This document shows positions 1-64,000 of a stretch of DNA of 64,000 nucleotides, in pieces. A program made the translations under genes and the position numbers. Source of the stretch: Spirochaetota bacterium. GTDB taxonomy: Bacteria > Spirochaetota > UBA4802 > UBA5550. The notes beneath the pieces were generated by a model. The model worked only from the letters and a program-made list of their open reading frames with translations, had not been told where the DNA came from and made no database searches. Every line of letters begins with the position of its first letter. Positions within the stretch are counted from its first letter, which is position 1. The stretch is from positions 3,040,001-3,104,000 of the forward strand of contig OY760686.1 in assembly GCA_963663865.1 (NCBI GenBank), in the 5' to 3' direction.

Positions 1-287
1 AAAATGACCGGAATGTCGTAACTTTCCTTTATAATGAATGCCGTGTCAATCCCGTCGGTAGGACCTTCAAGCGTTATATCCATAAGAACAAGATTTGGCG
101 GTTCTTTTTTGATTCGTTCAAGACAGTCTGTGCATGAGGAAACGAGGTGCGTTTCAATGAACCCCCTCTGCTGCAGAACCTTCTGCATAAACAGGCCAAT
201 TATTGCCTCGTCCTCAACAATGAGCACCCTGGTTTTTTCGGGATCAGCCGCACTGCCGATTATATTTCCGTACCCAATTGTATCCAC
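1..287 (-). CDS. Response regulator receiver-domain protein (3' end runs off the window)
   Basis: Manual minus-strand translation from GTG at 287: ...KTRVLIVEDEAIIGLFMQKVL...PPNLVLMDITLEGPTDGIDTA..IKESYDIPVIF, a classic REC motif set. Not in the ORF track; start uncertain. Confidence 0.85.
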   Translation of the reverse strand, partial: MDTIGYGNIIGSAADPEKTRVLIVEDEAIIGLFMQKVLQQRGFIETHLVSSCTDCLERIKKEPPNLVLMDITLEGPTDGIDTAFIIKESYDIPVI

Positions 288-436
288 GCACTACTTATTT
301 CACCGCTTAATATAGAAATCAATCAGAAAAATTTTACCTGCCGTGTCCAGAGGCTAACGCTCTTCAATATTATTCTTGATACAAATATGTCTACAGGGTA
401 TAATCCGTCCAGAAACGTTGATTACGGCGGGGTATT

Positions 437-1231
437 ATGACAAGAGCATACAATGCCGTCTCGGTTATTCTGTTAGTCATTACGGCGCTGACCTACTTTT
501 TTTTCAGTGGAAACTCTCTCCTCGTAAAGACCATCGGCGGAATATTTCCGGCAGCTATGTCGCTCAACGCGGCAGTTGTCATTTTCGCGACATTCATGTC
601 CTTCGGCAAATGGGGAGCCGCCCGCACCAACTGGTTCCTGTTTTTTTTGAGTGCACTCTTTTCAATGACCGCCGAACTCACCTACTTTTACCTGGAATGC
701 TTCATTAAAGTTGAACAAACATCGCTCTCAGCATCACCCGCAGATTTTTTCTGGGTGTGCCAATATCTGCTGATAATCACAGGAATGGTCATACTCATTG
801 CGGGATTCATGAAATCAGGCCTTCCGAGGGGCAGATGGATGATCAGCTTTTCTCTGATACTTCTATTAGGAGTCTTCTCTGCCGTAATAATGTACGAGTT
901 TATTCTAAAACTCATAGCATCAGACACGGAAATATCCACCGCAGTAAAAATTATGTACTTTTTCTATCCTCTTGCTGATCTGATCATTATCATGATCGCG
1001 CTCATGATAATGCACATCACCACTCTGTTCGGGAAAGGGGCCCTTTCACTGCCGTGGAAGATTATTGCATGTTCGTTTATCGTAAATTCACTCGCCGATA
1101 TAGCCTACAGCTATCTCGACTGGAAGTCTCTGTACTCAACCGGTCACAGCATTGACCTTCTGTGGGGCGCGGGCTACTGGCTGCTCGGCCTGGGAGCTTT
1201 GATCCAGAAAAAGCTTATGCGGTCCATATAG
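437..1231 (+). CDS. Stand-alone multi-pass (7-8 TM) membrane protein resembling sensor input domains of GGDEF/His-kinase proteins
   Basis: 264 aa hydrophobic; motifs SPADFFW, YPLADL, ADIAYSY, DLLWGAGY; no output domain. Confidence 0.6.
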   Translation: MTRAYNAVSVILLVITALTYFFFSGNSLLVKTIGGIFPAAMSLNAAVVIFATFMSFGKWGAARTNWFLFFLSALFSMTAELTYFYLECFIKVEQTSLSASPADFFWVCQYLLIITGMVILIAGFMKSGLPRGRWMISFSLILLLGVFSAVIMYEFILKLIASDTEISTAVKIMYFFYPLADLIIIMIALMIMHITTLFGKGALSLPWKIIACSFIVNSLADIAYSYLDWKSLYSTGHSIDLLWGAGYWLLGLGALIQKKLMRSI

Positions 1232-1238
1232 GTGCTTT

Positions 1239-1469
1239 ATGTGCGGATTTGTAAAAGAGCTGGTCGTTAAAATTCTGACACCATACCTCGGGAAAAGCAT
1301 GACAGAAGCCTCTATTGAGCTATTCTGCAAAGAAAGAGGGATTTCGCCGCACCATCTCACGGCGGCCCATATCCCCGACCTTACAAAAAAAATTGGCCCG
1401 GGCATAGTAATATTCATAGGGCAGGATAAAGCTGATCAGGTTTTAGATAATCTTCTAAAAATTCATTAG
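1239..1469 (+). CDS. Small helical hypothetical protein
   Basis: 76 aa, starts 7 nt after the upstream gene, AGGTG RBS-like site; LTPYLG...GISP..LT...PDL..KI pattern. Confidence 0.7.
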   Translation: MCGFVKELVVKILTPYLGKSMTEASIELFCKERGISPHHLTAAHIPDLTKKIGPGIVIFIGQDKADQVLDNLLKIH

Positions 1470-1487
1470 CCCCATTTTGGCGGGAAA

Positions 1488-2480
1488 TCAAAGCCTTTTT
1501 TTAAACTCAACGAGATCCTGAGGACCGTCAATATCGTTTTCCCATCTGCCGGCGTTCTTCTTTATTCTAAAAAAAACACCCGAATAGTCGGACAAATCGA
1601 GTTTGTAGAGTCTGGACAAAATATCGAGGAAAGTCTGATACAGCTCAGTAAAAACAATGCTCTTTCTTCGGATTTGCCCTACAAGACGATATTTTTTGAG
1701 TTTGATAAGATAATACATAATTTTTGAAATTGAGCTCGGTGTAAGAGCCTTCCTTAGATTGTACAGAAGATTAAGGCTCTGTCTGGCGACAAGACCATCG
1801 ATGCTCATGTGCTTAATAAATGAAGCGCTGTTTCCAATACGCACCGGCCCGTCCGTAAAGTTTACAAAGCTTTTCAGCTTTCCCTTTTTCTGGCCTCTTT
1901 TGAAAAACTTGATCCTATGAGGAAGCCAATTATCCTTTCTCATATCATCATAGTGGACAACACCGTAAATCATTCTTACCGGCACCCCCCTGTAATCGCT
2001 TTCATTTGCGAAGATATCGGTATATGAATCAAAAATATACTCTACATCCTCGGATGTTATTCGGGGGGTATCTCCAAAATATATGTCTACCCGCTGACCG
2101 TATTCGACAAGCGGATAGAAATCCTTCATATGCCCTGCGACAGATTCAGTCATCTGCCTTATTTCAAGATTGTCATAAGCCGAAACGTCCACTGTTTTCG
2201 TAAAGCTCTTGATGTCGTTGTAGACGTAAACCTTTTCGTATATTCTCTTCCCGTTTTTTCTTGCGCCGTAGACGGCATCCAGGACATAGCTTATAATCGG
2301 CCTCCCCTTCACGGAGTAAAGAAACTTGTTCTTCCCCATGTAGAGCTCTTCACCGTCGTATGATTCCTTGATCTCGCGTTCATATTCCCTTCTTGTGGCG
2401 TGATCAACCCTGTTATACCCGGCAAGTATTAGCGCGACAGGACCCATATTACCGCCGCTTTTATCATTCGGTAATTTCAT
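1488..2480 (-). CDS. MobA-like nucleotidyltransferase (NTP_transf_3-like) family protein
   Basis: ALILAG, NKFL..VKGRPIISYVLDAV, FGDTPRIT, NDIDGPQDL motifs; true start may be the internal Met (MGPVALILAG). Confidence 0.65.
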   Translation of the reverse strand: MKLPNDKSGGNMGPVALILAGYNRVDHATRREYEREIKESYDGEELYMGKNKFLYSVKGRPIISYVLDAVYGARKNGKRIYEKVYVYNDIKSFTKTVDVSAYDNLEIRQMTESVAGHMKDFYPLVEYGQRVDIYFGDTPRITSEDVEYIFDSYTDIFANESDYRGVPVRMIYGVVHYDDMRKDNWLPHRIKFFKRGQKKGKLKSFVNFTDGPVRIGNSASFIKHMSIDGLVARQSLNLLYNLRKALTPSSISKIMYYLIKLKKYRLVGQIRRKSIVFTELYQTFLDILSRLYKLDLSDYSGVFFRIKKNAGRWENDIDGPQDLVEFKKRL

Positions 2481-2503
2481 TATTAGAATTCCAAAGTTTA
2501 GAA

Positions 2504-3202
2504 TTATATACCACGGACTTCACAAATATCAGCAAAATCCCTTACCACATCCGCGAGAGCCCTCAGAACATCAGTATGAAGAGGTTCAACAGACGAATAC
2601 TCTTCCCCCAGAAGCGTAGTGCCGGCAGCAAACTGCTGAAGGTAGTATTTTCCGACCTTTCCAACCCTGCCGCCAATTTCCCGCAAAATATTTTCATTCA
2701 CATAACCTGGCACACATGTAGTGCGCAGTTCATATTCGATACCGCTTTTTTTTAACAGATTTGCCGTCTCGGCAATCCTGTAAAAGTCCGCTTCTACCCC
2801 GGTCAGTACAGAATACAGAGAAGGCGAGGTCTTAATATCCAGGGCAGCATACTCAATTGCTTCCGAAGCAAGAAGGCTTTCAACAACTTCCGGGAGCATA
2901 CCATTTGTATCAAGCTTAACGGGAAGCCCCAGCTTACCAACGCAGAGCGCAAAATCAACAATATCCTCATTCAGAGTCGGCTCTCCGCCAGACAGAACTA
3001 CACCGTCAATAAGCCCCTTTCTGGAGGCAAGGTACTGCAGCACGTCCTCTTCCGAGTGGACAGGCAGCTCCCTGCTGTTCAGAGCCAGATCAGGATTGTG
3101 ACAAAAACCGCAGCGCATATTGCACCCTCCGGTAAAGATTACAGTTGAAATCTTCCCGGGATAGTCTACAAGCGATGTTTTATAAAGTCCTCTGATATTC
3201 AT
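2504..3202 (-). CDS. nrdG: Anaerobic ribonucleoside-triphosphate reductase activating protein (radical SAM)
   Basis: SLVDYPGK, GCNMRCGFCHNP (CxxxCxxC), SGGEPT, KLDTNG; downstream of nrdD. Confidence 0.95.
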   Translation of the reverse strand: MNIRGLYKTSLVDYPGKISTVIFTGGCNMRCGFCHNPDLALNSRELPVHSEEDVLQYLASRKGLIDGVVLSGGEPTLNEDIVDFALCVGKLGLPVKLDTNGMLPEVVESLLASEAIEYAALDIKTSPSLYSVLTGVEADFYRIAETANLLKKSGIEYELRTTCVPGYVNENILREIGGRVGKVGKYYLQQFAAGTTLLGEEYSSVEPLHTDVLRALADVVRDFADICEVRGI

Positions 3203-3356
3203 TGGAAAGCACTGTTTCCCTGTTTACGATATATGTTTTTCTTTCTTTAAACTCTTCCTGTTTCCCCCTGTTCCACTGATTGACCGGCCTGAAATAACCC
3301 ACAACCCTTGAATAAACCTCAACCGGTACTTTTACTGTTTTGTTCTTAACGCTCAT
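3180..3356 (-). CDS. Stand-alone glycyl-radical domain of class III RNR (NrdD C-terminal module), 58 aa
   Basis: Manual translation MSVKNKTVKVPVEVYSRVVGYFRPVNQWNRGKQEEFKERKTYIVNRETVLSNEYQRTL*; GGGAGA RBS; overlaps the nrdG start; below the ORF-track size cutoff. Confidence 0.9.
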   Translation of the reverse strand: MSVKNKTVKVPVEVYSRVVGYFRPVNQWNRGKQEEFKERKTYIVNRETVLSNEYQRTL

Positions 3357-3429
3357 TTCAATCTCCCGCCGTAATACGGCTTACTCTAAATAATAATATA
3401 TTAAACTTTTCCCATGACAGCCACTATCT

Positions 3430-5487
3430 CTACTCGTCCTCTACATCAACCTCTACGCCAAATGCCCGCAGATCTTCAGCTGAATGCTCATAGGGGCAAA
3501 ACTTGTGTTCTCCCGGAATATAGCCGTGTACAGGGCAGACACTGAATGTAGGCGTCAGTGAAAAATAAGGCAGATGATATCTGGATGAGACCTTTTTTAC
3601 GAGGGCTTTGACTACATCTATGTCGTCTATTTTCTGACCAAGAAAGAGATGCACAACCGTTCCTCCGGTAAACTTAACCTGAAGATTATCCTGATGGTCA
3701 AGAACTTCGAACATATCACTGGTGTATGAAACAGGAAGATGGACCGAGTTGGTATAATAGGGTTCATCCGAACCTGCTGTGACTATCTCGGGGAACTCCG
3801 AGCGGTCTTTCCTGGCAAGCCTGTAGCTTACACCTTCAGCCGGTGTTGCCTCAAGATTATAAAAATTGCCTGTCTCCTCCTGGAACTCCATTATGCGTTC
3901 TCTCATGAAATCAAGGACTCTCACCGCAAATTCCTTTCCTTCTATTGAAGATATGTCCGCGCCGTGCATATTCAGACAGGCTTCGTTCATTCCGACAAGT
4001 CCTATGGTTGAGAAATGGTTTCCCCAGAACTTGCCGTCCCTGAGCCTTATGTCGCTCAAATAATGCTTTGTGTAGGGATACAGATTGCTTTCAGTAAACT
4101 TCTCAAGCACCTTCCGCTTTATCTCAAGTGAATTGCGGGCGAGCCTCATCAACGACTCCAGAGAAGCGAAAAAATCCTGCTCATTGCCTGTACGGAAAGC
4201 CAGTCTGGGTAGATTTATCGTCACAACCCCGATGCTTCCGGTCAGAGGGTTGGCGCCGAAAAGCCCGCCGCCTCTCTTGCGAAGCTCTCTGTTATCAAGC
4301 CTGAGCCGGCAGCACATTGACCGGGCATCCTCAGGATCCATGTCTGAATTAACATAATTAGCAAAATACGGGATTCCGTAACGGGCCGTCATTTTCCAGA
4401 GGTTATCAAGCTTTGGATTGTTCCAGTCAAAGTCTCTCGTTATGTTGTAGGTCGGAATCGGAAATGTAAAGATTCTGCCCTTTGAATCGCCATCCATGAG
4501 ACACTCGGCAAAAGCAGCATTAAAAATATCCATCTCATCCTGAAATTCGGAGTATGTCTCATTCATGTATTCGCCGCCGATGACGGCATATTCTCCTCCG
4601 ATGTTTGAAGGTACAACAAGATCAAGAGTAACATTGGTAAACGGCGTCTGAAAGCCTACTCTGGTCGGAATGTTCATATTAAAGATGAACTCCTGCAGAC
4701 ACTGTTTCACATCCTTATAGCTAAGCCCGTCATACCTTATAAAGGGGGCAAGATAGGTATCAAAGTTTGAAAAAGCCTGAGCGCCGGCAGATTCACCCTG
4801 CAGGGTGTAAAAGAAGTTAACAATCTGCCCGAGAGCACTTCTGAAATGCCTTGCCGGTCTGCTTTCAATTTTTCCGGGGACACCGCCAAAGCCTCTGATT
4901 AAAAGGTCCTTCAGATCCCACCCGACGCAGTACGCCGAGAGCAGCCCCAGATCATGCAAATGAAAATCTCCCGCGACATGTGAATCCCTTATTTCGGGGG
5001 GATATATCCTCTCAAGCCAATACTTTGCTGTGATGTCGGCGGCAATATGATTGTTAAGGCCCTGAAGCGAATAGCTCATATTGCTGTTCTCGTTTACACG
5101 CCAGTCTGACCTGTCAAGGTACTCCTCTATCAGCTGGACGCCTTCGCCGAGAAGGTTTGCGGCGTCACGCAGATTCCTGTGCTGCTCTCTGTAGATGATG
5201 TAGGCTTTTGCCACTCTGGCATGGCCCCGCTCAATGAGCATTTTTTCGACAAGATCCTGAACATTCTCAACGGTGGGGATGCGGCCGTCTTTAAAAAGTA
5301 TGTCAAGTATTCCTGTAATTGACGCAGTAACAGACTCGGCGGTGTTCCTGTCGCTGCCTCCTACGGCCTCAACAGCCCTATATATAGCGTTAGTGATTTT
5401 ATCTGTATCAAACGGAACGACTCTCCCGTCCCGTTTTCTGATGTATCTGCCCTCCGCGTTCTGTAACATCAAAGGCTCCGTATTCAT
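3430..5487 (-). CDS. nrdD: Class III (anaerobic) ribonucleoside-triphosphate reductase with ATP-cone, lacking the Gly-radical C-terminus
   Basis: N-terminal ATP cone (IRKRDGRVVPFD..KI), SMCCRL, GSIGVVTINL, NLEATPAEG, YYTNS, FTGGTV, CPVHG. Confidence 0.95.
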   Translation of the reverse strand: MNTEPLMLQNAEGRYIRKRDGRVVPFDTDKITNAIYRAVEAVGGSDRNTAESVTASITGILDILFKDGRIPTVENVQDLVEKMLIERGHARVAKAYIIYREQHRNLRDAANLLGEGVQLIEEYLDRSDWRVNENSNMSYSLQGLNNHIAADITAKYWLERIYPPEIRDSHVAGDFHLHDLGLLSAYCVGWDLKDLLIRGFGGVPGKIESRPARHFRSALGQIVNFFYTLQGESAGAQAFSNFDTYLAPFIRYDGLSYKDVKQCLQEFIFNMNIPTRVGFQTPFTNVTLDLVVPSNIGGEYAVIGGEYMNETYSEFQDEMDIFNAAFAECLMDGDSKGRIFTFPIPTYNITRDFDWNNPKLDNLWKMTARYGIPYFANYVNSDMDPEDARSMCCRLRLDNRELRKRGGGLFGANPLTGSIGVVTINLPRLAFRTGNEQDFFASLESLMRLARNSLEIKRKVLEKFTESNLYPYTKHYLSDIRLRDGKFWGNHFSTIGLVGMNEACLNMHGADISSIEGKEFAVRVLDFMRERIMEFQEETGNFYNLEATPAEGVSYRLARKDRSEFPEIVTAGSDEPYYTNSVHLPVSYTSDMFEVLDHQDNLQVKFTGGTVVHLFLGQKIDDIDVVKALVKKVSSRYHLPYFSLTPTFSVCPVHGYIPGEHKFCPYEHSAEDLRAFGVEVDVEDE

Positions 5488-5854
5488 TATTTTGTATTTT
5501 TAATAGATATATCGACGATTATATTCAGCAAATCCCAATAACACGGTATGTACAAAAACCAGGCCGTGCCTGAGGGGGAAAACGCAAACAACGAAAAACA
5601 GCTTAACGCTGCTCAGTATCCCGATTTTTATACATTTTATCCAATTTGGATGAGGAGATTCGCCCAGGCTCACATTCTGATTACCTTAAGTGACATAATC
5701 TGAACCATCGCCATATATCAAGTTACCATTTCAAACAAAAGAGTCAAATAATTTTTGCGACATAATACCATTAATTTCAAAAAGCCCGCAAAAATTAAAA
5801 TTACCGTATTTCCCCCGGTTCAGGGCTGCCGCCTTCTCCTCAATCAGACCACAA

Positions 5855-5874
5855 TTATCAGTAATTACTGATAA
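5855..5874. promoter_or_regulatory. Perfect 20-bp palindrome, candidate operator
   Basis: TTATCAGTAA|TTACTGATAA in the region between divergent nrdD and the exported-protein gene. Confidence 0.45.
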
Positions 5875-5997
5875 AAATAATGTTTTATGCCGATATATCT
5901 GTGAGGTAACGAAATGAGCCCGTCCGGGTTTCCGGCCATCGAGCCCTTAATATCGGGGAATTTCATTCCCCCCTCATATCGACATAGAGGTAACAAG

Positions 5998-6525
5998 ATG
6001 AAAAAGCACACTTCACTTCCAGTATTTATTCTGATTCTTTCTCTGACAGCCGCTGCTGCATCAGCTTTCAGCAGAACATCAGATGACGAGCTGATTGAAA
6101 AAATCAAAATCACCCAATCCGATATCCCTCAGGGATACATTTTCGGTAAAATACCAGGGCCGGCAAAAGCTGTCTTCAAGAACAACCCCTGGAGTTTCGA
6201 CAATAATGCCGTCAGAAAACTTACCGGGAGAATATATCCCGGCGGAGATTACTCAAAGATATCTGCCATTCACATGACAATATTGACACGGAGCGACAAG
6301 CCGTTCAGCGACGATATTGTTTGCTACCTTATGGTCTTCAACAGGGGCAAATCTTCCGCGGATGAGATCAAAAAGCTTAAGGAACACATTGACTTTAACG
6401 GCGACAGGGCACTCCTCGTAACCAGGGACAACCTGGCAATTTTCATGCATGTTGACGATACGGATGATTTCCATTACATCAGGTCATTATCTGAAAAAAT
6501 TGAACAGAGACTTTCCTCTCTATAA
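5998..6525 (+). CDS. Exported hypothetical protein
   Basis: GAGG RBS before ATG 5998; signal peptide MKKHTSLPVFILILSLTAAAASAFS. The ORF-track start at 5914 is probably too long. Confidence 0.7.
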   Translation: MKKHTSLPVFILILSLTAAAASAFSRTSDDELIEKIKITQSDIPQGYIFGKIPGPAKAVFKNNPWSFDNNAVRKLTGRIYPGGDYSKISAIHMTILTRSDKPFSDDIVCYLMVFNRGKSSADEIKKLKEHIDFNGDRALLVTRDNLAIFMHVDDTDDFHYIRSLSEKIEQRLSSL

Positions 6526-6770
6526 CAGCCTGCTTCATGGAGCTCCCGGAATCATAATGCAGGGAGCTCCACGCAACCCTCCGAAGAGCATAAAAAGTCA
6601 GCAAAAGACGTTCCATTTGAAAACTGTATCAATGCAGGGATATCAGAATCAGCTTAACCGACATTTCTCCTCAAATTGTACCTTTTAACACGCGGCAATG
6701 CCTATAGTGATAATTTTTGTATCTGAAAAAATAATTTTAATTGATAAATAATGAGGACTATAGAATAATA

Positions 6771-6881
6771 TGCGGTTGCCGTGTATTCCGCCGCATGCAA
6801 TCAGGCTGCGAACACATAACCCGCTCAGGCGGTTTATAACAGTCTGTGCTTCGGGCTGCAAGCGGGACGACACGGACCGTA
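6771..6881 (+). ncRNA. Candidate structured RNA (extended irregular hairpin) in the 5' leader of the OmpL47-like gene
   Basis: Nested complementary segments 6771-6784/6870-6881, 6786-6791/6862-6867, 6802-6808/6840-6846 and 6816-6824/6829-6837; GC-rich within AT-rich flanks. Confidence 0.4.
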
Positions 6882-6931
6882 ATGCTTTACTGAAACAGCA
6901 GTCCTAACAATAATCTATCTGGAGGATTTCA

Positions 6932-8092
6932 ATGAAAAGAGCATCAAATGTACTTTTACTCATTTTTTCAGCGCTTATGCTTCTCTGCGTAAACGCCTTT
7001 GCCCAGGACGCAGCAACAGACGCTTCTGACCCGGCAGCCACAGAGGTCAACGAAGACGGACACAGCACCGATACTGAAGGAGAGTCATCCGCTCCGGCAG
7101 AACAGCCGGCAGAGGAAAATGAAGCAACAGTCACTGACGAGGACGCCTCTATCGATTCAGCAGCGAAGCTCTACGAAAATGAGCAGATCGTTGCCTTAAA
7201 AGGCACTCCAAAGGCCTACACTGACGGATTCAACAACTACGTAAATAACAAGGTACGATTCGAGCTTTCGACCGTAGACAACATAATAACCGGTGAGATA
7301 TTCTATAAAGTTGACGATCAGGCAGAGCAGAAATACAGCGGCCCCTTCTCAATTAAAGAAGAGGGAGCGCATGTAATATACTACTACAGCGTCGACAAAA
7401 TGGGAAACAGGGAAATGCAGAAAAGCATGAACGTTATCGTTGACGCCACATCTCCCCAGGTTGCAGTTACTATAACCGCTCCCTTCGCAAAAACCGGCGA
7501 ACAGATTTACGCCTCAGATAAGTTCAGCTACAACTACTCAATTGAATCAAAAGATGCCATGACCGGCGTTGCCTCGACTGTTTATTCGCTGGAAGGCCAG
7601 GAAGCAAGGGAGTACATGAAGCCTTTCGTCGTAAATTCACCGGCCCCGGTTAAAATCAATGTGGCTTCAGAAGACAAAGTTGGCAACCTTACACAGAAGT
7701 ACACAACAAAGATAATTGATGAAAACGGACAGCTGCTGGCCTCCAGCATTGACGACATCACAATCCTCATCGACAAAACAGCTCCAGAGGTTTCAATTAA
7801 ACCAGACAAGGAATTCGTCGACAAGGAAGGAATCAAGGTTGCTTCAAAAGACTACAAGTATACGATCAGCGCTCTTGATACCGAATCAGGCGTTAAAGCA
7901 GTATACTACAGAATCGACAGCAAGAGCGATTTCATCCTTTATACCGGTGAAATCACTTTCAATACAAACGGTAATCACAAAATTGAAGCGATCGCGAAAG
8001 ATGGAGTCGGGAATGTAAGCAAAACCGCTGAACTCGATGTTTTTGTGGATACACTTCCTGCTGAAACAGGCTTGAAGTTCATTACCGAATAG
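6932..8092 (+). CDS. OmpL47-like exported protein with Ig-like/beta-sandwich repeats
   Basis: Signal peptide (VNAFA-Q), acidic linker, repeated EGxHxIxYYSVDKxGN / DxTxPxV motifs. Confidence 0.7.
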   Translation: MKRASNVLLLIFSALMLLCVNAFAQDAATDASDPAATEVNEDGHSTDTEGESSAPAEQPAEENEATVTDEDASIDSAAKLYENEQIVALKGTPKAYTDGFNNYVNNKVRFELSTVDNIITGEIFYKVDDQAEQKYSGPFSIKEEGAHVIYYYSVDKMGNREMQKSMNVIVDATSPQVAVTITAPFAKTGEQIYASDKFSYNYSIESKDAMTGVASTVYSLEGQEAREYMKPFVVNSPAPVKINVASEDKVGNLTQKYTTKIIDENGQLLASSIDDITILIDKTAPEVSIKPDKEFVDKEGIKVASKDYKYTISALDTESGVKAVYYRIDSKSDFILYTGEITFNTNGNHKIEAIAKDGVGNVSKTAELDVFVDTLPAETGLKFITE

Positions 8093-8181
8093 CGCTGCGG
8101 CCCGGATTCAGCCGCACCTAAACACCCTGACTCTGGCTGTTTTATACGCCAGGCAGGGTTATTGATACGAGGAGGACTTCA

Positions 8182-8748
8182 ATGAACAACAAAGCATTTG
8201 CAGCAATATCAGCAATATCAGCTTTCTTTTTAGTGTCTTGTTCATCGGCACAGAAGGAAGATACGCCGCTCGTCAAGAACTACGGGCAGGGTACCACCTG
8301 CTCTGAAGGCAACTGCCTTGACGGAACAGGCAAGGTGAAATTCCCAAAGGGTGAGGAATATTCGGGGACTCTCGTACAAGGTAAGGTTGCGGGAACCGGA
8401 GTCATGACCTGGCCGAGCGGAGGCAAATATGAAGGAGCTTTCGCCGAAAACACCCGCACGGGGAAGGGAACATATGTCTACCCTAACGGCGACACCTATA
8501 CAGGCGATTTTTCCGACAACCTCAAAACCGGTACGGGCGAGTACAAATGGAAAGACGGCGATGTTTACAGCGGCTCCTGGAAAGACGGCAAGCCCAACGG
8601 TACAGGGACCTATACCTGGTCAAGCGGTGTTAAATATGAAGGCGAGTGGAAAGACGGGATGATGCATGGCAAAGGAACCATAACCTGGCCCGATTCATCT
8701 CAGGTTTTCGGAGTCTTCAGCGAAAACAAACTTGTAAGCGAACAGTAG
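8182..8748 (+). CDS. MORN-repeat lipoprotein
   Basis: Lipobox LVS-C; tandem YxGxFxxxxxxGxGxxxWxxG repeats. Confidence 0.9.
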   Translation: MNNKAFAAISAISAFFLVSCSSAQKEDTPLVKNYGQGTTCSEGNCLDGTGKVKFPKGEEYSGTLVQGKVAGTGVMTWPSGGKYEGAFAENTRTGKGTYVYPNGDTYTGDFSDNLKTGTGEYKWKDGDVYSGSWKDGKPNGTGTYTWSSGVKYEGEWKDGMMHGKGTITWPDSSQVFGVFSENKLVSEQ

Positions 8749-8770
8749 TCTCAAAAGCTGCTGTTTATAT

Positions 8771-8803
8771 GGGGCTGTCCTAAAACAGGGACGCCCCTTT
8801 TTT
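8771..8803 (+). terminator. Rho-independent terminator
   Basis: GGGGCTGTCC...GGACGCCCC stem followed by T6. Confidence 0.75.
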
Positions 8804-9159
8804 ATTCATCCAAAACCATCAAAAGACCTCTTTCTCGAAGCGCAAAGGGTCTTTTAATTTTTCACCTTTCATGATATTTTTCTTTTATTCCCAAAACAGC
8901 TGCCTGAACTGGTTGAACCATATTTCAGCTCATTTTCCCTTAGAATAGGAGCAGCCGGCGCCTATATCGCTTTTTCCTCTGCCAAAACAGATATTTTCTT
9001 GTAATTATAATCACTTTAATATTATTTACACAAAAATGTACTATCTAAACAACCTGATCAGTTTCTCCCGCCGGAAGTGTATCCACTAACCGGCTGCAAA
9101 TAATCTTTATCAGGGAAACGGCTGCAAGCCGGCCATACAAAACAAATACGGAGACAGGA

Positions 9160-10008
9160 ATGCACATCATTCACGAAAACTCACCACTTGGACCGTCAAC
9201 CGGCCGCATGGTCGTTGAGGCCCCCTATATCGCCGGCCACAGAAAGGCTGGACAGTTCATAATCTTCCGAATCGACGAATATGGAGAGAGGATACCCCTC
9301 ACTATAGTCGATTCAGACTCAGACAGGGGCACAATCACTTTGATTTACCAGGTTGCCGGTAAGTCCACACGACAGCTTTTCGCGATGAAACCGGGCGATA
9401 AAATTCTGGATATCGCAGGTCCGCTCGGCCACCCCACTGAAATAGAAAACTACGGGACTGCGGTGTGTGTGGGCGGCGGAATCGGCGTAGCCCCGGTTTA
9501 CCCAATATCAAAAGCTTTAAAAGAAGCGGGTAACAGAGTAATAACTATTATCGGGGCAAGAAGTAAAGAACTCCTCATTCTTGAGGATGACCTCAAACAA
9601 GTCAGCGACGAGATAATGGTCTGCACTGACGACGGCAGCTATGGAGAAAAAGGTTTTGTAACGCAGCTTCTTCAGCGTGTTATCGACAGGGAAAAAGTAA
9701 ACTTCTGTGTTGCAGTCGGCCCCATCCCCATGATGAACGCTGTAAGCCAGGTCACCAGAGAGCCGGGCATCAAAACGCTTGTGAGCCTGAACTCAATAAT
9801 GATAGACGGCACTGGAATGTGCGGAGGCTGCCGGGTCACCGTGGGAGGCAAAATCAAATTTACCTGTGTTGACGGTCCGGAATTTGACGCTCATGAAGTA
9901 GATTTCACAGAACTATCAAACAGGCTTAATACCTACAGGGAAGAAGAACAGGCCTGTACAGACGCGCATGAATGCAAACTTGAAGGAGCACTGAAAAATG
10001 ACAAATAG
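9160..10008 (+). CDS. nfnA: NADH-dependent reduced ferredoxin:NADP+ oxidoreductase small subunit (NfnA/SudB)
   Basis: AGQFII, ERIPLTI, GPLG, VGGGIG, DGTGMCGGCR...CVDGPEFDAH. Confidence 0.88.
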   Translation: MHIIHENSPLGPSTGRMVVEAPYIAGHRKAGQFIIFRIDEYGERIPLTIVDSDSDRGTITLIYQVAGKSTRQLFAMKPGDKILDIAGPLGHPTEIENYGTAVCVGGGIGVAPVYPISKALKEAGNRVITIIGARSKELLILEDDLKQVSDEIMVCTDDGSYGEKGFVTQLLQRVIDREKVNFCVAVGPIPMMNAVSQVTREPGIKTLVSLNSIMIDGTGMCGGCRVTVGGKIKFTCVDGPEFDAHEVDFTELSNRLNTYREEEQACTDAHECKLEGALKNDK

Positions 10009-11395
10009 AGTACCCAGACAGCCAATGCCTGAACAGCCGCCTCAGGTCAGAAGGAATAACTTCGAGGAAGTTCCGCTTGGATATTCCGAAGAGACCGCGG
10101 TTATTGAGGCGCAGCGATGTATACAATGTAAAAATCCGGGATGCGTTAAAGGATGCCCTGTCGGTATTGACATTCCCGGCTTCATCGCAAGGATTGCCGA
10201 AAAGGATTACAAGGGGGCTTTTGATGTTCTGAAGCTTACAAACAGTCTGCCCGCTGTTTGCGGAAGGGTCTGTCCCCAGGAATCACAGTGCGAAGAACTG
10301 TGCATACTTGCTAAAAAGTTTGAACCGGTAGCCATTGGCAAACTTGAAAGATTCGCGGCCGATTACGATAGAGAGCATACATGCTCAACATGCAGCCCAG
10401 TGGCTGAGAAACGCGCAGAGAAGGTTGCTGTAATCGGCTCCGGTCCGGCCGGACTGACAGTGGCCGGTGACCTTGCAGGAATGGGATACAATGTAACCAT
10501 CTTCGAAGCTCTGCACAGCCCGGGCGGGGTACTCATATACGGGATTCCGGAATTCCGCCTTCCCAAATCAATTGTAGCCTATGAAATTGAAGCCCTTAAG
10601 CACATGGGTGTTGAAATTGTTGTAAACAGGGTAATTGGCATTTCTGAAACAATAAACGACCTGCTCGACCAGGGATTCAGCTCTGTCTTCATCGGAACCG
10701 GAGCGGGAAATCCTAAATTCCTAAACATCGCGGGCGAGAACCTCCAGGGCGTCTATTCGGCAAACGAATACCTCACTCGTGTCAACCTGATGAAATCATA
10801 CCTTTTCCCGAAATACGACACTCCGGTCATCCGGGGACGCAATGTTGCTGTATTCGGCGGGGGAAATGTTGCCATGGACGCAGCAAGAACAGCGCTAAGG
10901 CTTGGAGCCGACAATGTTTATCTCATGTACAGGCGTTCAAGGGAAGAGATGCCGGCACGTATTGAAGAGATACATCATGCCGAAGAAGAAGGTGTCCAGT
11001 TTAAATTTCTGACTAATCCGCTTTCCTTCTCCGGAACAGAAAAAGGAAGGCTGAACGCGGTTCGCTGTGAAGAGATGAAACTCGGCGCCCCTGATGATTC
11101 CGGCAGGAGAAGGCCGATTCCAGTAGAAGGGTCCGAATTTGAAACAGAAATTGACATTGCTATTGTTGCCATAGGCAACGAGCCTAATCCTATTATTCAG
11201 CGAACGACCGCTGATATGCCCACTAACAAGTGGGGCAACATCATCGCAGACGCAGAAACAATGAAAACAGGCAAGCGTGGTGTTTTCGCCGGAGGCGATA
11301 TTGTTTCCGGAGCGGCCACAGTTATTGAAGCTATGGGCGCGGGCCGAAAAGCGGCAAAGGCAATTCACGACTACATCCAGACAGGCAGCTGGTAG
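9998..11395 (+). CDS. nfnB: NfnB/SudA large subunit (often auto-annotated as homotetrameric NADPH glutamate synthase)
   Basis: RCIQCKNPGC..GCP, CGRVCPQESQCE, GSGPAG, GGGNVAMD, FAGGD; overlaps nfnA. Confidence 0.88.
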   Translation: MTNRVPRQPMPEQPPQVRRNNFEEVPLGYSEETAVIEAQRCIQCKNPGCVKGCPVGIDIPGFIARIAEKDYKGAFDVLKLTNSLPAVCGRVCPQESQCEELCILAKKFEPVAIGKLERFAADYDREHTCSTCSPVAEKRAEKVAVIGSGPAGLTVAGDLAGMGYNVTIFEALHSPGGVLIYGIPEFRLPKSIVAYEIEALKHMGVEIVVNRVIGISETINDLLDQGFSSVFIGTGAGNPKFLNIAGENLQGVYSANEYLTRVNLMKSYLFPKYDTPVIRGRNVAVFGGGNVAMDAARTALRLGADNVYLMYRRSREEMPARIEEIHHAEEEGVQFKFLTNPLSFSGTEKGRLNAVRCEEMKLGAPDDSGRRRPIPVEGSEFETEIDIAIVAIGNEPNPIIQRTTADMPTNKWGNIIADAETMKTGKRGVFAGGDIVSGAATVIEAMGAGRKAAKAIHDYIQTGSW

Positions 11396-11405
11396 CATAT
11401 TATCC

Positions 11406-11440
11406 GACAGGCCGTTTTTTTTTAAAACGGCCTGTCTTTC
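11406..11440. terminator. Terminator hairpin between convergent genes
   Basis: GACAGGCCGTTTT / AAAACGGCCTGTC 13-bp inverted repeat. Confidence 0.75.
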
Positions 11441-11466
11441 AAAACCTTCCTAAAAGCTTTTAAATC

Positions 11467-12816
11467 TTAGAGCTTGCCTTCCCAATCGGTTTTTGCCGTC
11501 ATTTTCATGAGAAATACCAGCGCGGCAATTGACGCAACAGTAATCAATAAACCCGTATGCTCAGGAAAGAAAAAGGCGCCGGAAAAGAACCACTGAAATA
11601 TTACCATCCCAACACCGGTAATATAAACAAGCTCCCTGCCTTTTCCAGTAAGCCTGGCGTAATACATGCTTATTCCCGTCGATGCGGACAGGGCAAGAAT
11701 AAGAGCGCCGAAGATGTGCATATAGGAAGCCAAATATGAACCGAGCAGATAAAAGACAAAGAAACCCGAAAGAAGAAACACATGATTAACTGGATGGAGA
11801 GCTATCCCCTTTGATGAAGCAAAAATTACGATAAAGGCCATAAATATAAAAATAACAAGGGGAGCATAGAAGAATATTCGCGAGAAGAACTCGCCATAGT
11901 TTGATGATATAACAAAGTTCAATCCCAGGTCCTGGTCAAGGATGATGCTGGAAGCCTTCCAACGAAGAAGATTACCAGAGCTGTCCGAAACCTGTTCTGC
12001 CGGAGCCATTGTGCCGTCCAGAACGTCAACCTCGCTGAAATCCGTTTTCAGGGAGGCGGTAAAATCCTCCACTTCAATTCTGTTTATTTTTGTATTTTCA
12101 GTCGCGTAGTTTGAATTCATATTGCTGTGCCTCCCATATCGGAAGCTGCCTGTTCCCTGAGCCCTGTAATCTATTTCAAAGATTACGGCTTTCCCGGGAC
12201 CAAGGGATCCAGTCCAGTCGATACCGTCAGCGAAACTCTTATCGCCCCTGTATTCAGAACCATTCATTTTGACCGAAACGTCCGTAATACTTCCGGCCCT
12301 CTCTGGAAGTGTGAAGCTGAAAGTATAGTTTCCCTGAACCTTCTGCGTATTAACGCATTCATACCGGGCCTTGAAACTCAGATTATAGCCCGCGAATTCC
12401 AGAAGGCCTTTTTTTCTTATGTTTGACTTAATGTCAATTTCAACGATGTGTTTTCTGAATCCGTGCTGCAGTTCAATTTTTCGTGTCCTGAATCCGTACT
12501 GTCCTGTTTTATCATTCAGATACTGCTCTTTAATATATGATGCTGTAGTAAAAGACGGGAGAGGTTGTACTACCTCGCCACCCCATATCTTTGCAACCGA
12601 TCTAAAATTCTTGCTGACAGAAGAGCTGTTTCGTTCACTGACCCTGAAGCCGATTGCCACCGACGCGATTGAAAAACCGCCTGCGATTGCCACAATAACC
12701 ATATACCTGAATATCTTTTTTACCAGAGCAGGGTTAACCTGAAAAGCTCTGACCGAAACAATAATAAAAGCGGCCGCCACTATACAAACGGCCAAAAAAA
12801 TAAGCGCTGCTGTCAT
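11467..12816 (-). CDS. CreD-like inner membrane protein
   Basis: Two N-terminal TMs, ER....VAKIWGGEVVQ motif, periplasmic domain, six C-terminal TMs with a LHPxxH..L motif. Confidence 0.6.
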   Translation of the reverse strand: MTAALIFLAVCIVAAAFIIVSVRAFQVNPALVKKIFRYMVIVAIAGGFSIASVAIGFRVSERNSSSVSKNFRSVAKIWGGEVVQPLPSFTTASYIKEQYLNDKTGQYGFRTRKIELQHGFRKHIVEIDIKSNIRKKGLLEFAGYNLSFKARYECVNTQKVQGNYTFSFTLPERAGSITDVSVKMNGSEYRGDKSFADGIDWTGSLGPGKAVIFEIDYRAQGTGSFRYGRHSNMNSNYATENTKINRIEVEDFTASLKTDFSEVDVLDGTMAPAEQVSDSSGNLLRWKASSIILDQDLGLNFVISSNYGEFFSRIFFYAPLVIFIFMAFIVIFASSKGIALHPVNHVFLLSGFFVFYLLGSYLASYMHIFGALILALSASTGISMYYARLTGKGRELVYITGVGMVIFQWFFSGAFFFPEHTGLLITVASIAALVFLMKMTAKTDWEGKL

Positions 12817-13223
12817 TGTATCCTCCTTTTAATTCTTCAAATCTAACTCCTGGCCTCAACATCAAAGCTAACCGGCCTGAATATTCATTTTCATCTGCAA
12901 AATGACTTTACCTGAATCAGCCAGGATAGTGCAACGATTGATATCAGTTTAACGTTATTATATCAACGAAAAAACACATCCAGTGTTTTCACTAATTGAA
13001 CCCTCCATATTTATATACTCACAATTGTTATTTTGTCAGTCCTTATTCAACTGCTCATATTTAATAGCGATTGAACAATTAAAATCCGATATAAATTATC
13101 CCTTGACTAAGATGCAGCTATGGGTCTCTTTTTATTGAGGATGGACTTCAGCTTTTATGCAGAATCAGCCTTTAAATCCCCACTTAAGCAGGCCCTATTT
13201 TTTATTTGTGTATGGAGGTCAGA

Positions 13224-13988
13224 ATGAAAATCGGAGTTATCGGCTTCGGCAAAACAGGTAAAGCCGTTTCATCAACTATATTAAGAAACTCTAATCTGAG
13301 GCTTGAATGGGTGGTTCGACGTTCAGAGCTTCTTGATCACCGCTCAATACCGGAGTTTTTAGGCGAAGATTCCGATGAGCCCGGCCTGATACTTTCAAGC
13401 AGAAAAATCAAAGCCGGGCCTCTGCTCGACAATATGCCCGTTGATATGATCATCGACTTCTCTTCTCCAACGGGGATCGAATACTACGGGGAAGAAGCGG
13501 CAGAACGCGGTATTACAATAGTAAGCGCTGTCTCTAATTACAATGAAACTACAATCCGGCATCTTAAAAAACTATCTGAGAAAACAACTGTTTTCTGGTC
13601 TCCCAATATTACGGTCGGCGTAAACTATTTAATGATTGCCGCAAAATTTCTTAAAAAAATCGCTCCCGACATAGACATGGTTATCATTGAAGAACATTTC
13701 AGGGACAAGCCGGAAATATCTGGAACAGCAAAAGTCATCGCGGATAATATAGGTATTCCTCACAGTGAAATTAAATCAATACGCGCTGGCGGCATAATTG
13801 GGAAACACGAGGTCATCTGCGGTTTCCCCTTTCAAACAGTCCGCCTGATTCATGAATCAATTACCAGAGAAGCCTTCGGTTCGGGAGTAATCTTTGTCGC
13901 TGAAAACCTTGAAGGCAAACCCGCAGGTTTTTACACCTTCGAAGATCTGTTTATGCCCTATTTCAAATTTGAAAACAGCTTCAACTGA
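13224..13988 (+). CDS. Dihydrodipicolinate reductase (DapB)-like oxidoreductase with an atypical substrate motif
   Basis: GFGKTG Rossmann motif, IDFSSP, WSPNIT.G, EEHFRDKPEISGTA, SIRAGGIIGKHEV, HESITREAFG. Confidence 0.75.
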   Translation: MKIGVIGFGKTGKAVSSTILRNSNLRLEWVVRRSELLDHRSIPEFLGEDSDEPGLILSSRKIKAGPLLDNMPVDMIIDFSSPTGIEYYGEEAAERGITIVSAVSNYNETTIRHLKKLSEKTTVFWSPNITVGVNYLMIAAKFLKKIAPDIDMVIIEEHFRDKPEISGTAKVIADNIGIPHSEIKSIRAGGIIGKHEVICGFPFQTVRLIHESITREAFGSGVIFVAENLEGKPAGFYTFEDLFMPYFKFENSFN

Positions 13989-14092
13989 TACGGCTTCCGG
14001 GCTGCGACCCCCCGGGGTCCTCAGTAAGTCAATATCCTCCCCTAAAAAAAATAAATTTTTTTGACCTGTTAACAGGCTAAGACTTGACTTTA

Positions 14093-14124
14093 TTTAGCAT
14101 TTTAGCTAATTTTAAATTGCTAAA
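14093..14124. promoter_or_regulatory. Inverted-repeat operator candidate upstream of tolC/RND
   Basis: TTTAGCA...TGCTAAA with nested TTAGC-N6-GCTAA, just after a TTGACT -35-like hexamer. Confidence 0.4.
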
Positions 14125-14209
14125 CATTGAAAAATCTTCCTCCTAAATGATTTTTCCACTTAACCACCCGCGACAAGCGGGTGAATTCTTATGTATATGA
14201 GGAGCAGAG

Positions 14210-15598
14210 ATGAAACATAAAAAAAAGCAAACTGCAGAGCAATCATTAAAAAAAATGAAGCTGATACTGTTATCATCATTAGCATTCACATTTGTCCTTA
14301 CACCTCCAGCCCTTTTCTCCCAGAATAAAAGCGGTCAGCATAACTTTTTAAATATATGGGAAGCGGCAGCCAGTAAATCCTATTCGATACAATCCGCGTC
14401 CTTGAAGACAGAATCATTAAATATCGGATCAGACCGCCTCTCAAGGCACTGGCTCCCTACTGTCAGTATAACGGGAAGGGCCGGGATATCAAATGATCCC
14501 GCTAACGCCCTCATGACGAACCTGTATCAGAGAGGTATTGTTCAGGAGGATTTTAATCCTTCCTATATGAATGAGCCCGGCGCAAACTACATGGGCTCTG
14601 CAGGCGTAAGGCTTGACCTTCCGCTGTATCAGGGCGGAGCGCCGACAGCCGCTGCATCAAGTATGCATCAACAGTCAGAAGCACAGAAACTGCTTTCCGA
14701 TTTTGAAGTACTGAACGAGTACTCCGGCCTATCCTCTGCCTTCGGCAGGCTCATGGCAAGGTTACAGGAAAGAGATGAGCTTAACAGGCTAAAATCCTCG
14801 GTTAAGAGCCTCCTTTCTTCTTACCGCCTCGCGAATAAAAGAAATCCGGTCGGCTATTCCGGTTACCTTTCTCTTGCGTCACTTGAAAACACTATTGAGG
14901 TTCTCACTGAGGAAAATGAAAGCGCCATACTATCCCTGTCCTCCTGGATTAAGTCTCGTTCAGGATTAGCCCCCTCGTTTATTCAGGAAAAAGCTGATGC
15001 CCTTTTATTCGTTAAATCATTTATGTCAATTCCGGACAAGTCACTGCCTGACAGGTCGTTGAGCGTCCTTGCGATGGAAAAACATGCCGCCGCACTGGAA
15101 AAGCAGGCTGAAATAGAAAAAGCCCGTTTTCTGCCGAATGCCGGCATCTTTTCTGAGGCAAATCTCTATTCAGGTGAAAGAAACAGCAGCACATCTTACA
15201 GCGCGGGCGCTTATGTTTCCATGAAGATTTTCTCCGCAGCCGATTATGGAGCTCTCAGGGAAGCCCGCCTAAAGGCTGAGGCGGCTAATCTATCGGCACG
15301 TGATGAATTCGTCAGACAGACCGAAGCGCGAAAATCCCTTTTATCAAGATTGGACTCCGGTATAAAAAGCCTGAATCTCATGAATGAAACATCCTCTCTT
15401 CTTGATGAACAGATTACCACCTCAGTAAGGCTGTTCAACGGAGGGAGGATAACGGCTTCACAGTTGGCAGAAGCATATTCCAAAAAAATTGAGCAGTTAA
15501 AAAACATAACGCTGACACTTGAGAACGTGATAAACACATCAGCAGAGATTATCCTTCTCTCTGAGAGCGTCCCGTCAGCAGCCAGAGGAGAATACTGA
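14210..15598 (+). CDS. TolC family outer membrane efflux protein
   Basis: Signal peptide; WLPTVSITG, LDLPLYQGG and ARFLPNAG OEP repeats. Confidence 0.85.
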   Translation: MKHKKKQTAEQSLKKMKLILLSSLAFTFVLTPPALFSQNKSGQHNFLNIWEAAASKSYSIQSASLKTESLNIGSDRLSRHWLPTVSITGRAGISNDPANALMTNLYQRGIVQEDFNPSYMNEPGANYMGSAGVRLDLPLYQGGAPTAAASSMHQQSEAQKLLSDFEVLNEYSGLSSAFGRLMARLQERDELNRLKSSVKSLLSSYRLANKRNPVGYSGYLSLASLENTIEVLTEENESAILSLSSWIKSRSGLAPSFIQEKADALLFVKSFMSIPDKSLPDRSLSVLAMEKHAAALEKQAEIEKARFLPNAGIFSEANLYSGERNSSTSYSAGAYVSMKIFSAADYGALREARLKAEAANLSARDEFVRQTEARKSLLSRLDSGIKSLNLMNETSSLLDEQITTSVRLFNGGRITASQLAEAYSKKIEQLKNITLTLENVINTSAEIILLSESVPSAARGEY

Positions 15599-15599
15599 T

Positions 15600-18500
15600 A
15601 TGACAAATAACAACAATGAAATAAGACCAGGCTTTGCCGGCATTCTCGGCAAGATGTTCATTAATTCAAGGCTTACACCGCTTATTGCGATAGGAAGCAT
15701 TCTTCTGGGGCTCATAGCAGTATGGCTGACTCCCAAAGAAGAGGAACCTCAAATCAGCGTTCCCATGTTCGACATTATGATATCCGCCGCGGGTTATGAG
15801 GCTGAAGAAGTCGAAAGAAAGATTACCGAGCCCGTCGAGAGAGCCGTCTGGGGTCTTGAGGGTGTTGAGTACATATACTCTGCCAGCAGTCCGCATTCAA
15901 GCCTGGTCACTGTGCGCTTTAAGGTTGGAGAACCGGTAGAGCCATCCCTTGTAAAGGTTCATCACAAGATGATGCAGATAAAGAAGCATCTTCCGCCAAC
16001 CGCGTCCGAACCTGACATATCATCATTCTCCATTGATGATGTGCCCTTTCTGACTCTGACATTCAGCTCGGCCGAACGCGACGATTACTCCCTCAGAACC
16101 AGTGTAGCACCGCTTGCCCGAAAGCTTTCGAGCACTCCGGATTTGAGCAGAATTGAACTTCTGGGGGGCAGAAAAAAAGCTATCCGCGTATCAGTGAATC
16201 CAGAACGACTCTCTGCAAACGGACTGACACTTGCCGAAGCCTCATCGGCTGTCAGGCAAAACGACGTCCTTCTTCCGTCAGGAAAAAAACGCGGCGGTTC
16301 AGTTTTTGATATAGAGACAGGCGGCCGTTTTAAAACCGCTGACGACGTTAGAAACACTCCGGTTGGTCAGCGCGGAGGAAGGGTCGTCCAATTGAAAGAT
16401 ATAGCGCATGTCAGCGAAGGGCCTGAAGAGCGCACACGGGTTTCAGTACTTCTGGACAAGTCAAAGGGTTCGTCACCGCAAAATGCCGTATCCATTGTCT
16501 TCGCCAAGCGTAAAGGAACAAACGTTGTAAATCTCTCGGAAGAGATTCTTCATCACGCCCGCACCTTTTCGAAATCTCTTCCAGATGATATATCCATGAC
16601 TGTTGTCCGTGATTATGGAGAAACAGCATCCGAAAAATCGACCGAACTTATTGAGCACCTTCTCATCGCAACTTTTTCTGTAGCTCTTCTGATCGCTATC
16701 TTCATGGGACTGCGCGCTTCTCTGGTCGTCTCAATAGCGATACCGGTTACGCTTGCGCTTACGCTCGCGATATACTACTTTATGGGCTATACCCTCAACA
16801 GGGTAACACTGTTCGCCCTCATTTTCTCCATTGGTATTCTTGTAGATGACGCCATCGTTGTTGTGGAAAATATTGAAAGGCACCTCAAGCGGAGAAATTC
16901 TGAAAGCATTCTCAAAACAACGCTCAAGGCCGTAGCCGAAGTCGGCAATCCGACTATACTGGCGACATTTACAGTTATAGCCGCTATTCTTCCTATGGCA
17001 TTTGTCACAGGAATGATGGGGCCTTACATGAAACCCATTCCAGTCGGCGCGAGCCTTGCTATGATACTCTCTCTTTTCATAGCCTTTATACTCATCCCGT
17101 TCCTCGCTGTGCGTCTTCTAAAAAAATCACATTCGGAAGAAAAGGCACAGGAGGAGCCCTCAGCCCCGAAGAGAATCGACCGACTGTATCTCAACATAAT
17201 CAACAGGCTTCTTTCCGGGAAAAAACCGGCAGCCATATTCGGTGTTTCTGCGCTTGTTCTCCTTTTTCTATCAACAGGATTGCTTTTCACAAAAACAGTT
17301 AAAGTGAAAATGCTTCCATTTGATGACAAAAATGAGTTTCAGGTGCTGCTTGACTTCCCGGTTGACACCCCGCTCAGCAAAAGCCTGGAGCTTTCGAAAG
17401 GACTTTCAGAGTCACTGCTGAAGCACCCTGAGGTAAAGAAGGTACAGATCTTCGCTGGCGAGCCGGCCCCCTATTCTTTTTCAGGCATGGTTAAGCACAC
17501 ATTCCTCAGGCAGTCTGACTACATGGCCGATTTACAGGTAGTGCTTTCAGGCAAAGGCGAGCGTTCAGAGGTCAGTCACGAAATAATTGAGTCTCTGCGT
17601 CCCGTTATATCGAGTTTCGCCGACAGGTACGGCGTTACATCCAGGATTCTTGAAATCCCGCCCGGCCCCCCTGTCATGGCTACAATGGTTGCAGAGATAT
17701 ATGGACCCGACAGAGGCGCCATAGCAGAAGCTTCGGAGAACGTATATGCGGCATTTAAAAATGAACCAAGTGTTGTGGACCTTGACTATTCATGGCGTCA
17801 GATGCGCTCAAGGCTCTATTACGGCTTCAACTATCCGGCTGGCGGGCTTGCAGGTGTTCGCGCATTCGACACCGCCGCGGCTGGAAATCTCCTTTTTTCA
17901 GAAACACCGCTGACCTCGCTCTCAAGTGTTACTGCACCGGAAGATGTTTCAGTTGACTTTGGAGTTCAGGACAGCTTCAGGACATCAAATGCCCCATTCC
18001 GCTTCCAGAACATGTCCTCGTTTGAGACCGGCATTACTCCGTTATCAGGTGTTCTCAACAGGCCTGTTATCAGGGAAACCGCTGCGCTTCACAGAAAAAA
18101 CCTGAAACCGGTTTCTTATGTAACATCAGAGCTTTCAGGCCCCGAGGAATCTCCAGTCTACGGTGTGATGAAGATTGCTCCCAAAATAGACTATCCGCAG
18201 AGTACTGCCCATGCACCCTGGAACACGGACACCCCTTCAGTTAAGTGGGATGGAGAATGGTTCATTACTTACGAGGTTTTCCGCGATCTCGGGGCGGCAT
18301 TTGCTGTCGTGCTGATACTTATCTATGTTCTGGTCGTCGGCTGGTTCAAAAGCTACAGAATCCCCCTGATTATTATGGCTCCCATACCGATAAGCCTTAT
18401 AGGAATTATTCCGGGACATGCCCTGGCGGGGACATATTTTACGGCAACCTCGATGATAGGTTTTATCGCGGGTGCGGGTATAATTGTCAGGAACTCCATC

Positions 18501-18773
18501 ATCCTTGTCGACTTTATTGAGCACCAGCTCTCGAAAGGAATGGAGTTCAAGGAAGCAGTCATCAGCGCCGGCCTGCTCCGCTTCCGGCCGATGCTTCTTA
18601 CGGCAGCATCAGTTGTAGCGGGAAGCTTTATTATGCTCTTCGATCCTATTTTCCAGGGACTCGCGATAAGCCTCATGTCAGGCGAAATTGCCGCCACGCT
18701 TCTGAGCCGATTTGCCGTACCTGTTCTTTACTACTGGGGTTCAGGAAGAGCGGTTAATAGAGCCATGCCTTGA
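15600..18773 (+). CDS. RND efflux permease (AcrB/AcrD/AcrF family)
   Basis: 1057 aa; PKEEEPQI, GILVDDAIVVVENI, RNSIILVDF, RFRPMLLT. Confidence 0.93.
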   Translation: MTNNNNEIRPGFAGILGKMFINSRLTPLIAIGSILLGLIAVWLTPKEEEPQISVPMFDIMISAAGYEAEEVERKITEPVERAVWGLEGVEYIYSASSPHSSLVTVRFKVGEPVEPSLVKVHHKMMQIKKHLPPTASEPDISSFSIDDVPFLTLTFSSAERDDYSLRTSVAPLARKLSSTPDLSRIELLGGRKKAIRVSVNPERLSANGLTLAEASSAVRQNDVLLPSGKKRGGSVFDIETGGRFKTADDVRNTPVGQRGGRVVQLKDIAHVSEGPEERTRVSVLLDKSKGSSPQNAVSIVFAKRKGTNVVNLSEEILHHARTFSKSLPDDISMTVVRDYGETASEKSTELIEHLLIATFSVALLIAIFMGLRASLVVSIAIPVTLALTLAIYYFMGYTLNRVTLFALIFSIGILVDDAIVVVENIERHLKRRNSESILKTTLKAVAEVGNPTILATFTVIAAILPMAFVTGMMGPYMKPIPVGASLAMILSLFIAFILIPFLAVRLLKKSHSEEKAQEEPSAPKRIDRLYLNIINRLLSGKKPAAIFGVSALVLLFLSTGLLFTKTVKVKMLPFDDKNEFQVLLDFPVDTPLSKSLELSKGLSESLLKHPEVKKVQIFAGEPAPYSFSGMVKHTFLRQSDYMADLQVVLSGKGERSEVSHEIIESLRPVISSFADRYGVTSRILEIPPGPPVMATMVAEIYGPDRGAIAEASENVYAAFKNEPSVVDLDYSWRQMRSRLYYGFNYPAGGLAGVRAFDTAAAGNLLFSETPLTSLSSVTAPEDVSVDFGVQDSFRTSNAPFRFQNMSSFETGITPLSGVLNRPVIRETAALHRKNLKPVSYVTSELSGPEESPVYGVMKIAPKIDYPQSTAHAPWNTDTPSVKWDGEWFITYEVFRDLGAAFAVVLILIYVLVVGWFKSYRIPLIIMAPIPISLIGIIPGHALAGTYFTATSMIGFIAGAGIIVRNSIILVDFIEHQLSKGMEFKEAVISAGLLRFRPMLLTAASVVAGSFIMLFDPIFQGLAISLMSGEIAATLLSRFAVPVLYYWGSGRAVNRAMP

Positions 18774-18823
18774 GAAGGCCCGGTTAGAAACCGTTTAGCT
18801 TATAGAAAATGACAGGCATTATT

Positions 18824-18855
18824 AGCCGGTTCTGCCCATCGCAGGCCGGCTTTTT
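18824..18855 (+). terminator. Rho-independent terminator
   Basis: AGCCGG.CTGC / GCAG.CCGGCT stem followed by a T run. Confidence 0.65.
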
Positions 18856-18898
18856 CAATCCCGTAGCCATAAAAAATAAACTCATTTTCTATGATTTC

Positions 18899-18926
18899 TT
18901 GACAGCTTCAGCAGTTAGGCTATAAT
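18899..18926 (+). promoter_or_regulatory. Sigma-70 promoter
   Basis: TTGACA-N16-TATAAT upstream of 19016. Confidence 0.6.
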
Positions 18927-19015
18927 AATTACTTGACAGGCACTTATAAAGCACGCCTTCTTTAATGTTTGCCTCATAACTAACTTGAACAATATCTTCA
19001 TTAAGGAGAATCAAC

Positions 19016-19702
19016 ATGAAAAAAACAGCATATCTTCCCCTCGCGGCGCTGCTCCTTGCAGCAGGATGTTTCTCGTCCATGCCGCCCAGAGTCAGCCCAG
19101 AGTATATTTCCGGGAAAAGCCAGGCTGAAACAGAAAGTCTTGAAGAAATTGAACGAGAAATAATCAAAATATCCAATGATAAAGAGGAACTGCAGAAATC
19201 CCTTAAGATTTCCAAACTGCAGATTGCTGTTCTTGAAAGAGAGCTCACTCAAATAGAAGCACAGTCAAAACTTCTCGCAGACAAGCAAAAGCTCAACGCT
19301 GCCCAGAACGACCAGACTGGAATCGCTGAGGTAAAAAATGAGATCGATGCTAACAACAAAGCCAGAGAAACATCGTCACTTAAACTCGAATACTACACAG
19401 CAAAGAAGAAGCATACCGAACAGCAGATAGCGACCGCTGAAGCTCAGCAGGCAGCAAAAATTGCTGAACAGTATCTCGAAGAGGCTAAAATCGGCAGGGC
19501 TAAGCAGGACAGCATTATGGGACCGGCTGCCGAAGAGACTCCGAAAGACCGCATCAACATAAAGGAATATGAAGACTATAAACTGAAAACAGAAGAAAGA
19601 CTCGCATCCATGAAAAAAGAGGAGCAGCTGACCTCCGCAGAGCTCGCGAAGAAAGAGAAAAAGCTTAAAGCAGCGGGTATTGATGTCTCACAGCTAAAAT
19701 AA
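19016..19702 (+). CDS. Coiled-coil lipoprotein
   Basis: Lipobox LAAG-C; K/E/Q-rich helical body. Confidence 0.75.
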   Translation: MKKTAYLPLAALLLAAGCFSSMPPRVSPEYISGKSQAETESLEEIEREIIKISNDKEELQKSLKISKLQIAVLERELTQIEAQSKLLADKQKLNAAQNDQTGIAEVKNEIDANNKARETSSLKLEYYTAKKKHTEQQIATAEAQQAAKIAEQYLEEAKIGRAKQDSIMGPAAEETPKDRINIKEYEDYKLKTEERLASMKKEEQLTSAELAKKEKKLKAAGIDVSQLK

Positions 19703-19719
19703 AGCCGGAGGGTAATACA

Positions 19720-20799
19720 ATGATCAGGCATTCACGAATAACAACCTTTGCTGTAACTGTATTTTTTCTCGCTGCCTTTTCGGGAATATCAACCGCAGAC
19801 TTTTTCGGGCCTTCAGACCTTGAAAAATGCACAAACGAAAAGGTAGCCGTCGAGCTAAAGTACAAGTACTGCTACAGGGATAAAACCAATACCGAAAATG
19901 AGCTTGAACTGCTCAAGCGTCAGTACAGAAACGAATCAGCTAACTTCCGGACACAGATAAACTCGCTCGAAAATAAGATATCAAGTCTGCAGAAAAAACT
20001 CGACTCATCAGTTTCAGGACGTGAGCAGGACAACTCAGTATCTTCAAAAAAGATATCTGAGCTTGAAAACACCCTCGCAATTCTGAGAAATAATAGTACC
20101 GGTCGCGAGAAAGAACTGTTGAACGAGATAGAAGAGCTTCAAAAAAAACACGGCTCAGAGCTGACTCAGTTGAGAGACAGCTTTGACAAAGAACGCAACC
20201 GCCTTATGGAAGAGATTGACAGGCTGAAAAATGATCATGCTTCCAAATTGGCAGAGCTTAATTCACAGATCAGTAACCTTAACTCTGAGCTCGCCCTACT
20301 TAAAAAGCTGACTGAGTCGCAAAAGGAAGAGCTTGAGAGGATGAGCACACAGGAAAAAGAGCTTGCCCGACAGCTTGAATCAGAGATTAAAAAGGGCGAT
20401 ATCAGGCTGAAGAAGCACCACGACCGTCTTATCATTAATATTGACAACAGAATCTCCTTCGATTCCGGATCGGCTGAGCTGAAAAAGGAAGTCTTCTCTG
20501 CCCTTGACAAAATCTCAGGAATTCTGCAGAACTACCCGGAAAACAGAATTATGGTGGAAGGGCATACTGATACTGATAAAATAGTCAGGGGAAAGTACAG
20601 AGACAACTGGCACCTTTCAGCCGAACGCGCTCTTGCTGTTCTAAATCAACTCCTGAAAAACAAGAACATTGACAGGTCAAGATTTGCAGCCGCGGGGTAT
20701 GGAGAATTCAATCCCATTGTACCAAACGACACCCCGGAGAACAAGGCCCTTAACAGAAGGGTTGACATTGTTGTTATTCCTCGGGTTAGCTCAAAGTAA
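19720..20799 (+). CDS. OmpA/MotB C-terminal (peptidoglycan-binding) protein with long coiled coil
   Basis: FDSGSAEL, VEGHTD, NWHLSAERA, GYGEFNP, NRRVDI. Confidence 0.88.
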   Translation: MIRHSRITTFAVTVFFLAAFSGISTADFFGPSDLEKCTNEKVAVELKYKYCYRDKTNTENELELLKRQYRNESANFRTQINSLENKISSLQKKLDSSVSGREQDNSVSSKKISELENTLAILRNNSTGREKELLNEIEELQKKHGSELTQLRDSFDKERNRLMEEIDRLKNDHASKLAELNSQISNLNSELALLKKLTESQKEELERMSTQEKELARQLESEIKKGDIRLKKHHDRLIINIDNRISFDSGSAELKKEVFSALDKISGILQNYPENRIMVEGHTDTDKIVRGKYRDNWHLSAERALAVLNQLLKNKNIDRSRFAAAGYGEFNPIVPNDTPENKALNRRVDIVVIPRVSSK

Positions 20800-20809
20800 A
20801 TTATACTAT

Positions 20810-20838
20810 AAAAAAGGGTGCCGTTTTACCGGCACCCT
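20810..20838. terminator. Terminator between convergent genes
   Basis: A-run followed by the GGGTGCCG/CGGCACCC stem. Confidence 0.7.
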
Positions 20839-20849
20839 CAATTCATTGC

Positions 20850-21026
20850 TTAAACCTCAGAAATACATTCTACGGGACAAACGTCAGCGCAAGCTCCGCA
20901 GCTTGTGCAGTCAGCCTCGTTTATTTTTCTGATTCCGCCATTTGCCTCGGAAATGCATTCAACCGGACATTCCGGTTCACATGCTCCGCATCCCGTACAT
21001 TCATCCGCGTTAATTCTGTATGCCAT
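20850..21026 (-). CDS. 2x[4Fe-4S] clostridial-type ferredoxin
   Basis: MAYRI..CTGCGACEPECP...CTSCGACADVCP; GGAGG RBS. Confidence 0.93.
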   Translation of the reverse strand: MAYRINADECTGCGACEPECPVECISEANGGIRKINEADCTSCGACADVCPVECISEV

Positions 21027-21178
21027 CAGACACACCTCCAGATGTTTTTGTGAGTTCTACCGCGGAGAACAGAGAGCCTTGTCCCCATAATCCGGGCTGC
21101 TGTCTGCCGGACAGGGCAGTACAGCATTTTCTATAATACAGCGGGGTTCCCATCCGGTCAAGCCGTAATTAGCCTGAA

Positions 21179-22834
21179 TCAGGACTTGACTCCCTGCATC
21201 TGCACAAGGTCATTTTCCACATCGGTTATACCGCCAATTCCGAAATTCTTAACCAGCACATCCACAACGTTTGGAGAAAGAAATCCCGGAAGAGTCGGCC
21301 CAAGATGAATGTTCTTTACGCCAAGATAAAGCAGAGCGAGAAGCACAATCACCGCTTTCTGCTCATACCATGCGATATTGTACGATATCGGCAGATCGTT
21401 AATATCCTTCAGGCCGAATACCTCCTGCAGCTTCATGGCTATTACCGCAAGAGAATACGAGTCGTTGCACTGACCCGCATCAAGGACCCTCGGTATTCCG
21501 CCAATATCTCCAAGCTGCAGCTTGTTGTATCTGTACTTGGCACATCCAGCCGTAAGAATTACGGTGTCATTCGGAAGCTTCGAGGCAAATTCCGTGTAAT
21601 ATTCTCTGCTTTTCATGCGGCCGTCGCAGCCTGCCATGACAAAGAACCTTCTTATCGCCCCGCTCTTGACTGCGTCAACCACCTTGTCTGCAAGTGAAAG
21701 AACTGTGCTGTGCGCAAAACCGCCTACAATCTCACCAGTTTCAATCTCGACAGGCGGACTGCATTTTTTGGCCATCTCAATAATCTTTGAAAAATCCTTT
21801 TTTTGTCCCGGTTTTCTTTCGGGTATATGTTCTACACCATCATAGCCGGCCGCTCCGGTAGTAAACATTCTGCTTTTGTACGAGTCCTTTGGCGGCACTA
21901 TACAGTTGGTAGTCATAAGGATGGGGCCGTTAAAAGAATCGAACTCCTTATCCTGTTTCCACCAGGCATTACCGTAATTGCCGGCAAAATGCGAGTACTT
22001 CTTAAAGGCTGGATAGTAGTTTGCCGGAAGCATTTCGCTGTGAGTATAAACGTCAACCCCCGTCCCCTCAGTCTGTTTGAGAAGCTCTTCCATATCCTTC
22101 AGATCGTGCCCGCTTATGAGGATACCGGGATTGTTTCGAGTGCCTATGTTTACTTTGGTAATCTCGGGATGCCCGTATGTTGTCGTGTTTGCTCTGTCGA
22201 GAAGGGACATTGCTGCGACACCAAATTTTCCGGTTTCCAGGACAAGCGCCGTCAGATCATCTGCTGTCAGGCTGTCATTTAGAGTCTCGGCAAGTGCCTT
22301 TTGCATAAAGGCGTGAATCTCAGGCTCGGTGAAACCCAGATTAGCCGCGTGTTCAGTGTATGCAGCCATTCCTTTGACACCGTAAGTAACAAGCTCACGG
22401 AGCGACCTTACATCCTCGTTCTCAGTAGCGAGAACTCCAGACTTTCCGGACTTTACCAAATAATCGCCGTCTGGTCCGGGCGTCCAGATTACAGCCTCGT
22501 GCAGGATATCTCCTGTCAGAATACCTTTACCCTCAAGAACAGCCCTCATCGAATCGCGAAGCTCAACAACCTCGCCAATAAACTCTACAAAAGCCTGCCG
22601 GTCAAAATTTGCGTTTGTTATCGTCATAAAAAGCCCGCGCATAACCAGATGGTCGGCCTCAGGGCTGCCCAGCCCCTCGTTGGCGGCTTTAATATTGACA
22701 ATGCTCAGCCCCTTGAGCAGGAAAATCAATGTATCCTGAATAGCAGCAACATCCTCTGTTTTCCCGCACACCCCTCTTATGGTGCAGCCTGTTCCCTTTG
22801 CGGTTTCCTGACACTGATAGCAAAACATACTCAT
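21179..22834 (-). CDS. hcp: Hybrid cluster protein (hydroxylamine/NO reductase)
   Basis: [13 protein letters not shown]...GVCGK, SGHDL, HSEM, AGCDG, GQCNDS, WYEQKA. Confidence 0.97.
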
Positions 22835-22892
22835 CGTTGTTTCCTCCTAATCTATTATATCTGCATCATAGACCATTTCTAAAAAGAACGCA

Positions 22893-22906
22893 TTGACCTG
22901 AATCAA
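22893..22906. promoter_or_regulatory. FNR/DNR/HcpR-type binding site for hcp
   Basis: TTGAC-N4-ATCAA (one mismatch to TTGAT-N4-ATCAA); centred about -41.5 relative to a TATGAT -10 at 22870-22865. Confidence 0.7.
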
Positions 22907-23111
22907 CTATGAGAAATAATATACATTACGCGGGGATAATAACATAAGGCAATAATCAAAATAATGAGTCTATACTTTCAATATTTTGTACTGAAGATGT
23001 TTTCTCGTATTATATCACGTGTTCCGTCTGTGTCAACAGACGTGCATAAATTATTAAGTCATCAGCTTGCAATTCAGCTAAACTTTGATATAATCAATAG
23101 AAGGAGATGAG

Positions 23112-23768
23112 ATGAAACAACTGAACATTAACGAGAACAGCCTGCTGCCTTTCAACAGCAGCGACATTATTGAAAAGATAACTTCTTCCGGGAACTTCCA
23201 GGAAACCGGGCCCGGTGAAATACTGTTTATCGAAGGCGACAATGGAACCTCACTCTATATACTTCAGTCAGGTTCGGTCAAGATATTTAAAAGCGCCCCG
23301 GACGGCCGGGAAATAATACTCAGGACTATAGTTCCCGGGGAAATGTTCGCCGAGGTCATTCTTTTTGAATCTTCACGCTATCCGGCAAGCGCGGCTTCAA
23401 CGGAAAATTCCGTTCTATTCACAATAACCAGAAAGCGTTTTTTAGAGCTTTTGGATGATGCTCCTTTCCGCGACAGCTTTATTTCCGCTTTGATGAGAAA
23501 GCAGAGACACCTGACTGAACGGCTCCATTATCTGACAGCCTATGAAGTGGAAGAACGTTTTTTCAGATTCCTCGCTTCAAAATACGGCCGGAAGGACATT
23601 TACACTATCGATATGTCCAAAAAGGATATCGCCTCTTCGATAGGGACAATACCCGAGACAATGTCCAGGCTAATACGAAGACTTACCGACAGCAACCGGA
23701 TAAAATGGGAAGGCAATTTACTCAGCATTTCACCTGGTTTTTGGGACGGCTTTGACATGGAGGAGTAA
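23112..23768 (+). CDS. Crp/Fnr family regulator (HcpR/DNR-like)
   Basis: cNMP-like beta roll (LFIEGD, GEMFAEV, YPASA) and HTH IASSIGTIPETMSR; divergent from hcp. Confidence 0.88.
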   Translation: MKQLNINENSLLPFNSSDIIEKITSSGNFQETGPGEILFIEGDNGTSLYILQSGSVKIFKSAPDGREIILRTIVPGEMFAEVILFESSRYPASAASTENSVLFTITRKRFLELLDDAPFRDSFISALMRKQRHLTERLHYLTAYEVEERFFRFLASKYGRKDIYTIDMSKKDIASSIGTIPETMSRLIRRLTDSNRIKWEGNLLSISPGFWDGFDMEE

Positions 23769-24028
23769 CTACTTATAACGGGGAGGATTCCTATTGCAGC
23801 GTGTTACATTTTTGTACCCCTCATCAGTGAATCCGGTTGGTATGATAACATTATTGTCAGCTTTCAGCCGTAATTTTACACCCCTGTAACAAACAGTCTC
23901 AAATACTCGGCTTTTTTAATTGAAGCGGAAACGGCCTCTCCTTAACTATTGATTAATATTGAATTGAGTATAATTACTTTTCTTCACCCTGTCAAAACCC
24001 GCAGTCTGTGAAGAACGAGGAGTTTGAA

Positions 24029-27000
24029 ATGAAAAATAATCCAGAAAATCAGGGGCTTTACAAAAGAGAATTCGAACACGATTCCTGCGGTGTGGGTTTT
24101 GTCGCACACATTAAAGGCGACAAATCTCATGACATCGTACGACGGGGAATTGAGATTCTAGAACGAATGGAACACAGGGGTGCTGAAGGCGCGGACAATA
24201 AAACTGGAGACGGCTCCGGAATAATGATTCAGATTCCTCATGAGTTTTACTCATCAGAGGTCAGCGGACTCGGTAATCCAGGGGAATACTCAGCAGGACT
24301 TGTTTTTCTTCCCACTGACAAAGAAGCCGCTGACAGCTGTATCAAAATATTCGAGAAGTCCGCTGCAGAGGAAGGCCTTAAAGTAATAGCCTGGCGGGAT
24401 GTTCCGGTCGACAACACCGAAATTGGGACAATTGCGAAGAAATCTGAGCCGGGCATCAAACAGGTTTTCCTGACATCCTCAAAAAAAATCAAGCAAAACG
24501 AACTTGAACTCAAGTCATTCATTCTTCGTAAAAGCACAGCAAAACTTATATTAGAATCGAAGATTCAGGGATCATCCGACTTCTACATCCCGTCCCTTTC
24601 TACAAAGACTATTGTTTACAAAGGAATGCTAACGCCGGGACAGGTTAAACTCTTCTACCCGGAACTGCAGAATAAAAAGTTAACCAGCGCTATAGCCCTC
24701 GTTCACTCAAGATTCAGCACAAACACTTTCCCTTCGTGGGACCTGGCTCAACCCTTTAGAATCGTGGCTCACAATGGCGAAATCAACACAGTAAAAGGCA
24801 ACAGATTCTGGATGAAAGCCCGTGAGCCATACCTTTCTTCCCCGGTTTTCGGAGAGAACCTTTCGAAAATTCTTCCAATTATTGAACCCGGCAAAAGCGA
24901 CTCCGCTTCGTTTGACAATGCTCTCGAATTTCTTGTTGCGACAGGACGTTCTCTTCCGCACGCTTTGATGATGATGATCCCGGAGTCGTGGAACGACAAG
25001 AATCCAATTCCCGAAGATCTCAAATACTTCTACGAGTACCATTCAACCTTTATGGAACCCTGGGACGGCCCGGCTTCCATGGTGTTCTGCGACGGCCGCT
25101 TCATTGGAGGCACCCTTGACAGAAACGGACTCAGACCTTCCAGGTTTATCATCACAAAGGATGATATTATTGTGATGGCGTCCGAGGTGGGTGTTCAAGA
25201 CTTCCCCGCTGCCCAGATCGCGCAGAAGGGCCGCCTTCTGCCGGGCAAACTGCTCCTCGTCGACACGCAGGAAGGCCGCATCATCCCTGACGAAGAGATA
25301 AAGAAATGCACAGCTAATTCTAAGCCCTATAAAGAGTGGGTGGAAAACAACAGGGTTGTCATTTCCGACATTAAATCCAGGGGAACCTCTTATGAGGACT
25401 TATCAAATGAGAAGGTTCACGAGCTTCAGCTTATTCACGGTTATATTCGTGAGGATATCAACACGCATATCCACACAATGGCAACCACGGGCCAGGAACC
25501 GGTCGGATCAATGGGTACTGACACCCCGATTGCCGTTTTTTCAGATAAGCCTCAGCCGCTCTTTAACTACTTCAAGCAAAACTTTGCACAGGTAACAAAT
25601 CCAGCTATTGACCCTATCCGTGAAGATCTGGTCATGACATTGACAAGCTATATCGGGCCCGAAAAAAATCTGCTTTCAGAAACTCCCGAACACTGCAGAA
25701 TGATCAAATACTTTTCGCCCATATTCACCGACAATGAGCTTTCAATCTTCCGAAATTCAACGAATCCTGATATCAAGTCAGGAGTCATAGACATCCTGTT
25801 TAAGGTTGATGGGGGTGAAGACGCGCTCGAAAAAGCAATGGATAGAATCTGCGCTGAAGCTGAAGCCATGGCTTCAAAAGGCATTAACTATATAATACTA
25901 TCGGACAGGCACACCGACGCGGAGCATGCCCCTGTGCCTTCTCTTCTTGCTGTTGCCGGTGTACATCATCATCTTATTCGTACCGGCAAGCGAAAGTCCG
26001 CCAGCCTTCTTCTTGAAAGCGGGGAGCCAAGGGAGATAATGCATTACGCACTGCTCTTCAGCTATGGAGCTGGAGCTGTAAACCCATACGGCGTTTTCGC
26101 GTCTATTAAAACAATGCAAAATCAGGGTCTTATTGCAGACGAGAAAGAGTACTCTTCACTTGAAGAAAACTACATCAGATCCGTGAATAAAGGCCTGATG
26201 AAAATAATGTCTAAGATGGGGACATCGACCCTCAGAAGTTACCGCGGCTCCCAGATTGTCGAAGCAATAGGCCTCTCTGAAAAACTGGTTAATCTATACT
26301 TTACAGGCACAGAGTCCAGAATCGGAGGGATTGACATGAGGGATATCGCAAAAGAAACCCTCGAACGGCATCGTAAAGCATATTTTCAGAGACCACCTCT
26401 TCTTGAATCTGACGGGGTGTACGCCTACAGGAAAGGCGGTGAAAAACACGCATGGAGCCCGGAAGCCATACACATGCTTCAATGGGCGGCGCGCACCAAT
26501 GACTATCAAAAGTATAAACAGTTTTCGGAGCTTGTTAACAGGCATAACAGGAAGCCCAATGTCATAAGAGGACTTCTCGATTTCAAGAAGGGGACACCCA
26601 TTCCAATTGACGAAGTTGAACCGGAAGAGGAAATCTTAAAAAGACTCACGACCGGAGCCATGTCATACGGATCCATAAGCAAGGATGCACATGAAGCCAT
26701 TGCTGTTGCAATGAACGCGATTGGCGGCAGAAGCAATTCAGGTGAAGGCGGTGAAGATCCAATTCGCTTTATACGGAGAGAAGACGGCACGCTTGCCCGC
26801 AGCGCGATAAAGCAGGTTGCGAGCGGACGCTTTGGAGTAACCAGCAATTATCTGACCAATGCCGATGAAATTCAGATAAAAATCGCGCAGGGTGCCAAAC
26901 CCGGAGAAGGCGGTCAACTTCCGGGGCACAAGGTCGATAAGATTATTGCAAAAACAAGGTTTTCGACTCAGGGAGTTACGCTAATTTCTCCCCCGCCTCA

Positions 27001-28573
27001 CCACGACATTTACTCAATTGAGGATCTGGCCCAGCTCATCTTCGACCTTAAAAACGCCAATCCCAATGCCCGAATCAGCGTAAAGCTTGTTTCCGAAACC
27101 GGAGTTGGTACAGTTGCAGCAGGTGTAGCAAAAGCTCACGCAGACAACATTCTTATAAGCGGATACGATGGAGGAACAGGCGCAAGCCCTATCAGCTCTA
27201 TCAAGCATGCCGGTCTTCCCTGGGAACTCGGCCTTTCAGAGACACATCAAACCCTTGTCCTCAACGATCTTCGGGGAAGGGTCAGGCTTCAGACAGACGG
27301 TCAGCTTAAAAACGGAAGAGACATTGTAATTGCCGGCATGCTCGGTGCAGAGGAGTTCGGCTTTGGCACAGCGACTCTTATAGTCATGGGCTGCATAATG
27401 ATGAGAAAGTGCCATCTTAACACCTGCCCTGTCGGAGTAGCTACACAGGATCCATTGCTTCGAAGCCGCTTCAAAGGCCGTCCTGAGCATTTGATAAACT
27501 ACTTCAAGTTTATCGTACGCGAAGTCAGGGAAATTATGGCCAGTCTTGGAATCAAAAAGTTCAATGACCTTATCGGACGCTCTGATCTTTTAGTACAGAG
27601 TGGAAGCGGCCACTGGAAGGCTGACACAGTAGACCTCAGCAAGATTCTTTACAGACCCGCTGAAGCTGACAAACACAGTGTTTACTGCGTTCAGAAACAG
27701 ATTCACAAACTCGATGGTGTGCTTGATAAAAAGATTATTTCCAAGGTCAAACCGGCCATTGAAGAGAAAAAGGACTTCAATGTGTACATCGAAATGCCAA
27801 TTTCCAACACCGACCGAGCCGTCGGCGCCATGGTTTCCAATCTGGTTTCTCGTCATTATGGCGAAAATGGACTGCCGGACAATACCATTCAGTGCGTATT
27901 CAGAGGAAGCGCCGGTCAGAGTTTCGGCGCATTCCTTGCCAGAGGAATCACTATGAGACTTGAAGGCGATTCAAACGATTACCTCGGCAAGGGTCTCTCC
28001 GGCGGAAGAATCATAGTTGTGCCCCCGTCCGGATCAGCTTTTAAGGCGGAAGACAATATTATTATCGGAAACACGGTTCTTTACGGAGCCACGGGCGGAG
28101 AAGCCTATATAAGAGGCATTGCCGGAGAGAGATTCTGCGTCAGAAACAGCGGAGCCCTTGCCGTCGTAGAAGGAAGCGGAGACCACTGCGCCGAGTACAT
28201 GACAGGGGGACGCATTGTTGTTCTTGGAAGAGTCGGTAGAAACTTCGCAGCGGGAATGAGCGGCGGCATAGCTTACGTTCTTGATGAAAACGGTGACTTT
28301 GAATACTTCTGCAACAGAGGCATGGTTGAACTTTCACCGGTACAGGACTTTGAGGACCAGGACTTCCTGGTTGAGATGCTTAAAAAGCATATTGAACACA
28401 CAAATAGTACGAAAGCAAAAAACATTGTAAACAAGTGGTACGAGTACCTTCCCAAATTTGTAAAAGTAATTCCGGTTGAGTACAAACGTGCGCTAAACGA
28501 GCTCAAAATGGAGCAGATCGACAGAAAGCTTCATGAGATCAGACAGGAAGAAGATTTGGAGGATATATACTGA
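24029..28573 (+). CDS. gltB: Glutamate synthase large subunit
   Basis: EHDSCGVGF, HSRFSTNT, HNGEINT, QVASGRFGV, QGAKPGEGGQL, CIMMRKCHLNTCP. Confidence 0.97.
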   Translation: MKNNPENQGLYKREFEHDSCGVGFVAHIKGDKSHDIVRRGIEILERMEHRGAEGADNKTGDGSGIMIQIPHEFYSSEVSGLGNPGEYSAGLVFLPTDKEAADSCIKIFEKSAAEEGLKVIAWRDVPVDNTEIGTIAKKSEPGIKQVFLTSSKKIKQNELELKSFILRKSTAKLILESKIQGSSDFYIPSLSTKTIVYKGMLTPGQVKLFYPELQNKKLTSAIALVHSRFSTNTFPSWDLAQPFRIVAHNGEINTVKGNRFWMKAREPYLSSPVFGENLSKILPIIEPGKSDSASFDNALEFLVATGRSLPHALMMMIPESWNDKNPIPEDLKYFYEYHSTFMEPWDGPASMVFCDGRFIGGTLDRNGLRPSRFIITKDDIIVMASEVGVQDFPAAQIAQKGRLLPGKLLLVDTQEGRIIPDEEIKKCTANSKPYKEWVENNRVVISDIKSRGTSYEDLSNEKVHELQLIHGYIREDINTHIHTMATTGQEPVGSMGTDTPIAVFSDKPQPLFNYFKQNFAQVTNPAIDPIREDLVMTLTSYIGPEKNLLSETPEHCRMIKYFSPIFTDNELSIFRNSTNPDIKSGVIDILFKVDGGEDALEKAMDRICAEAEAMASKGINYIILSDRHTDAEHAPVPSLLAVAGVHHHLIRTGKRKSASLLLESGEPREIMHYALLFSYGAGAVNPYGVFASIKTMQNQGLIADEKEYSSLEENYIRSVNKGLMKIMSKMGTSTLRSYRGSQIVEAIGLSEKLVNLYFTGTESRIGGIDMRDIAKETLERHRKAYFQRPPLLESDGVYAYRKGGEKHAWSPEAIHMLQWAARTNDYQKYKQFSELVNRHNRKPNVIRGLLDFKKGTPIPIDEVEPEEEILKRLTTGAMSYGSISKDAHEAIAVAMNAIGGRSNSGEGGEDPIRFIRREDGTLARSAIKQVASGRFGVTSNYLTNADEIQIKIAQGAKPGEGGQLPGHKVDKIIAKTRFSTQGVTLISPPPHHDIYSIEDLAQLIFDLKNANPNARISVKLVSETGVGTVAAGVAKAHADNILISGYDGGTGASPISSIKHAGLPWELGLSETHQTLVLNDLRGRVRLQTDGQLKNGRDIVIAGMLGAEEFGFGTATLIVMGCIMMRKCHLNTCPVGVATQDPLLRSRFKGRPEHLINYFKFIVREVREIMASLGIKKFNDLIGRSDLLVQSGSGHWKADTVDLSKILYRPAEADKHSVYCVQKQIHKLDGVLDKKIISKVKPAIEEKKDFNVYIEMPISNTDRAVGAMVSNLVSRHYGENGLPDNTIQCVFRGSAGQSFGAFLARGITMRLEGDSNDYLGKGLSGGRIIVVPPSGSAFKAEDNIIIGNTVLYGATGGEAYIRGIAGERFCVRNSGALAVVEGSGDHCAEYMTGGRIVVLGRVGRNFAAGMSGGIAYVLDENGDFEYFCNRGMVELSPVQDFEDQDFLVEMLKKHIEHTNSTKAKNIVNKWYEYLPKFVKVIPVEYKRALNELKMEQIDRKLHEIRQEEDLEDIY

Positions 28574-29994
28574 TGGGAGATCCTAAAGGTTTTTTAAAGG
28601 TTAAACGTGTTGAGTCTGGATACCGCCCGGTAGAGATTCGAATACATGACTACAGAGAAGTTGAAATGCAGCTCAGAGAGGAAGACCGCAAACTGCAAGC
28701 ATCGCGATGCATGGATTGCGGCGTACCCTTCTGCCACTGGGCATGCCCCGTGTCAAATATTATGCCTGAATGGCAGGACATGATATACAAAGGCAGATGG
28801 GCGGACGCTCATCAAATACTTCAATCTACAAATAATTTTCCGGAGTTCACTGGCCGTGTTTGCCCGGCTCCTTGCGAAGCCTCATGCGTTCTATCAATAA
28901 ACGACGACCCGGTAACAATTCGACAGAACGAACTCGCCGTTATTGAGAAAGCTTTTGCTCAAGACTGCGTAAGACCAATGCCTCCTAAAAGCCGGACCGG
29001 AAAGAAAGTTGCGGTCATCGGCGGAGGACCTTCAGGGCTTGCCTGCGCGGATCTGCTGAACAAAGCCGGTCATAGAGTAACGCTCTATGAAGCTGAAGAC
29101 AGCGTCGGAGGCTATCTACGATTTGGCATTCCCGACTTCAAACTCGACAAGAAGATTATTGACAGAAGGATAAACCTTCTCGCTGAAGAAGGTGTGAACT
29201 TTGTTACCGGAACAATCATTGGAAAAGATATTTCCACAGATGAGATCAGAAAAAACAACGACGCGATATGCATCACTATCGGAGCAAGAAAGGCACGTGA
29301 CCTCACCATAAAGGGCCGCGAGCATAAAGGTATTCATTTTGCTATGGAGTATCTTTCTCAGCAAAATCATATTGTCAGAGGAGACAGCATACCAGAAGAC
29401 AAACTGATTAATGCCTACAATAAAAATGTTATTGTTATTGGAGGGGGAGATACCGGCTCCGACTGTGTCGGCACAGCAAACAGACAGGGCGCTAAATCCA
29501 TAACTCAGATTGAACTGCTTCCTAAACCTCCACGTGAAAGAACTGAATCCGAGCCATGGCCGATTTGGCCTAAGCTCCTCAAAACTTCCAGTTCCCATGA
29601 AGAGGGCTGTGAACGGATGTGGAATGTAATGACGAAGGAATGCTTTGGAGAGAATGGCCAGATCAAAAAGATATCTGCTGTTAAAGTTGACTGGGCCAAA
29701 GACTCTGATGGAAACTGGAAGATGTCCGAGATTCCAGGTTCTTTATTTGAGCTTCAGGCAGATCTTATATTTCTCGCGATGGGATTTGAGCATGTTGTTC
29801 ACGATGGGATTGTCAACGATTTAGGTATCAAGCTCGATGGACGCGGGAATATCCTCATCGACAACGACAGCATGACAAGCGTTAAAGGTGTTTTCGCTGC
29901 AGGAGATTCTGCTCGAGGAGCTTCCCTTGTCGTCTGGGCAATCCACGACGGGAGAAAAGCAGCTGAAGCTATTGACAAATATCTCTCTAATTAG
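28573..29994 (+). CDS. gltD: Glutamate synthase small subunit
   Basis: MGDPKGF, RCMDCGVPFC, GRVCPAPCE, GGGDTGSDC; TGATG coupling to gltB. Confidence 0.96.
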   Translation: MGDPKGFLKVKRVESGYRPVEIRIHDYREVEMQLREEDRKLQASRCMDCGVPFCHWACPVSNIMPEWQDMIYKGRWADAHQILQSTNNFPEFTGRVCPAPCEASCVLSINDDPVTIRQNELAVIEKAFAQDCVRPMPPKSRTGKKVAVIGGGPSGLACADLLNKAGHRVTLYEAEDSVGGYLRFGIPDFKLDKKIIDRRINLLAEEGVNFVTGTIIGKDISTDEIRKNNDAICITIGARKARDLTIKGREHKGIHFAMEYLSQQNHIVRGDSIPEDKLINAYNKNVIVIGGGDTGSDCVGTANRQGAKSITQIELLPKPPRERTESEPWPIWPKLLKTSSSHEEGCERMWNVMTKECFGENGQIKKISAVKVDWAKDSDGNWKMSEIPGSLFELQADLIFLAMGFEHVVHDGIVNDLGIKLDGRGNILIDNDSMTSVKGVFAAGDSARGASLVVWAIHDGRKAAEAIDKYLSN

Positions 29995-30080
29995 TATATT
30001 TCCGCGGGTGTAGCTGTTTATGCCCGCGGTATTTCCTCTCGCTCAGGGTAAGCGCACATATTTTTTATTGAAGGGCGCTT

Positions 30081-30716
30081 ATGTTCGACATCAGTGAGTA
30101 TTATGAAACCAGGCCGGTTCAGCCAGGATTGTATCAGGGAATCGACGATATAGAGACAGAAATAAGCTATACCATTGATTCAATCCTTTCAAATCGCTAT
30201 ACCGGGTTGTACACATCCGACAGGTTTAAGACGACTGACGGTTCATTGAATATCTACTACCCTGTTAAAAAATATCCACTCCGTAATTCAGTGTTGATGA
30301 CGCCTGACCGTCTCCGGTTTCTTCTTTCTGTATACCCTTACAGGGAGCCTCTCAGCTCCGTGAACTCAATCATAATTATCCCCAGATATATCGAAACTTC
30401 TTCTATTGAGCTCATGGCAATGTACATACCCGAAAAAAAGGCCCTTGCTCTCTATCTTCACCACAATTACTCACTGAAAGTGAATACTGCCGACGACGTT
30501 CAGTTAAGTACAAATATAAAACCTGAATCAAGCTCGCTCTTCTTCAAATCCGGTGCTCCAGATTTTGCGCCGCTGCTCTGGAGGATTTTAGCATCAATAG
30601 ACAGTTCACCATCCGGACATTCTCAAAAATTTTTTTTGAAAAAATCTCACTTTCCGGACACGGAATACAGTATTTTGAATGACATTTCTTTTTATTACTC
30701 CAGTTATGGGTACTGA
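30081..30716 (+). CDS. Hypothetical protein
   Basis: 211-aa ORF translationally coupled to the next gene; no recognised motif. Confidence 0.6.
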   Translation: MFDISEYYETRPVQPGLYQGIDDIETEISYTIDSILSNRYTGLYTSDRFKTTDGSLNIYYPVKKYPLRNSVLMTPDRLRFLLSVYPYREPLSSVNSIIIIPRYIETSSIELMAMYIPEKKALALYLHHNYSLKVNTADDVQLSTNIKPESSSLFFKSGAPDFAPLLWRILASIDSSPSGHSQKFFLKKSHFPDTEYSILNDISFYYSSYGY

Positions 30717-31510
30717 TGACACTTGTAAACTATCACAATCATACGCCTTTATGCGGCCACGCTTGCGGTACTCCGGAAGATTATATTGAGGTGGCCATTG
30801 CCTCCGGAATTTCTGAAATAGGCTTTTCCGATCATGCACCTATCCCTGAACCTATTCGGGAAAACATAACTATGTCTCCTGAGCAGACTGAGGACTATAT
30901 AAAAGAAATTCTTAGTTTAAAATCTAAGTATAAAGGAATTATCAAAGTTCGGGTTGGTTTTGAAGTTGATTATCCCCTGTTTGAAACCTTTGACCGCAGT
31001 TATCTTTCAGATTCAAGAATAGACTATATTATCGGATCCTGTCATTTTCTTGATGACTGGGCATTTGACAATCCGGAATATAAATCAGAATTTAACCGCA
31101 GAGACATAGACCTGGTTTATAAAGATTACTACGAATGCATGGCCATGCTGGCTTCGTCAGGGATATTTGACATTGTCGGACACTTCGATCTTGTAAAAAA
31201 ATTCGGCCACAGGTCAAAGAAGAGCTTCGAGTCCCAAATCGAACAAATAGCCCGGATAATGTCACAAAACGGCATCGCGGCGGAACTCAATACGGCTGGA
31301 CTGCTTAAACCGGTAAATGAGATTTACCCATCTGAAGATATCCTCCGTATATTTTACAGAATGAATGTTCCAGTGACACTTGGAGCAGACGCGCACTCTC
31401 CGGAAAATGCGGCGTACTATCTCAAGGAAGCTGCGGAATTACTGAAAAAGATCGGATACCGCAAAATATCAGGATTTGAATCGAGAAAGCGATATGAGCT
31501 CGACCTCTAA
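30716..31510 (+). CDS. Histidinol-phosphatase, PHP (HisJ/HisK) family
   Basis: YHNHTPLCGHA, GFSDHAP, GFEVDY, IGSCH, GHFDLVKKF, LGADAHSPE. Confidence 0.9.
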   Translation: MTLVNYHNHTPLCGHACGTPEDYIEVAIASGISEIGFSDHAPIPEPIRENITMSPEQTEDYIKEILSLKSKYKGIIKVRVGFEVDYPLFETFDRSYLSDSRIDYIIGSCHFLDDWAFDNPEYKSEFNRRDIDLVYKDYYECMAMLASSGIFDIVGHFDLVKKFGHRSKKSFESQIEQIARIMSQNGIAAELNTAGLLKPVNEIYPSEDILRIFYRMNVPVTLGADAHSPENAAYYLKEAAELLKKIGYRKISGFESRKRYELDL

Positions 31511-32261
31511 TAATCCCGGATTATCAAATGGCAGCGGCTTCGCTCTGGTTTCTGAACTTTCTGCCTTCTTCCCCGGGCTTATAGCCGGGGTTGCCGCTAA
31601 AGACGCCAACAGTATTAACTACGAAAATGATTTCGACACGATACGCCGACACGAGATAGAGGCAATATCGGCTTACACTGCTTGTAACCCAAAAAACATC
31701 ATTTTTCTGGATCAGGTACACAGCGACAACATTCTTACGGTTGACCGTTATCCGGAGATTGTCTGTAAAATTCACGGACAGGCCGATGCCGTAATAACCC
31801 GGCTGCCTGACATCTGCCCGGTCATACGAACAGCCGACTGCGTACCAGTAATAATCCACGACCCTGTAAAAAATGTCCTGGCAGCGGTCCACTCGGGCTG
31901 GAGAAGCACCGAACTCAATATCACAGGAAAAACAATCGAGACAATGCAAAAACACCACGGTTCCAGACCGGCTGACCTCTATGCGGCTGTTTTGCCTTCA
32001 GCGGGGCCACAGTCATACGAGGTCAGCTATGATGTCGCGTCAAAATTTCCTGCTGAATGTGCAACTATGAAGTCAGAAAGCATATTCCTTGATCTCTGGA
32101 AATGCGTGAGGATGTCGCTTCGTTCCGCCGGGGTTCCATCCGCCAACATTTTTGAAAGCAGAATATGCACCATCAGCAGCAATGCCAGCTTTTTTTCTCA
32201 CAGAAAGGGGGACAAAGGAAGGAACCTCAACTTTGCCTGCATGAAAAAGCCGGCCTGTTAA
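31494..32261 (+). CDS. pgeF: PgeF/YfiH family purine nucleoside phosphorylase (laccase-domain)
   Basis: QVHS, ADAVIT, TADCVPV, HSGWR, FFSHR. Confidence 0.9.
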   Translation: MSSTSNNPGLSNGSGFALVSELSAFFPGLIAGVAAKDANSINYENDFDTIRRHEIEAISAYTACNPKNIIFLDQVHSDNILTVDRYPEIVCKIHGQADAVITRLPDICPVIRTADCVPVIIHDPVKNVLAAVHSGWRSTELNITGKTIETMQKHHGSRPADLYAAVLPSAGPQSYEVSYDVASKFPAECATMKSESIFLDLWKCVRMSLRSAGVPSANIFESRICTISSNASFFSHRKGDKGRNLNFACMKKPAC

Positions 32262-32276
32262 GCCGGCTCACCATAT

Positions 32277-34355
32277 CTATTTATCCGAAATTCTTGAAAA
32301 GTTCATAAGCTTAGTGAAATTTGAAAGTATACCTTCAAGCAAGCTGATTCTGTTATCACGGACCGCAATATCCTTATCCATTACCAGAACCTTATCGAAA
32401 AAACTGTCAATAAGCGGTTTTCCGTTGATAATCATTTTAAACAGGTCTAAATACCTGCTCTCTGTAATCATCATTCCGATATCACCGCTATGCGTTTTAA
32501 AGAATTCATAGAGGGCTTTTTCTTCATCCTCTTTGAGAAGCGGATCCTTAAAGCTAATTTGATAATCAGGGTTTTCCTTCCTGAAACCAGACACGATGTT
32601 ATTCATTCTTTTGAACCCGAGAAGCATTTCGGAAAAACCTTTCTCTTTTCTGAATCGGTTAATACTTTCCGCCCTTCTATGCAGTTCAAGGAAGTCAGTG
32701 CTTTCAGTGGAAAGACAGGCATCAATTTCGTCATAGCTGAAACCGCTTTCAGTAAAGATAGTCTTTGCCCTTGTCCTAACAAATTCAATAATCTTATCAA
32801 CAAGATCACCGCCATTCTTATATAGAGGAGAAAGGCTTTCAAGAAGGCCCCTGAGTTCGATATTAATTCCGTTTTTAATAATAATGTCGACTACTGCATT
32901 AGCCTGCCTCCTCAGTGCATAAGGGTCGGCTGATCCTTTAGGAATATTACCTACTGAGAACGACCCGAAAATATTGTCGATCTTCTCAGCAAGAGAAAGA
33001 CAGATTGACACATCATCATCAGGAACTTCATCTCCCTGGAAACGAGGCCTGTAATGATTTTCAATAGCCTCCGCAACCTCCGGAGCTTCACCGTCCAAAA
33101 GGGCATATATCCTCCCTATTTTACCCTGAAGCGAAGCAAATTCGTAAACCATAGCAGTGTTAAGATCAGTCTTGGAGAGCATTACTGCCCTTTCAACCAG
33201 AGCTTTTCTTGCATCATTAAGCCCCATTGCCTCCGAGAAGCCAAGTGCCGCAGATTTCATACGGATAATTTTGTCATATATTGAACCGAGGTCTCTGTGA
33301 AATAAAACATCCTTAAGGCTATCCACGATGTCCTCGAGTTTCTTCTTCCGGTCTTCAAGAAAAAAGAACCTGGCATCGTTAAAGCGGGCTGTTATTACCC
33401 TCTCATTGCCTGCTCTTATATTTTCTGTCGGCGGATTGTTGGAAACGGCAAGAAATCGGTTCACGAGCTGTCCCCTGGAATCTCTCAAAGCGAAATACTT
33501 CTGATGTTCCCGCATCTCAGCCACGAGAGCAACATCCGGCACGTCAAGGAACTCTTCCTTAAACGAACACACCACAACATGAGGCTTCTCAACAAGAAAT
33601 GTAACTATATCAAGCAGTTCATCATCCTTTTCGCAGACATAACCGGCTTTAGCGGCCTCATCATTAAGCATTTTTTCAATTGTTAACCTTCTTGATTCCT
33701 GATCAAGAACAACACCTGCATCCGCAAGAATAACCCCATATTCTTTGATAGAATTAACTGGAAACATTTTATTATTCTGAATGTAATGACCCCTGGTTGA
33801 TTGAGATGAGGATATTCCGTCCATTTCAAAAGGAACGTGCACATCATTAAAAAGCATCAAAAAATACCTTATTGGCCGTGGATACGTTAAAGTTTTATCC
33901 GACCACTTCATCCTCTTTGGAAATGGAGTGGATTTGACAAGCTCATCGACTATCCGAGGAAGAATAACTACTGTATCTTTTGATTCAAGCTTCCTGGTTG
34001 AAAAAATATATACCCCTTTTTCAGTTTCCCTTTCAAAAACATCATCAATCACCAGGCCGTTTGCCTTCATGAAGCCGTTAAGAGCCCCGGTAGCTTTTCC
34101 GTTACTGTCGTATGCGGCTTTCTTTGCCGGCCCTTTAAGCTCGGCAGTTTCAGAACGCTGTGAGAGCGCAACACCTGAAGCCATTACGGCTATTCGTCTT
34201 GGTGTTGCAAAGACCTTCACTTCAGCAAAATCTACTCTGTTCTCTTCAAGAAGCCTGGAAAACTGATCATGCATGGATTTCACTGCGGACGGTATATAGC
34301 CGGCTGGTATCTCTTCGGATCCTATCTCAAATAAAAAGTTTGCCTCATGTAGCAT
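32277..34355 (-). CDS. glyS: Glycine--tRNA ligase beta subunit
   Basis: FLFEIGSEEIP, TPRR, KGP, FPKRMKW, GNERVITARF, EFASLQG, SADPYALRR. Confidence 0.96.
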   Translation of the reverse strand: MLHEANFLFEIGSEEIPAGYIPSAVKSMHDQFSRLLEENRVDFAEVKVFATPRRIAVMASGVALSQRSETAELKGPAKKAAYDSNGKATGALNGFMKANGLVIDDVFERETEKGVYIFSTRKLESKDTVVILPRIVDELVKSTPFPKRMKWSDKTLTYPRPIRYFLMLFNDVHVPFEMDGISSSQSTRGHYIQNNKMFPVNSIKEYGVILADAGVVLDQESRRLTIEKMLNDEAAKAGYVCEKDDELLDIVTFLVEKPHVVVCSFKEEFLDVPDVALVAEMREHQKYFALRDSRGQLVNRFLAVSNNPPTENIRAGNERVITARFNDARFFFLEDRKKKLEDIVDSLKDVLFHRDLGSIYDKIIRMKSAALGFSEAMGLNDARKALVERAVMLSKTDLNTAMVYEFASLQGKIGRIYALLDGEAPEVAEAIENHYRPRFQGDEVPDDDVSICLSLAEKIDNIFGSFSVGNIPKGSADPYALRRQANAVVDIIIKNGINIELRGLLESLSPLYKNGGDLVDKIIEFVRTRAKTIFTESGFSYDEIDACLSTESTDFLELHRRAESINRFRKEKGFSEMLLGFKRMNNIVSGFRKENPDYQISFKDPLLKEDEEKALYEFFKTHSGDIGMMITESRYLDLFKMIINGKPLIDSFFDKVLVMDKDIAVRDNRISLLEGILSNFTKLMNFSRISDK

Positions 34356-34569
34356 CAATAAGCTCCAGTTCAAATAGAATTAGCTGTTTTCTGTACTCAT
34401 TCCAGATTTCAATTTTTCGAATTAGCGTCCGACAACAAGACGCAGTCCGTTTTAAATTCACTAACAGGCTGCAGGAATATTTACAGTTAACAATTAACAT
34501 TCGCGCGGGGAAGCAGTCAGTCAATTATTTTTTATTTGGGTTTTTTTATTTCGGCAGTTGAGCAGGGGG

Positions 34570-35601
34570 TTATCTGTATCTGGAATTTTTGAGATATGAG
34601 TACGGGTTAACTTTTTTACCATGCGTAATAACTTCAAAATGGAGGTGAGGACCTGTGCTTCTACCGGTATTCCCGCTTCTGGCTATTGTCTGCCCCTGCC
34701 TCACGTACTGGCCGGGCCTTACAATACTCCTTGAAAGGTGAGCGTAAAGCGTCTTATACCCGTCGGGATGGGCAATTATAACAGCGTTGCCGTAACCGCC
34801 AAGCCACCCGGAAAAGGTGACTTTGCCGTATTTGGAAGCCTTGACCCACTCATAGTTGGCCCTTATGTCCATGCCGGAATGAAATTCCATATTTGCCCGG
34901 GTAAACGGGTTTCTGCGCCAACCGTAACCGCAGGTAATAACCCTGCTCCTGACCGGCCATAGGAAGCCGTCATAAATATTCTGAGGCTTCGCGTCAGGAA
35001 CAAAAATCATCCTTCCAGGCGCAATAAAGTCAGGATTTTTAAGATCGTTTTGAGTTACAATCTTCTCAAGAGAAACCTTATATTTTTTCGCGATATCTAC
35101 CAGACTTTTGCCCTTATCCATCTTATGAAGAATTCCGTCCTTATTAGGAATTCTAAGCACCTGACCCACGTTTATCAAATGATATGATTTGAGATTGCTG
35201 CTTCCACAAATAGTATCAATGGATACCCCGTACTGCTGAGCTATGTGAGAGAGTGTCTCGCCTTTTTTAACAATATGTTCTCTGACAATCAGCTTTTCTC
35301 TCTTATCAGGTGATGTATAATCGGTTTTATCGGACATCAGAAGTTTGTCCTTCATGATGTCATCAGATTCAGGCGAGATATCCGACCTGGAATCGTCATG
35401 AAAAACTGAAAGGCTGAAGAATAGGGCCGCGCATAATACAGAAAGACAGACTGAAGTCCTTAAAAGCAGCTTTCTTGGGCTAGTCCTCAAAGTCTTGACC
35501 AGTATCCGCTCTTTTCCGCTCCACAAAAAAACAATATCTCTTTTTGACAGAGACACTGAAAGCCTACCGATCTTTATGACTTTAGAGGGAATAAATTTCA
35601 T
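34570..35601 (-). CDS. LysM-containing M23 family metallopeptidase
   Basis: Two LysM domains, HSGMD, YAHLS, STGPHLHFE. Confidence 0.92.
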   Translation of the reverse strand: MKFIPSKVIKIGRLSVSLSKRDIVFLWSGKERILVKTLRTSPRKLLLRTSVCLSVLCAALFFSLSVFHDDSRSDISPESDDIMKDKLLMSDKTDYTSPDKREKLIVREHIVKKGETLSHIAQQYGVSIDTICGSSNLKSYHLINVGQVLRIPNKDGILHKMDKGKSLVDIAKKYKVSLEKIVTQNDLKNPDFIAPGRMIFVPDAKPQNIYDGFLWPVRSRVITCGYGWRRNPFTRANMEFHSGMDIRANYEWVKASKYGKVTFSGWLGGYGNAVIIAHPDGYKTLYAHLSRSIVRPGQYVRQGQTIARSGNTGRSTGPHLHFEVITHGKKVNPYSYLKNSRYR

Positions 35602-35670
35602 ATCAGGATATCAGACTCCAAACCACTTTCGCATATTATTCAGATATTTCATCTCGGCTGCACTTTGATA

Positions 35671-35697
35671 TTTTCGGCACCAGCCAGGCATCGCTTA
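35671..35697 (-). promoter_or_regulatory. Putative sigma-28 (FliA) promoter of the M23 gene
   Basis: Minus strand TAAG-N15-GCCGAAAA. Confidence 0.45.
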
Positions 35698-35719
35698 ATT
35701 CTTTATTAACAATTGCTGA

Positions 35720-36148
35720 TCAATTTGAGGTTTTCGCTTTCACCGCAGGTTCAGCCGCCTTTTGAACAGTCCCGCTGTAAGAGTCCTCAATCAATTTTTT
35801 TGCATCCTTCTTGTTACCGCCAGTGATAATAATATTGCCCTGAGCGACAACCCCGCGCTGTATTGAAATTACAGGAGCAACTATGTCGCCAAGAACTTTT
35901 CCTGTCTCAAGAAGTTTCACCTCTTCGTCAGCTTTGATGTTGCCTATTACGGTTCCGGCGACAACAACTGACCGGGCAACAATATCTGTTTTAACACGTC
36001 CAGTGACGCCCACAACAAGCTCATCGTCAGTTTTAATCTCGCCTTCAAACTTTCCGTCGATTCGAAGTGATCCGCTAATAAAAAACTTACCTTCAAAAAC
36101 AGAACCGGAACCTATAGTACTGTTGATAATATCACTTTTAGCTGCCAT
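35720..36148 (-). CDS. Bactofilin (polymer-forming cytoskeletal protein)
   Basis: STIG.GS.FEG...GSLRIDG.FEGEI...G.V.G.I.A beta-helix repeats. Confidence 0.92.
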   Translation of the reverse strand: MAAKSDIINSTIGSGSVFEGKFFISGSLRIDGKFEGEIKTDDELVVGVTGRVKTDIVARSVVVAGTVIGNIKADEEVKLLETGKVLGDIVAPVISIQRGVVAQGNIIITGGNKKDAKKLIEDSYSGTVQKAAEPAVKAKTSN

Positions 36149-36288
36149 GTTAACTCCCTTTATGGAATTATAAGTATTTCCTGAATAGTTTTAATCTACC
36201 GGCCTTCAGCATAAAATCAACAATTTAACGCCTTAAAAGCTCGAAGACCGAAAATATGTTATGGATAATAAGCGGGCTGTCTCCGGAG

Positions 36289-37554
36289 TCAAGATATTTT
36301 CAAATCTAACGATTTTAAATCCCTGTCCTTGAGCTTGCCAAGGGTTATAAGTGAAACCTGCGCTCCGGCAAAGAGCTTATCAGAAAGCCTTTGAAAAGAG
36401 CCCATATCGACCGCGTCTATCTGCGCTGAAATCTCATCAAAAGAATAGTTTCTTCCAAACACCATCTCGCTCTTTGCGAGCTGCCCCATTCGGACTTCAT
36501 TGCTTTCGAAGCTCAAAGCCATATTCCCCCGAATGAATGTTTTAGCGTCAGCCAGCTCTTCGTCGCTTATTCCATTTTCAGAAATCTGTCTGCACTCCTC
36601 CAGAATAAGAGAAACGGCCTTTTCAAATTTTGACGGGGCGGTAGCGCAGTAAATCCCGAAAATGCCGGCATCGCTAAATGATGAATGGAAAGAATATATT
36701 GAATAGCTCAGAGCCTGTTCCTCGCGAATCTTCTGAAAAAGCCTTGAAGACATGCTGCCGCCGAGTATTGTGCTCAAAACATACATTGTCCACCTGTCGC
36801 TGTCATCCCGCCTGAGGCCGGGAAGCCCCATGCACAGGTGAACTTGCTCAAGGTCTCTGTTAATGTGGTATTGTCTGGGGATAATAACAGATACGGATTC
36901 GCTGCCCTCTGTATTTGAACCAGGCTTGCAGTCCCTGCTGAAATACTTCGCTATCAGAGCTGAAGCCTCATCAGGATCAAAGTTTCCCGCTATGGCAGCG
37001 ATAGTGTTGGAGGCAAGATAATGCCCCTTAAAAAAGCCGGTAAGTGATTCTCTCGTTGATGATTTTATGCCTTGCTCAGACCCGAGGATTGAGTGCCCAA
37101 GCGGATGCCCGGAGAGCATCTTTTCGACAAAGACATCATGAATATACTCATCAGGTGTATCCTCATACATCCTGATTTCTTCAATAATAACATTTTTTTC
37201 TCTTTCGAGCTCTTGCGGCTCGAACAGGGAATTGTAATACATATCTGAGAGAACGCTGATGGCCAGCTCAAGGTATTCCGCCATTACACTGATATAGTAG
37301 CAGGTGTATTCCCTGTTGGTGGCGGCGTTGTGCTGCCCGCCAACCCTGTCAATTTTGCGTGCAAGTTCCTTCGCGGAACATCCTTCTGTACCTTTAAAAA
37401 GCATATGCTCAACAAAGTGAGCATATCCGTACTCGTCTTCCCTCTCCGATCGGGAACCGGCCTTAAGCCAGATTCCCACGGAAATGGAAGCCGAAGTATT
37501 AATTGGCTCAAGCAGTACTCTGAGCCCGTTATCCTGAGAATATGCAGTAATCAT
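36289..37554 (-). CDS. M16 (pitrilysin) family peptidase
   Basis: GSRSE, HFVEHMLFKGT (HxxEH), NAAT, LGGSMSSRLFQ.IRE. Confidence 0.93.
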   Translation of the reverse strand: MITAYSQDNGLRVLLEPINTSASISVGIWLKAGSRSEREDEYGYAHFVEHMLFKGTEGCSAKELARKIDRVGGQHNAATNREYTCYYISVMAEYLELAISVLSDMYYNSLFEPQELEREKNVIIEEIRMYEDTPDEYIHDVFVEKMLSGHPLGHSILGSEQGIKSSTRESLTGFFKGHYLASNTIAAIAGNFDPDEASALIAKYFSRDCKPGSNTEGSESVSVIIPRQYHINRDLEQVHLCMGLPGLRRDDSDRWTMYVLSTILGGSMSSRLFQKIREEQALSYSIYSFHSSFSDAGIFGIYCATAPSKFEKAVSLILEECRQISENGISDEELADAKTFIRGNMALSFESNEVRMGQLAKSEMVFGRNYSFDEISAQIDAVDMGSFQRLSDKLFAGAQVSLITLGKLKDRDLKSLDLKIS

Positions 37555-39644
37555 TCGGCTGATTCAGTCTTCTCCAGAGCATCCTTTCTGCTCAGGTCGA
37601 CACGTCCCTGCTTGTCCACCTTTACAACCTTGACTTTAAACCGGTCACCAAGAGCCACTACATCAGCGACGCTTCTAACTCTGGCAGTATCAAGATTGGA
37701 GATATGAACAAGGCCTTCTTTGCCGGGAAGATATTCAACAAAGCATCCGAAATCGACAATTTTCTTTACGATACCATCGTAAACATCACCGATCTCAACC
37801 TCACGCACAAGCCCCTGGATTATGCTTGCGGCGCTGTCAATAGACTCCTGTTCATCAGAAGAAACAGTTACAGTACCATCGTCTTCGACATTAATGGAGG
37901 CTCCCGTTTCTTCGATTATTCTTTTTATAACCTTTCCGCCGGCGCCTATAACAACACCAATCTTGTCAGGATCTATCTTGAAAGACTGCATCTTGGGCGC
38001 ATACTTTGACAATTCTGATGCCGGTTTTGATGCAACCTGATTCATTTTATCCAGGATGTAGAGTCTGCCCTCTCTGGCCTGATTCAGCGCATCCTTCATT
38101 ATTTCAGTTGTAATTCCTTCGACTTTGATATCCAGCTGAAATGCCGTTATTCCTTTTTCTGTACCTGTCACCTTGAAATCCATGTCTCCGAGATGGTCTT
38201 CAAGTCCCTGAATATCGCTCAATATCGCGTATTTATCGCCCTCAATAATTAAACCCATCGCTATTCCGGCTACAGCTGCCTTCAACGGTACTCCTGCGTT
38301 AAACATCGACAGCGACCCGGAGCATACAGTTGCCATTGAAGAAGAACCGTTTGATTCCAGAACCTCCGACACCTGACGGATAGTGTAAGGGAAATCCTTT
38401 TCATCAGGGATTACATATTCGAGCGCTCTTTCTGCCAGCATTCCGTGGCCGATCTCACGTCGTCCTGAACCGCCGGTTCTGCCAGTTTCTCCAACGCTGA
38501 ATGGCGGGAAATGATAGTGGAGCATAAACCGCTTTGACGTCTCACCTTCAAGGTTATCCATACGCTGGGCATCAGCAACACTTCCAAGGGTAGTAACACC
38601 AAGACTCTGTGTCTGCCCGCGTGTAAATACAGCTGATCCGTGCGCTCTTGGAAGCAGTCCGATAACTATATCTATGGGCCTGATATCCTTAAGCCCCCGG
38701 CCGTCGGCGCGTTTTCCATCCTGCAATATTCTGCCGCGGAGCACTTCACCGTCAAAGCCGTCAATGATTTCTCTTGTCTGTCCAATTGATTCAGGAAACT
38801 TTTCCGCAAATTCGGCTACAGCCTTTTCAACGATAGCGGCGAAAGCTTTCTCACGCTGTTTTTTTTCTGTAACAGAGCCCAGAGCCTCAACATCTCTGTA
38901 GAAAGCCCCCCTCAGGGCAGCAACAAGCTCCGAATCATTAAGATGAGGGGTAAACTCAAAGGGCTCCTTCTCAACTCGTGACGCGAAATCCCTCTGTCCT
39001 GAACAGATATGCTTGATTTGACCGTGAGCGAACTCGACCGCGGCAAGAACTTCATCTTCCGAAAGACACTGTGCTGAACCTTCAATCATGGTTACAGCCT
39101 TTTCAGTTCCGGCAACTACGAGATCAATATCGCTTTTTTCTGATTCTTCAAAGGTAGGGTTAACGACCCATTCTCCTCCGACACGTCCAACCCTCACCGC
39201 TCCTACAGGCCCCTTAAAGGGAATGCCCGAAACCATCAAAGCAGCAGAAGCAGCGTTTATGGCAAGTACATCAGGCTGGTTTTGTTTGTCATGAGACAGA
39301 ACATAGATTATTATCTGAACCTCATTCAGGAAACCCTCAGGAAATAACGGCCTGAGTGGTCTGTCTGTTAGACGGCACACAAGAGTCTCCCTGTCAGAGG
39401 GCCTTGACTCTCTTTTTATAAATCCGCCGGGGATCTTTCCGGCAGCGTACACTTTTTCTCTATAATCGACCGTCAGCGGGAAAAAATCCTGTCCCTCTCT
39501 GACACTCTTATTCGCTACAACCGAAGCAAAGACCATGGTTTCGCCATAAGCAACGCAAACAGCTCCATCTGCCTGCTTGGCGAGATAGCCTGTATTAAAA
39601 TTAAGCTTCTGCTTTCCTACATCAATACTGAAATCTATACTCAT
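37551..39644 (-). CDS. pnp: Polyribonucleotide nucleotidyltransferase
   Basis: DFFPLTVDY, FTRGQTQ, RREIGHG, ESNGSSSMA, DHLGDMDFK, KH and S1 domains. Confidence 0.98.
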   Translation of the reverse strand: MSIDFSIDVGKQKLNFNTGYLAKQADGAVCVAYGETMVFASVVANKSVREGQDFFPLTVDYREKVYAAGKIPGGFIKRESRPSDRETLVCRLTDRPLRPLFPEGFLNEVQIIIYVLSHDKQNQPDVLAINAASAALMVSGIPFKGPVGAVRVGRVGGEWVVNPTFEESEKSDIDLVVAGTEKAVTMIEGSAQCLSEDEVLAAVEFAHGQIKHICSGQRDFASRVEKEPFEFTPHLNDSELVAALRGAFYRDVEALGSVTEKKQREKAFAAIVEKAVAEFAEKFPESIGQTREIIDGFDGEVLRGRILQDGKRADGRGLKDIRPIDIVIGLLPRAHGSAVFTRGQTQSLGVTTLGSVADAQRMDNLEGETSKRFMLHYHFPPFSVGETGRTGGSGRREIGHGMLAERALEYVIPDEKDFPYTIRQVSEVLESNGSSSMATVCSGSLSMFNAGVPLKAAVAGIAMGLIIEGDKYAILSDIQGLEDHLGDMDFKVTGTEKGITAFQLDIKVEGITTEIMKDALNQAREGRLYILDKMNQVASKPASELSKYAPKMQSFKIDPDKIGVVIGAGGKVIKRIIEETGASINVEDDGTVTVSSDEQESIDSAASIIQGLVREVEIGDVYDGIVKKIVDFGCFVEYLPGKEGLVHISNLDTARVRSVADVVALGDRFKVKVVKVDKQGRVDLSRKDALEKTESAE

Positions 39645-39667
39645 TTATGCACCTCTTATTTTTTTTG

Positions 39668-39790
39668 GGCTTTCCACAGAGATCATAAGATTTCAATCAA
39701 GTCAGAATACAGGAGTCAGGCATCAACCGGGATACCTCACTGCTACATTCTGACATGAAACCTTTGCTCTTCAGGCCTCTATGGAAGGCC
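39668..39790 (-). promoter_or_regulatory. Long stem-loop in the rpsO-pnp spacer (probable RNase III site)
   Basis: GGCTTTCCACAGAG / CTCTATGGAAGGCC outer and GTCAGAAT / ATTCTGAC inner inverted repeats. Confidence 0.55.
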
Positions 39791-39805
39791 GAACTCGAAC
39801 CGGCC

Positions 39806-40063
39806 TTATCGGCGCAGTCCGAGATTTTTTATTATTGATCTGTATCGCTCAAGATCTTTTTTCTTCAGATAAGCAAGCAGTCTTCTTCTCTGACCGACAA
39901 GCTTAAGAAGTCCCCTTCTTGAATGATGATCTTTTGTGTGGATTTTAAAATGCTCAGTCAGGTGGTTGATTCTCTCGGTAAGAATTGCAATCTGTACCTC
40001 TGGAGAACCAGTGTCTCCCTCGTGAGTTTTAAACTTCTCTATTACTTCGCTCTTATTTGTCAT
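39806..40063 (-). CDS. rpsO: 30S ribosomal protein S15
   Basis: [27 protein letters not shown]; AAGGAGG RBS before ATG 40063. Confidence 0.97.
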
Positions 40064-40183
40064 TTTCATGTCCTCCTTAGACAGCTTAACATCAAAAATA
40101 TATTTCACAGTATCGGCATTTAATCAACCACTCAGCGCTGGCGAAGGACTTACGGCCCAGAGGGCCACTGAATGATGATGATT

Positions 40184-41152
40184 TTAATGCCGCTGATTGC
40201 TGAAAACGTTCAGGTACTCTATACGCCATTTATCAACATCTATATCGGCAATGGCAACCAGTTTTTTTCGCTTATCACAGATCATATAGGTTTTTTTAAC
40301 TCCTGGAATAATCGAAATGACATCCTCACGGCTGAAAAACGCACCATTATAAACCCTCAAAACAGTACTGTCATCAATGGTTACGCTGCCAAATCCATGT
40401 AGCGCGGAAGCAGGCTCAATAACTGCCTCAGAATTGAAATTGCCTGATTCGAGTTCATCAATTGTTAGAGCCTTATCAACGGAAAATTCCCCTGAAGCAG
40501 TCCTTCTCAGACCGGCCACATACGCCCCGGTTCCCAGAGCCTTGCCGATATCGCCCGCGAGCGATCTTATATATGTTCCCTTTGAGCAGTGTACTTCCAT
40601 CTCAAACAGGCCGCTTTCTTCATCATAGCTCAATATCTCGAGACTGAATATTGTGATTCGTCTTTCAGCGAGTTTTACCTCCTTCCCGCTTCTGGCTATA
40701 TCAGAAGCCCTCTTTCCAGATATCTTGAGGGCGGAATATATCGGCGGTGACTGAAGGATTTCTCCCCGGAATGCCGAAGCAGCGGCTCTGACATCGTTCA
40801 AAGTCACTCCAGCGAATGGTGCCTCTGAAATAATGCTGCCCTCTGGATCAAGGGTATCGGTGGTCCGCCCAAGCTGAACTGAAGCAGTGTATTTTTTATC
40901 GCTGTCCAGGAAAAATCTGGTGAGCCTCGTTGCCGATCCGGTACAGACAAGCATGAGCCCGGTAGCGAACCGGTCGAGCGTACCTGAGTGACCTGCTTTT
41001 TTCTGGCGGGTAATCCGCTTTACCGCGTTGACAACGGCAGCTGATGTTATACCGGCAGGTTTGTCTACGAGAATTACCCTGTCATGACAGGGCAATGAGC
41101 CAGAGGCAAAACTTCTCACTATCTCAGTTTTCCTCTTCTTCTCCGGAATCAT
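40184..41152 (-). CDS. truB: tRNA pseudouridine(55) synthase
   Basis: DKPAGITS, GHSGTLD, TDTLD, PPIYSALK, CSKGTYIRSL. Confidence 0.96.
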   Translation of the reverse strand: MIPEKKRKTEIVRSFASGSLPCHDRVILVDKPAGITSAAVVNAVKRITRQKKAGHSGTLDRFATGLMLVCTGSATRLTRFFLDSDKKYTASVQLGRTTDTLDPEGSIISEAPFAGVTLNDVRAAASAFRGEILQSPPIYSALKISGKRASDIARSGKEVKLAERRITIFSLEILSYDEESGLFEMEVHCSKGTYIRSLAGDIGKALGTGAYVAGLRRTASGEFSVDKALTIDELESGNFNSEAVIEPASALHGFGSVTIDDSTVLRVYNGAFFSREDVISIIPGVKKTYMICDKRKKLVAIADIDVDKWRIEYLNVFSNQRH

Positions 41153-41504
41153 CGCCGGAATCCTTTACTCCGTCAAGCCCATTAATCAGGCCAACCATCT
41201 CAACACCCTCAGCGACGGATGCATCAAGAACAAAATAAATCCTGGGCACATGACGAATACCAAGCGCCTTTCCGACAAGATGCTGGATATAGCCAGCTGA
41301 TGAGCGCAGTCCCTCGAGACTTTTACGGCGCTCTCTGGGGGTTCCCAAAACGGATATCCCCACCTCGGCAGTTGAAAAATCCTTGCTGATTTTTACGCTT
41401 GTTATAGAAGCAAATCCGATTCTGGGGTCTTTAATTTCACGGATCATAATCTCTGAAATTAGACGCCGGATCTGCTCCTGAAGTTTATCTTTTCTGTAAG
41501 CCAT
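41124..41504 (-). CDS. rbfA: Ribosome-binding factor A
   Basis: IKDPRIG, SAGYI, RHVPRI.F..D.S; position after infB. Confidence 0.95.
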   Translation of the reverse strand: MAYRKDKLQEQIRRLISEIMIREIKDPRIGFASITSVKISKDFSTAEVGISVLGTPRERRKSLEGLRSSAGYIQHLVGKALGIRHVPRIYFVLDASVAEGVEMVGLINGLDGVKDSGDDSGEEEEN

Positions 41505-41514
41505 TATCTACCAA

Positions 41515-44127
41515 TTATAGTGTTTTTGCAAATTCAACAAGTTCGTATGTTTCAAAAACATCGCCTTCTTTGAGGTCATTGAAATTCTCAATAGAGAAGC
41601 CGAACTCCTGACCTGCCACCACTTCATTAACGTCATCCTTAAAACGCTTGAGGGACTTTAAAGCTCCGTCCTTTATGACAATCCCTTCCCTTATAATTCT
41701 GATTTTTGATTTCCTGTTGATCTTGCCTGAGAGAAGCAATGCACCGGCAATCGTACCGACTTTGGAAACCTTAAATACCTGCTTTATTTCACCGCTTCCG
41801 CCTTCAATCTCCCTTATCTCGGGAGCAAGCATTCCTTCCATAGCGGCCCGCACATCATCGGTTGCCTCAAAAATGATGTTATAGAACTTGATGGTGACAT
41901 TCTCTTTGTCCGCAATATCAGACACCCTTCCGGTAGGTCTGACGTGATATCCAATTATCAAAGCGTTAGATGCCGCTGCAAGCATAACATCCGATTCGTT
42001 TATGCCACCCGCACCTGAGTGAACTACATTGACTCTGACTTCATCGGTCGAAAGTTTCTCAAGGGCCTCTTCAAGCGCCTGTGCCGACCCGTCAACGTCG
42101 GCTTTTACGATAATATTAAGCTCCTGAATCGCGCCAGCCTTAATCATGTCGTTAAACGATTCAAGTGTGACCTTTTTAACCTTCTTGGCGGATTCGATCC
42201 GCTTGTACTCAAGCCTTTTGTTTGAAATCTGCTTGGCTGTCTTCGAAGTTTCAACGCATTCGAACGGATCACCGGCTCCAGGAACTCCCGAAATTCCAAG
42301 AATCTCAACAGGAGTAGAAGGCCCGGCCGATTGTATTTCCTTACCCTGATCATCAAGCAGGGCCCTTACACGGCCTGAGTACATCCCGACAACGAAATAA
42401 TCACCCACATGGAGCGTTCCTTTCTGAACCAGAACAGTACACAGAGGTCCCCGGCCGGGATCAAGTTTTGATTCAATAACTACACCTCTTGCCGCTATCT
42501 GGGGGTTTTCCTTGAGCTCAAGCATTTCAGCCTGGAGAAGTATCACCTCAAGAAGGCCTTCTATGTTTATCTTCTGCTTCGCGCTTATCTCAACAAAGAG
42601 TGTGTTACCGCCCCACTCCTCCTGAGTCAGCCCGTGATTGGCAAGATCATATTTAACCTTCTTAACATTAGCGTCCTCAAGATCAATCTTGTTTATTGCC
42701 ACAATAATAGGAACGTTCGCGGCCTTGGCATGACTTATCGCCTCAATAGTCTGAGGCATAACTCCGTCATTGGCTGCAACAACCAGAACAACAATATCAG
42801 TTATGTTTGCACCCCTCGCCCGCATAGTTGTAAAAGCTGCGTGGCCCGGTGTATCAAGGAATGTAATCTTTTTCCCGTGAATATCGACCATATACGCGCC
42901 GATATGCTGTGTGATTCCGCCGAACTCGCTTTCTGCAACCTTTGTTGTTCTAATAGCGTCGAGCAGCTTTGTCTTTCCATGGTCAACATGACCCATTACG
43001 GTAACAACTGGAGAACGGCTTACATAGTCGTCCGGATTTTCAGGTTCATCATGTTTAATAACAGTCTCATCGTATAGAGAGATTACTTTGACCTCAGTAC
43101 CATATTCATCGGCAAGAATAGAAACAGTGTCGGCATCAATGACCTGATTGATGGTTACCATCTCTCCGAGCTTCATCAGTTTAGCAATAACCTCGCTTGC
43201 CTTTACATTCAGCTTTTTAGCCAGGTCTCCAACCGTTACTGTTTCGGTTATCGATATACTCGAAGGAGTCACAATCTCCCGCTTCTGGAATCCGCCTGCT
43301 TTTTTTCTTATGTCTATGTTCTTCTCAGAGAACTTGTCACGGGTATATTTTTTCTTATCACGATCCTTGGTTGTATTCTTTTTCCTCTTCTTTGCCGGAT
43401 CACTGAATTCGGTTATTGAAGGCCTGTCATCTCCACCGCCTCTGCCGGCCGGCCCCGATGATCTTCGCTGTGGAGCCCCGTCTTTGTTGAAAGGAGATGA
43501 GGGTCTGGACTGATCAAAAGGCCTGTGCGTACTACCTCCCGGACCTCCTCCGGGTCTGCCGGGTCCTGTGCGGGGTCGTTGAGAATCGCCACCCGGTCTC
43601 GGCGGCCTTCCTCCTGTATCGTTCCGTCGGGGAGGCCTGTCTCCTGTGCCTGTACGGGGCCTCTGTTCAGTCGGCCGCGGTGGTCTCGGTCTGTCAGGGC
43701 GATCTGTCCGCCTTTGCTGATTGGCTCCACTCCGATCGGCTTGCGGAGCAACTTTTTCCTGCGAAGGAGCCTTAACCTCAGTGTCAGGAGCGGCTTTCGC
43801 GGCGGCAGATTCAGATACGGCTGTTTCAGATTGAGGCTTATCCGTATCAACTTTCTGCTGAGTAGAGGAGTCGCTTGCCTGAATCTCCTTAATCTCTTTG
43901 GATACGTGAACCTTTCTTTTCAGCTTAATCTTTTTACCATGTTTCACGTCTTCGGCTTTCTGAGCTTTTTTTGTCTTGATAGACTGTATCATCTTTTCAA
44001 TAAGAAAAGATTCCTGATCATTAACTTCCGAATCAGGACCCTCAAATTTAATGCCCAGCTCCCTGCAAACTCCCTTCAGGTCATCTTCGGAAACATGGTT
44101 GCGCATCGCGATATCAATTGCCTTCAT
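41515..44127 (-). CDS. infB: Translation initiation factor IF-2
   Basis: [40 protein letters not shown]. Confidence 0.98.
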
Positions 44128-44161
44128 TTATACTTTTATAATCCTCTGTAATATTTGACGA

Positions 44162-45490
44162 TCAGGATTCTTCCTCATCATCATCTTCTTCATCCCCGAA
44201 ATCAACTACCTCAGCAACGATGTCAAGAATCTTCTGAGCGGTTTTCCCGCCGATACCATCTATTCCCATCAGGTCATCCAAAGACTTCTCAACCAGGTCT
44301 TCAACAGAAAAGATTCCGCCATTTTCAAGCAGAGCCCTGGTTCTGGCATCAATACCCGGCAGCTCCTCAAGCGGGGTCTCGTCGTCGGCAGCATTGCTGA
44401 AAAGCTGCTCAATCATTGACCTTGATTCGGTTGAAGACAGGAACTCTCTGTACTGTTCTTCTGTTTTTATATCAATATCGAAACCGCACAACCTCGAAGC
44501 CAGTCTGACATTATGACCGCTTTTACCTACCGCAAATGAGTAGTGATCTGAGTCCACAACTGCGATTACTCCACCTTGAGCGGTTGTGACGATTTCCTTT
44601 ATTTTTGCCGGGACAAGAGCATTCTGGGCCATAATCCTTTTATCATCGAACCATTCGACAACATCTATCTTTTCCCCTTCAAGCTCTCTGACAATTGACT
44701 GGATTCTTATTCCCCGCATTCCAACACATGCACCCACAGAGTCAACATCGTCTCTTTCGCTGGCAACTGCAACCTTAGTTCTGAGACCCGGCTCTCTTAC
44801 AACTTTTACTATTCTTACGATACCGTCATATATCTCAGGAATCTCCATCTCGAAAAGCTTTTCAATAAATCTTGGATGCGCCCTTGAAAGAATGATACCC
44901 GGCCCTTTATTCGCCTTCTGCACCTTCAGAATGAGCGCCTTTACCCGGTCACCTGTTTTATAATGCTCAAGAGGCGACTGCTCTCTCAGAGGAAGAACGC
45001 CTTCAGTTCTTCCCAATTCGATATACATAGCATCTCTGGCTCTTCGCTGAAGATATCCGTTTATCAGCTCTCCTTCTTTTTCTTTAAACTCATCAAAGAT
45101 AATATTTTTTTCAGCTTCCTTGATCTTCTGAATAATGACCTGTTTAGCTGTCTGAGCCGCGATCCTGCCAAATGACTCAAGAGGATTTTCCTCTATAGGG
45201 ATAACGTCTCCCACATTCACATCCGGCATTGAGTCTTTTACCGCTGTATAGGCTATTTCCTCAGCCGGGCTGGTCGGGGTTTTTACGACCATTTTTCTGG
45301 AAAGCAATGACACGGTGTTTCCGTCTCTGTTAAATACCACTTTCACGTTGTCAGTGTTGCCGTACTGTTTCTTGTATGCTGACAACATTGCCGACTCAAC
45401 TATTTCCTCGATTTCTTCTCTCGGAATCCCCTTATCCGTGGCTATTTGATGCAGCGCCTCGAAAAAATTATTGCTCATTTTAGCTACCAT
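44162..45490 (-). CDS. nusA: Transcription termination/antitermination factor NusA
   Basis: FGRIAAQTAKQ, EIPEIYDG, GACVGMRG, GKSGHNVRLA; start at 45490 or 45478. Confidence 0.97.
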   Translation of the reverse strand: MVAKMSNNFFEALHQIATDKGIPREEIEEIVESAMLSAYKKQYGNTDNVKVVFNRDGNTVSLLSRKMVVKTPTSPAEEIAYTAVKDSMPDVNVGDVIPIEENPLESFGRIAAQTAKQVIIQKIKEAEKNIIFDEFKEKEGELINGYLQRRARDAMYIELGRTEGVLPLREQSPLEHYKTGDRVKALILKVQKANKGPGIILSRAHPRFIEKLFEMEIPEIYDGIVRIVKVVREPGLRTKVAVASERDDVDSVGACVGMRGIRIQSIVRELEGEKIDVVEWFDDKRIMAQNALVPAKIKEIVTTAQGGVIAVVDSDHYSFAVGKSGHNVRLASRLCGFDIDIKTEEQYREFLSSTESRSMIEQLFSNAADDETPLEELPGIDARTRALLENGGIFSVEDLVEKSLDDLMGIDGIGGKTAQKILDIVAEVVDFGDEEDDDEEES

Positions 45491-45491
45491 T

Positions 45492-45929
45492 TTAGTAATC
45501 AAGATTTGCTTGTATTATATCATCAAAAGAGAGAGAAATCTCTTTTTTTTCAGACTTTATAATCAATTCCCCGGAACTGGAGACATGGAAGATGCCTTTA
45601 ATAGTCTTCCGTCCTGCGCCTTCTCTAACGAGAACCCTTACCGGAGCGCCTTCAAAACGTTTGAATTCATCCGTTGATCTAAGCTTTCTGTTTATTCCAG
45701 GCGAAGACACTTCAAGGGTAAAATCCGGTAGATTGCCCTCCGCTTCGAGCAACTCCGTTAGGACGGTGCTGTATTTCTGGCAATCGGCGAGAGAAATACC
45801 ATTCTCACTGTCTATCCGTATCACCAGCTTTGCCGAGGCTCCTCCAAGCTGAACCGACGAATCGTATACCAGAAAACCCGTCTCAGCAGCAGCTGACTGG
45901 ATTAAATTTATTATTACGTCTTTTACCAT
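45492..45929 (-). CDS. rimP: Ribosome maturation factor RimP
   Basis: GISLADC, LEVSSPGINRKL; upstream of nusA. Confidence 0.93.
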   Translation of the reverse strand: MVKDVIINLIQSAAAETGFLVYDSSVQLGGASAKLVIRIDSENGISLADCQKYSTVLTELLEAEGNLPDFTLEVSSPGINRKLRSTDEFKRFEGAPVRVLVREGAGRKTIKGIFHVSSSGELIIKSEKKEISLSFDDIIQANLDY

Positions 45930-46354
45930 TTACTTCCTGAGTTTATCGACGGGCATAAAAACGATACAAAAAAAGAGCGGTTCCCCACTCACCTTGTCAA
46001 GTTGATATATGTTCCTATTAATTTCAAGTGTTTTTTAATATTATAAAATTCAAACCCACTGAATTCATGTTTATATCCCCCTAATCAGTCTCATAACCCC
46101 CAACTGCAGTCTTTTTTCATAAAACACTTGTCACAGCAAGATGCATTAAAATAATCATACACTTCAGGGTATGATATCCAAAAGAGTTAAAAAAAACAGA
46201 CCTTATCCGTTTATCCCTGTAAGCGTTTTTACAGGACAATCTGTATGTATATTCTGCTATATCAAGAAATTAAACCTACCATAAACTCTATTATAAACAC
46301 TTATGGTATAAAATAGAATTCAAATTTATTTCACTTCAGGGTTAAGTTGCGAAT

Positions 46355-48613
46355 ATGAACGATATGCTAAAGAATCTAAATGAAAACCAGCGAGCGGCAG
46401 TGCTTCACACCGAAGGACCGCTCCTTATTCTTGCCGGTGCCGGGTCCGGCAAAACGCGGGTTATCACAAACCGCATAATGCACCTTATTAGAGAGAAAGG
46501 AGTGCCCCCTTACAGAATCTTTGCGGTTACGTTTACCAATAAAGCCGCTGAAGAAATGAGAAACAGAATTACCGACCTGACAGGCCCGGAAGGCAAAAGC
46601 GTTTTTATTAAAACCTTCCACTCGGCGTCGGTTTATATGCTGAGGCGATTTGGCGAAACAATCGGCATTCCATCAAACTTTTCAATTTATGACGGTGCCG
46701 ACCAGGCCGCTGTAATCAAAGAAATCCTGTTAAACCTGAAACTTGATCCGAAAAAGATAAAGCCTGCAATGCTTGCTTCAAAGATTTCAGAGGTTAAGGA
46801 TAAAACCTCAGCTGAGGGGGGCGATCCATCCCTCCACATGCAAGATTCATTCGCGTTTGACTTTACTGAGATATACACAAAATATCATGAAAAGCTTGCC
46901 TCAAACAATGCCCTCGATTTTAACGACCTTCTTATAAAAACCGTCGAATTGCTTAAAACAAGGCAGGATGTTCTTCAAAGCCTTCAAAGGCAATGGCAGT
47001 ATTTCATGATTGATGAGTATCAGGACACTAATCACTCTCAGTATCTAATTGCGGGTTATCTGGCTTCTGCGGGTAAAAACATCTGTGTTGTGGGCGACGA
47101 TGACCAGTCTATTTATTCCTGGCGCGGAGCCGACATAAGAAACATCCTCGACTTCGAAAAGGATTATCCCGGAGCTAAAGTGATAACGCTGAGCCATAAT
47201 TACAGGTCTACCGAGCCGATTCTCAGGGCCGCCTCAAGCGTCATTTCCAACAACAGCCTCAGGAAAAAAAAGGAGATTATCGCAGCAAGGGGCGACGGAG
47301 AGCCTGTTGTCTGCTGTACCGCCGGCAATGAATATGCTGAGGCTGATTTTGTAGTCAATACAATAGTAACACTGAAATACAGGGAAAAATTCACCAATTC
47401 TGATTTCGCGGTTTTTTACCGCACAAACGCACAGTCAAGGATTTTTGAGGAGATGCTCCGCAAACAAAACCTTCCTTACAAGGTGATTGGCGGTTTAAAG
47501 TTCTATGACCGCAAAGAGATAAAGGACATAGTCAGCTACCTGAGATTCATTCAAAATACCAGCGATGAAGTGGCTCTTCAGAGGATTATCAACACACCGG
47601 CGAGAGGCATAGGAAAAGCGACTCTTGACAGAATACTTGAGACCGCCGCGTCTTCAAGACAGTCGGCATGGCAGGTCATAAAGTCGGGCTCGCTTACGGG
47701 CAGAATCCCTGCCGGCCTTGAATCATTCAGGAAGCTGATTGTAAACACAGAGGAGATGCTGAAGGATGTCCCCGGCTCGTTAAAGCTTTCTGCCTTCGTA
47801 AACGAACTTATTAACCAGAGCGGCTATAGACAATCTCTCCTTAACGAAAACTCTGATGAAAGCGGAGCGAGAATTGACAACATCGACGAGTTTATCAACA
47901 GCGTTTTTGAATACGAAAACGCAAATCCGGAAGCTGATCTCTCAAGTTTTCTTCAGGATATTTCTCTTCTGACTTCCGAGGACATACCGGATATAGAAGG
48001 CAGCGAAGCCAACGACAACACCGTAACACTTATGACAGTACACAACGCCAAAGGGCTTGAATTTCCCGTAGTTTTTCTGACAGGTATGGAAGAGGAAGTG
48101 TTCCCTCACAGGTTTTCCATTGACACTGAAGAAGGCATTGAGGAGGAACGCCGGCTCTGCTATGTTGGAATAACGAGAGCTATGGAGAGGCTGTATATAA
48201 CTACTGCAGAAATACGCCGCTCATTTCTCGGAGTAGAATACCGCCAGCCCTCACGATTTATCGGAGAGCTCCCTGAAGAATGCCTCGAATGGAAAAGGCA
48301 TCAGTCAGACTCCTTTCGCGGCACCTTTACCAGGATGCAGTCCGGTTCGGGATCAAGCAGATCTTTCCGCCGGGAGGCACCTGTCCAGCCCACAGCACAG
48401 CAGCCGGCCCACGCCCCTGCCCGGATCCACGCTGAATCCGCATCAAGCGATTCCAGCTACAGGCTCAGCGACAGGCTCATACACCCAAAATTCGGTATCG
48501 GAACTTTAATAAAAATCGAAGGCAGCGGTGATAATATAAAATTAACCATAATGTTCGGGACGACCAGGAAGGTTTTTCTTGAAAAATACACCCCGCTTGA
48601 AAGGGCTCATTAG
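46355..48613 (+). CDS. pcrA: ATP-dependent DNA helicase UvrD/PcrA
   Basis: LAGAGSGKT, TFTNKAA, DEYQDTN, GDDDQSIYSWRGA, HNAKGLEF, EEERRL, C-terminal HPKFG.G. Confidence 0.95.
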   Translation: MNDMLKNLNENQRAAVLHTEGPLLILAGAGSGKTRVITNRIMHLIREKGVPPYRIFAVTFTNKAAEEMRNRITDLTGPEGKSVFIKTFHSASVYMLRRFGETIGIPSNFSIYDGADQAAVIKEILLNLKLDPKKIKPAMLASKISEVKDKTSAEGGDPSLHMQDSFAFDFTEIYTKYHEKLASNNALDFNDLLIKTVELLKTRQDVLQSLQRQWQYFMIDEYQDTNHSQYLIAGYLASAGKNICVVGDDDQSIYSWRGADIRNILDFEKDYPGAKVITLSHNYRSTEPILRAASSVISNNSLRKKKEIIAARGDGEPVVCCTAGNEYAEADFVVNTIVTLKYREKFTNSDFAVFYRTNAQSRIFEEMLRKQNLPYKVIGGLKFYDRKEIKDIVSYLRFIQNTSDEVALQRIINTPARGIGKATLDRILETAASSRQSAWQVIKSGSLTGRIPAGLESFRKLIVNTEEMLKDVPGSLKLSAFVNELINQSGYRQSLLNENSDESGARIDNIDEFINSVFEYENANPEADLSSFLQDISLLTSEDIPDIEGSEANDNTVTLMTVHNAKGLEFPVVFLTGMEEEVFPHRFSIDTEEGIEEERRLCYVGITRAMERLYITTAEIRRSFLGVEYRQPSRFIGELPEECLEWKRHQSDSFRGTFTRMQSGSGSSRSFRREAPVQPTAQQPAHAPARIHAESASSDSSYRLSDRLIHPKFGIGTLIKIEGSGDNIKLTIMFGTTRKVFLEKYTPLERAH

Positions 48614-48749
48614 ACAAAATAATGAATTTTTTCACCGAATTTGCTCATCCAGGGAAAATTCTCTTCGATTAATTTGATTTTCCTCCGCGTTATTATTACT
48701 ATCTCCCGCTGGGTTTACGGGATTAGTAATTTCCAGCGGAGGAAGAATC

Positions 48750-49832
48750 ATGAAGCAGATACAATCCGTAAGGGACCGCAGTTCGTTCGGAAGAATATTC
48801 GACCGGGCTTTTTCCGACCGCAAGGTATTCATAAAGTGCCTGGACAGGAATGTTGAAGCAGGCTACTGCGGCTACAGTAAAGGCCTCATCTCGCTGACAT
48901 CTCCGCTTGATATTCCCGTTCCGCTCAGGACAGTAATCTTCACAAGGTCCGGCGACAGCCTCATTTTTGCCCACGCGTCGCTATGTATGTCAAAGGGAAA
49001 CCGGCATTGCCTTAATCCCTCCCTTATTCAGATAATTACTTCGCCAAGGAGTGGCAAAAGAGAATATATCGAACATCAGAATGGGCGTACAGCCTTCGCG
49101 ACAAATATACTTTCGTACAATGAGATTATCAGCAACATTGAAAACAGACGGGATATCATAGACGGCATAAGAAAACGAATATCATCAAGCTCAACATGCC
49201 CGTTTAAGTACATGAAGCTTTATTTTGCAGAGCAAAATGATACTGACCCGAGGATGAACTTCTTCCAAACCGCTTCATCCCCAATCCACATCAGAGACAT
49301 TCGGACTGTCTTCAGCGACAATAATGGAAGCGACACTGCTTACTATCTCTCGCAGGTACACCCTTACGATCAGCTTCTCTCTTCTGACAGGCGTTATGTA
49401 TCGGAGATATCCTATCCAATAACATTCAGAGGCTTTTTCGCGTACGGCTACATTCAGGCAAACGACATTCACCCGATTGAAGCGGACAGAATTAAACTCA
49501 TAGCAAAACTTGCAGAATTCATCGAAAGCGCATTCCAGGAACATGGCATAGTCAAACAGCTGCCCGACATGATACCCCTGACTGACGTCTCAAAACTCGG
49601 AATCGGAATCAGCTTTCCGGAGATATCAAAGACAAACCACTGCAAAGAAAACACATCAGCGGCCCTTGAAGTGATTCTTCCAAAAAACAGACGAATTGCC
49701 CTCTCAGGCAGCATTAAGCACATTGACATTCTCGGAAACAGCCGTGTCAATGTAGGACTTCAAATAACCCGAATGAACAGATCAAGCCGGGATGTTTACG
49801 ACCGGTTCCTTCGTTTTATGCGTATCGAGTAA
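48750..49832 (+). CDS. DUF1577-like PilZ-domain protein (putative c-di-GMP receptor)
   Basis: RxxxR (RSGKR), central GAF-like segment (SEISYPI..YGYIQ), C-terminal DVSKLG motif and VGLQI. Confidence 0.6.
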   Translation: MKQIQSVRDRSSFGRIFDRAFSDRKVFIKCLDRNVEAGYCGYSKGLISLTSPLDIPVPLRTVIFTRSGDSLIFAHASLCMSKGNRHCLNPSLIQIITSPRSGKREYIEHQNGRTAFATNILSYNEIISNIENRRDIIDGIRKRISSSSTCPFKYMKLYFAEQNDTDPRMNFFQTASSPIHIRDIRTVFSDNNGSDTAYYLSQVHPYDQLLSSDRRYVSEISYPITFRGFFAYGYIQANDIHPIEADRIKLIAKLAEFIESAFQEHGIVKQLPDMIPLTDVSKLGIGISFPEISKTNHCKENTSAALEVILPKNRRIALSGSIKHIDILGNSRVNVGLQITRMNRSSRDVYDRFLRFMRIE

Positions 49833-49948
49833 AAGCACTCTCCTTTCTTTGCTAAAGTCCGCATTAATTTGACACGACAATTAATTGATGTGAGATGATT
49901 ACAGGTCCGCAATATCGGCAGATTAATATTCCACCCCCGGAGAAAGAA

Positions 49949-50737
49949 ATGCATTCCCGTTCCATTCTATTTATATCAGCAGCGCTTATTCTGTCGTGCT
50001 CATCCGTATCAAAACCGGTAGTGAAGGACAAACCGCTTCCTCCAAAAGCCCTTGCCGGACTCGATGCCTTTTTTGAAAGATCGCGCAAGGACCTGGCTTC
50101 CGCGATACAGGTTGTCGTTACAGAAGACATGGTCAAAAACCTGAGCCACCTGCAAAGGATGGATTCGGGAGGCAAAAAGTTCTACCTGCTTGAAAGAGAA
50201 AACATATCAAGAATGATTAAGTCTGTTACCAGGGAGATATACTCCGACTTCATATTAATCAACAAACATGGTACAATTATATACACGAGACAAAATGACG
50301 ATATTTTTTCTAAAAACGTGAGGACTTCTCTCAAGGAAACAAAGCTCAAGAACTGTTATGACGCTAAAGACCTTGATGTATATTACTCCGACATAACCGA
50401 GCTTGAAAGCTTTTCGGGGAAACCAGTACTTCTGATTTCATCAAAAGCCTCCGGCGGGCAGACTTTCCCAGGTATTTTTGCTCTTCAGATCGATATTGAC
50501 AGTATAAGGGAATACCTTAAACCCGGCGAGGAAATCGTTGGGATGGACGGGAATTACCGCCTTCCTCTTGACAGCAAGCTGAGAAACAGTCCCTATCCTC
50601 ATTTCAGTCTGCTTGACATTGAAGGATGCAGAGACGGAGAAGCGCACCGCGTCTTAACCCCTGAAGACGTATCAATAGACTATCAATGCCGCAGGGACTC
50701 AAATCTTGAATGGATTGTGGTTAAGCACTCCCGATAG
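49949..50737 (+). CDS. Lipoprotein with a Cache-like sensory domain
   Basis: Lipobox ILS-C; YSDFILINKHGTIIYT...GIFALQIDID resembles MCP dCache domains; no second TM or signalling domain. Confidence 0.6.
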   Translation: MHSRSILFISAALILSCSSVSKPVVKDKPLPPKALAGLDAFFERSRKDLASAIQVVVTEDMVKNLSHLQRMDSGGKKFYLLERENISRMIKSVTREIYSDFILINKHGTIIYTRQNDDIFSKNVRTSLKETKLKNCYDAKDLDVYYSDITELESFSGKPVLLISSKASGGQTFPGIFALQIDIDSIREYLKPGEEIVGMDGNYRLPLDSKLRNSPYPHFSLLDIEGCRDGEAHRVLTPEDVSIDYQCRRDSNLEWIVVKHSR

Positions 50738-50762
50738 TTTTCCACATAGATAAATCTCCAGA

Positions 50763-52037
50763 CTATACGATAATATTAAAATCGACCAGATCCGCAATTA
50801 TTGAATGAATATCGCTGAAAAGTCCAGGCAGTTTGTATTCATCATCCATTAAAGCCGCAACCTTCTGGCCGAGGTGCACAAGGACCTTCTCGTCAAGGGG
50901 CAAAGAGCCTCTGCTTATCATCCCGGAAAGCATGCCCGGGAATATCTGTGACAGCTCATGTCCATCGGCTATCACCGACTCTCTGACTCCTCTTGAAGCA
51001 TAAACATCAGAATTGTCATCTCCTTCAGCGAAGGATATAATGTACTGGCCGGGGCGTATTCTCTCGTACTCAGAAGGATCGGACAACGGAGTTCTTATAA
51101 TTACGATGTCTGAATTTGCAAGTATGTTGCCTGAGCTGGTCGCCATTCCCCCGGCGTTTTCAAAGGACAACATCTCCCTGCTGCTCTGGTCAAAGCCAAG
51201 AGTCTTTCCGAATCCCGCTTTTTCAAGGAGCGATGTCAGCTTCACCGCGGGAGTATCAAGCCCCAAAATCCCCACAGTGGCGGTTGACTGTTCAATCCTG
51301 TTTTTCTGCGACATTTTAATGACCATGGCAAGGATGTACACGGGCAGATCGTCCACATCTTTAATGAGTACAGGCTTGTTAAAATCACTCGCAAGCTGTT
51401 TAATTGTAAACAGATCGGTCTCATCAATATGAATCAGGCGTAGAGCGGAAAAATTTCCAGCCACAGCCCTGACTGAACGAACCAGATCTTCCGGATGGGT
51501 GTAGCTGAAGACAAGCGGAAAAGGCCTGAGTCCGGTAAATCGGCTTATAACAGCTGATTCTCTCTCCGCGATTGTATAATATCTGGCGATATCATATTCA
51601 GCTTTCTCTCTGCTGGCTTCGAGAGCGGCTACTACTGCTACATTACGCGAAATTCCGGTTACTGCCGCACCGCCTGTTTTAATTTTTGATAGCAGCAGTT
51701 CCGTTCCTCCGACCAGATTTATCTCATAATCAGATTCATGTTCTATAATGACGCCGGATTGTATTCGGAGAAGTCCTCCTTTAACTACATCTTCAAGAAC
51801 GTTGGTAATCTGAAGAGCAGTACATTCTCCTGTCTTTTCAAGATTATCAAGAAACACGTGAATATCGTCCGCGCCACTGTGAAGAAGCTCCATTTTGTAA
51901 ATGAAAGCTTCGGAGTCCTCCATGACACATACAAGGTTTTTCAGACGTATATCCTTCTCCTGCATTTTCTGAATAAAACGCAGCATCGAATTGGGGTTTC
52001 TCTTTATACTTACTTTCACATTGCTTATAAACTTCAT
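50763..52037 (-). CDS. Degenerate ACT-domain malic-enzyme homologue
   Basis: Colinear with ACT-malic enzymes (GGLLRI, RNVAVV, FTGLRPFPL, VRAVAGNF, IFPGMLSG) but the catalytic motifs are substituted. Confidence 0.6.
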   Translation of the reverse strand: MKFISNVKVSIKRNPNSMLRFIQKMQEKDIRLKNLVCVMEDSEAFIYKMELLHSGADDIHVFLDNLEKTGECTALQITNVLEDVVKGGLLRIQSGVIIEHESDYEINLVGGTELLLSKIKTGGAAVTGISRNVAVVAALEASREKAEYDIARYYTIAERESAVISRFTGLRPFPLVFSYTHPEDLVRSVRAVAGNFSALRLIHIDETDLFTIKQLASDFNKPVLIKDVDDLPVYILAMVIKMSQKNRIEQSTATVGILGLDTPAVKLTSLLEKAGFGKTLGFDQSSREMLSFENAGGMATSSGNILANSDIVIIRTPLSDPSEYERIRPGQYIISFAEGDDNSDVYASRGVRESVIADGHELSQIFPGMLSGMISRGSLPLDEKVLVHLGQKVAALMDDEYKLPGLFSDIHSIIADLVDFNIIV

Positions 52038-52618
52038 AACGAACCGCCAATTAACCTTGAATAGCGGGCACCGGTATTTTCCGCTTTACTCAATAATTCT
52101 AAAGGAACTTCGTTCAAACTGTCGGTATCAGGCAGAAGAATAAAATCTTCCAAACTGTATTCCGCATTGACGGTGTTAAAAAAATGCCTGACGGTCCGAA
52201 CCGTTCCATCGAAAGCTCCACCATAAGATGAACCCGCTGTCGAGAACAAAATTCCTTTCTTTTTGGAGATAGCATTTCCATCACGCCTGGCCAGGTGCCA
52301 CAACGGCTGTGTGCGGTCAATAATTGCTTTAAGGTGAGATGGGAGCCCTGAAAAATACACCGGGCTCGACAATGATATTAACTTTGACGATTTGAGTAAT
52401 GGATAAAGCTCATCCATCACGTCACTGTTTGTGCAGCCGAATTCTGTTTCACAAAAACGGCAGTCGGAACACGGCTCCGCCCGGTTGATGTATGGATAAA
52501 CTCTCGCGATAGAAATGCCGCATGATTCAAGCTTGTCCAAAAAACGGCTGTGTATTTCGGACGAAAAGCTTTCTTTAACGGGACTCCCAAACAGAGCTAA
52601 GACTTCTGGATTGGTCAT
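52034..52618 (-). CDS. Flavodoxin-like NAD(P)H-dependent FMN reductase / iron-sulfur flavoprotein family
   Basis: GSP, PCSDCRFC....C, SPVYFSGLPSHLKAIIDR. Confidence 0.88.
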   Translation of the reverse strand: MTNPEVLALFGSPVKESFSSEIHSRFLDKLESCGISIARVYPYINRAEPCSDCRFCETEFGCTNSDVMDELYPLLKSSKLISLSSPVYFSGLPSHLKAIIDRTQPLWHLARRDGNAISKKKGILFSTAGSSYGGAFDGTVRTVRHFFNTVNAEYSLEDFILLPDTDSLNEVPLELLSKAENTGARYSRLIGGSL

Positions 52619-52632
52619 TCAAGCTGAACCCG

Positions 52633-53658
52633 CTATTTAAGCCTCGTGAAAATCATCCTGCCTGCTGTGGTCTGCAGCACTGATGTCACGACAACATCGA
52701 CATCTTCATTAAGACGCCTTCTACCGTTTTCTACTACGACCATTGTCCCGTCATCAAGATAGCCGATAGCCTGATTCTGGTCCTTGCCCTCTTTTATCAG
52801 AGACACCTTCATATCTTCGCCCGGCAGTACTACCGGCTTGAGGGAGTTGGAAAGCTGATTGATATTGAGCACTTCGACTCCATGAAATTCGGCGACCTTG
52901 TTCAGGTTGAAATCGTTTGTGATAACTTTTGCGTTCATCATCTTTCCGAGGCGTACCAGCTTTGCGTCAACCTCCTGGACCTCCGGAAAATCAATGTCGG
53001 AAATTTTCACCATTATAGATTGGTCTTTCTGCATTTTATTAAGTATGTCCAAACCCCGCCTGCCCCTGTTGCGGCGTATTGAATCGGCTGAATCGGCTAT
53101 CATCTGGAGTTCATGAAGCACAAAGTTAGGTATCACAAGTATCCCTTCCAGAAATCCCGTGTCGCAGATGTCGGCAATCCTTCCATCAATGATTACACTC
53201 GTATCAAGTATCTTATAGGAAAGCTGCCCGCTCTTTTCATCCACACGAACACCCGCGATACGGTCAAGGAAAACCAGCTCTTCTGAATTTATGAGAAAAA
53301 ATAGCAGAAAAAAAGTAACGGCTGTCACGTATATTGAAAACACTGCAAGAGAAGAATACTCCGAGGCAAGCTGAGTAAATAAAGGAACAACTGCGAGATT
53401 TGAAAGATATCCGGCTGCCAGTCCGGCTACAAGGCCGATAACGCCGGCGAGGGTTTTTCGCGCGGGGAAAGCGTGAGATATGTACTCAAAAAGTACAAGC
53501 AGCGAAAGCGATATAACCGACGCAGCCGCCGCTGCGACCACAGCTTTAATGGAACTATCTGAAAAGAACAGAGCGAATGCCGCCCCCATGCTCAGAATAA
53601 ACAGAATCCTCAGAATAATAATCATAAGTTGAATCTCCAGGATTATTTTTGAGCTCAC
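52633..53658 (-). CDS. PIN/TRAM domain membrane protein (YacL-like)
   Basis: Four TMs, [47 protein letters not shown]. Confidence 0.93.
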
Positions 53659-53731
53659 ATAATTCCAGACAAGGCCGCTCGCTTCTGCCTGGGAACAGAC
53701 GATGCCCCGTCCTTCGTTCAGTACGCGGGTC

Positions 53732-54259
53732 TTATTCTGCTGTCTCTAATGTTGCGGAAAGGATTTCTGAAACGTAATTGCCGGCTTCTTCTATGTCAAT
53801 GTCTTTTACAAGCGCCACCTCATGTACAATAAGCTGGTAGGCATTTTCGTAAAGCTTCCTCTCCATTATCGAGAGCTCCTTTACACAACCTCTTCTAAAG
53901 AGATCCCTTGCAACCTCAGCCACGACAAATATCGATCCGCTTTTTACTTTATCTATGTTATTCTGATAACGAAGCTTCCAGTCATCTTCCTGAACAACGT
54001 TCTCCAGCTGCAGAATCTCGGTCACTTTCTTGAGATCACGTTTTGAGATGATGCCCCTTACTCCAATTTCATCAGCCTTTGTTACCGGGATCATGACCTT
54101 CATTCCGCTGTTGTTTATGGTAACTACGTAATATTCAGTTCTTTTACCAAGAATAACTTTTTTCTCTATAGCTGATATTAATCCAACTCCATGCATTGGA
54201 TAGACGATCTTGTCGCCAACATTGTACATTTTTTTCTCCGTTTTCTTTGTTGTTGCCAT
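53732..54259 (-). CDS. carD: CarD family RNA polymerase-binding regulator
   Basis: [21 protein letters not shown]; classic carD-PIN/TRAM synteny. Confidence 0.92.
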
Positions 54260-54396
54260 GCAAATCACCGCTATTATGTAATATTATCCGTACAGGCACA
54301 TGAACACAAAATTACTAATGCTTTAGTGCATCACAGTTTTTTCAATTTTTCAAGAATAATATAAGACGTATTTAAAAACCTTGTATATAAAAGATA

Positions 54397-56778
54397 TTAG
54401 TCTGATTTAAGCCCCTCTTTTTCCAGATACCTATCCAGAACAGATTTCATTTTGAAGTGCTTGCCGTCACAGACTCCCCGGAAATATCCGCTGCTCGGCA
54501 GTGCGAGGTCGCAGTTCAGCTCCTTGCAGTCAGGTCCCGGGATTTTGCCAGTGTATTTACAGACACAGCTTGATGAAACACCTGAAGGCTTCGGGGAAAA
54601 AACAGGGTCTTTCATTGAGTTGTACACTTCTTTCATATAATCGGCCCATATCGGCGCCGCAACTCCTGCACCGGCCTGATGTCTGCCCAGCGACATAAAC
54701 TGACGGTCATATCCAACCCAGACAACAGCTGCGACATCCGGGGTGAATCCGCAAAACCAGGCGTCTGTCCAGTTAGAAGTGGTCCCAGTCTTTCCAGCGG
54801 CGGGTTTAGTGAATCCGGACTTAATCCTGATCGACTCGGCAGCGGTGCCCCTGTCAACGACATCGCGCATCATCGACGTCATAATGAAGGCTACCTCCGG
54901 GGAAATAACCTGAATTGTGCCTTCGGCTTCCTTAACGGCTATGATACGCCCGACTTCTTCTTCGATGTTGGCAAGCTCATTTCCGTCCCGGTCAGTAACA
55001 TACCTGACCGCGAAAGGAATAACATCACGCCCCCTGTTGGCATATACTGCGTAACCACCGGCCATCTCAAGGGGTGTAACCTCAGTGGTTCCGAGGGCAA
55101 GAGCAGGCCCCGGGCTGAAGCGCTCCGGTGGAACCTTGAGCATTTTTGCGGCAAAGTCAATTATTATGTCCGCTCCAATTATGTCGAATATTCGGACGGA
55201 TATTATATTGATTGAAGACGCGAGGGCTCTTCTGAGAGACACCATGCCGGAGAACTCGCCTTCATAGTTTCCGGGAGCCCATGTGTCGCCCTGTGAATCA
55301 ATATCGACTATCGGAGCATCCGGCAAAGTAGTAGCAACGTTTATTCTCTTTGATTCTATTCCCGCCCCGTAGACAAAGGGCTTAAATGATGAGCCGGGCT
55401 GACGTCTCGCCTGGACTGCCCGGTTAAACTGATTTGAAACGCTGTATTCTGAACCGCCAATCATGGTGGTAATATATCCTGTGGAAGGTTCAACGGCAAC
55501 CATGGCTCCCTCAACGTTCAGAGAAGTCGATATTCCCGAAACAGCAGACCTGAAGCTCTCAATTGATTCGGATGCGCCTGAATTATCCGTCAGCAGGGCC
55601 AATATATCTATGGAATCAAGGTAGCTGTCCACCATCTGCTTTTTGAAAACTGTTTCAATGTCGTTTCTGACGATGATGCCGGGCAGACTGAAAATCATTC
55701 TGAGATAGCTGTATGCAGAGAAGAGTCCCCGATTCAGCCCGCTATTATACATAGCATTCGCCTTTGAAGAAACCTCATTTTGCTTTTTTACACCCTCGGT
55801 GAAAACCTTTTCGGCTATCTGCTGCCGTTTCAGATCAAGCGTTGTGTATACACTCAGTCCTTCATTATAGACGGTGTCATGACCAAACTGTGATATCAGT
55901 ATCTGACGGACATAGTCAGTAAAGAATGGAGCCTTATCAGTTACCTGTGAGGCTGCTGTTCTGGTCGGATACTGGGTTTTCAGCGAATCAAGAAACGCGG
56001 GCCAGAACTCCTCGAAGACCTTTTCCCTCTGTTTTTCGGTGATAAATCCTGCATCAACCATTCTCGCCAGGGTGTCCTGGTTCTTATAAAATGCTTCGCG
56101 TGGATATCTGAGAGGAGAATAGCCATTGGGCTTAGAGGGCAAAGACGCCAGTATGGAACTTTCAGCAACGGTAAGATGCCTTACGTCCTTTTCGAAGAAG
56201 AACTCCGCGGCCGACGCGATACCGTGACATCCATGTCCGAGATATATCTGGTTGAAGTACATCTCAAGGATTTGTTCCTTGGAGAACCTCTTTTCTATCT
56301 GCAAAGCGAGAACAAATTCAAGTATCTTGCGGCCGATTGTCCTTTCACCGGTAGTGAAAAGCCGCTTCGCGAGCTGCTGCGTAATAGTTGATCCGCCCTG
56401 AACTACCGTTATTCTTCCAGACTTGACGCTTGCGACAAGGTTCTTCCCCATCGCTCGGATTATTGAGAGCGGCGATATACCGAAATGATTGAAGAAATCC
56501 CTGTCTTCTGCCGCGAGAAAAGCATTTATAAGGCATTGAGGCAGGGCATCATAGGGAACAAGGTCGCGTTTTTCCTGAAAGAGTTCAGCTATTAACTCTC
56601 CGTGAACATCGTAAATTCGGGTGGGAACACTCGGCTGAAATTGTTTTAGATTGTCAATGCCGGCAAAGTTTTTTACCTGTGCGTTAATATAGCCGGAGAC
56701 AACACCGCCGGCTATTGACAGAATGATAATGGCTGCGATCATTCCTTTTTCAAGGGTGAAGTTCTTAAGTTTATTCAT
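54397..56778 (-). CDS. Class A penicillin-binding protein (PBP1A family)
   Basis: AAEDRDF, QGGSTITQQLAK, RQPGSSFKP (SxxK), SIN, GKTGT. Confidence 0.95.
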   Translation of the reverse strand: MNKLKNFTLEKGMIAAIIILSIAGGVVSGYINAQVKNFAGIDNLKQFQPSVPTRIYDVHGELIAELFQEKRDLVPYDALPQCLINAFLAAEDRDFFNHFGISPLSIIRAMGKNLVASVKSGRITVVQGGSTITQQLAKRLFTTGERTIGRKILEFVLALQIEKRFSKEQILEMYFNQIYLGHGCHGIASAAEFFFEKDVRHLTVAESSILASLPSKPNGYSPLRYPREAFYKNQDTLARMVDAGFITEKQREKVFEEFWPAFLDSLKTQYPTRTAASQVTDKAPFFTDYVRQILISQFGHDTVYNEGLSVYTTLDLKRQQIAEKVFTEGVKKQNEVSSKANAMYNSGLNRGLFSAYSYLRMIFSLPGIIVRNDIETVFKKQMVDSYLDSIDILALLTDNSGASESIESFRSAVSGISTSLNVEGAMVAVEPSTGYITTMIGGSEYSVSNQFNRAVQARRQPGSSFKPFVYGAGIESKRINVATTLPDAPIVDIDSQGDTWAPGNYEGEFSGMVSLRRALASSINIISVRIFDIIGADIIIDFAAKMLKVPPERFSPGPALALGTTEVTPLEMAGGYAVYANRGRDVIPFAVRYVTDRDGNELANIEEEVGRIIAVKEAEGTIQVISPEVAFIMTSMMRDVVDRGTAAESIRIKSGFTKPAAGKTGTTSNWTDAWFCGFTPDVAAVVWVGYDRQFMSLGRHQAGAGVAAPIWADYMKEVYNSMKDPVFSPKPSGVSSSCVCKYTGKIPGPDCKELNCDLALPSSGYFRGVCDGKHFKMKSVLDRYLEKEGLKSD

Positions 56779-56903
56779 GCAGGCTTCTCTTACGCAGGGA
56801 AATATTCATGTTCAATGATGACAGAATAAAAAATGCCGTTATTAATCAACTATATTTTTCCGTTATTTCCCTCCCAGCAGCAGAGAATGGCGCTACCCTG
56901 GAA

Positions 56904-58061
56904 TTATTCTGACGGCCGGCCGGTTATTTCAACCGCAACTGTCTTTTCCGAGCCGTTTCTCCACAGAACAAGCCTGATCATGCTGCCTATTTTCGTCTCG
57001 CCGATAACGCGTAGAAGATCCTTGTAGTTCTCAATCCTTTCGCCGCTTACTTCAAGTATCACATCGCCAACACGTATGCCGGCCTTATCCGCGGGACTCC
57101 CGGAAATCACCTCGCTAATAAAAGTACCCCTGACACTCTTCAGTCCAAGCTCTGCGGCTGTGCGCTCATTCAGCTCCATAATCCCCACTCCGAGGTATCC
57201 TCTCTTTACTTCCCTGTGGGTCTTAAGCTGGGCAAGAATTGAGCGGGCCGTGTTTACGGGAATGGCGAACCCTATCCCCATGTAACCTCCACTCTTTGAG
57301 TAAATCATCCTGTTAATACCGATCACTTCGCCATAGATGTTAATCAAGGGACCGCCTGAATTACCGGGATTTATGGACGCGTCTGTCTGGAGATGTGATG
57401 TCCCAAGCAGATCAACATCGCTGCGGCCCACCGCGCTTATAACGCCAACGGTGAAAGTCCGGTCCAGTCCGAAGGGATTTCCTATTGCTATAGCCCAATC
57501 CCCCACATTAACCGTATCTGAGTCGCCAAAATAGACCGGTTTAAAGCTTTCATTCGAGGTAATCTTCAGCAAAGCAAGATCTGTACGCTTGTCGCCGCCT
57601 ATGATTTTCGCCTCGTGATTTTTCTCATTGACCTTAACGAAAACCCTGTCAACTCCGTCTATAACGTGGTAGTTGGTACAGATATATCCATCCCTGGATA
57701 TGACAAAGCCGGTGCCAAGACCGGTTTTTTTCTGAACGCGGGATGGAGCGGAAAAATTCCCGAACCATGGATCGTTAAAAAACGGATGAGGCCTCACCCT
57801 TACAGTCTGCTCAGTCGTAATAAAGACAACACTTTCCCGGTACATCTCGAAAATCTGCCTGAATGCTGTCTGAAGTTCCACCGCCTGAGATGTCTTCAGC
57901 TGTGACTTCATCGGAGATTCATCGGAGTTACCAAAGACACTCACTCCTCCGGAATCGTTTTTCTGGCAGGAGAACTGATTGAAAAACAGAAATCCAATAA
58001 CAACTCCGGTAATCACTGGAAATATAAACCTGTATCTGTACCTGGAAAATGACATTATCAA
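56904..58061 (-). CDS. HtrA/DegP-family serine protease with one PDZ domain
   Basis: GTGFVI, TNYHV, DLALLK, TDASINPGNSGG, RGYLGV. Confidence 0.94.
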   Translation of the reverse strand: MIMSFSRYRYRFIFPVITGVVIGFLFFNQFSCQKNDSGGVSVFGNSDESPMKSQLKTSQAVELQTAFRQIFEMYRESVVFITTEQTVRVRPHPFFNDPWFGNFSAPSRVQKKTGLGTGFVISRDGYICTNYHVIDGVDRVFVKVNEKNHEAKIIGGDKRTDLALLKITSNESFKPVYFGDSDTVNVGDWAIAIGNPFGLDRTFTVGVISAVGRSDVDLLGTSHLQTDASINPGNSGGPLINIYGEVIGINRMIYSKSGGYMGIGFAIPVNTARSILAQLKTHREVKRGYLGVGIMELNERTAAELGLKSVRGTFISEVISGSPADKAGIRVGDVILEVSGERIENYKDLLRVIGETKIGSMIRLVLWRNGSEKTVAVEITGRPSE

Positions 58062-58082
58062 CTCCGAAAAATAAGTTAAAAA

Positions 58083-58298
58083 TTATTCCTGAAAAACACT
58101 CTTCCTGTAACGCTTCTTTTCTCTGTCTTCTCCGCCGATTTTGTCCCTGAACTGCCTTCTGTCGTTGATAGAACCGTCTATCTCCACAAGGTCAATGTCA
58201 ATTGACGCCGGCTCCCTCTTTTCTCCACAGGACGCTACAGGCAGAATCGCAAGAGCAATCATTATTGAGACCATTGATTGAAGATGTTGCCTCTTCAT
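58083..58298 (-). CDS. Small putative lipoprotein
   Basis: 71 aa, lipobox VAS-C, 2 nt downstream of trxA. Confidence 0.55.
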   Translation of the reverse strand: MKRQHLQSMVSIMIALAILPVASCGEKREPASIDIDLVEIDGSINDRRQFRDKIGGEDREKKRYRKSVFQE

Positions 58299-58300
58299 GA

Positions 58301-58615
58301 TTACTGAAGCTTCTTTTTAAGAACTTCCTCAGGCTGAACACCAACCATTCGCTCAATCTCCTTTCCGTCTTTAAAAATAATCAATGTCGGAATGGAAGAT
58401 ATTCCCAGTTTCTGGGCGAGAGATGGAGATTCATCTGTATTGAGCTTGGCAATCTTTGCTGAAACAGCGCCGTCAGAAGCGAGTTTTTCAAGGATTGGAG
58501 TCTGCATTCGGCACGGGCCGCACCAGGGAGCCCAGAAATCGACCAATACAGTCCCGGAGTGCTTAAGCACCTCAGCTTCGTAGTTATTTTCGTTTATCTC
58601 TAGTAAAGCCATCAC
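58301..58615 (-). CDS. trxA: Thioredoxin
   Basis: DFWAPWCGPC, SIPTL. Confidence 0.96.
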   Translation of the reverse strand: MMALLEINENNYEAEVLKHSGTVLVDFWAPWCGPCRMQTPILEKLASDGAVSAKIAKLNTDESPSLAQKLGISSIPTLIIFKDGKEIERMVGVQPEEVLKKKLQ

Positions 58616-58823
58616 ATCACCTCAGAATAATATTCCTGCCGGAAACAGTTCCCACAGTTTGCCAATCTTCACTCCTTCCGCCGGTATATTTCAACAATTT
58701 TTTCCTATAAATGTTCTTAAAAAGCTGCATCTATCCTGCGATATCATATATAACACCCGGGTAAAAACAGCAACCCGGCAAAACGAAACGTCATTTTATC
58801 GCTTCTTTACTCCTTTATGAATT

Positions 58824-58850
58824 TTAAGAATATGGACTTAATGCCGATAA
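58824..58850 (+). promoter_or_regulatory. Putative sigma-28 promoter
   Basis: TTAA-N15-GCCGATAA upstream of 58879. Confidence 0.45.
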
Positions 58851-58878
58851 TAGTAACAGTTTAATCCGAGGTAACTAA

Positions 58879-59475
58879 ATGAAACTGGTCAACTCAGTAT
58901 TTTTAATCTGCATAATATCAGCCGCAGCGTACGGACAGGCAACCGGCCCCCGCACACCTGCTGCTATCCCCGATGGTTACGGGAGCATAAAATGGGGCAC
59001 CCCGCTCAGCAAGGCAAGGGAGGCTATTTCCGGGAAGCTGTACTACACGGACGACAAAACAGTAATCGTTTCAAAGGACGACGCGCTTGAGTACTATTAC
59101 GGCTTTTTCTATACCGACCCGGCAAATACAGAAAAAGCTGTAGAAACAGCTGATGCCGGACAGGAGGCTGTCGATGAAGGCACGCTATACTACGTTGCCC
59201 TCAAGTTCCCGTATCTTCGCCTTAATCAGGTCAGAGAAAAAATTGAGTCCAAATACGGCAAATCATCGCTCGAAAACATCAAAAAAAACCGGGGTGCTGC
59301 AGCCTGGATGTCAGACAGTACTATTATTATCATGTGGGCAGATGAATACGAGGGAGAGCCTTTCTGCAGGCGGATCACCTATCTCTCGAGAGAAACAGCT
59401 AAAAAAGTCAACACCAACCAGGAGCGGGTATTCAACAAAACAGAAATAGATATTCTGAAAAAGCTGAATCCCTGA
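58879..59475 (+). CDS. Exported hypothetical protein
   Basis: GAGG RBS, signal peptide (AAAYG-Q), GYGSIKWGT motif. Confidence 0.7.
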   Translation: MKLVNSVFLICIISAAAYGQATGPRTPAAIPDGYGSIKWGTPLSKAREAISGKLYYTDDKTVIVSKDDALEYYYGFFYTDPANTEKAVETADAGQEAVDEGTLYYVALKFPYLRLNQVREKIESKYGKSSLENIKKNRGAAAWMSDSTIIIMWADEYEGEPFCRRITYLSRETAKKVNTNQERVFNKTEIDILKKLNP

Positions 59476-59491
59476 CCCCCCCTTCACTTTT

Positions 59492-62400
59492 TTATAGATG
59501 TGTGATAAAAACCGGAATTAGTCCAATGCCCTCATCAATCCTGTCGAGGGCTTTTCCAATCACAGTGCCTATTTTATCAAACGAGTCAATCTTTCCCCTG
59601 ATGCCGCAGCCGGGAGTATCAGACGTCACAATGAGATCTCCTGGATTTACTGGTCCCTTCCTCGCGTCCACCTTGCACATGACCCTCCCCGCAAGAGCCA
59701 CAGGATATGCCTTCTGCTCATCACCGGAGTTGTTGATTACAAGCATGGGATTTCCGGCTACAATACCGACAACAGACTGTGAGTAGGGCGCCGAAGAGCG
59801 CTTTAACGCCGATTTCCCTGAATCCGAAACGACAAGCAGGTCGCCCGGTGATATATACTCAGTTTCTTCAACAACGAACATCTCTACTATGCTTGCCGGA
59901 TATTGCCCCTTTCCGTCTCCTGTTATTTTTACCTGCCCATCGAAGACAGATCTTCCATTAACAAGAAGGGCATCGCCGTTACCCGCAAGATTAACGCTTT
60001 TATCGTAGTCGGAAAGCCTTCCGAAGCCGTCGGCAACCAGGGAAAAACCGTGCTCACTGGAAAAAACTCCGCCCGCACCGAACCTTGACAGACCGAGAAC
60101 GCCGCAGCCGGAAACACCGTTTTCTCCACCAGCAGACTGCCCCCTTACACCAACAAAACCTCCGTGCCCCACTACACCGTAGCTCTGAACAGTTTTCGTG
60201 CTGAGAATGCCTGCCACACCGGCTACCCCGATAGAACCTGCTTCTTTAGAGGCATTTTGCCCATATATTACGGCTGAGCCGTCAGACGGCGGCGTAATAT
60301 CCGGAAATGCTTCATTCCTTTCCTGCTTGATGCTGATTGTTCCCGAATGGCTTTTAAACTCATGAAGCAGGGGAGCATAGTCATGGGTATGTTCGAGTGG
60401 TTCCCTCCGGTCATAAAGCCTGGGGTCATTCCCCTGGACGGCGGTTCCCTCCTTGTTTTCACCCTGCTGTGCAAGCCTTACAATTCCGGGCGTTTTTTCC
60501 GTCGCGGGTTTCAGTCTTCTGTCGCTACCCTGAACAGCAACTCCTTTCTTCTCCTCGCCATCCTCGCCGAGTTCAACTATCCCCCTTGAAATAGTAGTAG
60601 CCTCTTTCAGACGGCGGTCATTTCCCTGTACGACAACACCGGCCGCGTCCTCTCCGTCCTCTGCAAGCTCAACTATTCCCGGCGACAGAGTTGAGGCTTT
60701 ACGAAGCCTTTTGTCGCTTCCCTGAACAGCTGCAAATGGTGAAGAATCCCCATCAGAAGCGAATCTCATTATACCGGCAGAATCTTCTGTTGCGTCCTTA
60801 AGTCTTTTATCATTGCCCTGGACAACCACTCCCGGTCTGTCCTCTCCATCCTCTGCCAGTTCCACAATCCCTCTGGAACCAGTCGTAGCATCCCTCAATC
60901 GGCGGTCATTGCCCTGTACAACAACACCGGCCGCGTCCTCTCCGTCCTCGGCAAGCTCGACTATTCCGGGAGATAATGTGGTTGAGGGCCTGAGTCTTTT
61001 GTCGCTTGCCTGAACTGCTGTTAAGGGCTTTTCGGTCCCGTCAGGGGCAAACTGCATAATTCCCTTAAAGGTCTCTGACGCGTCCTTTAATCGACGATCG
61101 TTTCCCTGAACAACAACGCCGGCCGCGTCTTCACCGTCCTCAGCAAGCTCGACTATTCCCCTGGAACCCGTAGTAGCGTCCTTCAATCGGCGGTCATTGC
61201 CCTGTACAACAACGCCGGCCGCGTCCTCTCCGTCCTCAGCAAGCTCGACTATTCCCCTGGAACCCGTCGTGGCGTCTTTCAATCGGCGGTCATTGCCCTG
61301 TACAACAACGCCGGCCGCGTCCTCTCCGTCCTCAGCAAGCTCGACAATTCCCCTGGAACCCGTCGTGGCGTCTTTCAATCGGCGGTCATTGCCCTGTATA
61401 GCTACACCTTCAGAGCTTTCTCCATCTTCAGCGAGCTCAACAATTCCCTTGAAAGCTGTTGACGCATCGCGAAGTCTCCTGTCATCGGCCTGTACAACAC
61501 ATCCTATTGTGTTTTCACCGTTTTTCGCGAGTTTTACAATACCGAAGCTGCTGTCCGTTGCCTTTTGAATCCTGCTGTCATTTCCGGTGATGACAGCGCT
61601 CCCGGTATACAGGCCGTCCGGGCAGAGCTTTACGATTCCAAAAGTCGAATCGGTCGCTTCAGAAAGCCTTGAATCAGAGCCCTGTACAGCGGTTCCGGGC
61701 TGGGTCTCTCTGTCATAGGCAAGCCTTACAATGCCATTCTTTTCCTCAGTTGCGGGCTTGAGCCTTGAATCCGAACCCTGTACGGCTATACCGGCTGAGT
61801 TATCTCCGTCCTCTGCGAGCTGTACTATTCCCTTAAATATCGTTGTAGCATCACAAAGCCTTCTGTCGCTTCCCTGCACTGCCGTTCCCGGCGAATCTCC
61901 CCCATCGGCCGCCAGCTTAACGATGCCGGCCTGAAAGGTTGAAGCATATTGCGGCATTCCTGAAGCGTTGTGAGCGTGCGAATAGTCAAACAAAGCAGCG
62001 AATATTTCTAAGGACGCCAGTTCAATCGAGAAACCACCAGCGGTATCCTTAGCTCCTCTTCCCTCAAACCTTATGTATCGGACAGGGCATATTTCCATAT
62101 TCCAGGAATATCTCTTCATCGGCTCCGCTTTGAATGATTTTTCCTCAAAAAGCGGAAGGAACAATTCCCCGTCTGTGCTGATATCGACGTTGAATTTTTC
62201 TGGGAAAAGCCCCGAAGAAGCCCCAATAATTATTCTGTTAACGTGATACACCGCGCCAAGATCAATGAGCAGTGTTTCCAGGCCGCTTTTACCTCTTGAG
62301 GGCGACCGCCAGACAAGGTCATGCGCTCCCCTGAACAGATTTTCAGCAGAAGTTTCGGCCGAGGCCGAATCAGCGGTCACTGCCGCAACCCCCGATATCC

Positions 62401-62833
62401 CCCCCGAAAAAGATGCAATTTTACAAACAGCCTTTCCGTCTTCACGGGCATTGAGCCCCGTCACGTATAGCTTATAAAACCTGTACTGCACCGGCGGAAG
62501 CGGAAGAATATAGGGACTTCCGCTGCATCTGTATGCAGACTCTGATTTAAGAACATGCCACAGACTGCCATCGGTACTCGCTTCTATTCTGAAGTCGCGC
62601 GGAAAAGACTTCTCTTCGGATGGGACCGGAGCGATCTCTATGCTGTCTATTACAGGCGAATCCTTAAGATCAATAACCACGTATTCAGGCCTGCCGTCAA
62701 AGCCCTCTGAAGTCTGCCAGAATCCGCCCTCTTTCAACAGATTGCCCGCGGAATGAGCCGCATCCGACTCGGACGAGAAGGAGTGTATTGATGACTGATA
62801 CTTCTGAGCTCTGCTTATGTTTATAAATTTCAT
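59492..62833 (-). CDS. Discoidin-domain, phage-tail-fibre-like repeat protein with C-terminal peptidase-G2/intramolecular-chaperone-like domain
   Basis: Two F5/8C-like domains (FPRDFRIEASTDG..W; IDLG...FP..F.VDISTDG), 16 x 32-aa repeats, HxH motifs, C-terminal VEMF..PGDL..VVGIV..VALAGRV..PGDLIVTS..G..IGKAL. Confidence 0.75.
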   Translation of the reverse strand: MKFINISRAQKYQSSIHSFSSESDAAHSAGNLLKEGGFWQTSEGFDGRPEYVVIDLKDSPVIDSIEIAPVPSEEKSFPRDFRIEASTDGSLWHVLKSESAYRCSGSPYILPLPPVQYRFYKLYVTGLNAREDGKAVCKIASFSGGISGVAAVTADSASAETSAENLFRGAHDLVWRSPSRGKSGLETLLIDLGAVYHVNRIIIGASSGLFPEKFNVDISTDGELFLPLFEEKSFKAEPMKRYSWNMEICPVRYIRFEGRGAKDTAGGFSIELASLEIFAALFDYSHAHNASGMPQYASTFQAGIVKLAADGGDSPGTAVQGSDRRLCDATTIFKGIVQLAEDGDNSAGIAVQGSDSRLKPATEEKNGIVRLAYDRETQPGTAVQGSDSRLSEATDSTFGIVKLCPDGLYTGSAVITGNDSRIQKATDSSFGIVKLAKNGENTIGCVVQADDRRLRDASTAFKGIVELAEDGESSEGVAIQGNDRRLKDATTGSRGIVELAEDGEDAAGVVVQGNDRRLKDATTGSRGIVELAEDGEDAAGVVVQGNDRRLKDATTGSRGIVELAEDGEDAAGVVVQGNDRRLKDASETFKGIMQFAPDGTEKPLTAVQASDKRLRPSTTLSPGIVELAEDGEDAAGVVVQGNDRRLRDATTGSRGIVELAEDGEDRPGVVVQGNDKRLKDATEDSAGIMRFASDGDSSPFAAVQGSDKRLRKASTLSPGIVELAEDGEDAAGVVVQGNDRRLKEATTISRGIVELGEDGEEKKGVAVQGSDRRLKPATEKTPGIVRLAQQGENKEGTAVQGNDPRLYDRREPLEHTHDYAPLLHEFKSHSGTISIKQERNEAFPDITPPSDGSAVIYGQNASKEAGSIGVAGVAGILSTKTVQSYGVVGHGGFVGVRGQSAGGENGVSGCGVLGLSRFGAGGVFSSEHGFSLVADGFGRLSDYDKSVNLAGNGDALLVNGRSVFDGQVKITGDGKGQYPASIVEMFVVEETEYISPGDLLVVSDSGKSALKRSSAPYSQSVVGIVAGNPMLVINNSGDEQKAYPVALAGRVMCKVDARKGPVNPGDLIVTSDTPGCGIRGKIDSFDKIGTVIGKALDRIDEGIGLIPVFITHL
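60413..61948 (-). repeat. 16 tandem 96-bp (32-aa) coding repeats, consensus DATTxxxGIVELAEDGExxxGVVVQGNDRRLK
   Basis: Units counted in the translation; identical AATCGGCGGTCATTGCCCTGTA at 61185, 61281 and 61377 (96-bp period). Confidence 0.95.
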
Positions 62834-62872
62834 TTTTACTCCAGATTCTGAAAATAATTTGCGGCAGCTGTG

Positions 62873-63415
62873 CTATTGCGCCTTTAGCCGTATTCTCGGT
62901 TCAAAATAGCCGTCAGAGTTGTTTCCGTCTATTACAATCCTTGTTGGACTGACAATCAGGGTTCTTTGTCCATTTTTCTGCTTCACCAGCCTTCCCTTGA
63001 ACAGAAAATAGGATGACTTTGTCTTAACGTACCCGGAAGTTATGTTTATGTATCTTGTCTGTGGAACCTTTTTCATCTCTGAAAGATTGACCCTTATCGT
63101 CTGGTCATCTTCAAGCGTATAGATACCTCTAAAAACGAGAGCGTGAGTATTCAGCCTCAGCGTTATAACAGCCCTGTAATTTTTGTAGAACCTGAACTCG
63201 TAGCCGTATCCGTCCGGATAAAAAAGCTGCCACACACCCCTTATTCCCTCAAAATCCAGTGGGATATTGTCTCCCTTATCCTCCGGTGCTTCTTCAACCA
63301 GAGGCTCAGTTTCAACTTCTTCAGCGGGCTTTTCCTTTATGCATGATGAAGCCGCAACAAAAATAAACAGAATTCCTGTTATTACAGCAAAGATATTCAT
63401 TCGTCTTTTTAACAT
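62873..63415 (-). CDS. Putative lipoprotein with beta-rich (lipocalin-like) body
   Basis: Lipobox ASS-C, acidic linker, GVWQL motif; 39 nt upstream of the fibre gene. Confidence 0.65.
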   Translation of the reverse strand: MLKRRMNIFAVITGILFIFVAASSCIKEKPAEEVETEPLVEEAPEDKGDNIPLDFEGIRGVWQLFYPDGYGYEFRFYKNYRAVITLRLNTHALVFRGIYTLEDDQTIRVNLSEMKKVPQTRYINITSGYVKTKSSYFLFKGRLVKQKNGQRTLIVSPTRIVIDGNNSDGYFEPRIRLKAQ

Positions 63416-63568
63416 GATTCCACCTTTGACAGGGCTGTTTCCAGCCGGGAAAGATTTATTTTACCGGGTAGACAGTCTGCTGCAGTTTTTTTTAATTTAC
63501 TGATATGTCAATAATCATTTACAGCAGGTCATAACTTCAGGCAAATTTTCTGCCGAGACATCAATATG

Positions 63569-63597
63569 TTGACAAAATAGCGGTCTTTTATTAAATT
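63569..63597 (+). promoter_or_regulatory. Sigma-70 promoter of ssrA
   Basis: TTGACA-N17-TAAATT. Confidence 0.6.
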
Positions 63598-63606
63598 GTA
63601 TGTGCA

Positions 63607-63956
63607 GGGGACGATTTTGGTTTCGACTGCAATTGCTGGTCTTCAGTGGCATGCCGAGTATCCTGTCTTCTCGTAAAAAATGGCAGGAATGATTTAACTG
63701 CAAACGACAACTTTGCACTAGCGGCTTAATCCCCGCTACGTCTCCGAAGGCTCCTGTCCTCTGGGATCTTCACGAGGCGTCATAATCAGAGGATAGCCAA
63801 TGAACAGTCTCCCGGGTTCAGAGGTGAAATTTAAGGGAGAACGGCATGCAGGACGGTGCCTTTCCCGGCCCGCATACTGTAACAAAAGAACAGGCTAAGC
63901 ATGTAGAAGCTGTGGATTTGGATTGTAGGACGCGGGTTCGACTCCCGCCGTCTCCA
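63607..63956 (+). ncRNA. ssrA: tmRNA, tag peptide (A)ANDNFALAA
   Basis: 5' GGGGACG pairs with 3' CGTCTCC-A including G3-U; T-arm GCGGGTTCGACTCCCGC; tag ORF GCA AAC GAC AAC TTT GCA CTA GCG GCT TAA at 63700-63729. Confidence 0.97.
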
Positions 63957-64000
63957 AGACTTAACTCCCTATTCCTCAAGAAATCCGGCTATATCCATAG

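What the first reader, a model, noticed from the sequence alone, without database searches (positions are those of the whole stretch)
3180..5487. Split class III ribonucleotide reductase: the glycyl-radical domain is a separate 58-aa protein
Seen: the 685-aa NrdD ends after the Zn-site region (CPVHG...CPYEH...acidic tail) with no RxxGY motif. After a 73-nt spacer with its own GGGAGA RBS and in a different frame, an unannotated ORF encodes exactly the missing part (EVYSRVVGYFRPVNQWNRGKQEEF..R) and overlaps nrdG. Established: NrdD normally carries this Gly in cis, O2 cleaves glycyl-radical enzymes at this Gly, and GrcA/YfiD is a trans-acting spare domain for pyruvate formate-lyase. Inference: a three-component RNR (catalytic barrel, exchangeable radical carrier, activase) in which O2 damage would cost only the small subunit. 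Similar short NrdD-like ORFs may exist in databases, but I know of no functional characterisation.
Basis: partly seen in the sequence, partly recalled or inferred. Interest (0 to 1): 0.8.

Follow-up and report, generated by a model that had tools for sequence, protein, structure and literature searches.

The report
Two-piece anaerobic ribonucleotide reductase, radical glycine separate
This spirochaete-phylum bacterium encodes its oxygen-sensitive enzyme for making DNA building blocks as a large body plus a separate 58-residue protein carrying the radical glycine, a conserved layout that could allow a replaceable radical part.

Summary
nrdD (685 aa, 5487..3430, minus strand) stops after a Cys/His zinc-ribbon remnant. 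After a 73-nt spacer, a 58-aa ORF (3356..3180) supplies the glycyl-radical loop and overlaps nrdG by 23 nt.

It is not an artefact. Contigs from two other studies cross the junction with no indel listed. In the own order, 77 of 79 sampled genomes hold the small ORF, in short frames in every listed row. 26 of 29 relatives' loci show it just downstream of nrdD. Its core is under strong purifying selection (pN 0.086, pS 0.849). A complex model scores 0.91 against a best control of 0.00, which probably reflects likeness to solved one-piece NrdD.

The layout recurs in other phyla, with at least 7 changes of state on a tree of 115 bodies.

Extra copies of the small gene occur alone:
- in at least 23 genomes of the order;
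- on phage contigs;
- beside one-piece NrdD in other phyla.

That fits, but does not show, a spare-part role. This genome has only the operon copy.

Seven full-text searches found no description. This scan had found the layout before on other DNA. No expression or activity data exist.

The parts
3430..5487 (-). nrdD body: 685-aa large subunit (ATP-cone residues 15-104, class III barrel 133-666, no radical glycine)
   Evidence: Pfam NRDD 589 bits (positions 1-526 of 562) and ATP-cone 82 bits. NF006126 1035 bits against cut-off 548, positions 4-649 of 684. 71-78% identical to 25 relatives.
4309..4311 (-). Codon of Cys393 (M391-C392-C393), the likely thiyl-radical cysteine on the finger loop
   Evidence: Invariant in 26 of 26 aligned bodies. 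It aligns with position 420 of the 743-residue P. copri chain 8p23_A. That enzyme's initiator is Cys416 of 739 native residues (passage). The 4-residue offset is my assumption.
5074..5091 (-). E133-N134-S135-N136-M137-S138: counterpart of the 'NxN flap' that contacts the glycyl-radical domain in P. copri NrdD
   Evidence: Invariant in 26 of 26. Aligned with the flap segment of 8p23 (flap described in a passage of PMC11226230). Residues 132-136 and 138 are in the predicted interface with the small protein.
3484..3537 (-). Zinc-ribbon remnant C651-x2-H654 ... C664-x3-H668 (two Cys, two His)
   Evidence: C651, P652, H654, G655, Y656, G659, C664, P665 and H668 are invariant in 26 of 26. One-piece relatives have C-x2-H ... 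C-x2-C followed within 3-5 residues by the Gly-loop strand (L049-L051). Metal binding was not tested.
3433..3483 (-). C-terminal extension of the large subunit (residues 669-685, acidic), a candidate 'clasp' for the small subunit
   Evidence: E671 and L673 are nearly invariant and G677 is invariant. Residues 672-673 and 676-683 are in the predicted interface. The extension is absent from canonical one-piece relatives (L049-L051).
3357..3429 (-). 73-nt spacer with Shine-Dalgarno GGGAGA (3362-3367), 5 nt before the ATG
   Evidence: Read directly. No terminator-like site lies in it; one promoter-like match (3420..3393) is within chance expectation (7 found, 5.9 expected). No Rfam match. In 25 relatives the spacer is 10-139 nt and the two ORFs stand in all three relative frames.
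3180..3356 (-). nrdD tail: 58-aa small subunit carrying the radical glycine (G20, codon 3297-3299) in R-V-V-G-Y
   Evidence: Pfam NRDD positions 533-562 of 562, 39.3 bits. 16 invariant columns among 26 orthologues. pN 0.086 against pS 0.849 over 29 core codons. Predicted to bind the body: 0.91, best control 0.00.
2504..3202 (-). nrdG: 232-aa radical-SAM activase; its start overlaps the small ORF by 23 nt (3180-3202)
   Evidence: TIGR02495 NrdG2 186.7 bits, cut-off 131.15. Pfam Radical_SAM and Fer4_12. The tail of the small ORF in many relatives (Y-E-Y-Q-G-N-type ending) is the nrdG start read in another frame. I read that overlap only in the window; for the relatives it is an inference.

Best explanation
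This is a working class III (anaerobic) ribonucleotide reductase built from two polypeptides plus its activase, encoded in the order body, tail, nrdG.

The 685-aa body holds the ATP-cone, the ten-stranded barrel with the cysteine loop (C393) and a Cys2His2 remnant of the zinc ribbon. The 58-aa tail holds only the radical glycine loop (G20) and the segment that normally runs over the top of the barrel. The tail is translated from its own start codon and ribosome-binding site, and its stop overlaps the nrdG start, which suggests coupled translation.

Inferred steps:
- The tail docks by strand pairing onto residues 647-653 and 660-664 of the body, is held by the body's added acidic C-terminal extension, and pushes G20 into the barrel.
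- NrdG abstracts the glycine hydrogen, either on the free peptide or on the complex.
- The radical then shuttles to C393 for each turnover, as in one-piece NrdD.

More speculative: because the radical carrier is not covalently tied to the body, a tail cleaved by oxygen at G20 can be replaced by a fresh one without remaking the body.

Shown here: anatomy, conservation, purifying selection, recurrence in other lineages. Inferred: binding, activation, catalysis, exchange.
For: Anatomy and the clean profile division.

Not an artefact: independent contigs from two other studies cross the junction without any listed indel in 3180-3430.

Conservation:
- NrdD body found in 30 of 31 genomes; the miss is G014, 65% complete.
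- A separate downstream small ORF in 26 of 29 relatives' loci; the 3 misses are cut by contig ends.
- Small ORF in 77 of 79 own-order genomes, and every listed row for them is an open frame of 49-107 aa (98 of 248 rows were not listed).
- Own-order bodies form one all-split clade, 31 of 31, support 100.

Selection: pN 0.086 against pS 0.849 over 325 pairs. 16 invariant columns in the tail. The cysteine loop, flap and Cys/His residues of the body are invariant in 26 of 26.

Independent translation: spacers of 10-139 nt in all three frames. An SD-like tetramer precedes 18 of 26 called starts.

Binding model: ipSAE 0.91, 0.92 and 0.90, best of 3 controls 0.00. The mark was reached by 116 of 157 solved complexes and 2 of 215 mismatched pairs. 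The runs agree in at least 93% of contacts, and the partner's pLDDT is at least 78.

Recurrence: the same break occurs in other Spirochaetota families (16 of 20 loci). It also occurs in 13 non-spirochaete loci with the body directly upstream. The tree needs at least 7 changes of state.

One relative, G026 (94% complete), showed neither a class I/II reductase nor a second NrdD.
Against: There is no evidence of transcription, translation, radical formation or activity for any split NrdD. No RNA run was available.

The complex score probably reflects likeness to solved one-piece NrdD structures (8p23, 9d3x, 4coi, 4u3e, 1h78), so it shows the fit of the pieces, not binding. The alignments were my own, so the calibration counts hold only roughly. 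C391-C393 are not among the residues listed in the confident interface.

This genome also holds a one-piece 946-aa NrdD with its own glycine, so the split enzyme need not be essential here. 26 of 31 related genomes also carry a class I/II-type reductase.

For the exchange idea specifically: this genome has no second copy of the small gene. A stable, never-exchanged heterodimer explains the operon equally well.

Eight of 26 called starts lack an SD-like tetramer. I think this is because my script took the most upstream start codon, but I did not check it.
Confidence: 0.85

Rival explanations
1. The split is real and functional but selectively neutral. A fission in a pre-existing linker produced an obligate, permanently associated heterodimer. 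No exchange or repair takes place, and the dispersed extra copies in other genomes serve something else or nothing.
For: One-piece relatives with a long linker between the zinc site and the Gly loop exist inside the split clades (family f28: L052, L154; G173: L150). Fission or fusion at this point therefore seems easy, with at least 7 changes on the tree. This genome has a single small gene, placed in the operon. The predicted interface is large, 191-204 contacts, which suggests tight binding.
Against: At least 23 of 78 own-order genomes (G000 counted) hold two or more intact copies among the listed rows. All 15 extra loci that I fetched, from 11 of those genomes, keep an intact ORF with the Gly motif. 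They sit in contexts conserved across genera. Phage contigs carry the small gene without a body in 78 of 80 loci. Genomes with a one-piece NrdD also keep stand-alone copies. None of this is expected from a purely neutral fission.
Confidence: 0.4
2. A single-chain NrdD is still made by recoding (frameshift, read-through or ribosome hopping across the spacer), so the split is only apparent.
For: The two ORFs are adjacent on one strand with no terminator-like site between them. Phage nrdD genes interrupted by introns or other elements are on record (passages of PMC3653736).
Against: The spacer is 10-139 nt and the relative frame is 0, 1 or 2 among 25 relatives, so no conserved recoding geometry exists. 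The small ORF has its own ATG and SD here and in 18 of 26 called starts. No Rfam family matches the region. Orphan and phage copies are far from any body gene.
Confidence: 0.03
3. The locus is decaying. The body is an inactive relic, dNTP synthesis relies on the one-piece 946-aa NrdD elsewhere in the genome, and the small ORF is a leftover.
For: A second, one-piece NrdD exists (G000:C1:1172175-1174097). In one relative (G023) the body gene is interrupted: two pieces and one TGA.
Against: The body is 71-78% identical across an order, with the catalytic segments invariant. The tail has pN/pS near 0.1. Only 4 of 31 genomes (G000, G013, G018, G028) hold the 946-aa type, whereas 30 of 31 hold the split type. 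No indel listed across strains in 3180-3430.
Confidence: 0.03
4. The small protein acts mainly as a regulator or decoy substrate of NrdG, or as a radical store, and not as the catalytic radical site of the adjacent body.
For: It is coupled to nrdG rather than to the body gene (23-nt overlap). Stand-alone copies coexist with one-piece NrdD in other phyla.
Against: The body has no glycine of its own, yet keeps an invariant cysteine loop and flap. The small protein matches exactly the missing profile positions and fits the vacant site in the model.
Confidence: 0.05

Closest known systems
One-piece class III ribonucleotide reductase NrdD with activase NrdG (solved: P. copri 8p23, 9d3x, T. maritima 4coi and 4u3e, phage T4 1h78)
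   Same: Same barrel family, ATP-cone, cysteine loop, NxN flap, Gly-loop sequence and adjacent NrdG2-type activase.
   Different: The Gly loop and C-terminal tail are a separate gene product. The zinc site is Cys2His2 instead of the Cys/His-Cys-Cys of one-piece relatives; that T4 uses four Cys is recalled. The body carries an added acidic C-terminal extension.
GrcA/YfiD of E. coli and Y06I (vs.6) of phage T4: autonomous glycyl-radical 'spare parts' for pyruvate formate-lyase
   Same: A small stand-alone protein that carries a glycyl-radical loop and would be activated by the parent enzyme's activase. Phage-borne copies exist (T4 vs.6 in a passage of PMC1524935).
   Different: Sequence family: the small ORF matches NRDD, not Gly_radical/PFL. 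In this genome it is the only glycine available to its body, so it is a constitutive subunit and not a repair part. [quoted passage not shown] Andorfer et al. 2021 only speculate about other glycyl-radical enzymes (passages of PMC8683613).
Split class II ribonucleotide reductase NrdJa/NrdJb (P. aeruginosa)
   Same: A ribonucleotide reductase whose C-terminal functional module is a separate polypeptide encoded next to the barrel (abstract start of PMC4520616 in the listing; passage of PMC9669993).
   Different: It is a different class (B12-dependent). The detached part there carries zinc-finger and IscU-like domains for re-reduction, not the radical site.
Interrupted nrdD genes of T4-like and other phages (introns, homing endonucleases)
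   Same: nrdD appears in more than one coding piece (passages of PMC3653736).
   Different: Those are interruptions by mobile elements, or unexplained fragmentations inside the body. They are not a conserved separate Gly-loop gene. The word 'glycyl' does not occur in that paper.

Membership tests
Class III RNR (NrdD/NrdG) | Class III barrel domain scoring above curated cut-offs | tested here: met
   Pfam NRDD 589 bits against 26.2. NF006126 1035.3 against 548. TIGR02487 499.6 against 326.35.
Class III RNR (NrdD/NrdG) | Radical glycine (R-x-x-G-Y) at the C-terminus of the same polypeptide as the barrel | tested here: not met
   The 685-aa ORF ends at profile position 649 of 684 without the motif. 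The motif lies on the separate 58-aa ORF. The feature is present in trans, not in cis.
Class III RNR (NrdD/NrdG) | Thiyl-radical cysteine on the finger loop | tested here: met
   C393 aligns with position 420 of the 743-residue P. copri chain. The paper gives Cys416 in the 739-residue protein. The offset of 4 is my assumption. C393 is invariant in 26 of 26.
Class III RNR (NrdD/NrdG) | Structural zinc site before the Gly loop | tested here: inconclusive
   C651, H654, C664 and H668 are invariant, but this is a Cys2His2 set. Metal binding cannot be tested with these tools.
Class III RNR (NrdD/NrdG) | Dedicated radical-SAM activase encoded alongside | tested here: met
   TIGR02495 NrdG2 186.7 bits against 131.15. 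It overlaps the small ORF by 23 nt.
Class III RNR (NrdD/NrdG) | Glycyl radical formation and NTP reduction | not testable with these tools
   Needs EPR and enzyme assays.
GrcA/YfiD-type autonomous glycyl-radical cofactor | Small stand-alone protein with a glycyl-radical loop | tested here: met
   58 aa with its own start and SD.
GrcA/YfiD-type autonomous glycyl-radical cofactor | Homology to the PFL C-terminus (Pfam Gly_radical) | tested here: not met
   The only Pfam match is NRDD. NCBIfam matches are NrdD models only.
GrcA/YfiD-type autonomous glycyl-radical cofactor | Coexists with a full-length parent enzyme that has its own glycine and that it can repair | tested here: not met
   The adjacent body has no glycine. 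The genome's one-piece 946-aa NrdD is only weakly similar in its Gly loop (43% over 30 residues, E 5e-4). The feature is met in other genomes (G406, G408, G409).
GrcA/YfiD-type autonomous glycyl-radical cofactor | Restores activity to the O2-cleaved enzyme | not testable with these tools
   Needs biochemistry.

The most novel reading that the evidence does not exclude
NrdD-type glycyl-radical mini-proteins form a general, mobile 'radical cartridge' system for anaerobic ribonucleotide reductase. NrdG charges them, and they dock onto a body that has lost its own Gly loop, either through its genes (split operons such as this one) or through oxygen cleavage (one-piece enzymes). Cells keep extra copies at other chromosomal sites, and phages carry their own to restart dNTP synthesis in a damaged host. 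The split operon in this window would be the end state, in which the covalently attached copy has been given up altogether.
Probability: 0.35. Interest if true: 0.85.

Novelty: new variant of a known kind. Interest (0 to 1): 0.7.

Why it matters
Glycyl-radical enzymes are destroyed by oxygen through chain cleavage at the radical glycine. The only known remedy is the GrcA/YfiD spare part of pyruvate formate-lyase, and the field has asked openly whether other such enzymes have one (passages of PMC8683613; PMC13450708).

A natural, conserved NrdD whose radical glycine sits on a detachable 58-residue protein offers three things:
- a ready-made system to test this for the enzyme that makes DNA precursors in anaerobes;
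- a minimal peptide substrate for studying how NrdG reaches the glycine;
- an explanation for the many short 'NrdD' fragments in databases and phage genomes.

It also means that surveys which drop sequences under 400 residues (methods passage of PMC9531940), or which require a cis glycine, will miscount class III enzymes.

Tried and rejected
- No RNA holder was listed for the stretch, so expression could not be examined.
- Rfam, 5 kb around the locus, E up to 0.1: no match.
- Promoter and terminator scan: counts at chance level, nothing usable.
- PHROGs has no family for the small protein. 5 of 8 minis had no match, and 3 matched only the tail end of NrdD large-subunit families.
- A profile of the small protein found no solved chain at E up to 0.01.
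- GenBank phages: only 2 records match the small protein. One is a 144-aa CDS of the archaeal virus ANMV-1, labelled as the reductase.
- One search failed on an out-of-range coordinate and was resent as without three ORFs: the out-of-range one, L036:1-1284 and L043:4332-5021.
- My motif pattern mislabelled two one-piece NrdDs (L181, L220) as split. This was corrected by eye and the tree count was redone. L199 stayed unclassified.
- An essentiality argument is weak. Only G026 (94% complete) showed the split NrdD as its sole detected reductase.
- Assembly error, recoding and pseudogene readings were rejected for the reasons given under the rivals.
- I did not model the geometry of G20 relative to C393, because the complex tool returns no coordinates.
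Full report
**What is there.** On the minus strand the window holds three tightly packed genes.
- A 685-aa ORF (5487..3430).
- A 73-nt spacer with GGGAGA 5 nt before an ATG.
- A 58-aa ORF (3356..3180).
- A 232-aa ORF (3202..2504) whose start overlaps the small ORF by 23 nt.

Profile searches divide one protein family cleanly between the first two. The large ORF matches Pfam NRDD positions 1-526 of 562 and NCBIfam NF006126 positions 4-649 of 684, and it has an N-terminal ATP-cone. The small ORF matches NRDD 533-562 (39.3 bits, cut-off 26.2) and NF006126 650-682. The third ORF is an NrdG2-type activase: TIGR02495, 186.7 bits against 131.15. The zinc-ribbon half of the canonical glycyl-radical domain stays on the large protein, and only the Gly loop (R17-V-V-G20-Y21) and the C-terminal tail are on the small one.

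**Is it an artefact?** No.
- Contigs of public runs from two other studies cross the junction. X4 record 18 covers 2606-5700 with no difference. X8 record 25 covers the whole 3.3 kb with 46 substitutions.
- The only indels listed lie at 2605, 5497 and 5554, outside 3180-3430.
- X1 is identical and may be the source, so I do not count it.
- No RNA run was listed, so expression is untested.

**Conservation.**
- With the body as query, 30 of 31 genomes of the same family and order have it, in open frames of about 680-755 aa. The one miss is 65% complete.
- In 26 of the 29 relatives' loci a separate short ORF with the Gly motif follows the body. The other three loci end at a contig edge.
- With the small ORF as query against 401 genomes of the phylum, 199 match. 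In the window's own order 77 of 79 match. Every row listed for them is an open frame of 49-107 aa (98 of 248 rows were not listed).
- The spacer is 10-139 nt and the two ORFs stand in all three relative frames. This argues against frameshifting or read-through.
- An SD-like tetramer precedes 18 of 26 called starts.
- Over the 29 core codons of 26 orthologues, pN is 0.086 and pS 0.849, across 325 pairs. Sixteen columns are invariant.
- The body is 71-78% identical to its relatives. The cysteine loop (M391-C392-C393), the E-N-S-N-M-S flap (133-138) and C651, H654, C664 and H668 are all invariant.
- C393 aligns with the initiator cysteine of the P. copri enzyme, if the solved chain carries a 4-residue tag.

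**How the pieces fit.**
- One-piece relatives in the phylum have C-x2-H ... C-x2-C followed within 3-5 residues by the Gly-loop strand (L049-L051).
- The split bodies have C-x2-H ... C-x3-H and then a conserved acidic extension of 17-30 residues.
- A complex model of body residues 118-685 with the tail scored ipSAE 0.91, 0.92 and 0.90 in three runs, against 0.00 for the best of three controls.
- The mark was reached by 116 of 157 solved complexes and 2 of 215 mismatched pairs. The runs agree in at least 93% of contacts, and the partner's pLDDT is at least 78.
- The confident interface pairs tail residues 10-16 with body strands 647-653 and 660-664. It also includes the flap (132-136, 138) and the extension (672-673, 676-683).
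- One-piece NrdD structures are solved and the alignments were my own. The pass therefore shows that the pieces fit as in the one-piece enzyme, not that they bind.

**Evolution.**
- Other Spirochaetota families are split too: 16 of the 20 loci fetched.
- Most are of the same kind as here, with no cysteine on the tail.
- Three (G040, G043, G094) have tails with a cysteine a few residues before the Gly-loop strand. For G040 and G094 the body gene lies upstream in the locus and stops right after the third zinc ligand, so the zinc site would be completed across the two chains. I saw the same pattern in non-spirochaete loci.
- One-piece forms with a long linker sit inside the split clade (family f28; G173, whose linker reads like a translated spacer plus the tail's N-terminus).
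- A scan of one genome per species with an alignment of the cysteine-bearing tails found 588 or more relatives. Of the best 80:
  - 24 lack a cis glycine;
  - of those, 18 have the body directly upstream, 13 of them outside Spirochaetota (Desulfuromonadales and other Thermodesulfobacteriota, Syntrophotalea, Muiribacteriota, Planctomycetia, Victivallaceae and unclassified);
  - 54 are one-piece;
  - one is one-piece with an extra mini beside it, and one is unclear.
- On a FastTree of 115 bodies (57 split, 58 one-piece after correcting two mislabels), the state changes at least 7 times. The own-order clade is 31 of 31 split with support 100.
- The tree is a quick one and its root is not inferred, so gains and losses cannot be told apart.

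**Dispersed copies.**
- Among the rows listed, at least 23 of the 78 matching own-order genomes (G000 counted) have two or more short-frame matches at different places.
- I fetched 15 such extra places in 11 genomes. All 15 hold an intact 54-85-aa ORF with the Gly motif.
- None of the 87 neighbouring ORFs scanned is an NrdD body. One is a radical-SAM protein with Fer4_12 and ferredoxin-type cluster domains (L040).
- Contexts recur across genera:
  - ahead of birA and a sodium:solute symporter (L035, L038, L041);
  - convergent with an ECF-sigma operon that in L039 and L047 also holds a Metal_resist/LTXXQ gene (L034, L039, L040, L047; in L040 an LTXXQ gene lies further upstream);
  - inside or beside phage-like or other mobile-type genes (L044 with Mu Gam and GemA; L046, L048, L042).
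- The non-phage orphans mostly carry Ser before the glycine.
- In IMG/VR, 87 stretches encode a relative. Of the 80 kept, 76 lie in ORFs under 160 aa and only 2 are full NrdD. A tblastn with the body and NrdG hit only those 2.
- In the 10 viral loci whose neighbours I scanned, terminase hits appear in 3, major head protein and head maturation protease in 1, Mu-type transposition genes in 1, and endolysin-type hits in 3.
- In 5 genomes reached from non-spirochaete loci:
  - two (G405, G407) have a split NrdD plus 3 and 1 further minis;
  - two (G406, G408) have a one-piece NrdD plus 2 minis each;
  - one (G409) has a one-piece NrdD with a zinc-ribbon mini directly downstream.
- The window's own genome has only the operon copy.

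**Reading.**
- The best-supported explanation is a genuine two-polypeptide class III reductase with its activase (confidence 0.85).
- The adaptive claim is an exchangeable radical carrier, so that oxygen cleavage at the glycine costs a 58-residue peptide and not a 685-residue enzyme. It remains an inference.
- The orphan, phage-borne and one-piece-associated minis make it plausible. A neutral fission that yields a stable heterodimer explains this operon as well (my weight for that rival is 0.4).
- The P. copri work shows that the glycyl-radical domain is highly mobile and becomes disordered when dATP binds the ATP-cone (passages). In a split enzyme with a retained ATP-cone, this raises the untested possibility that inhibition releases the tail.

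**Genomic setting.**
- No class I/II catalytic domain (PF02867) was found in this 98%-complete single-contig genome.
- It has a second, one-piece 946-aa NrdD.
- Among 31 relatives, 26 have PF02867. Four of the five that lack it (G000, G013, G018, G028) are exactly those with the 946-aa NrdD. The fifth, G026, showed only the split enzyme.

**Is it known?** Seven full-text searches returned no paper that describes a separately encoded NrdD glycine loop. What I read:
- Passages of PMC8683613: only YfiD and Y06I are validated, and spare parts for other glycyl-radical enzymes are raised as a possibility.
- Passages of PMC3653736: split phage nrdD through introns and the like; the word 'glycyl' is absent.
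- Passages of PMC9531940 and PMC9669993: sequences under 400 residues were removed, and the split class II NrdJa/b is discussed.
- Passages of PMC4390871 and PMC1524935.

Subscription-only papers and supplements were not searched. Databases do hold the small proteins: 792 clusters of 31-102 aa, some named as the reductase by NCBI or JGI. This scan had found the layout before on other DNA, namely phages, a Caldisericota host and a Heimdall-group archaeon. Those notes agree with what I found independently before reading them, except for the divided zinc site, for which one of them gave the lead.

**Verdict.** The finding is real, ancient and functional-looking. It is a new variant of a known enzyme class, undescribed in the literature I could search, and it makes an open question about spare parts for glycyl-radical enzymes directly testable.

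Noticed in passing
G000:C1:1172175-1174097 (outside the window; locus L032:1348-4188, minus strand): A second, one-piece 946-aa NrdD with its own Gly loop and an extra N-terminal region (TIGR02487 370 bits). Among 31 related genomes it occurs only in G000, G013, G018 and G028. These are four of the five genomes in which no class I/II reductase domain (PF02867) was found.
   Followed up: partly
L005:3632-3808 and about 3866-4036 (G016): Two tandem copies of the small Gly-loop ORF follow one nrdD body. Only the second ends with the motif that overlaps nrdG.
   Followed up: no
L035:4007-4174, L038:3999-4187, L041:4041-4208: An orphan small Gly-loop ORF is the first gene of a conserved unit: small ORF, birA (biotin ligase/repressor), sodium:solute symporter. 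It is seen in three genomes of two genera. No explanation.
   Followed up: partly
L034, L039, L040, L047: Orphan small ORFs lie convergent with an ECF sigma factor operon; a Metal_resist/LTXXQ periplasmic-stress gene is part of it in L039 and L047 and lies further upstream in L040. In L034 and L040 they lie downstream of a PAS histidine kinase. L040 also has a radical-SAM protein with Fer4_12 and ferredoxin-type cluster domains (904-1749).
   Followed up: partly
L224:1634-3316 and 3357-3620 (Candidatus Moranbacteria MAG); genomes G406 and G408: One-piece NrdD enzymes coexist with stand-alone NrdD-type Gly-loop minis. In L224 an 87-aa zinc-ribbon plus Gly-loop ORF lies directly downstream. The two Lentisphaeria genomes each have two minis elsewhere. 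This is the GrcA-like situation proper.
   Followed up: partly
L030 (G023:C1:392813-394830): In this relative the nrdD body is in two pieces with one in-frame TGA, while the small ORF downstream is intact. It may be a broken gene, a sequencing error or recoding.
   Followed up: no
L236:2680-3114 (KP703175.1, ANMV-1 virus of uncultured archaea): A 144-aa CDS annotated 'anaerobic ribonucleoside triphosphate reductase' matches the small ORF (68% over 31 residues). It lies beside a prohead protease gene, with no body gene in the 6 kb shown.
   Followed up: no
window 1488-2480 (-): A 330-aa ORF directly downstream of nrdG on the same strand. It has only a sub-threshold MobA-like nucleotidyltransferase match (17.8 bits against 27). 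Its function is unknown.
   Followed up: no
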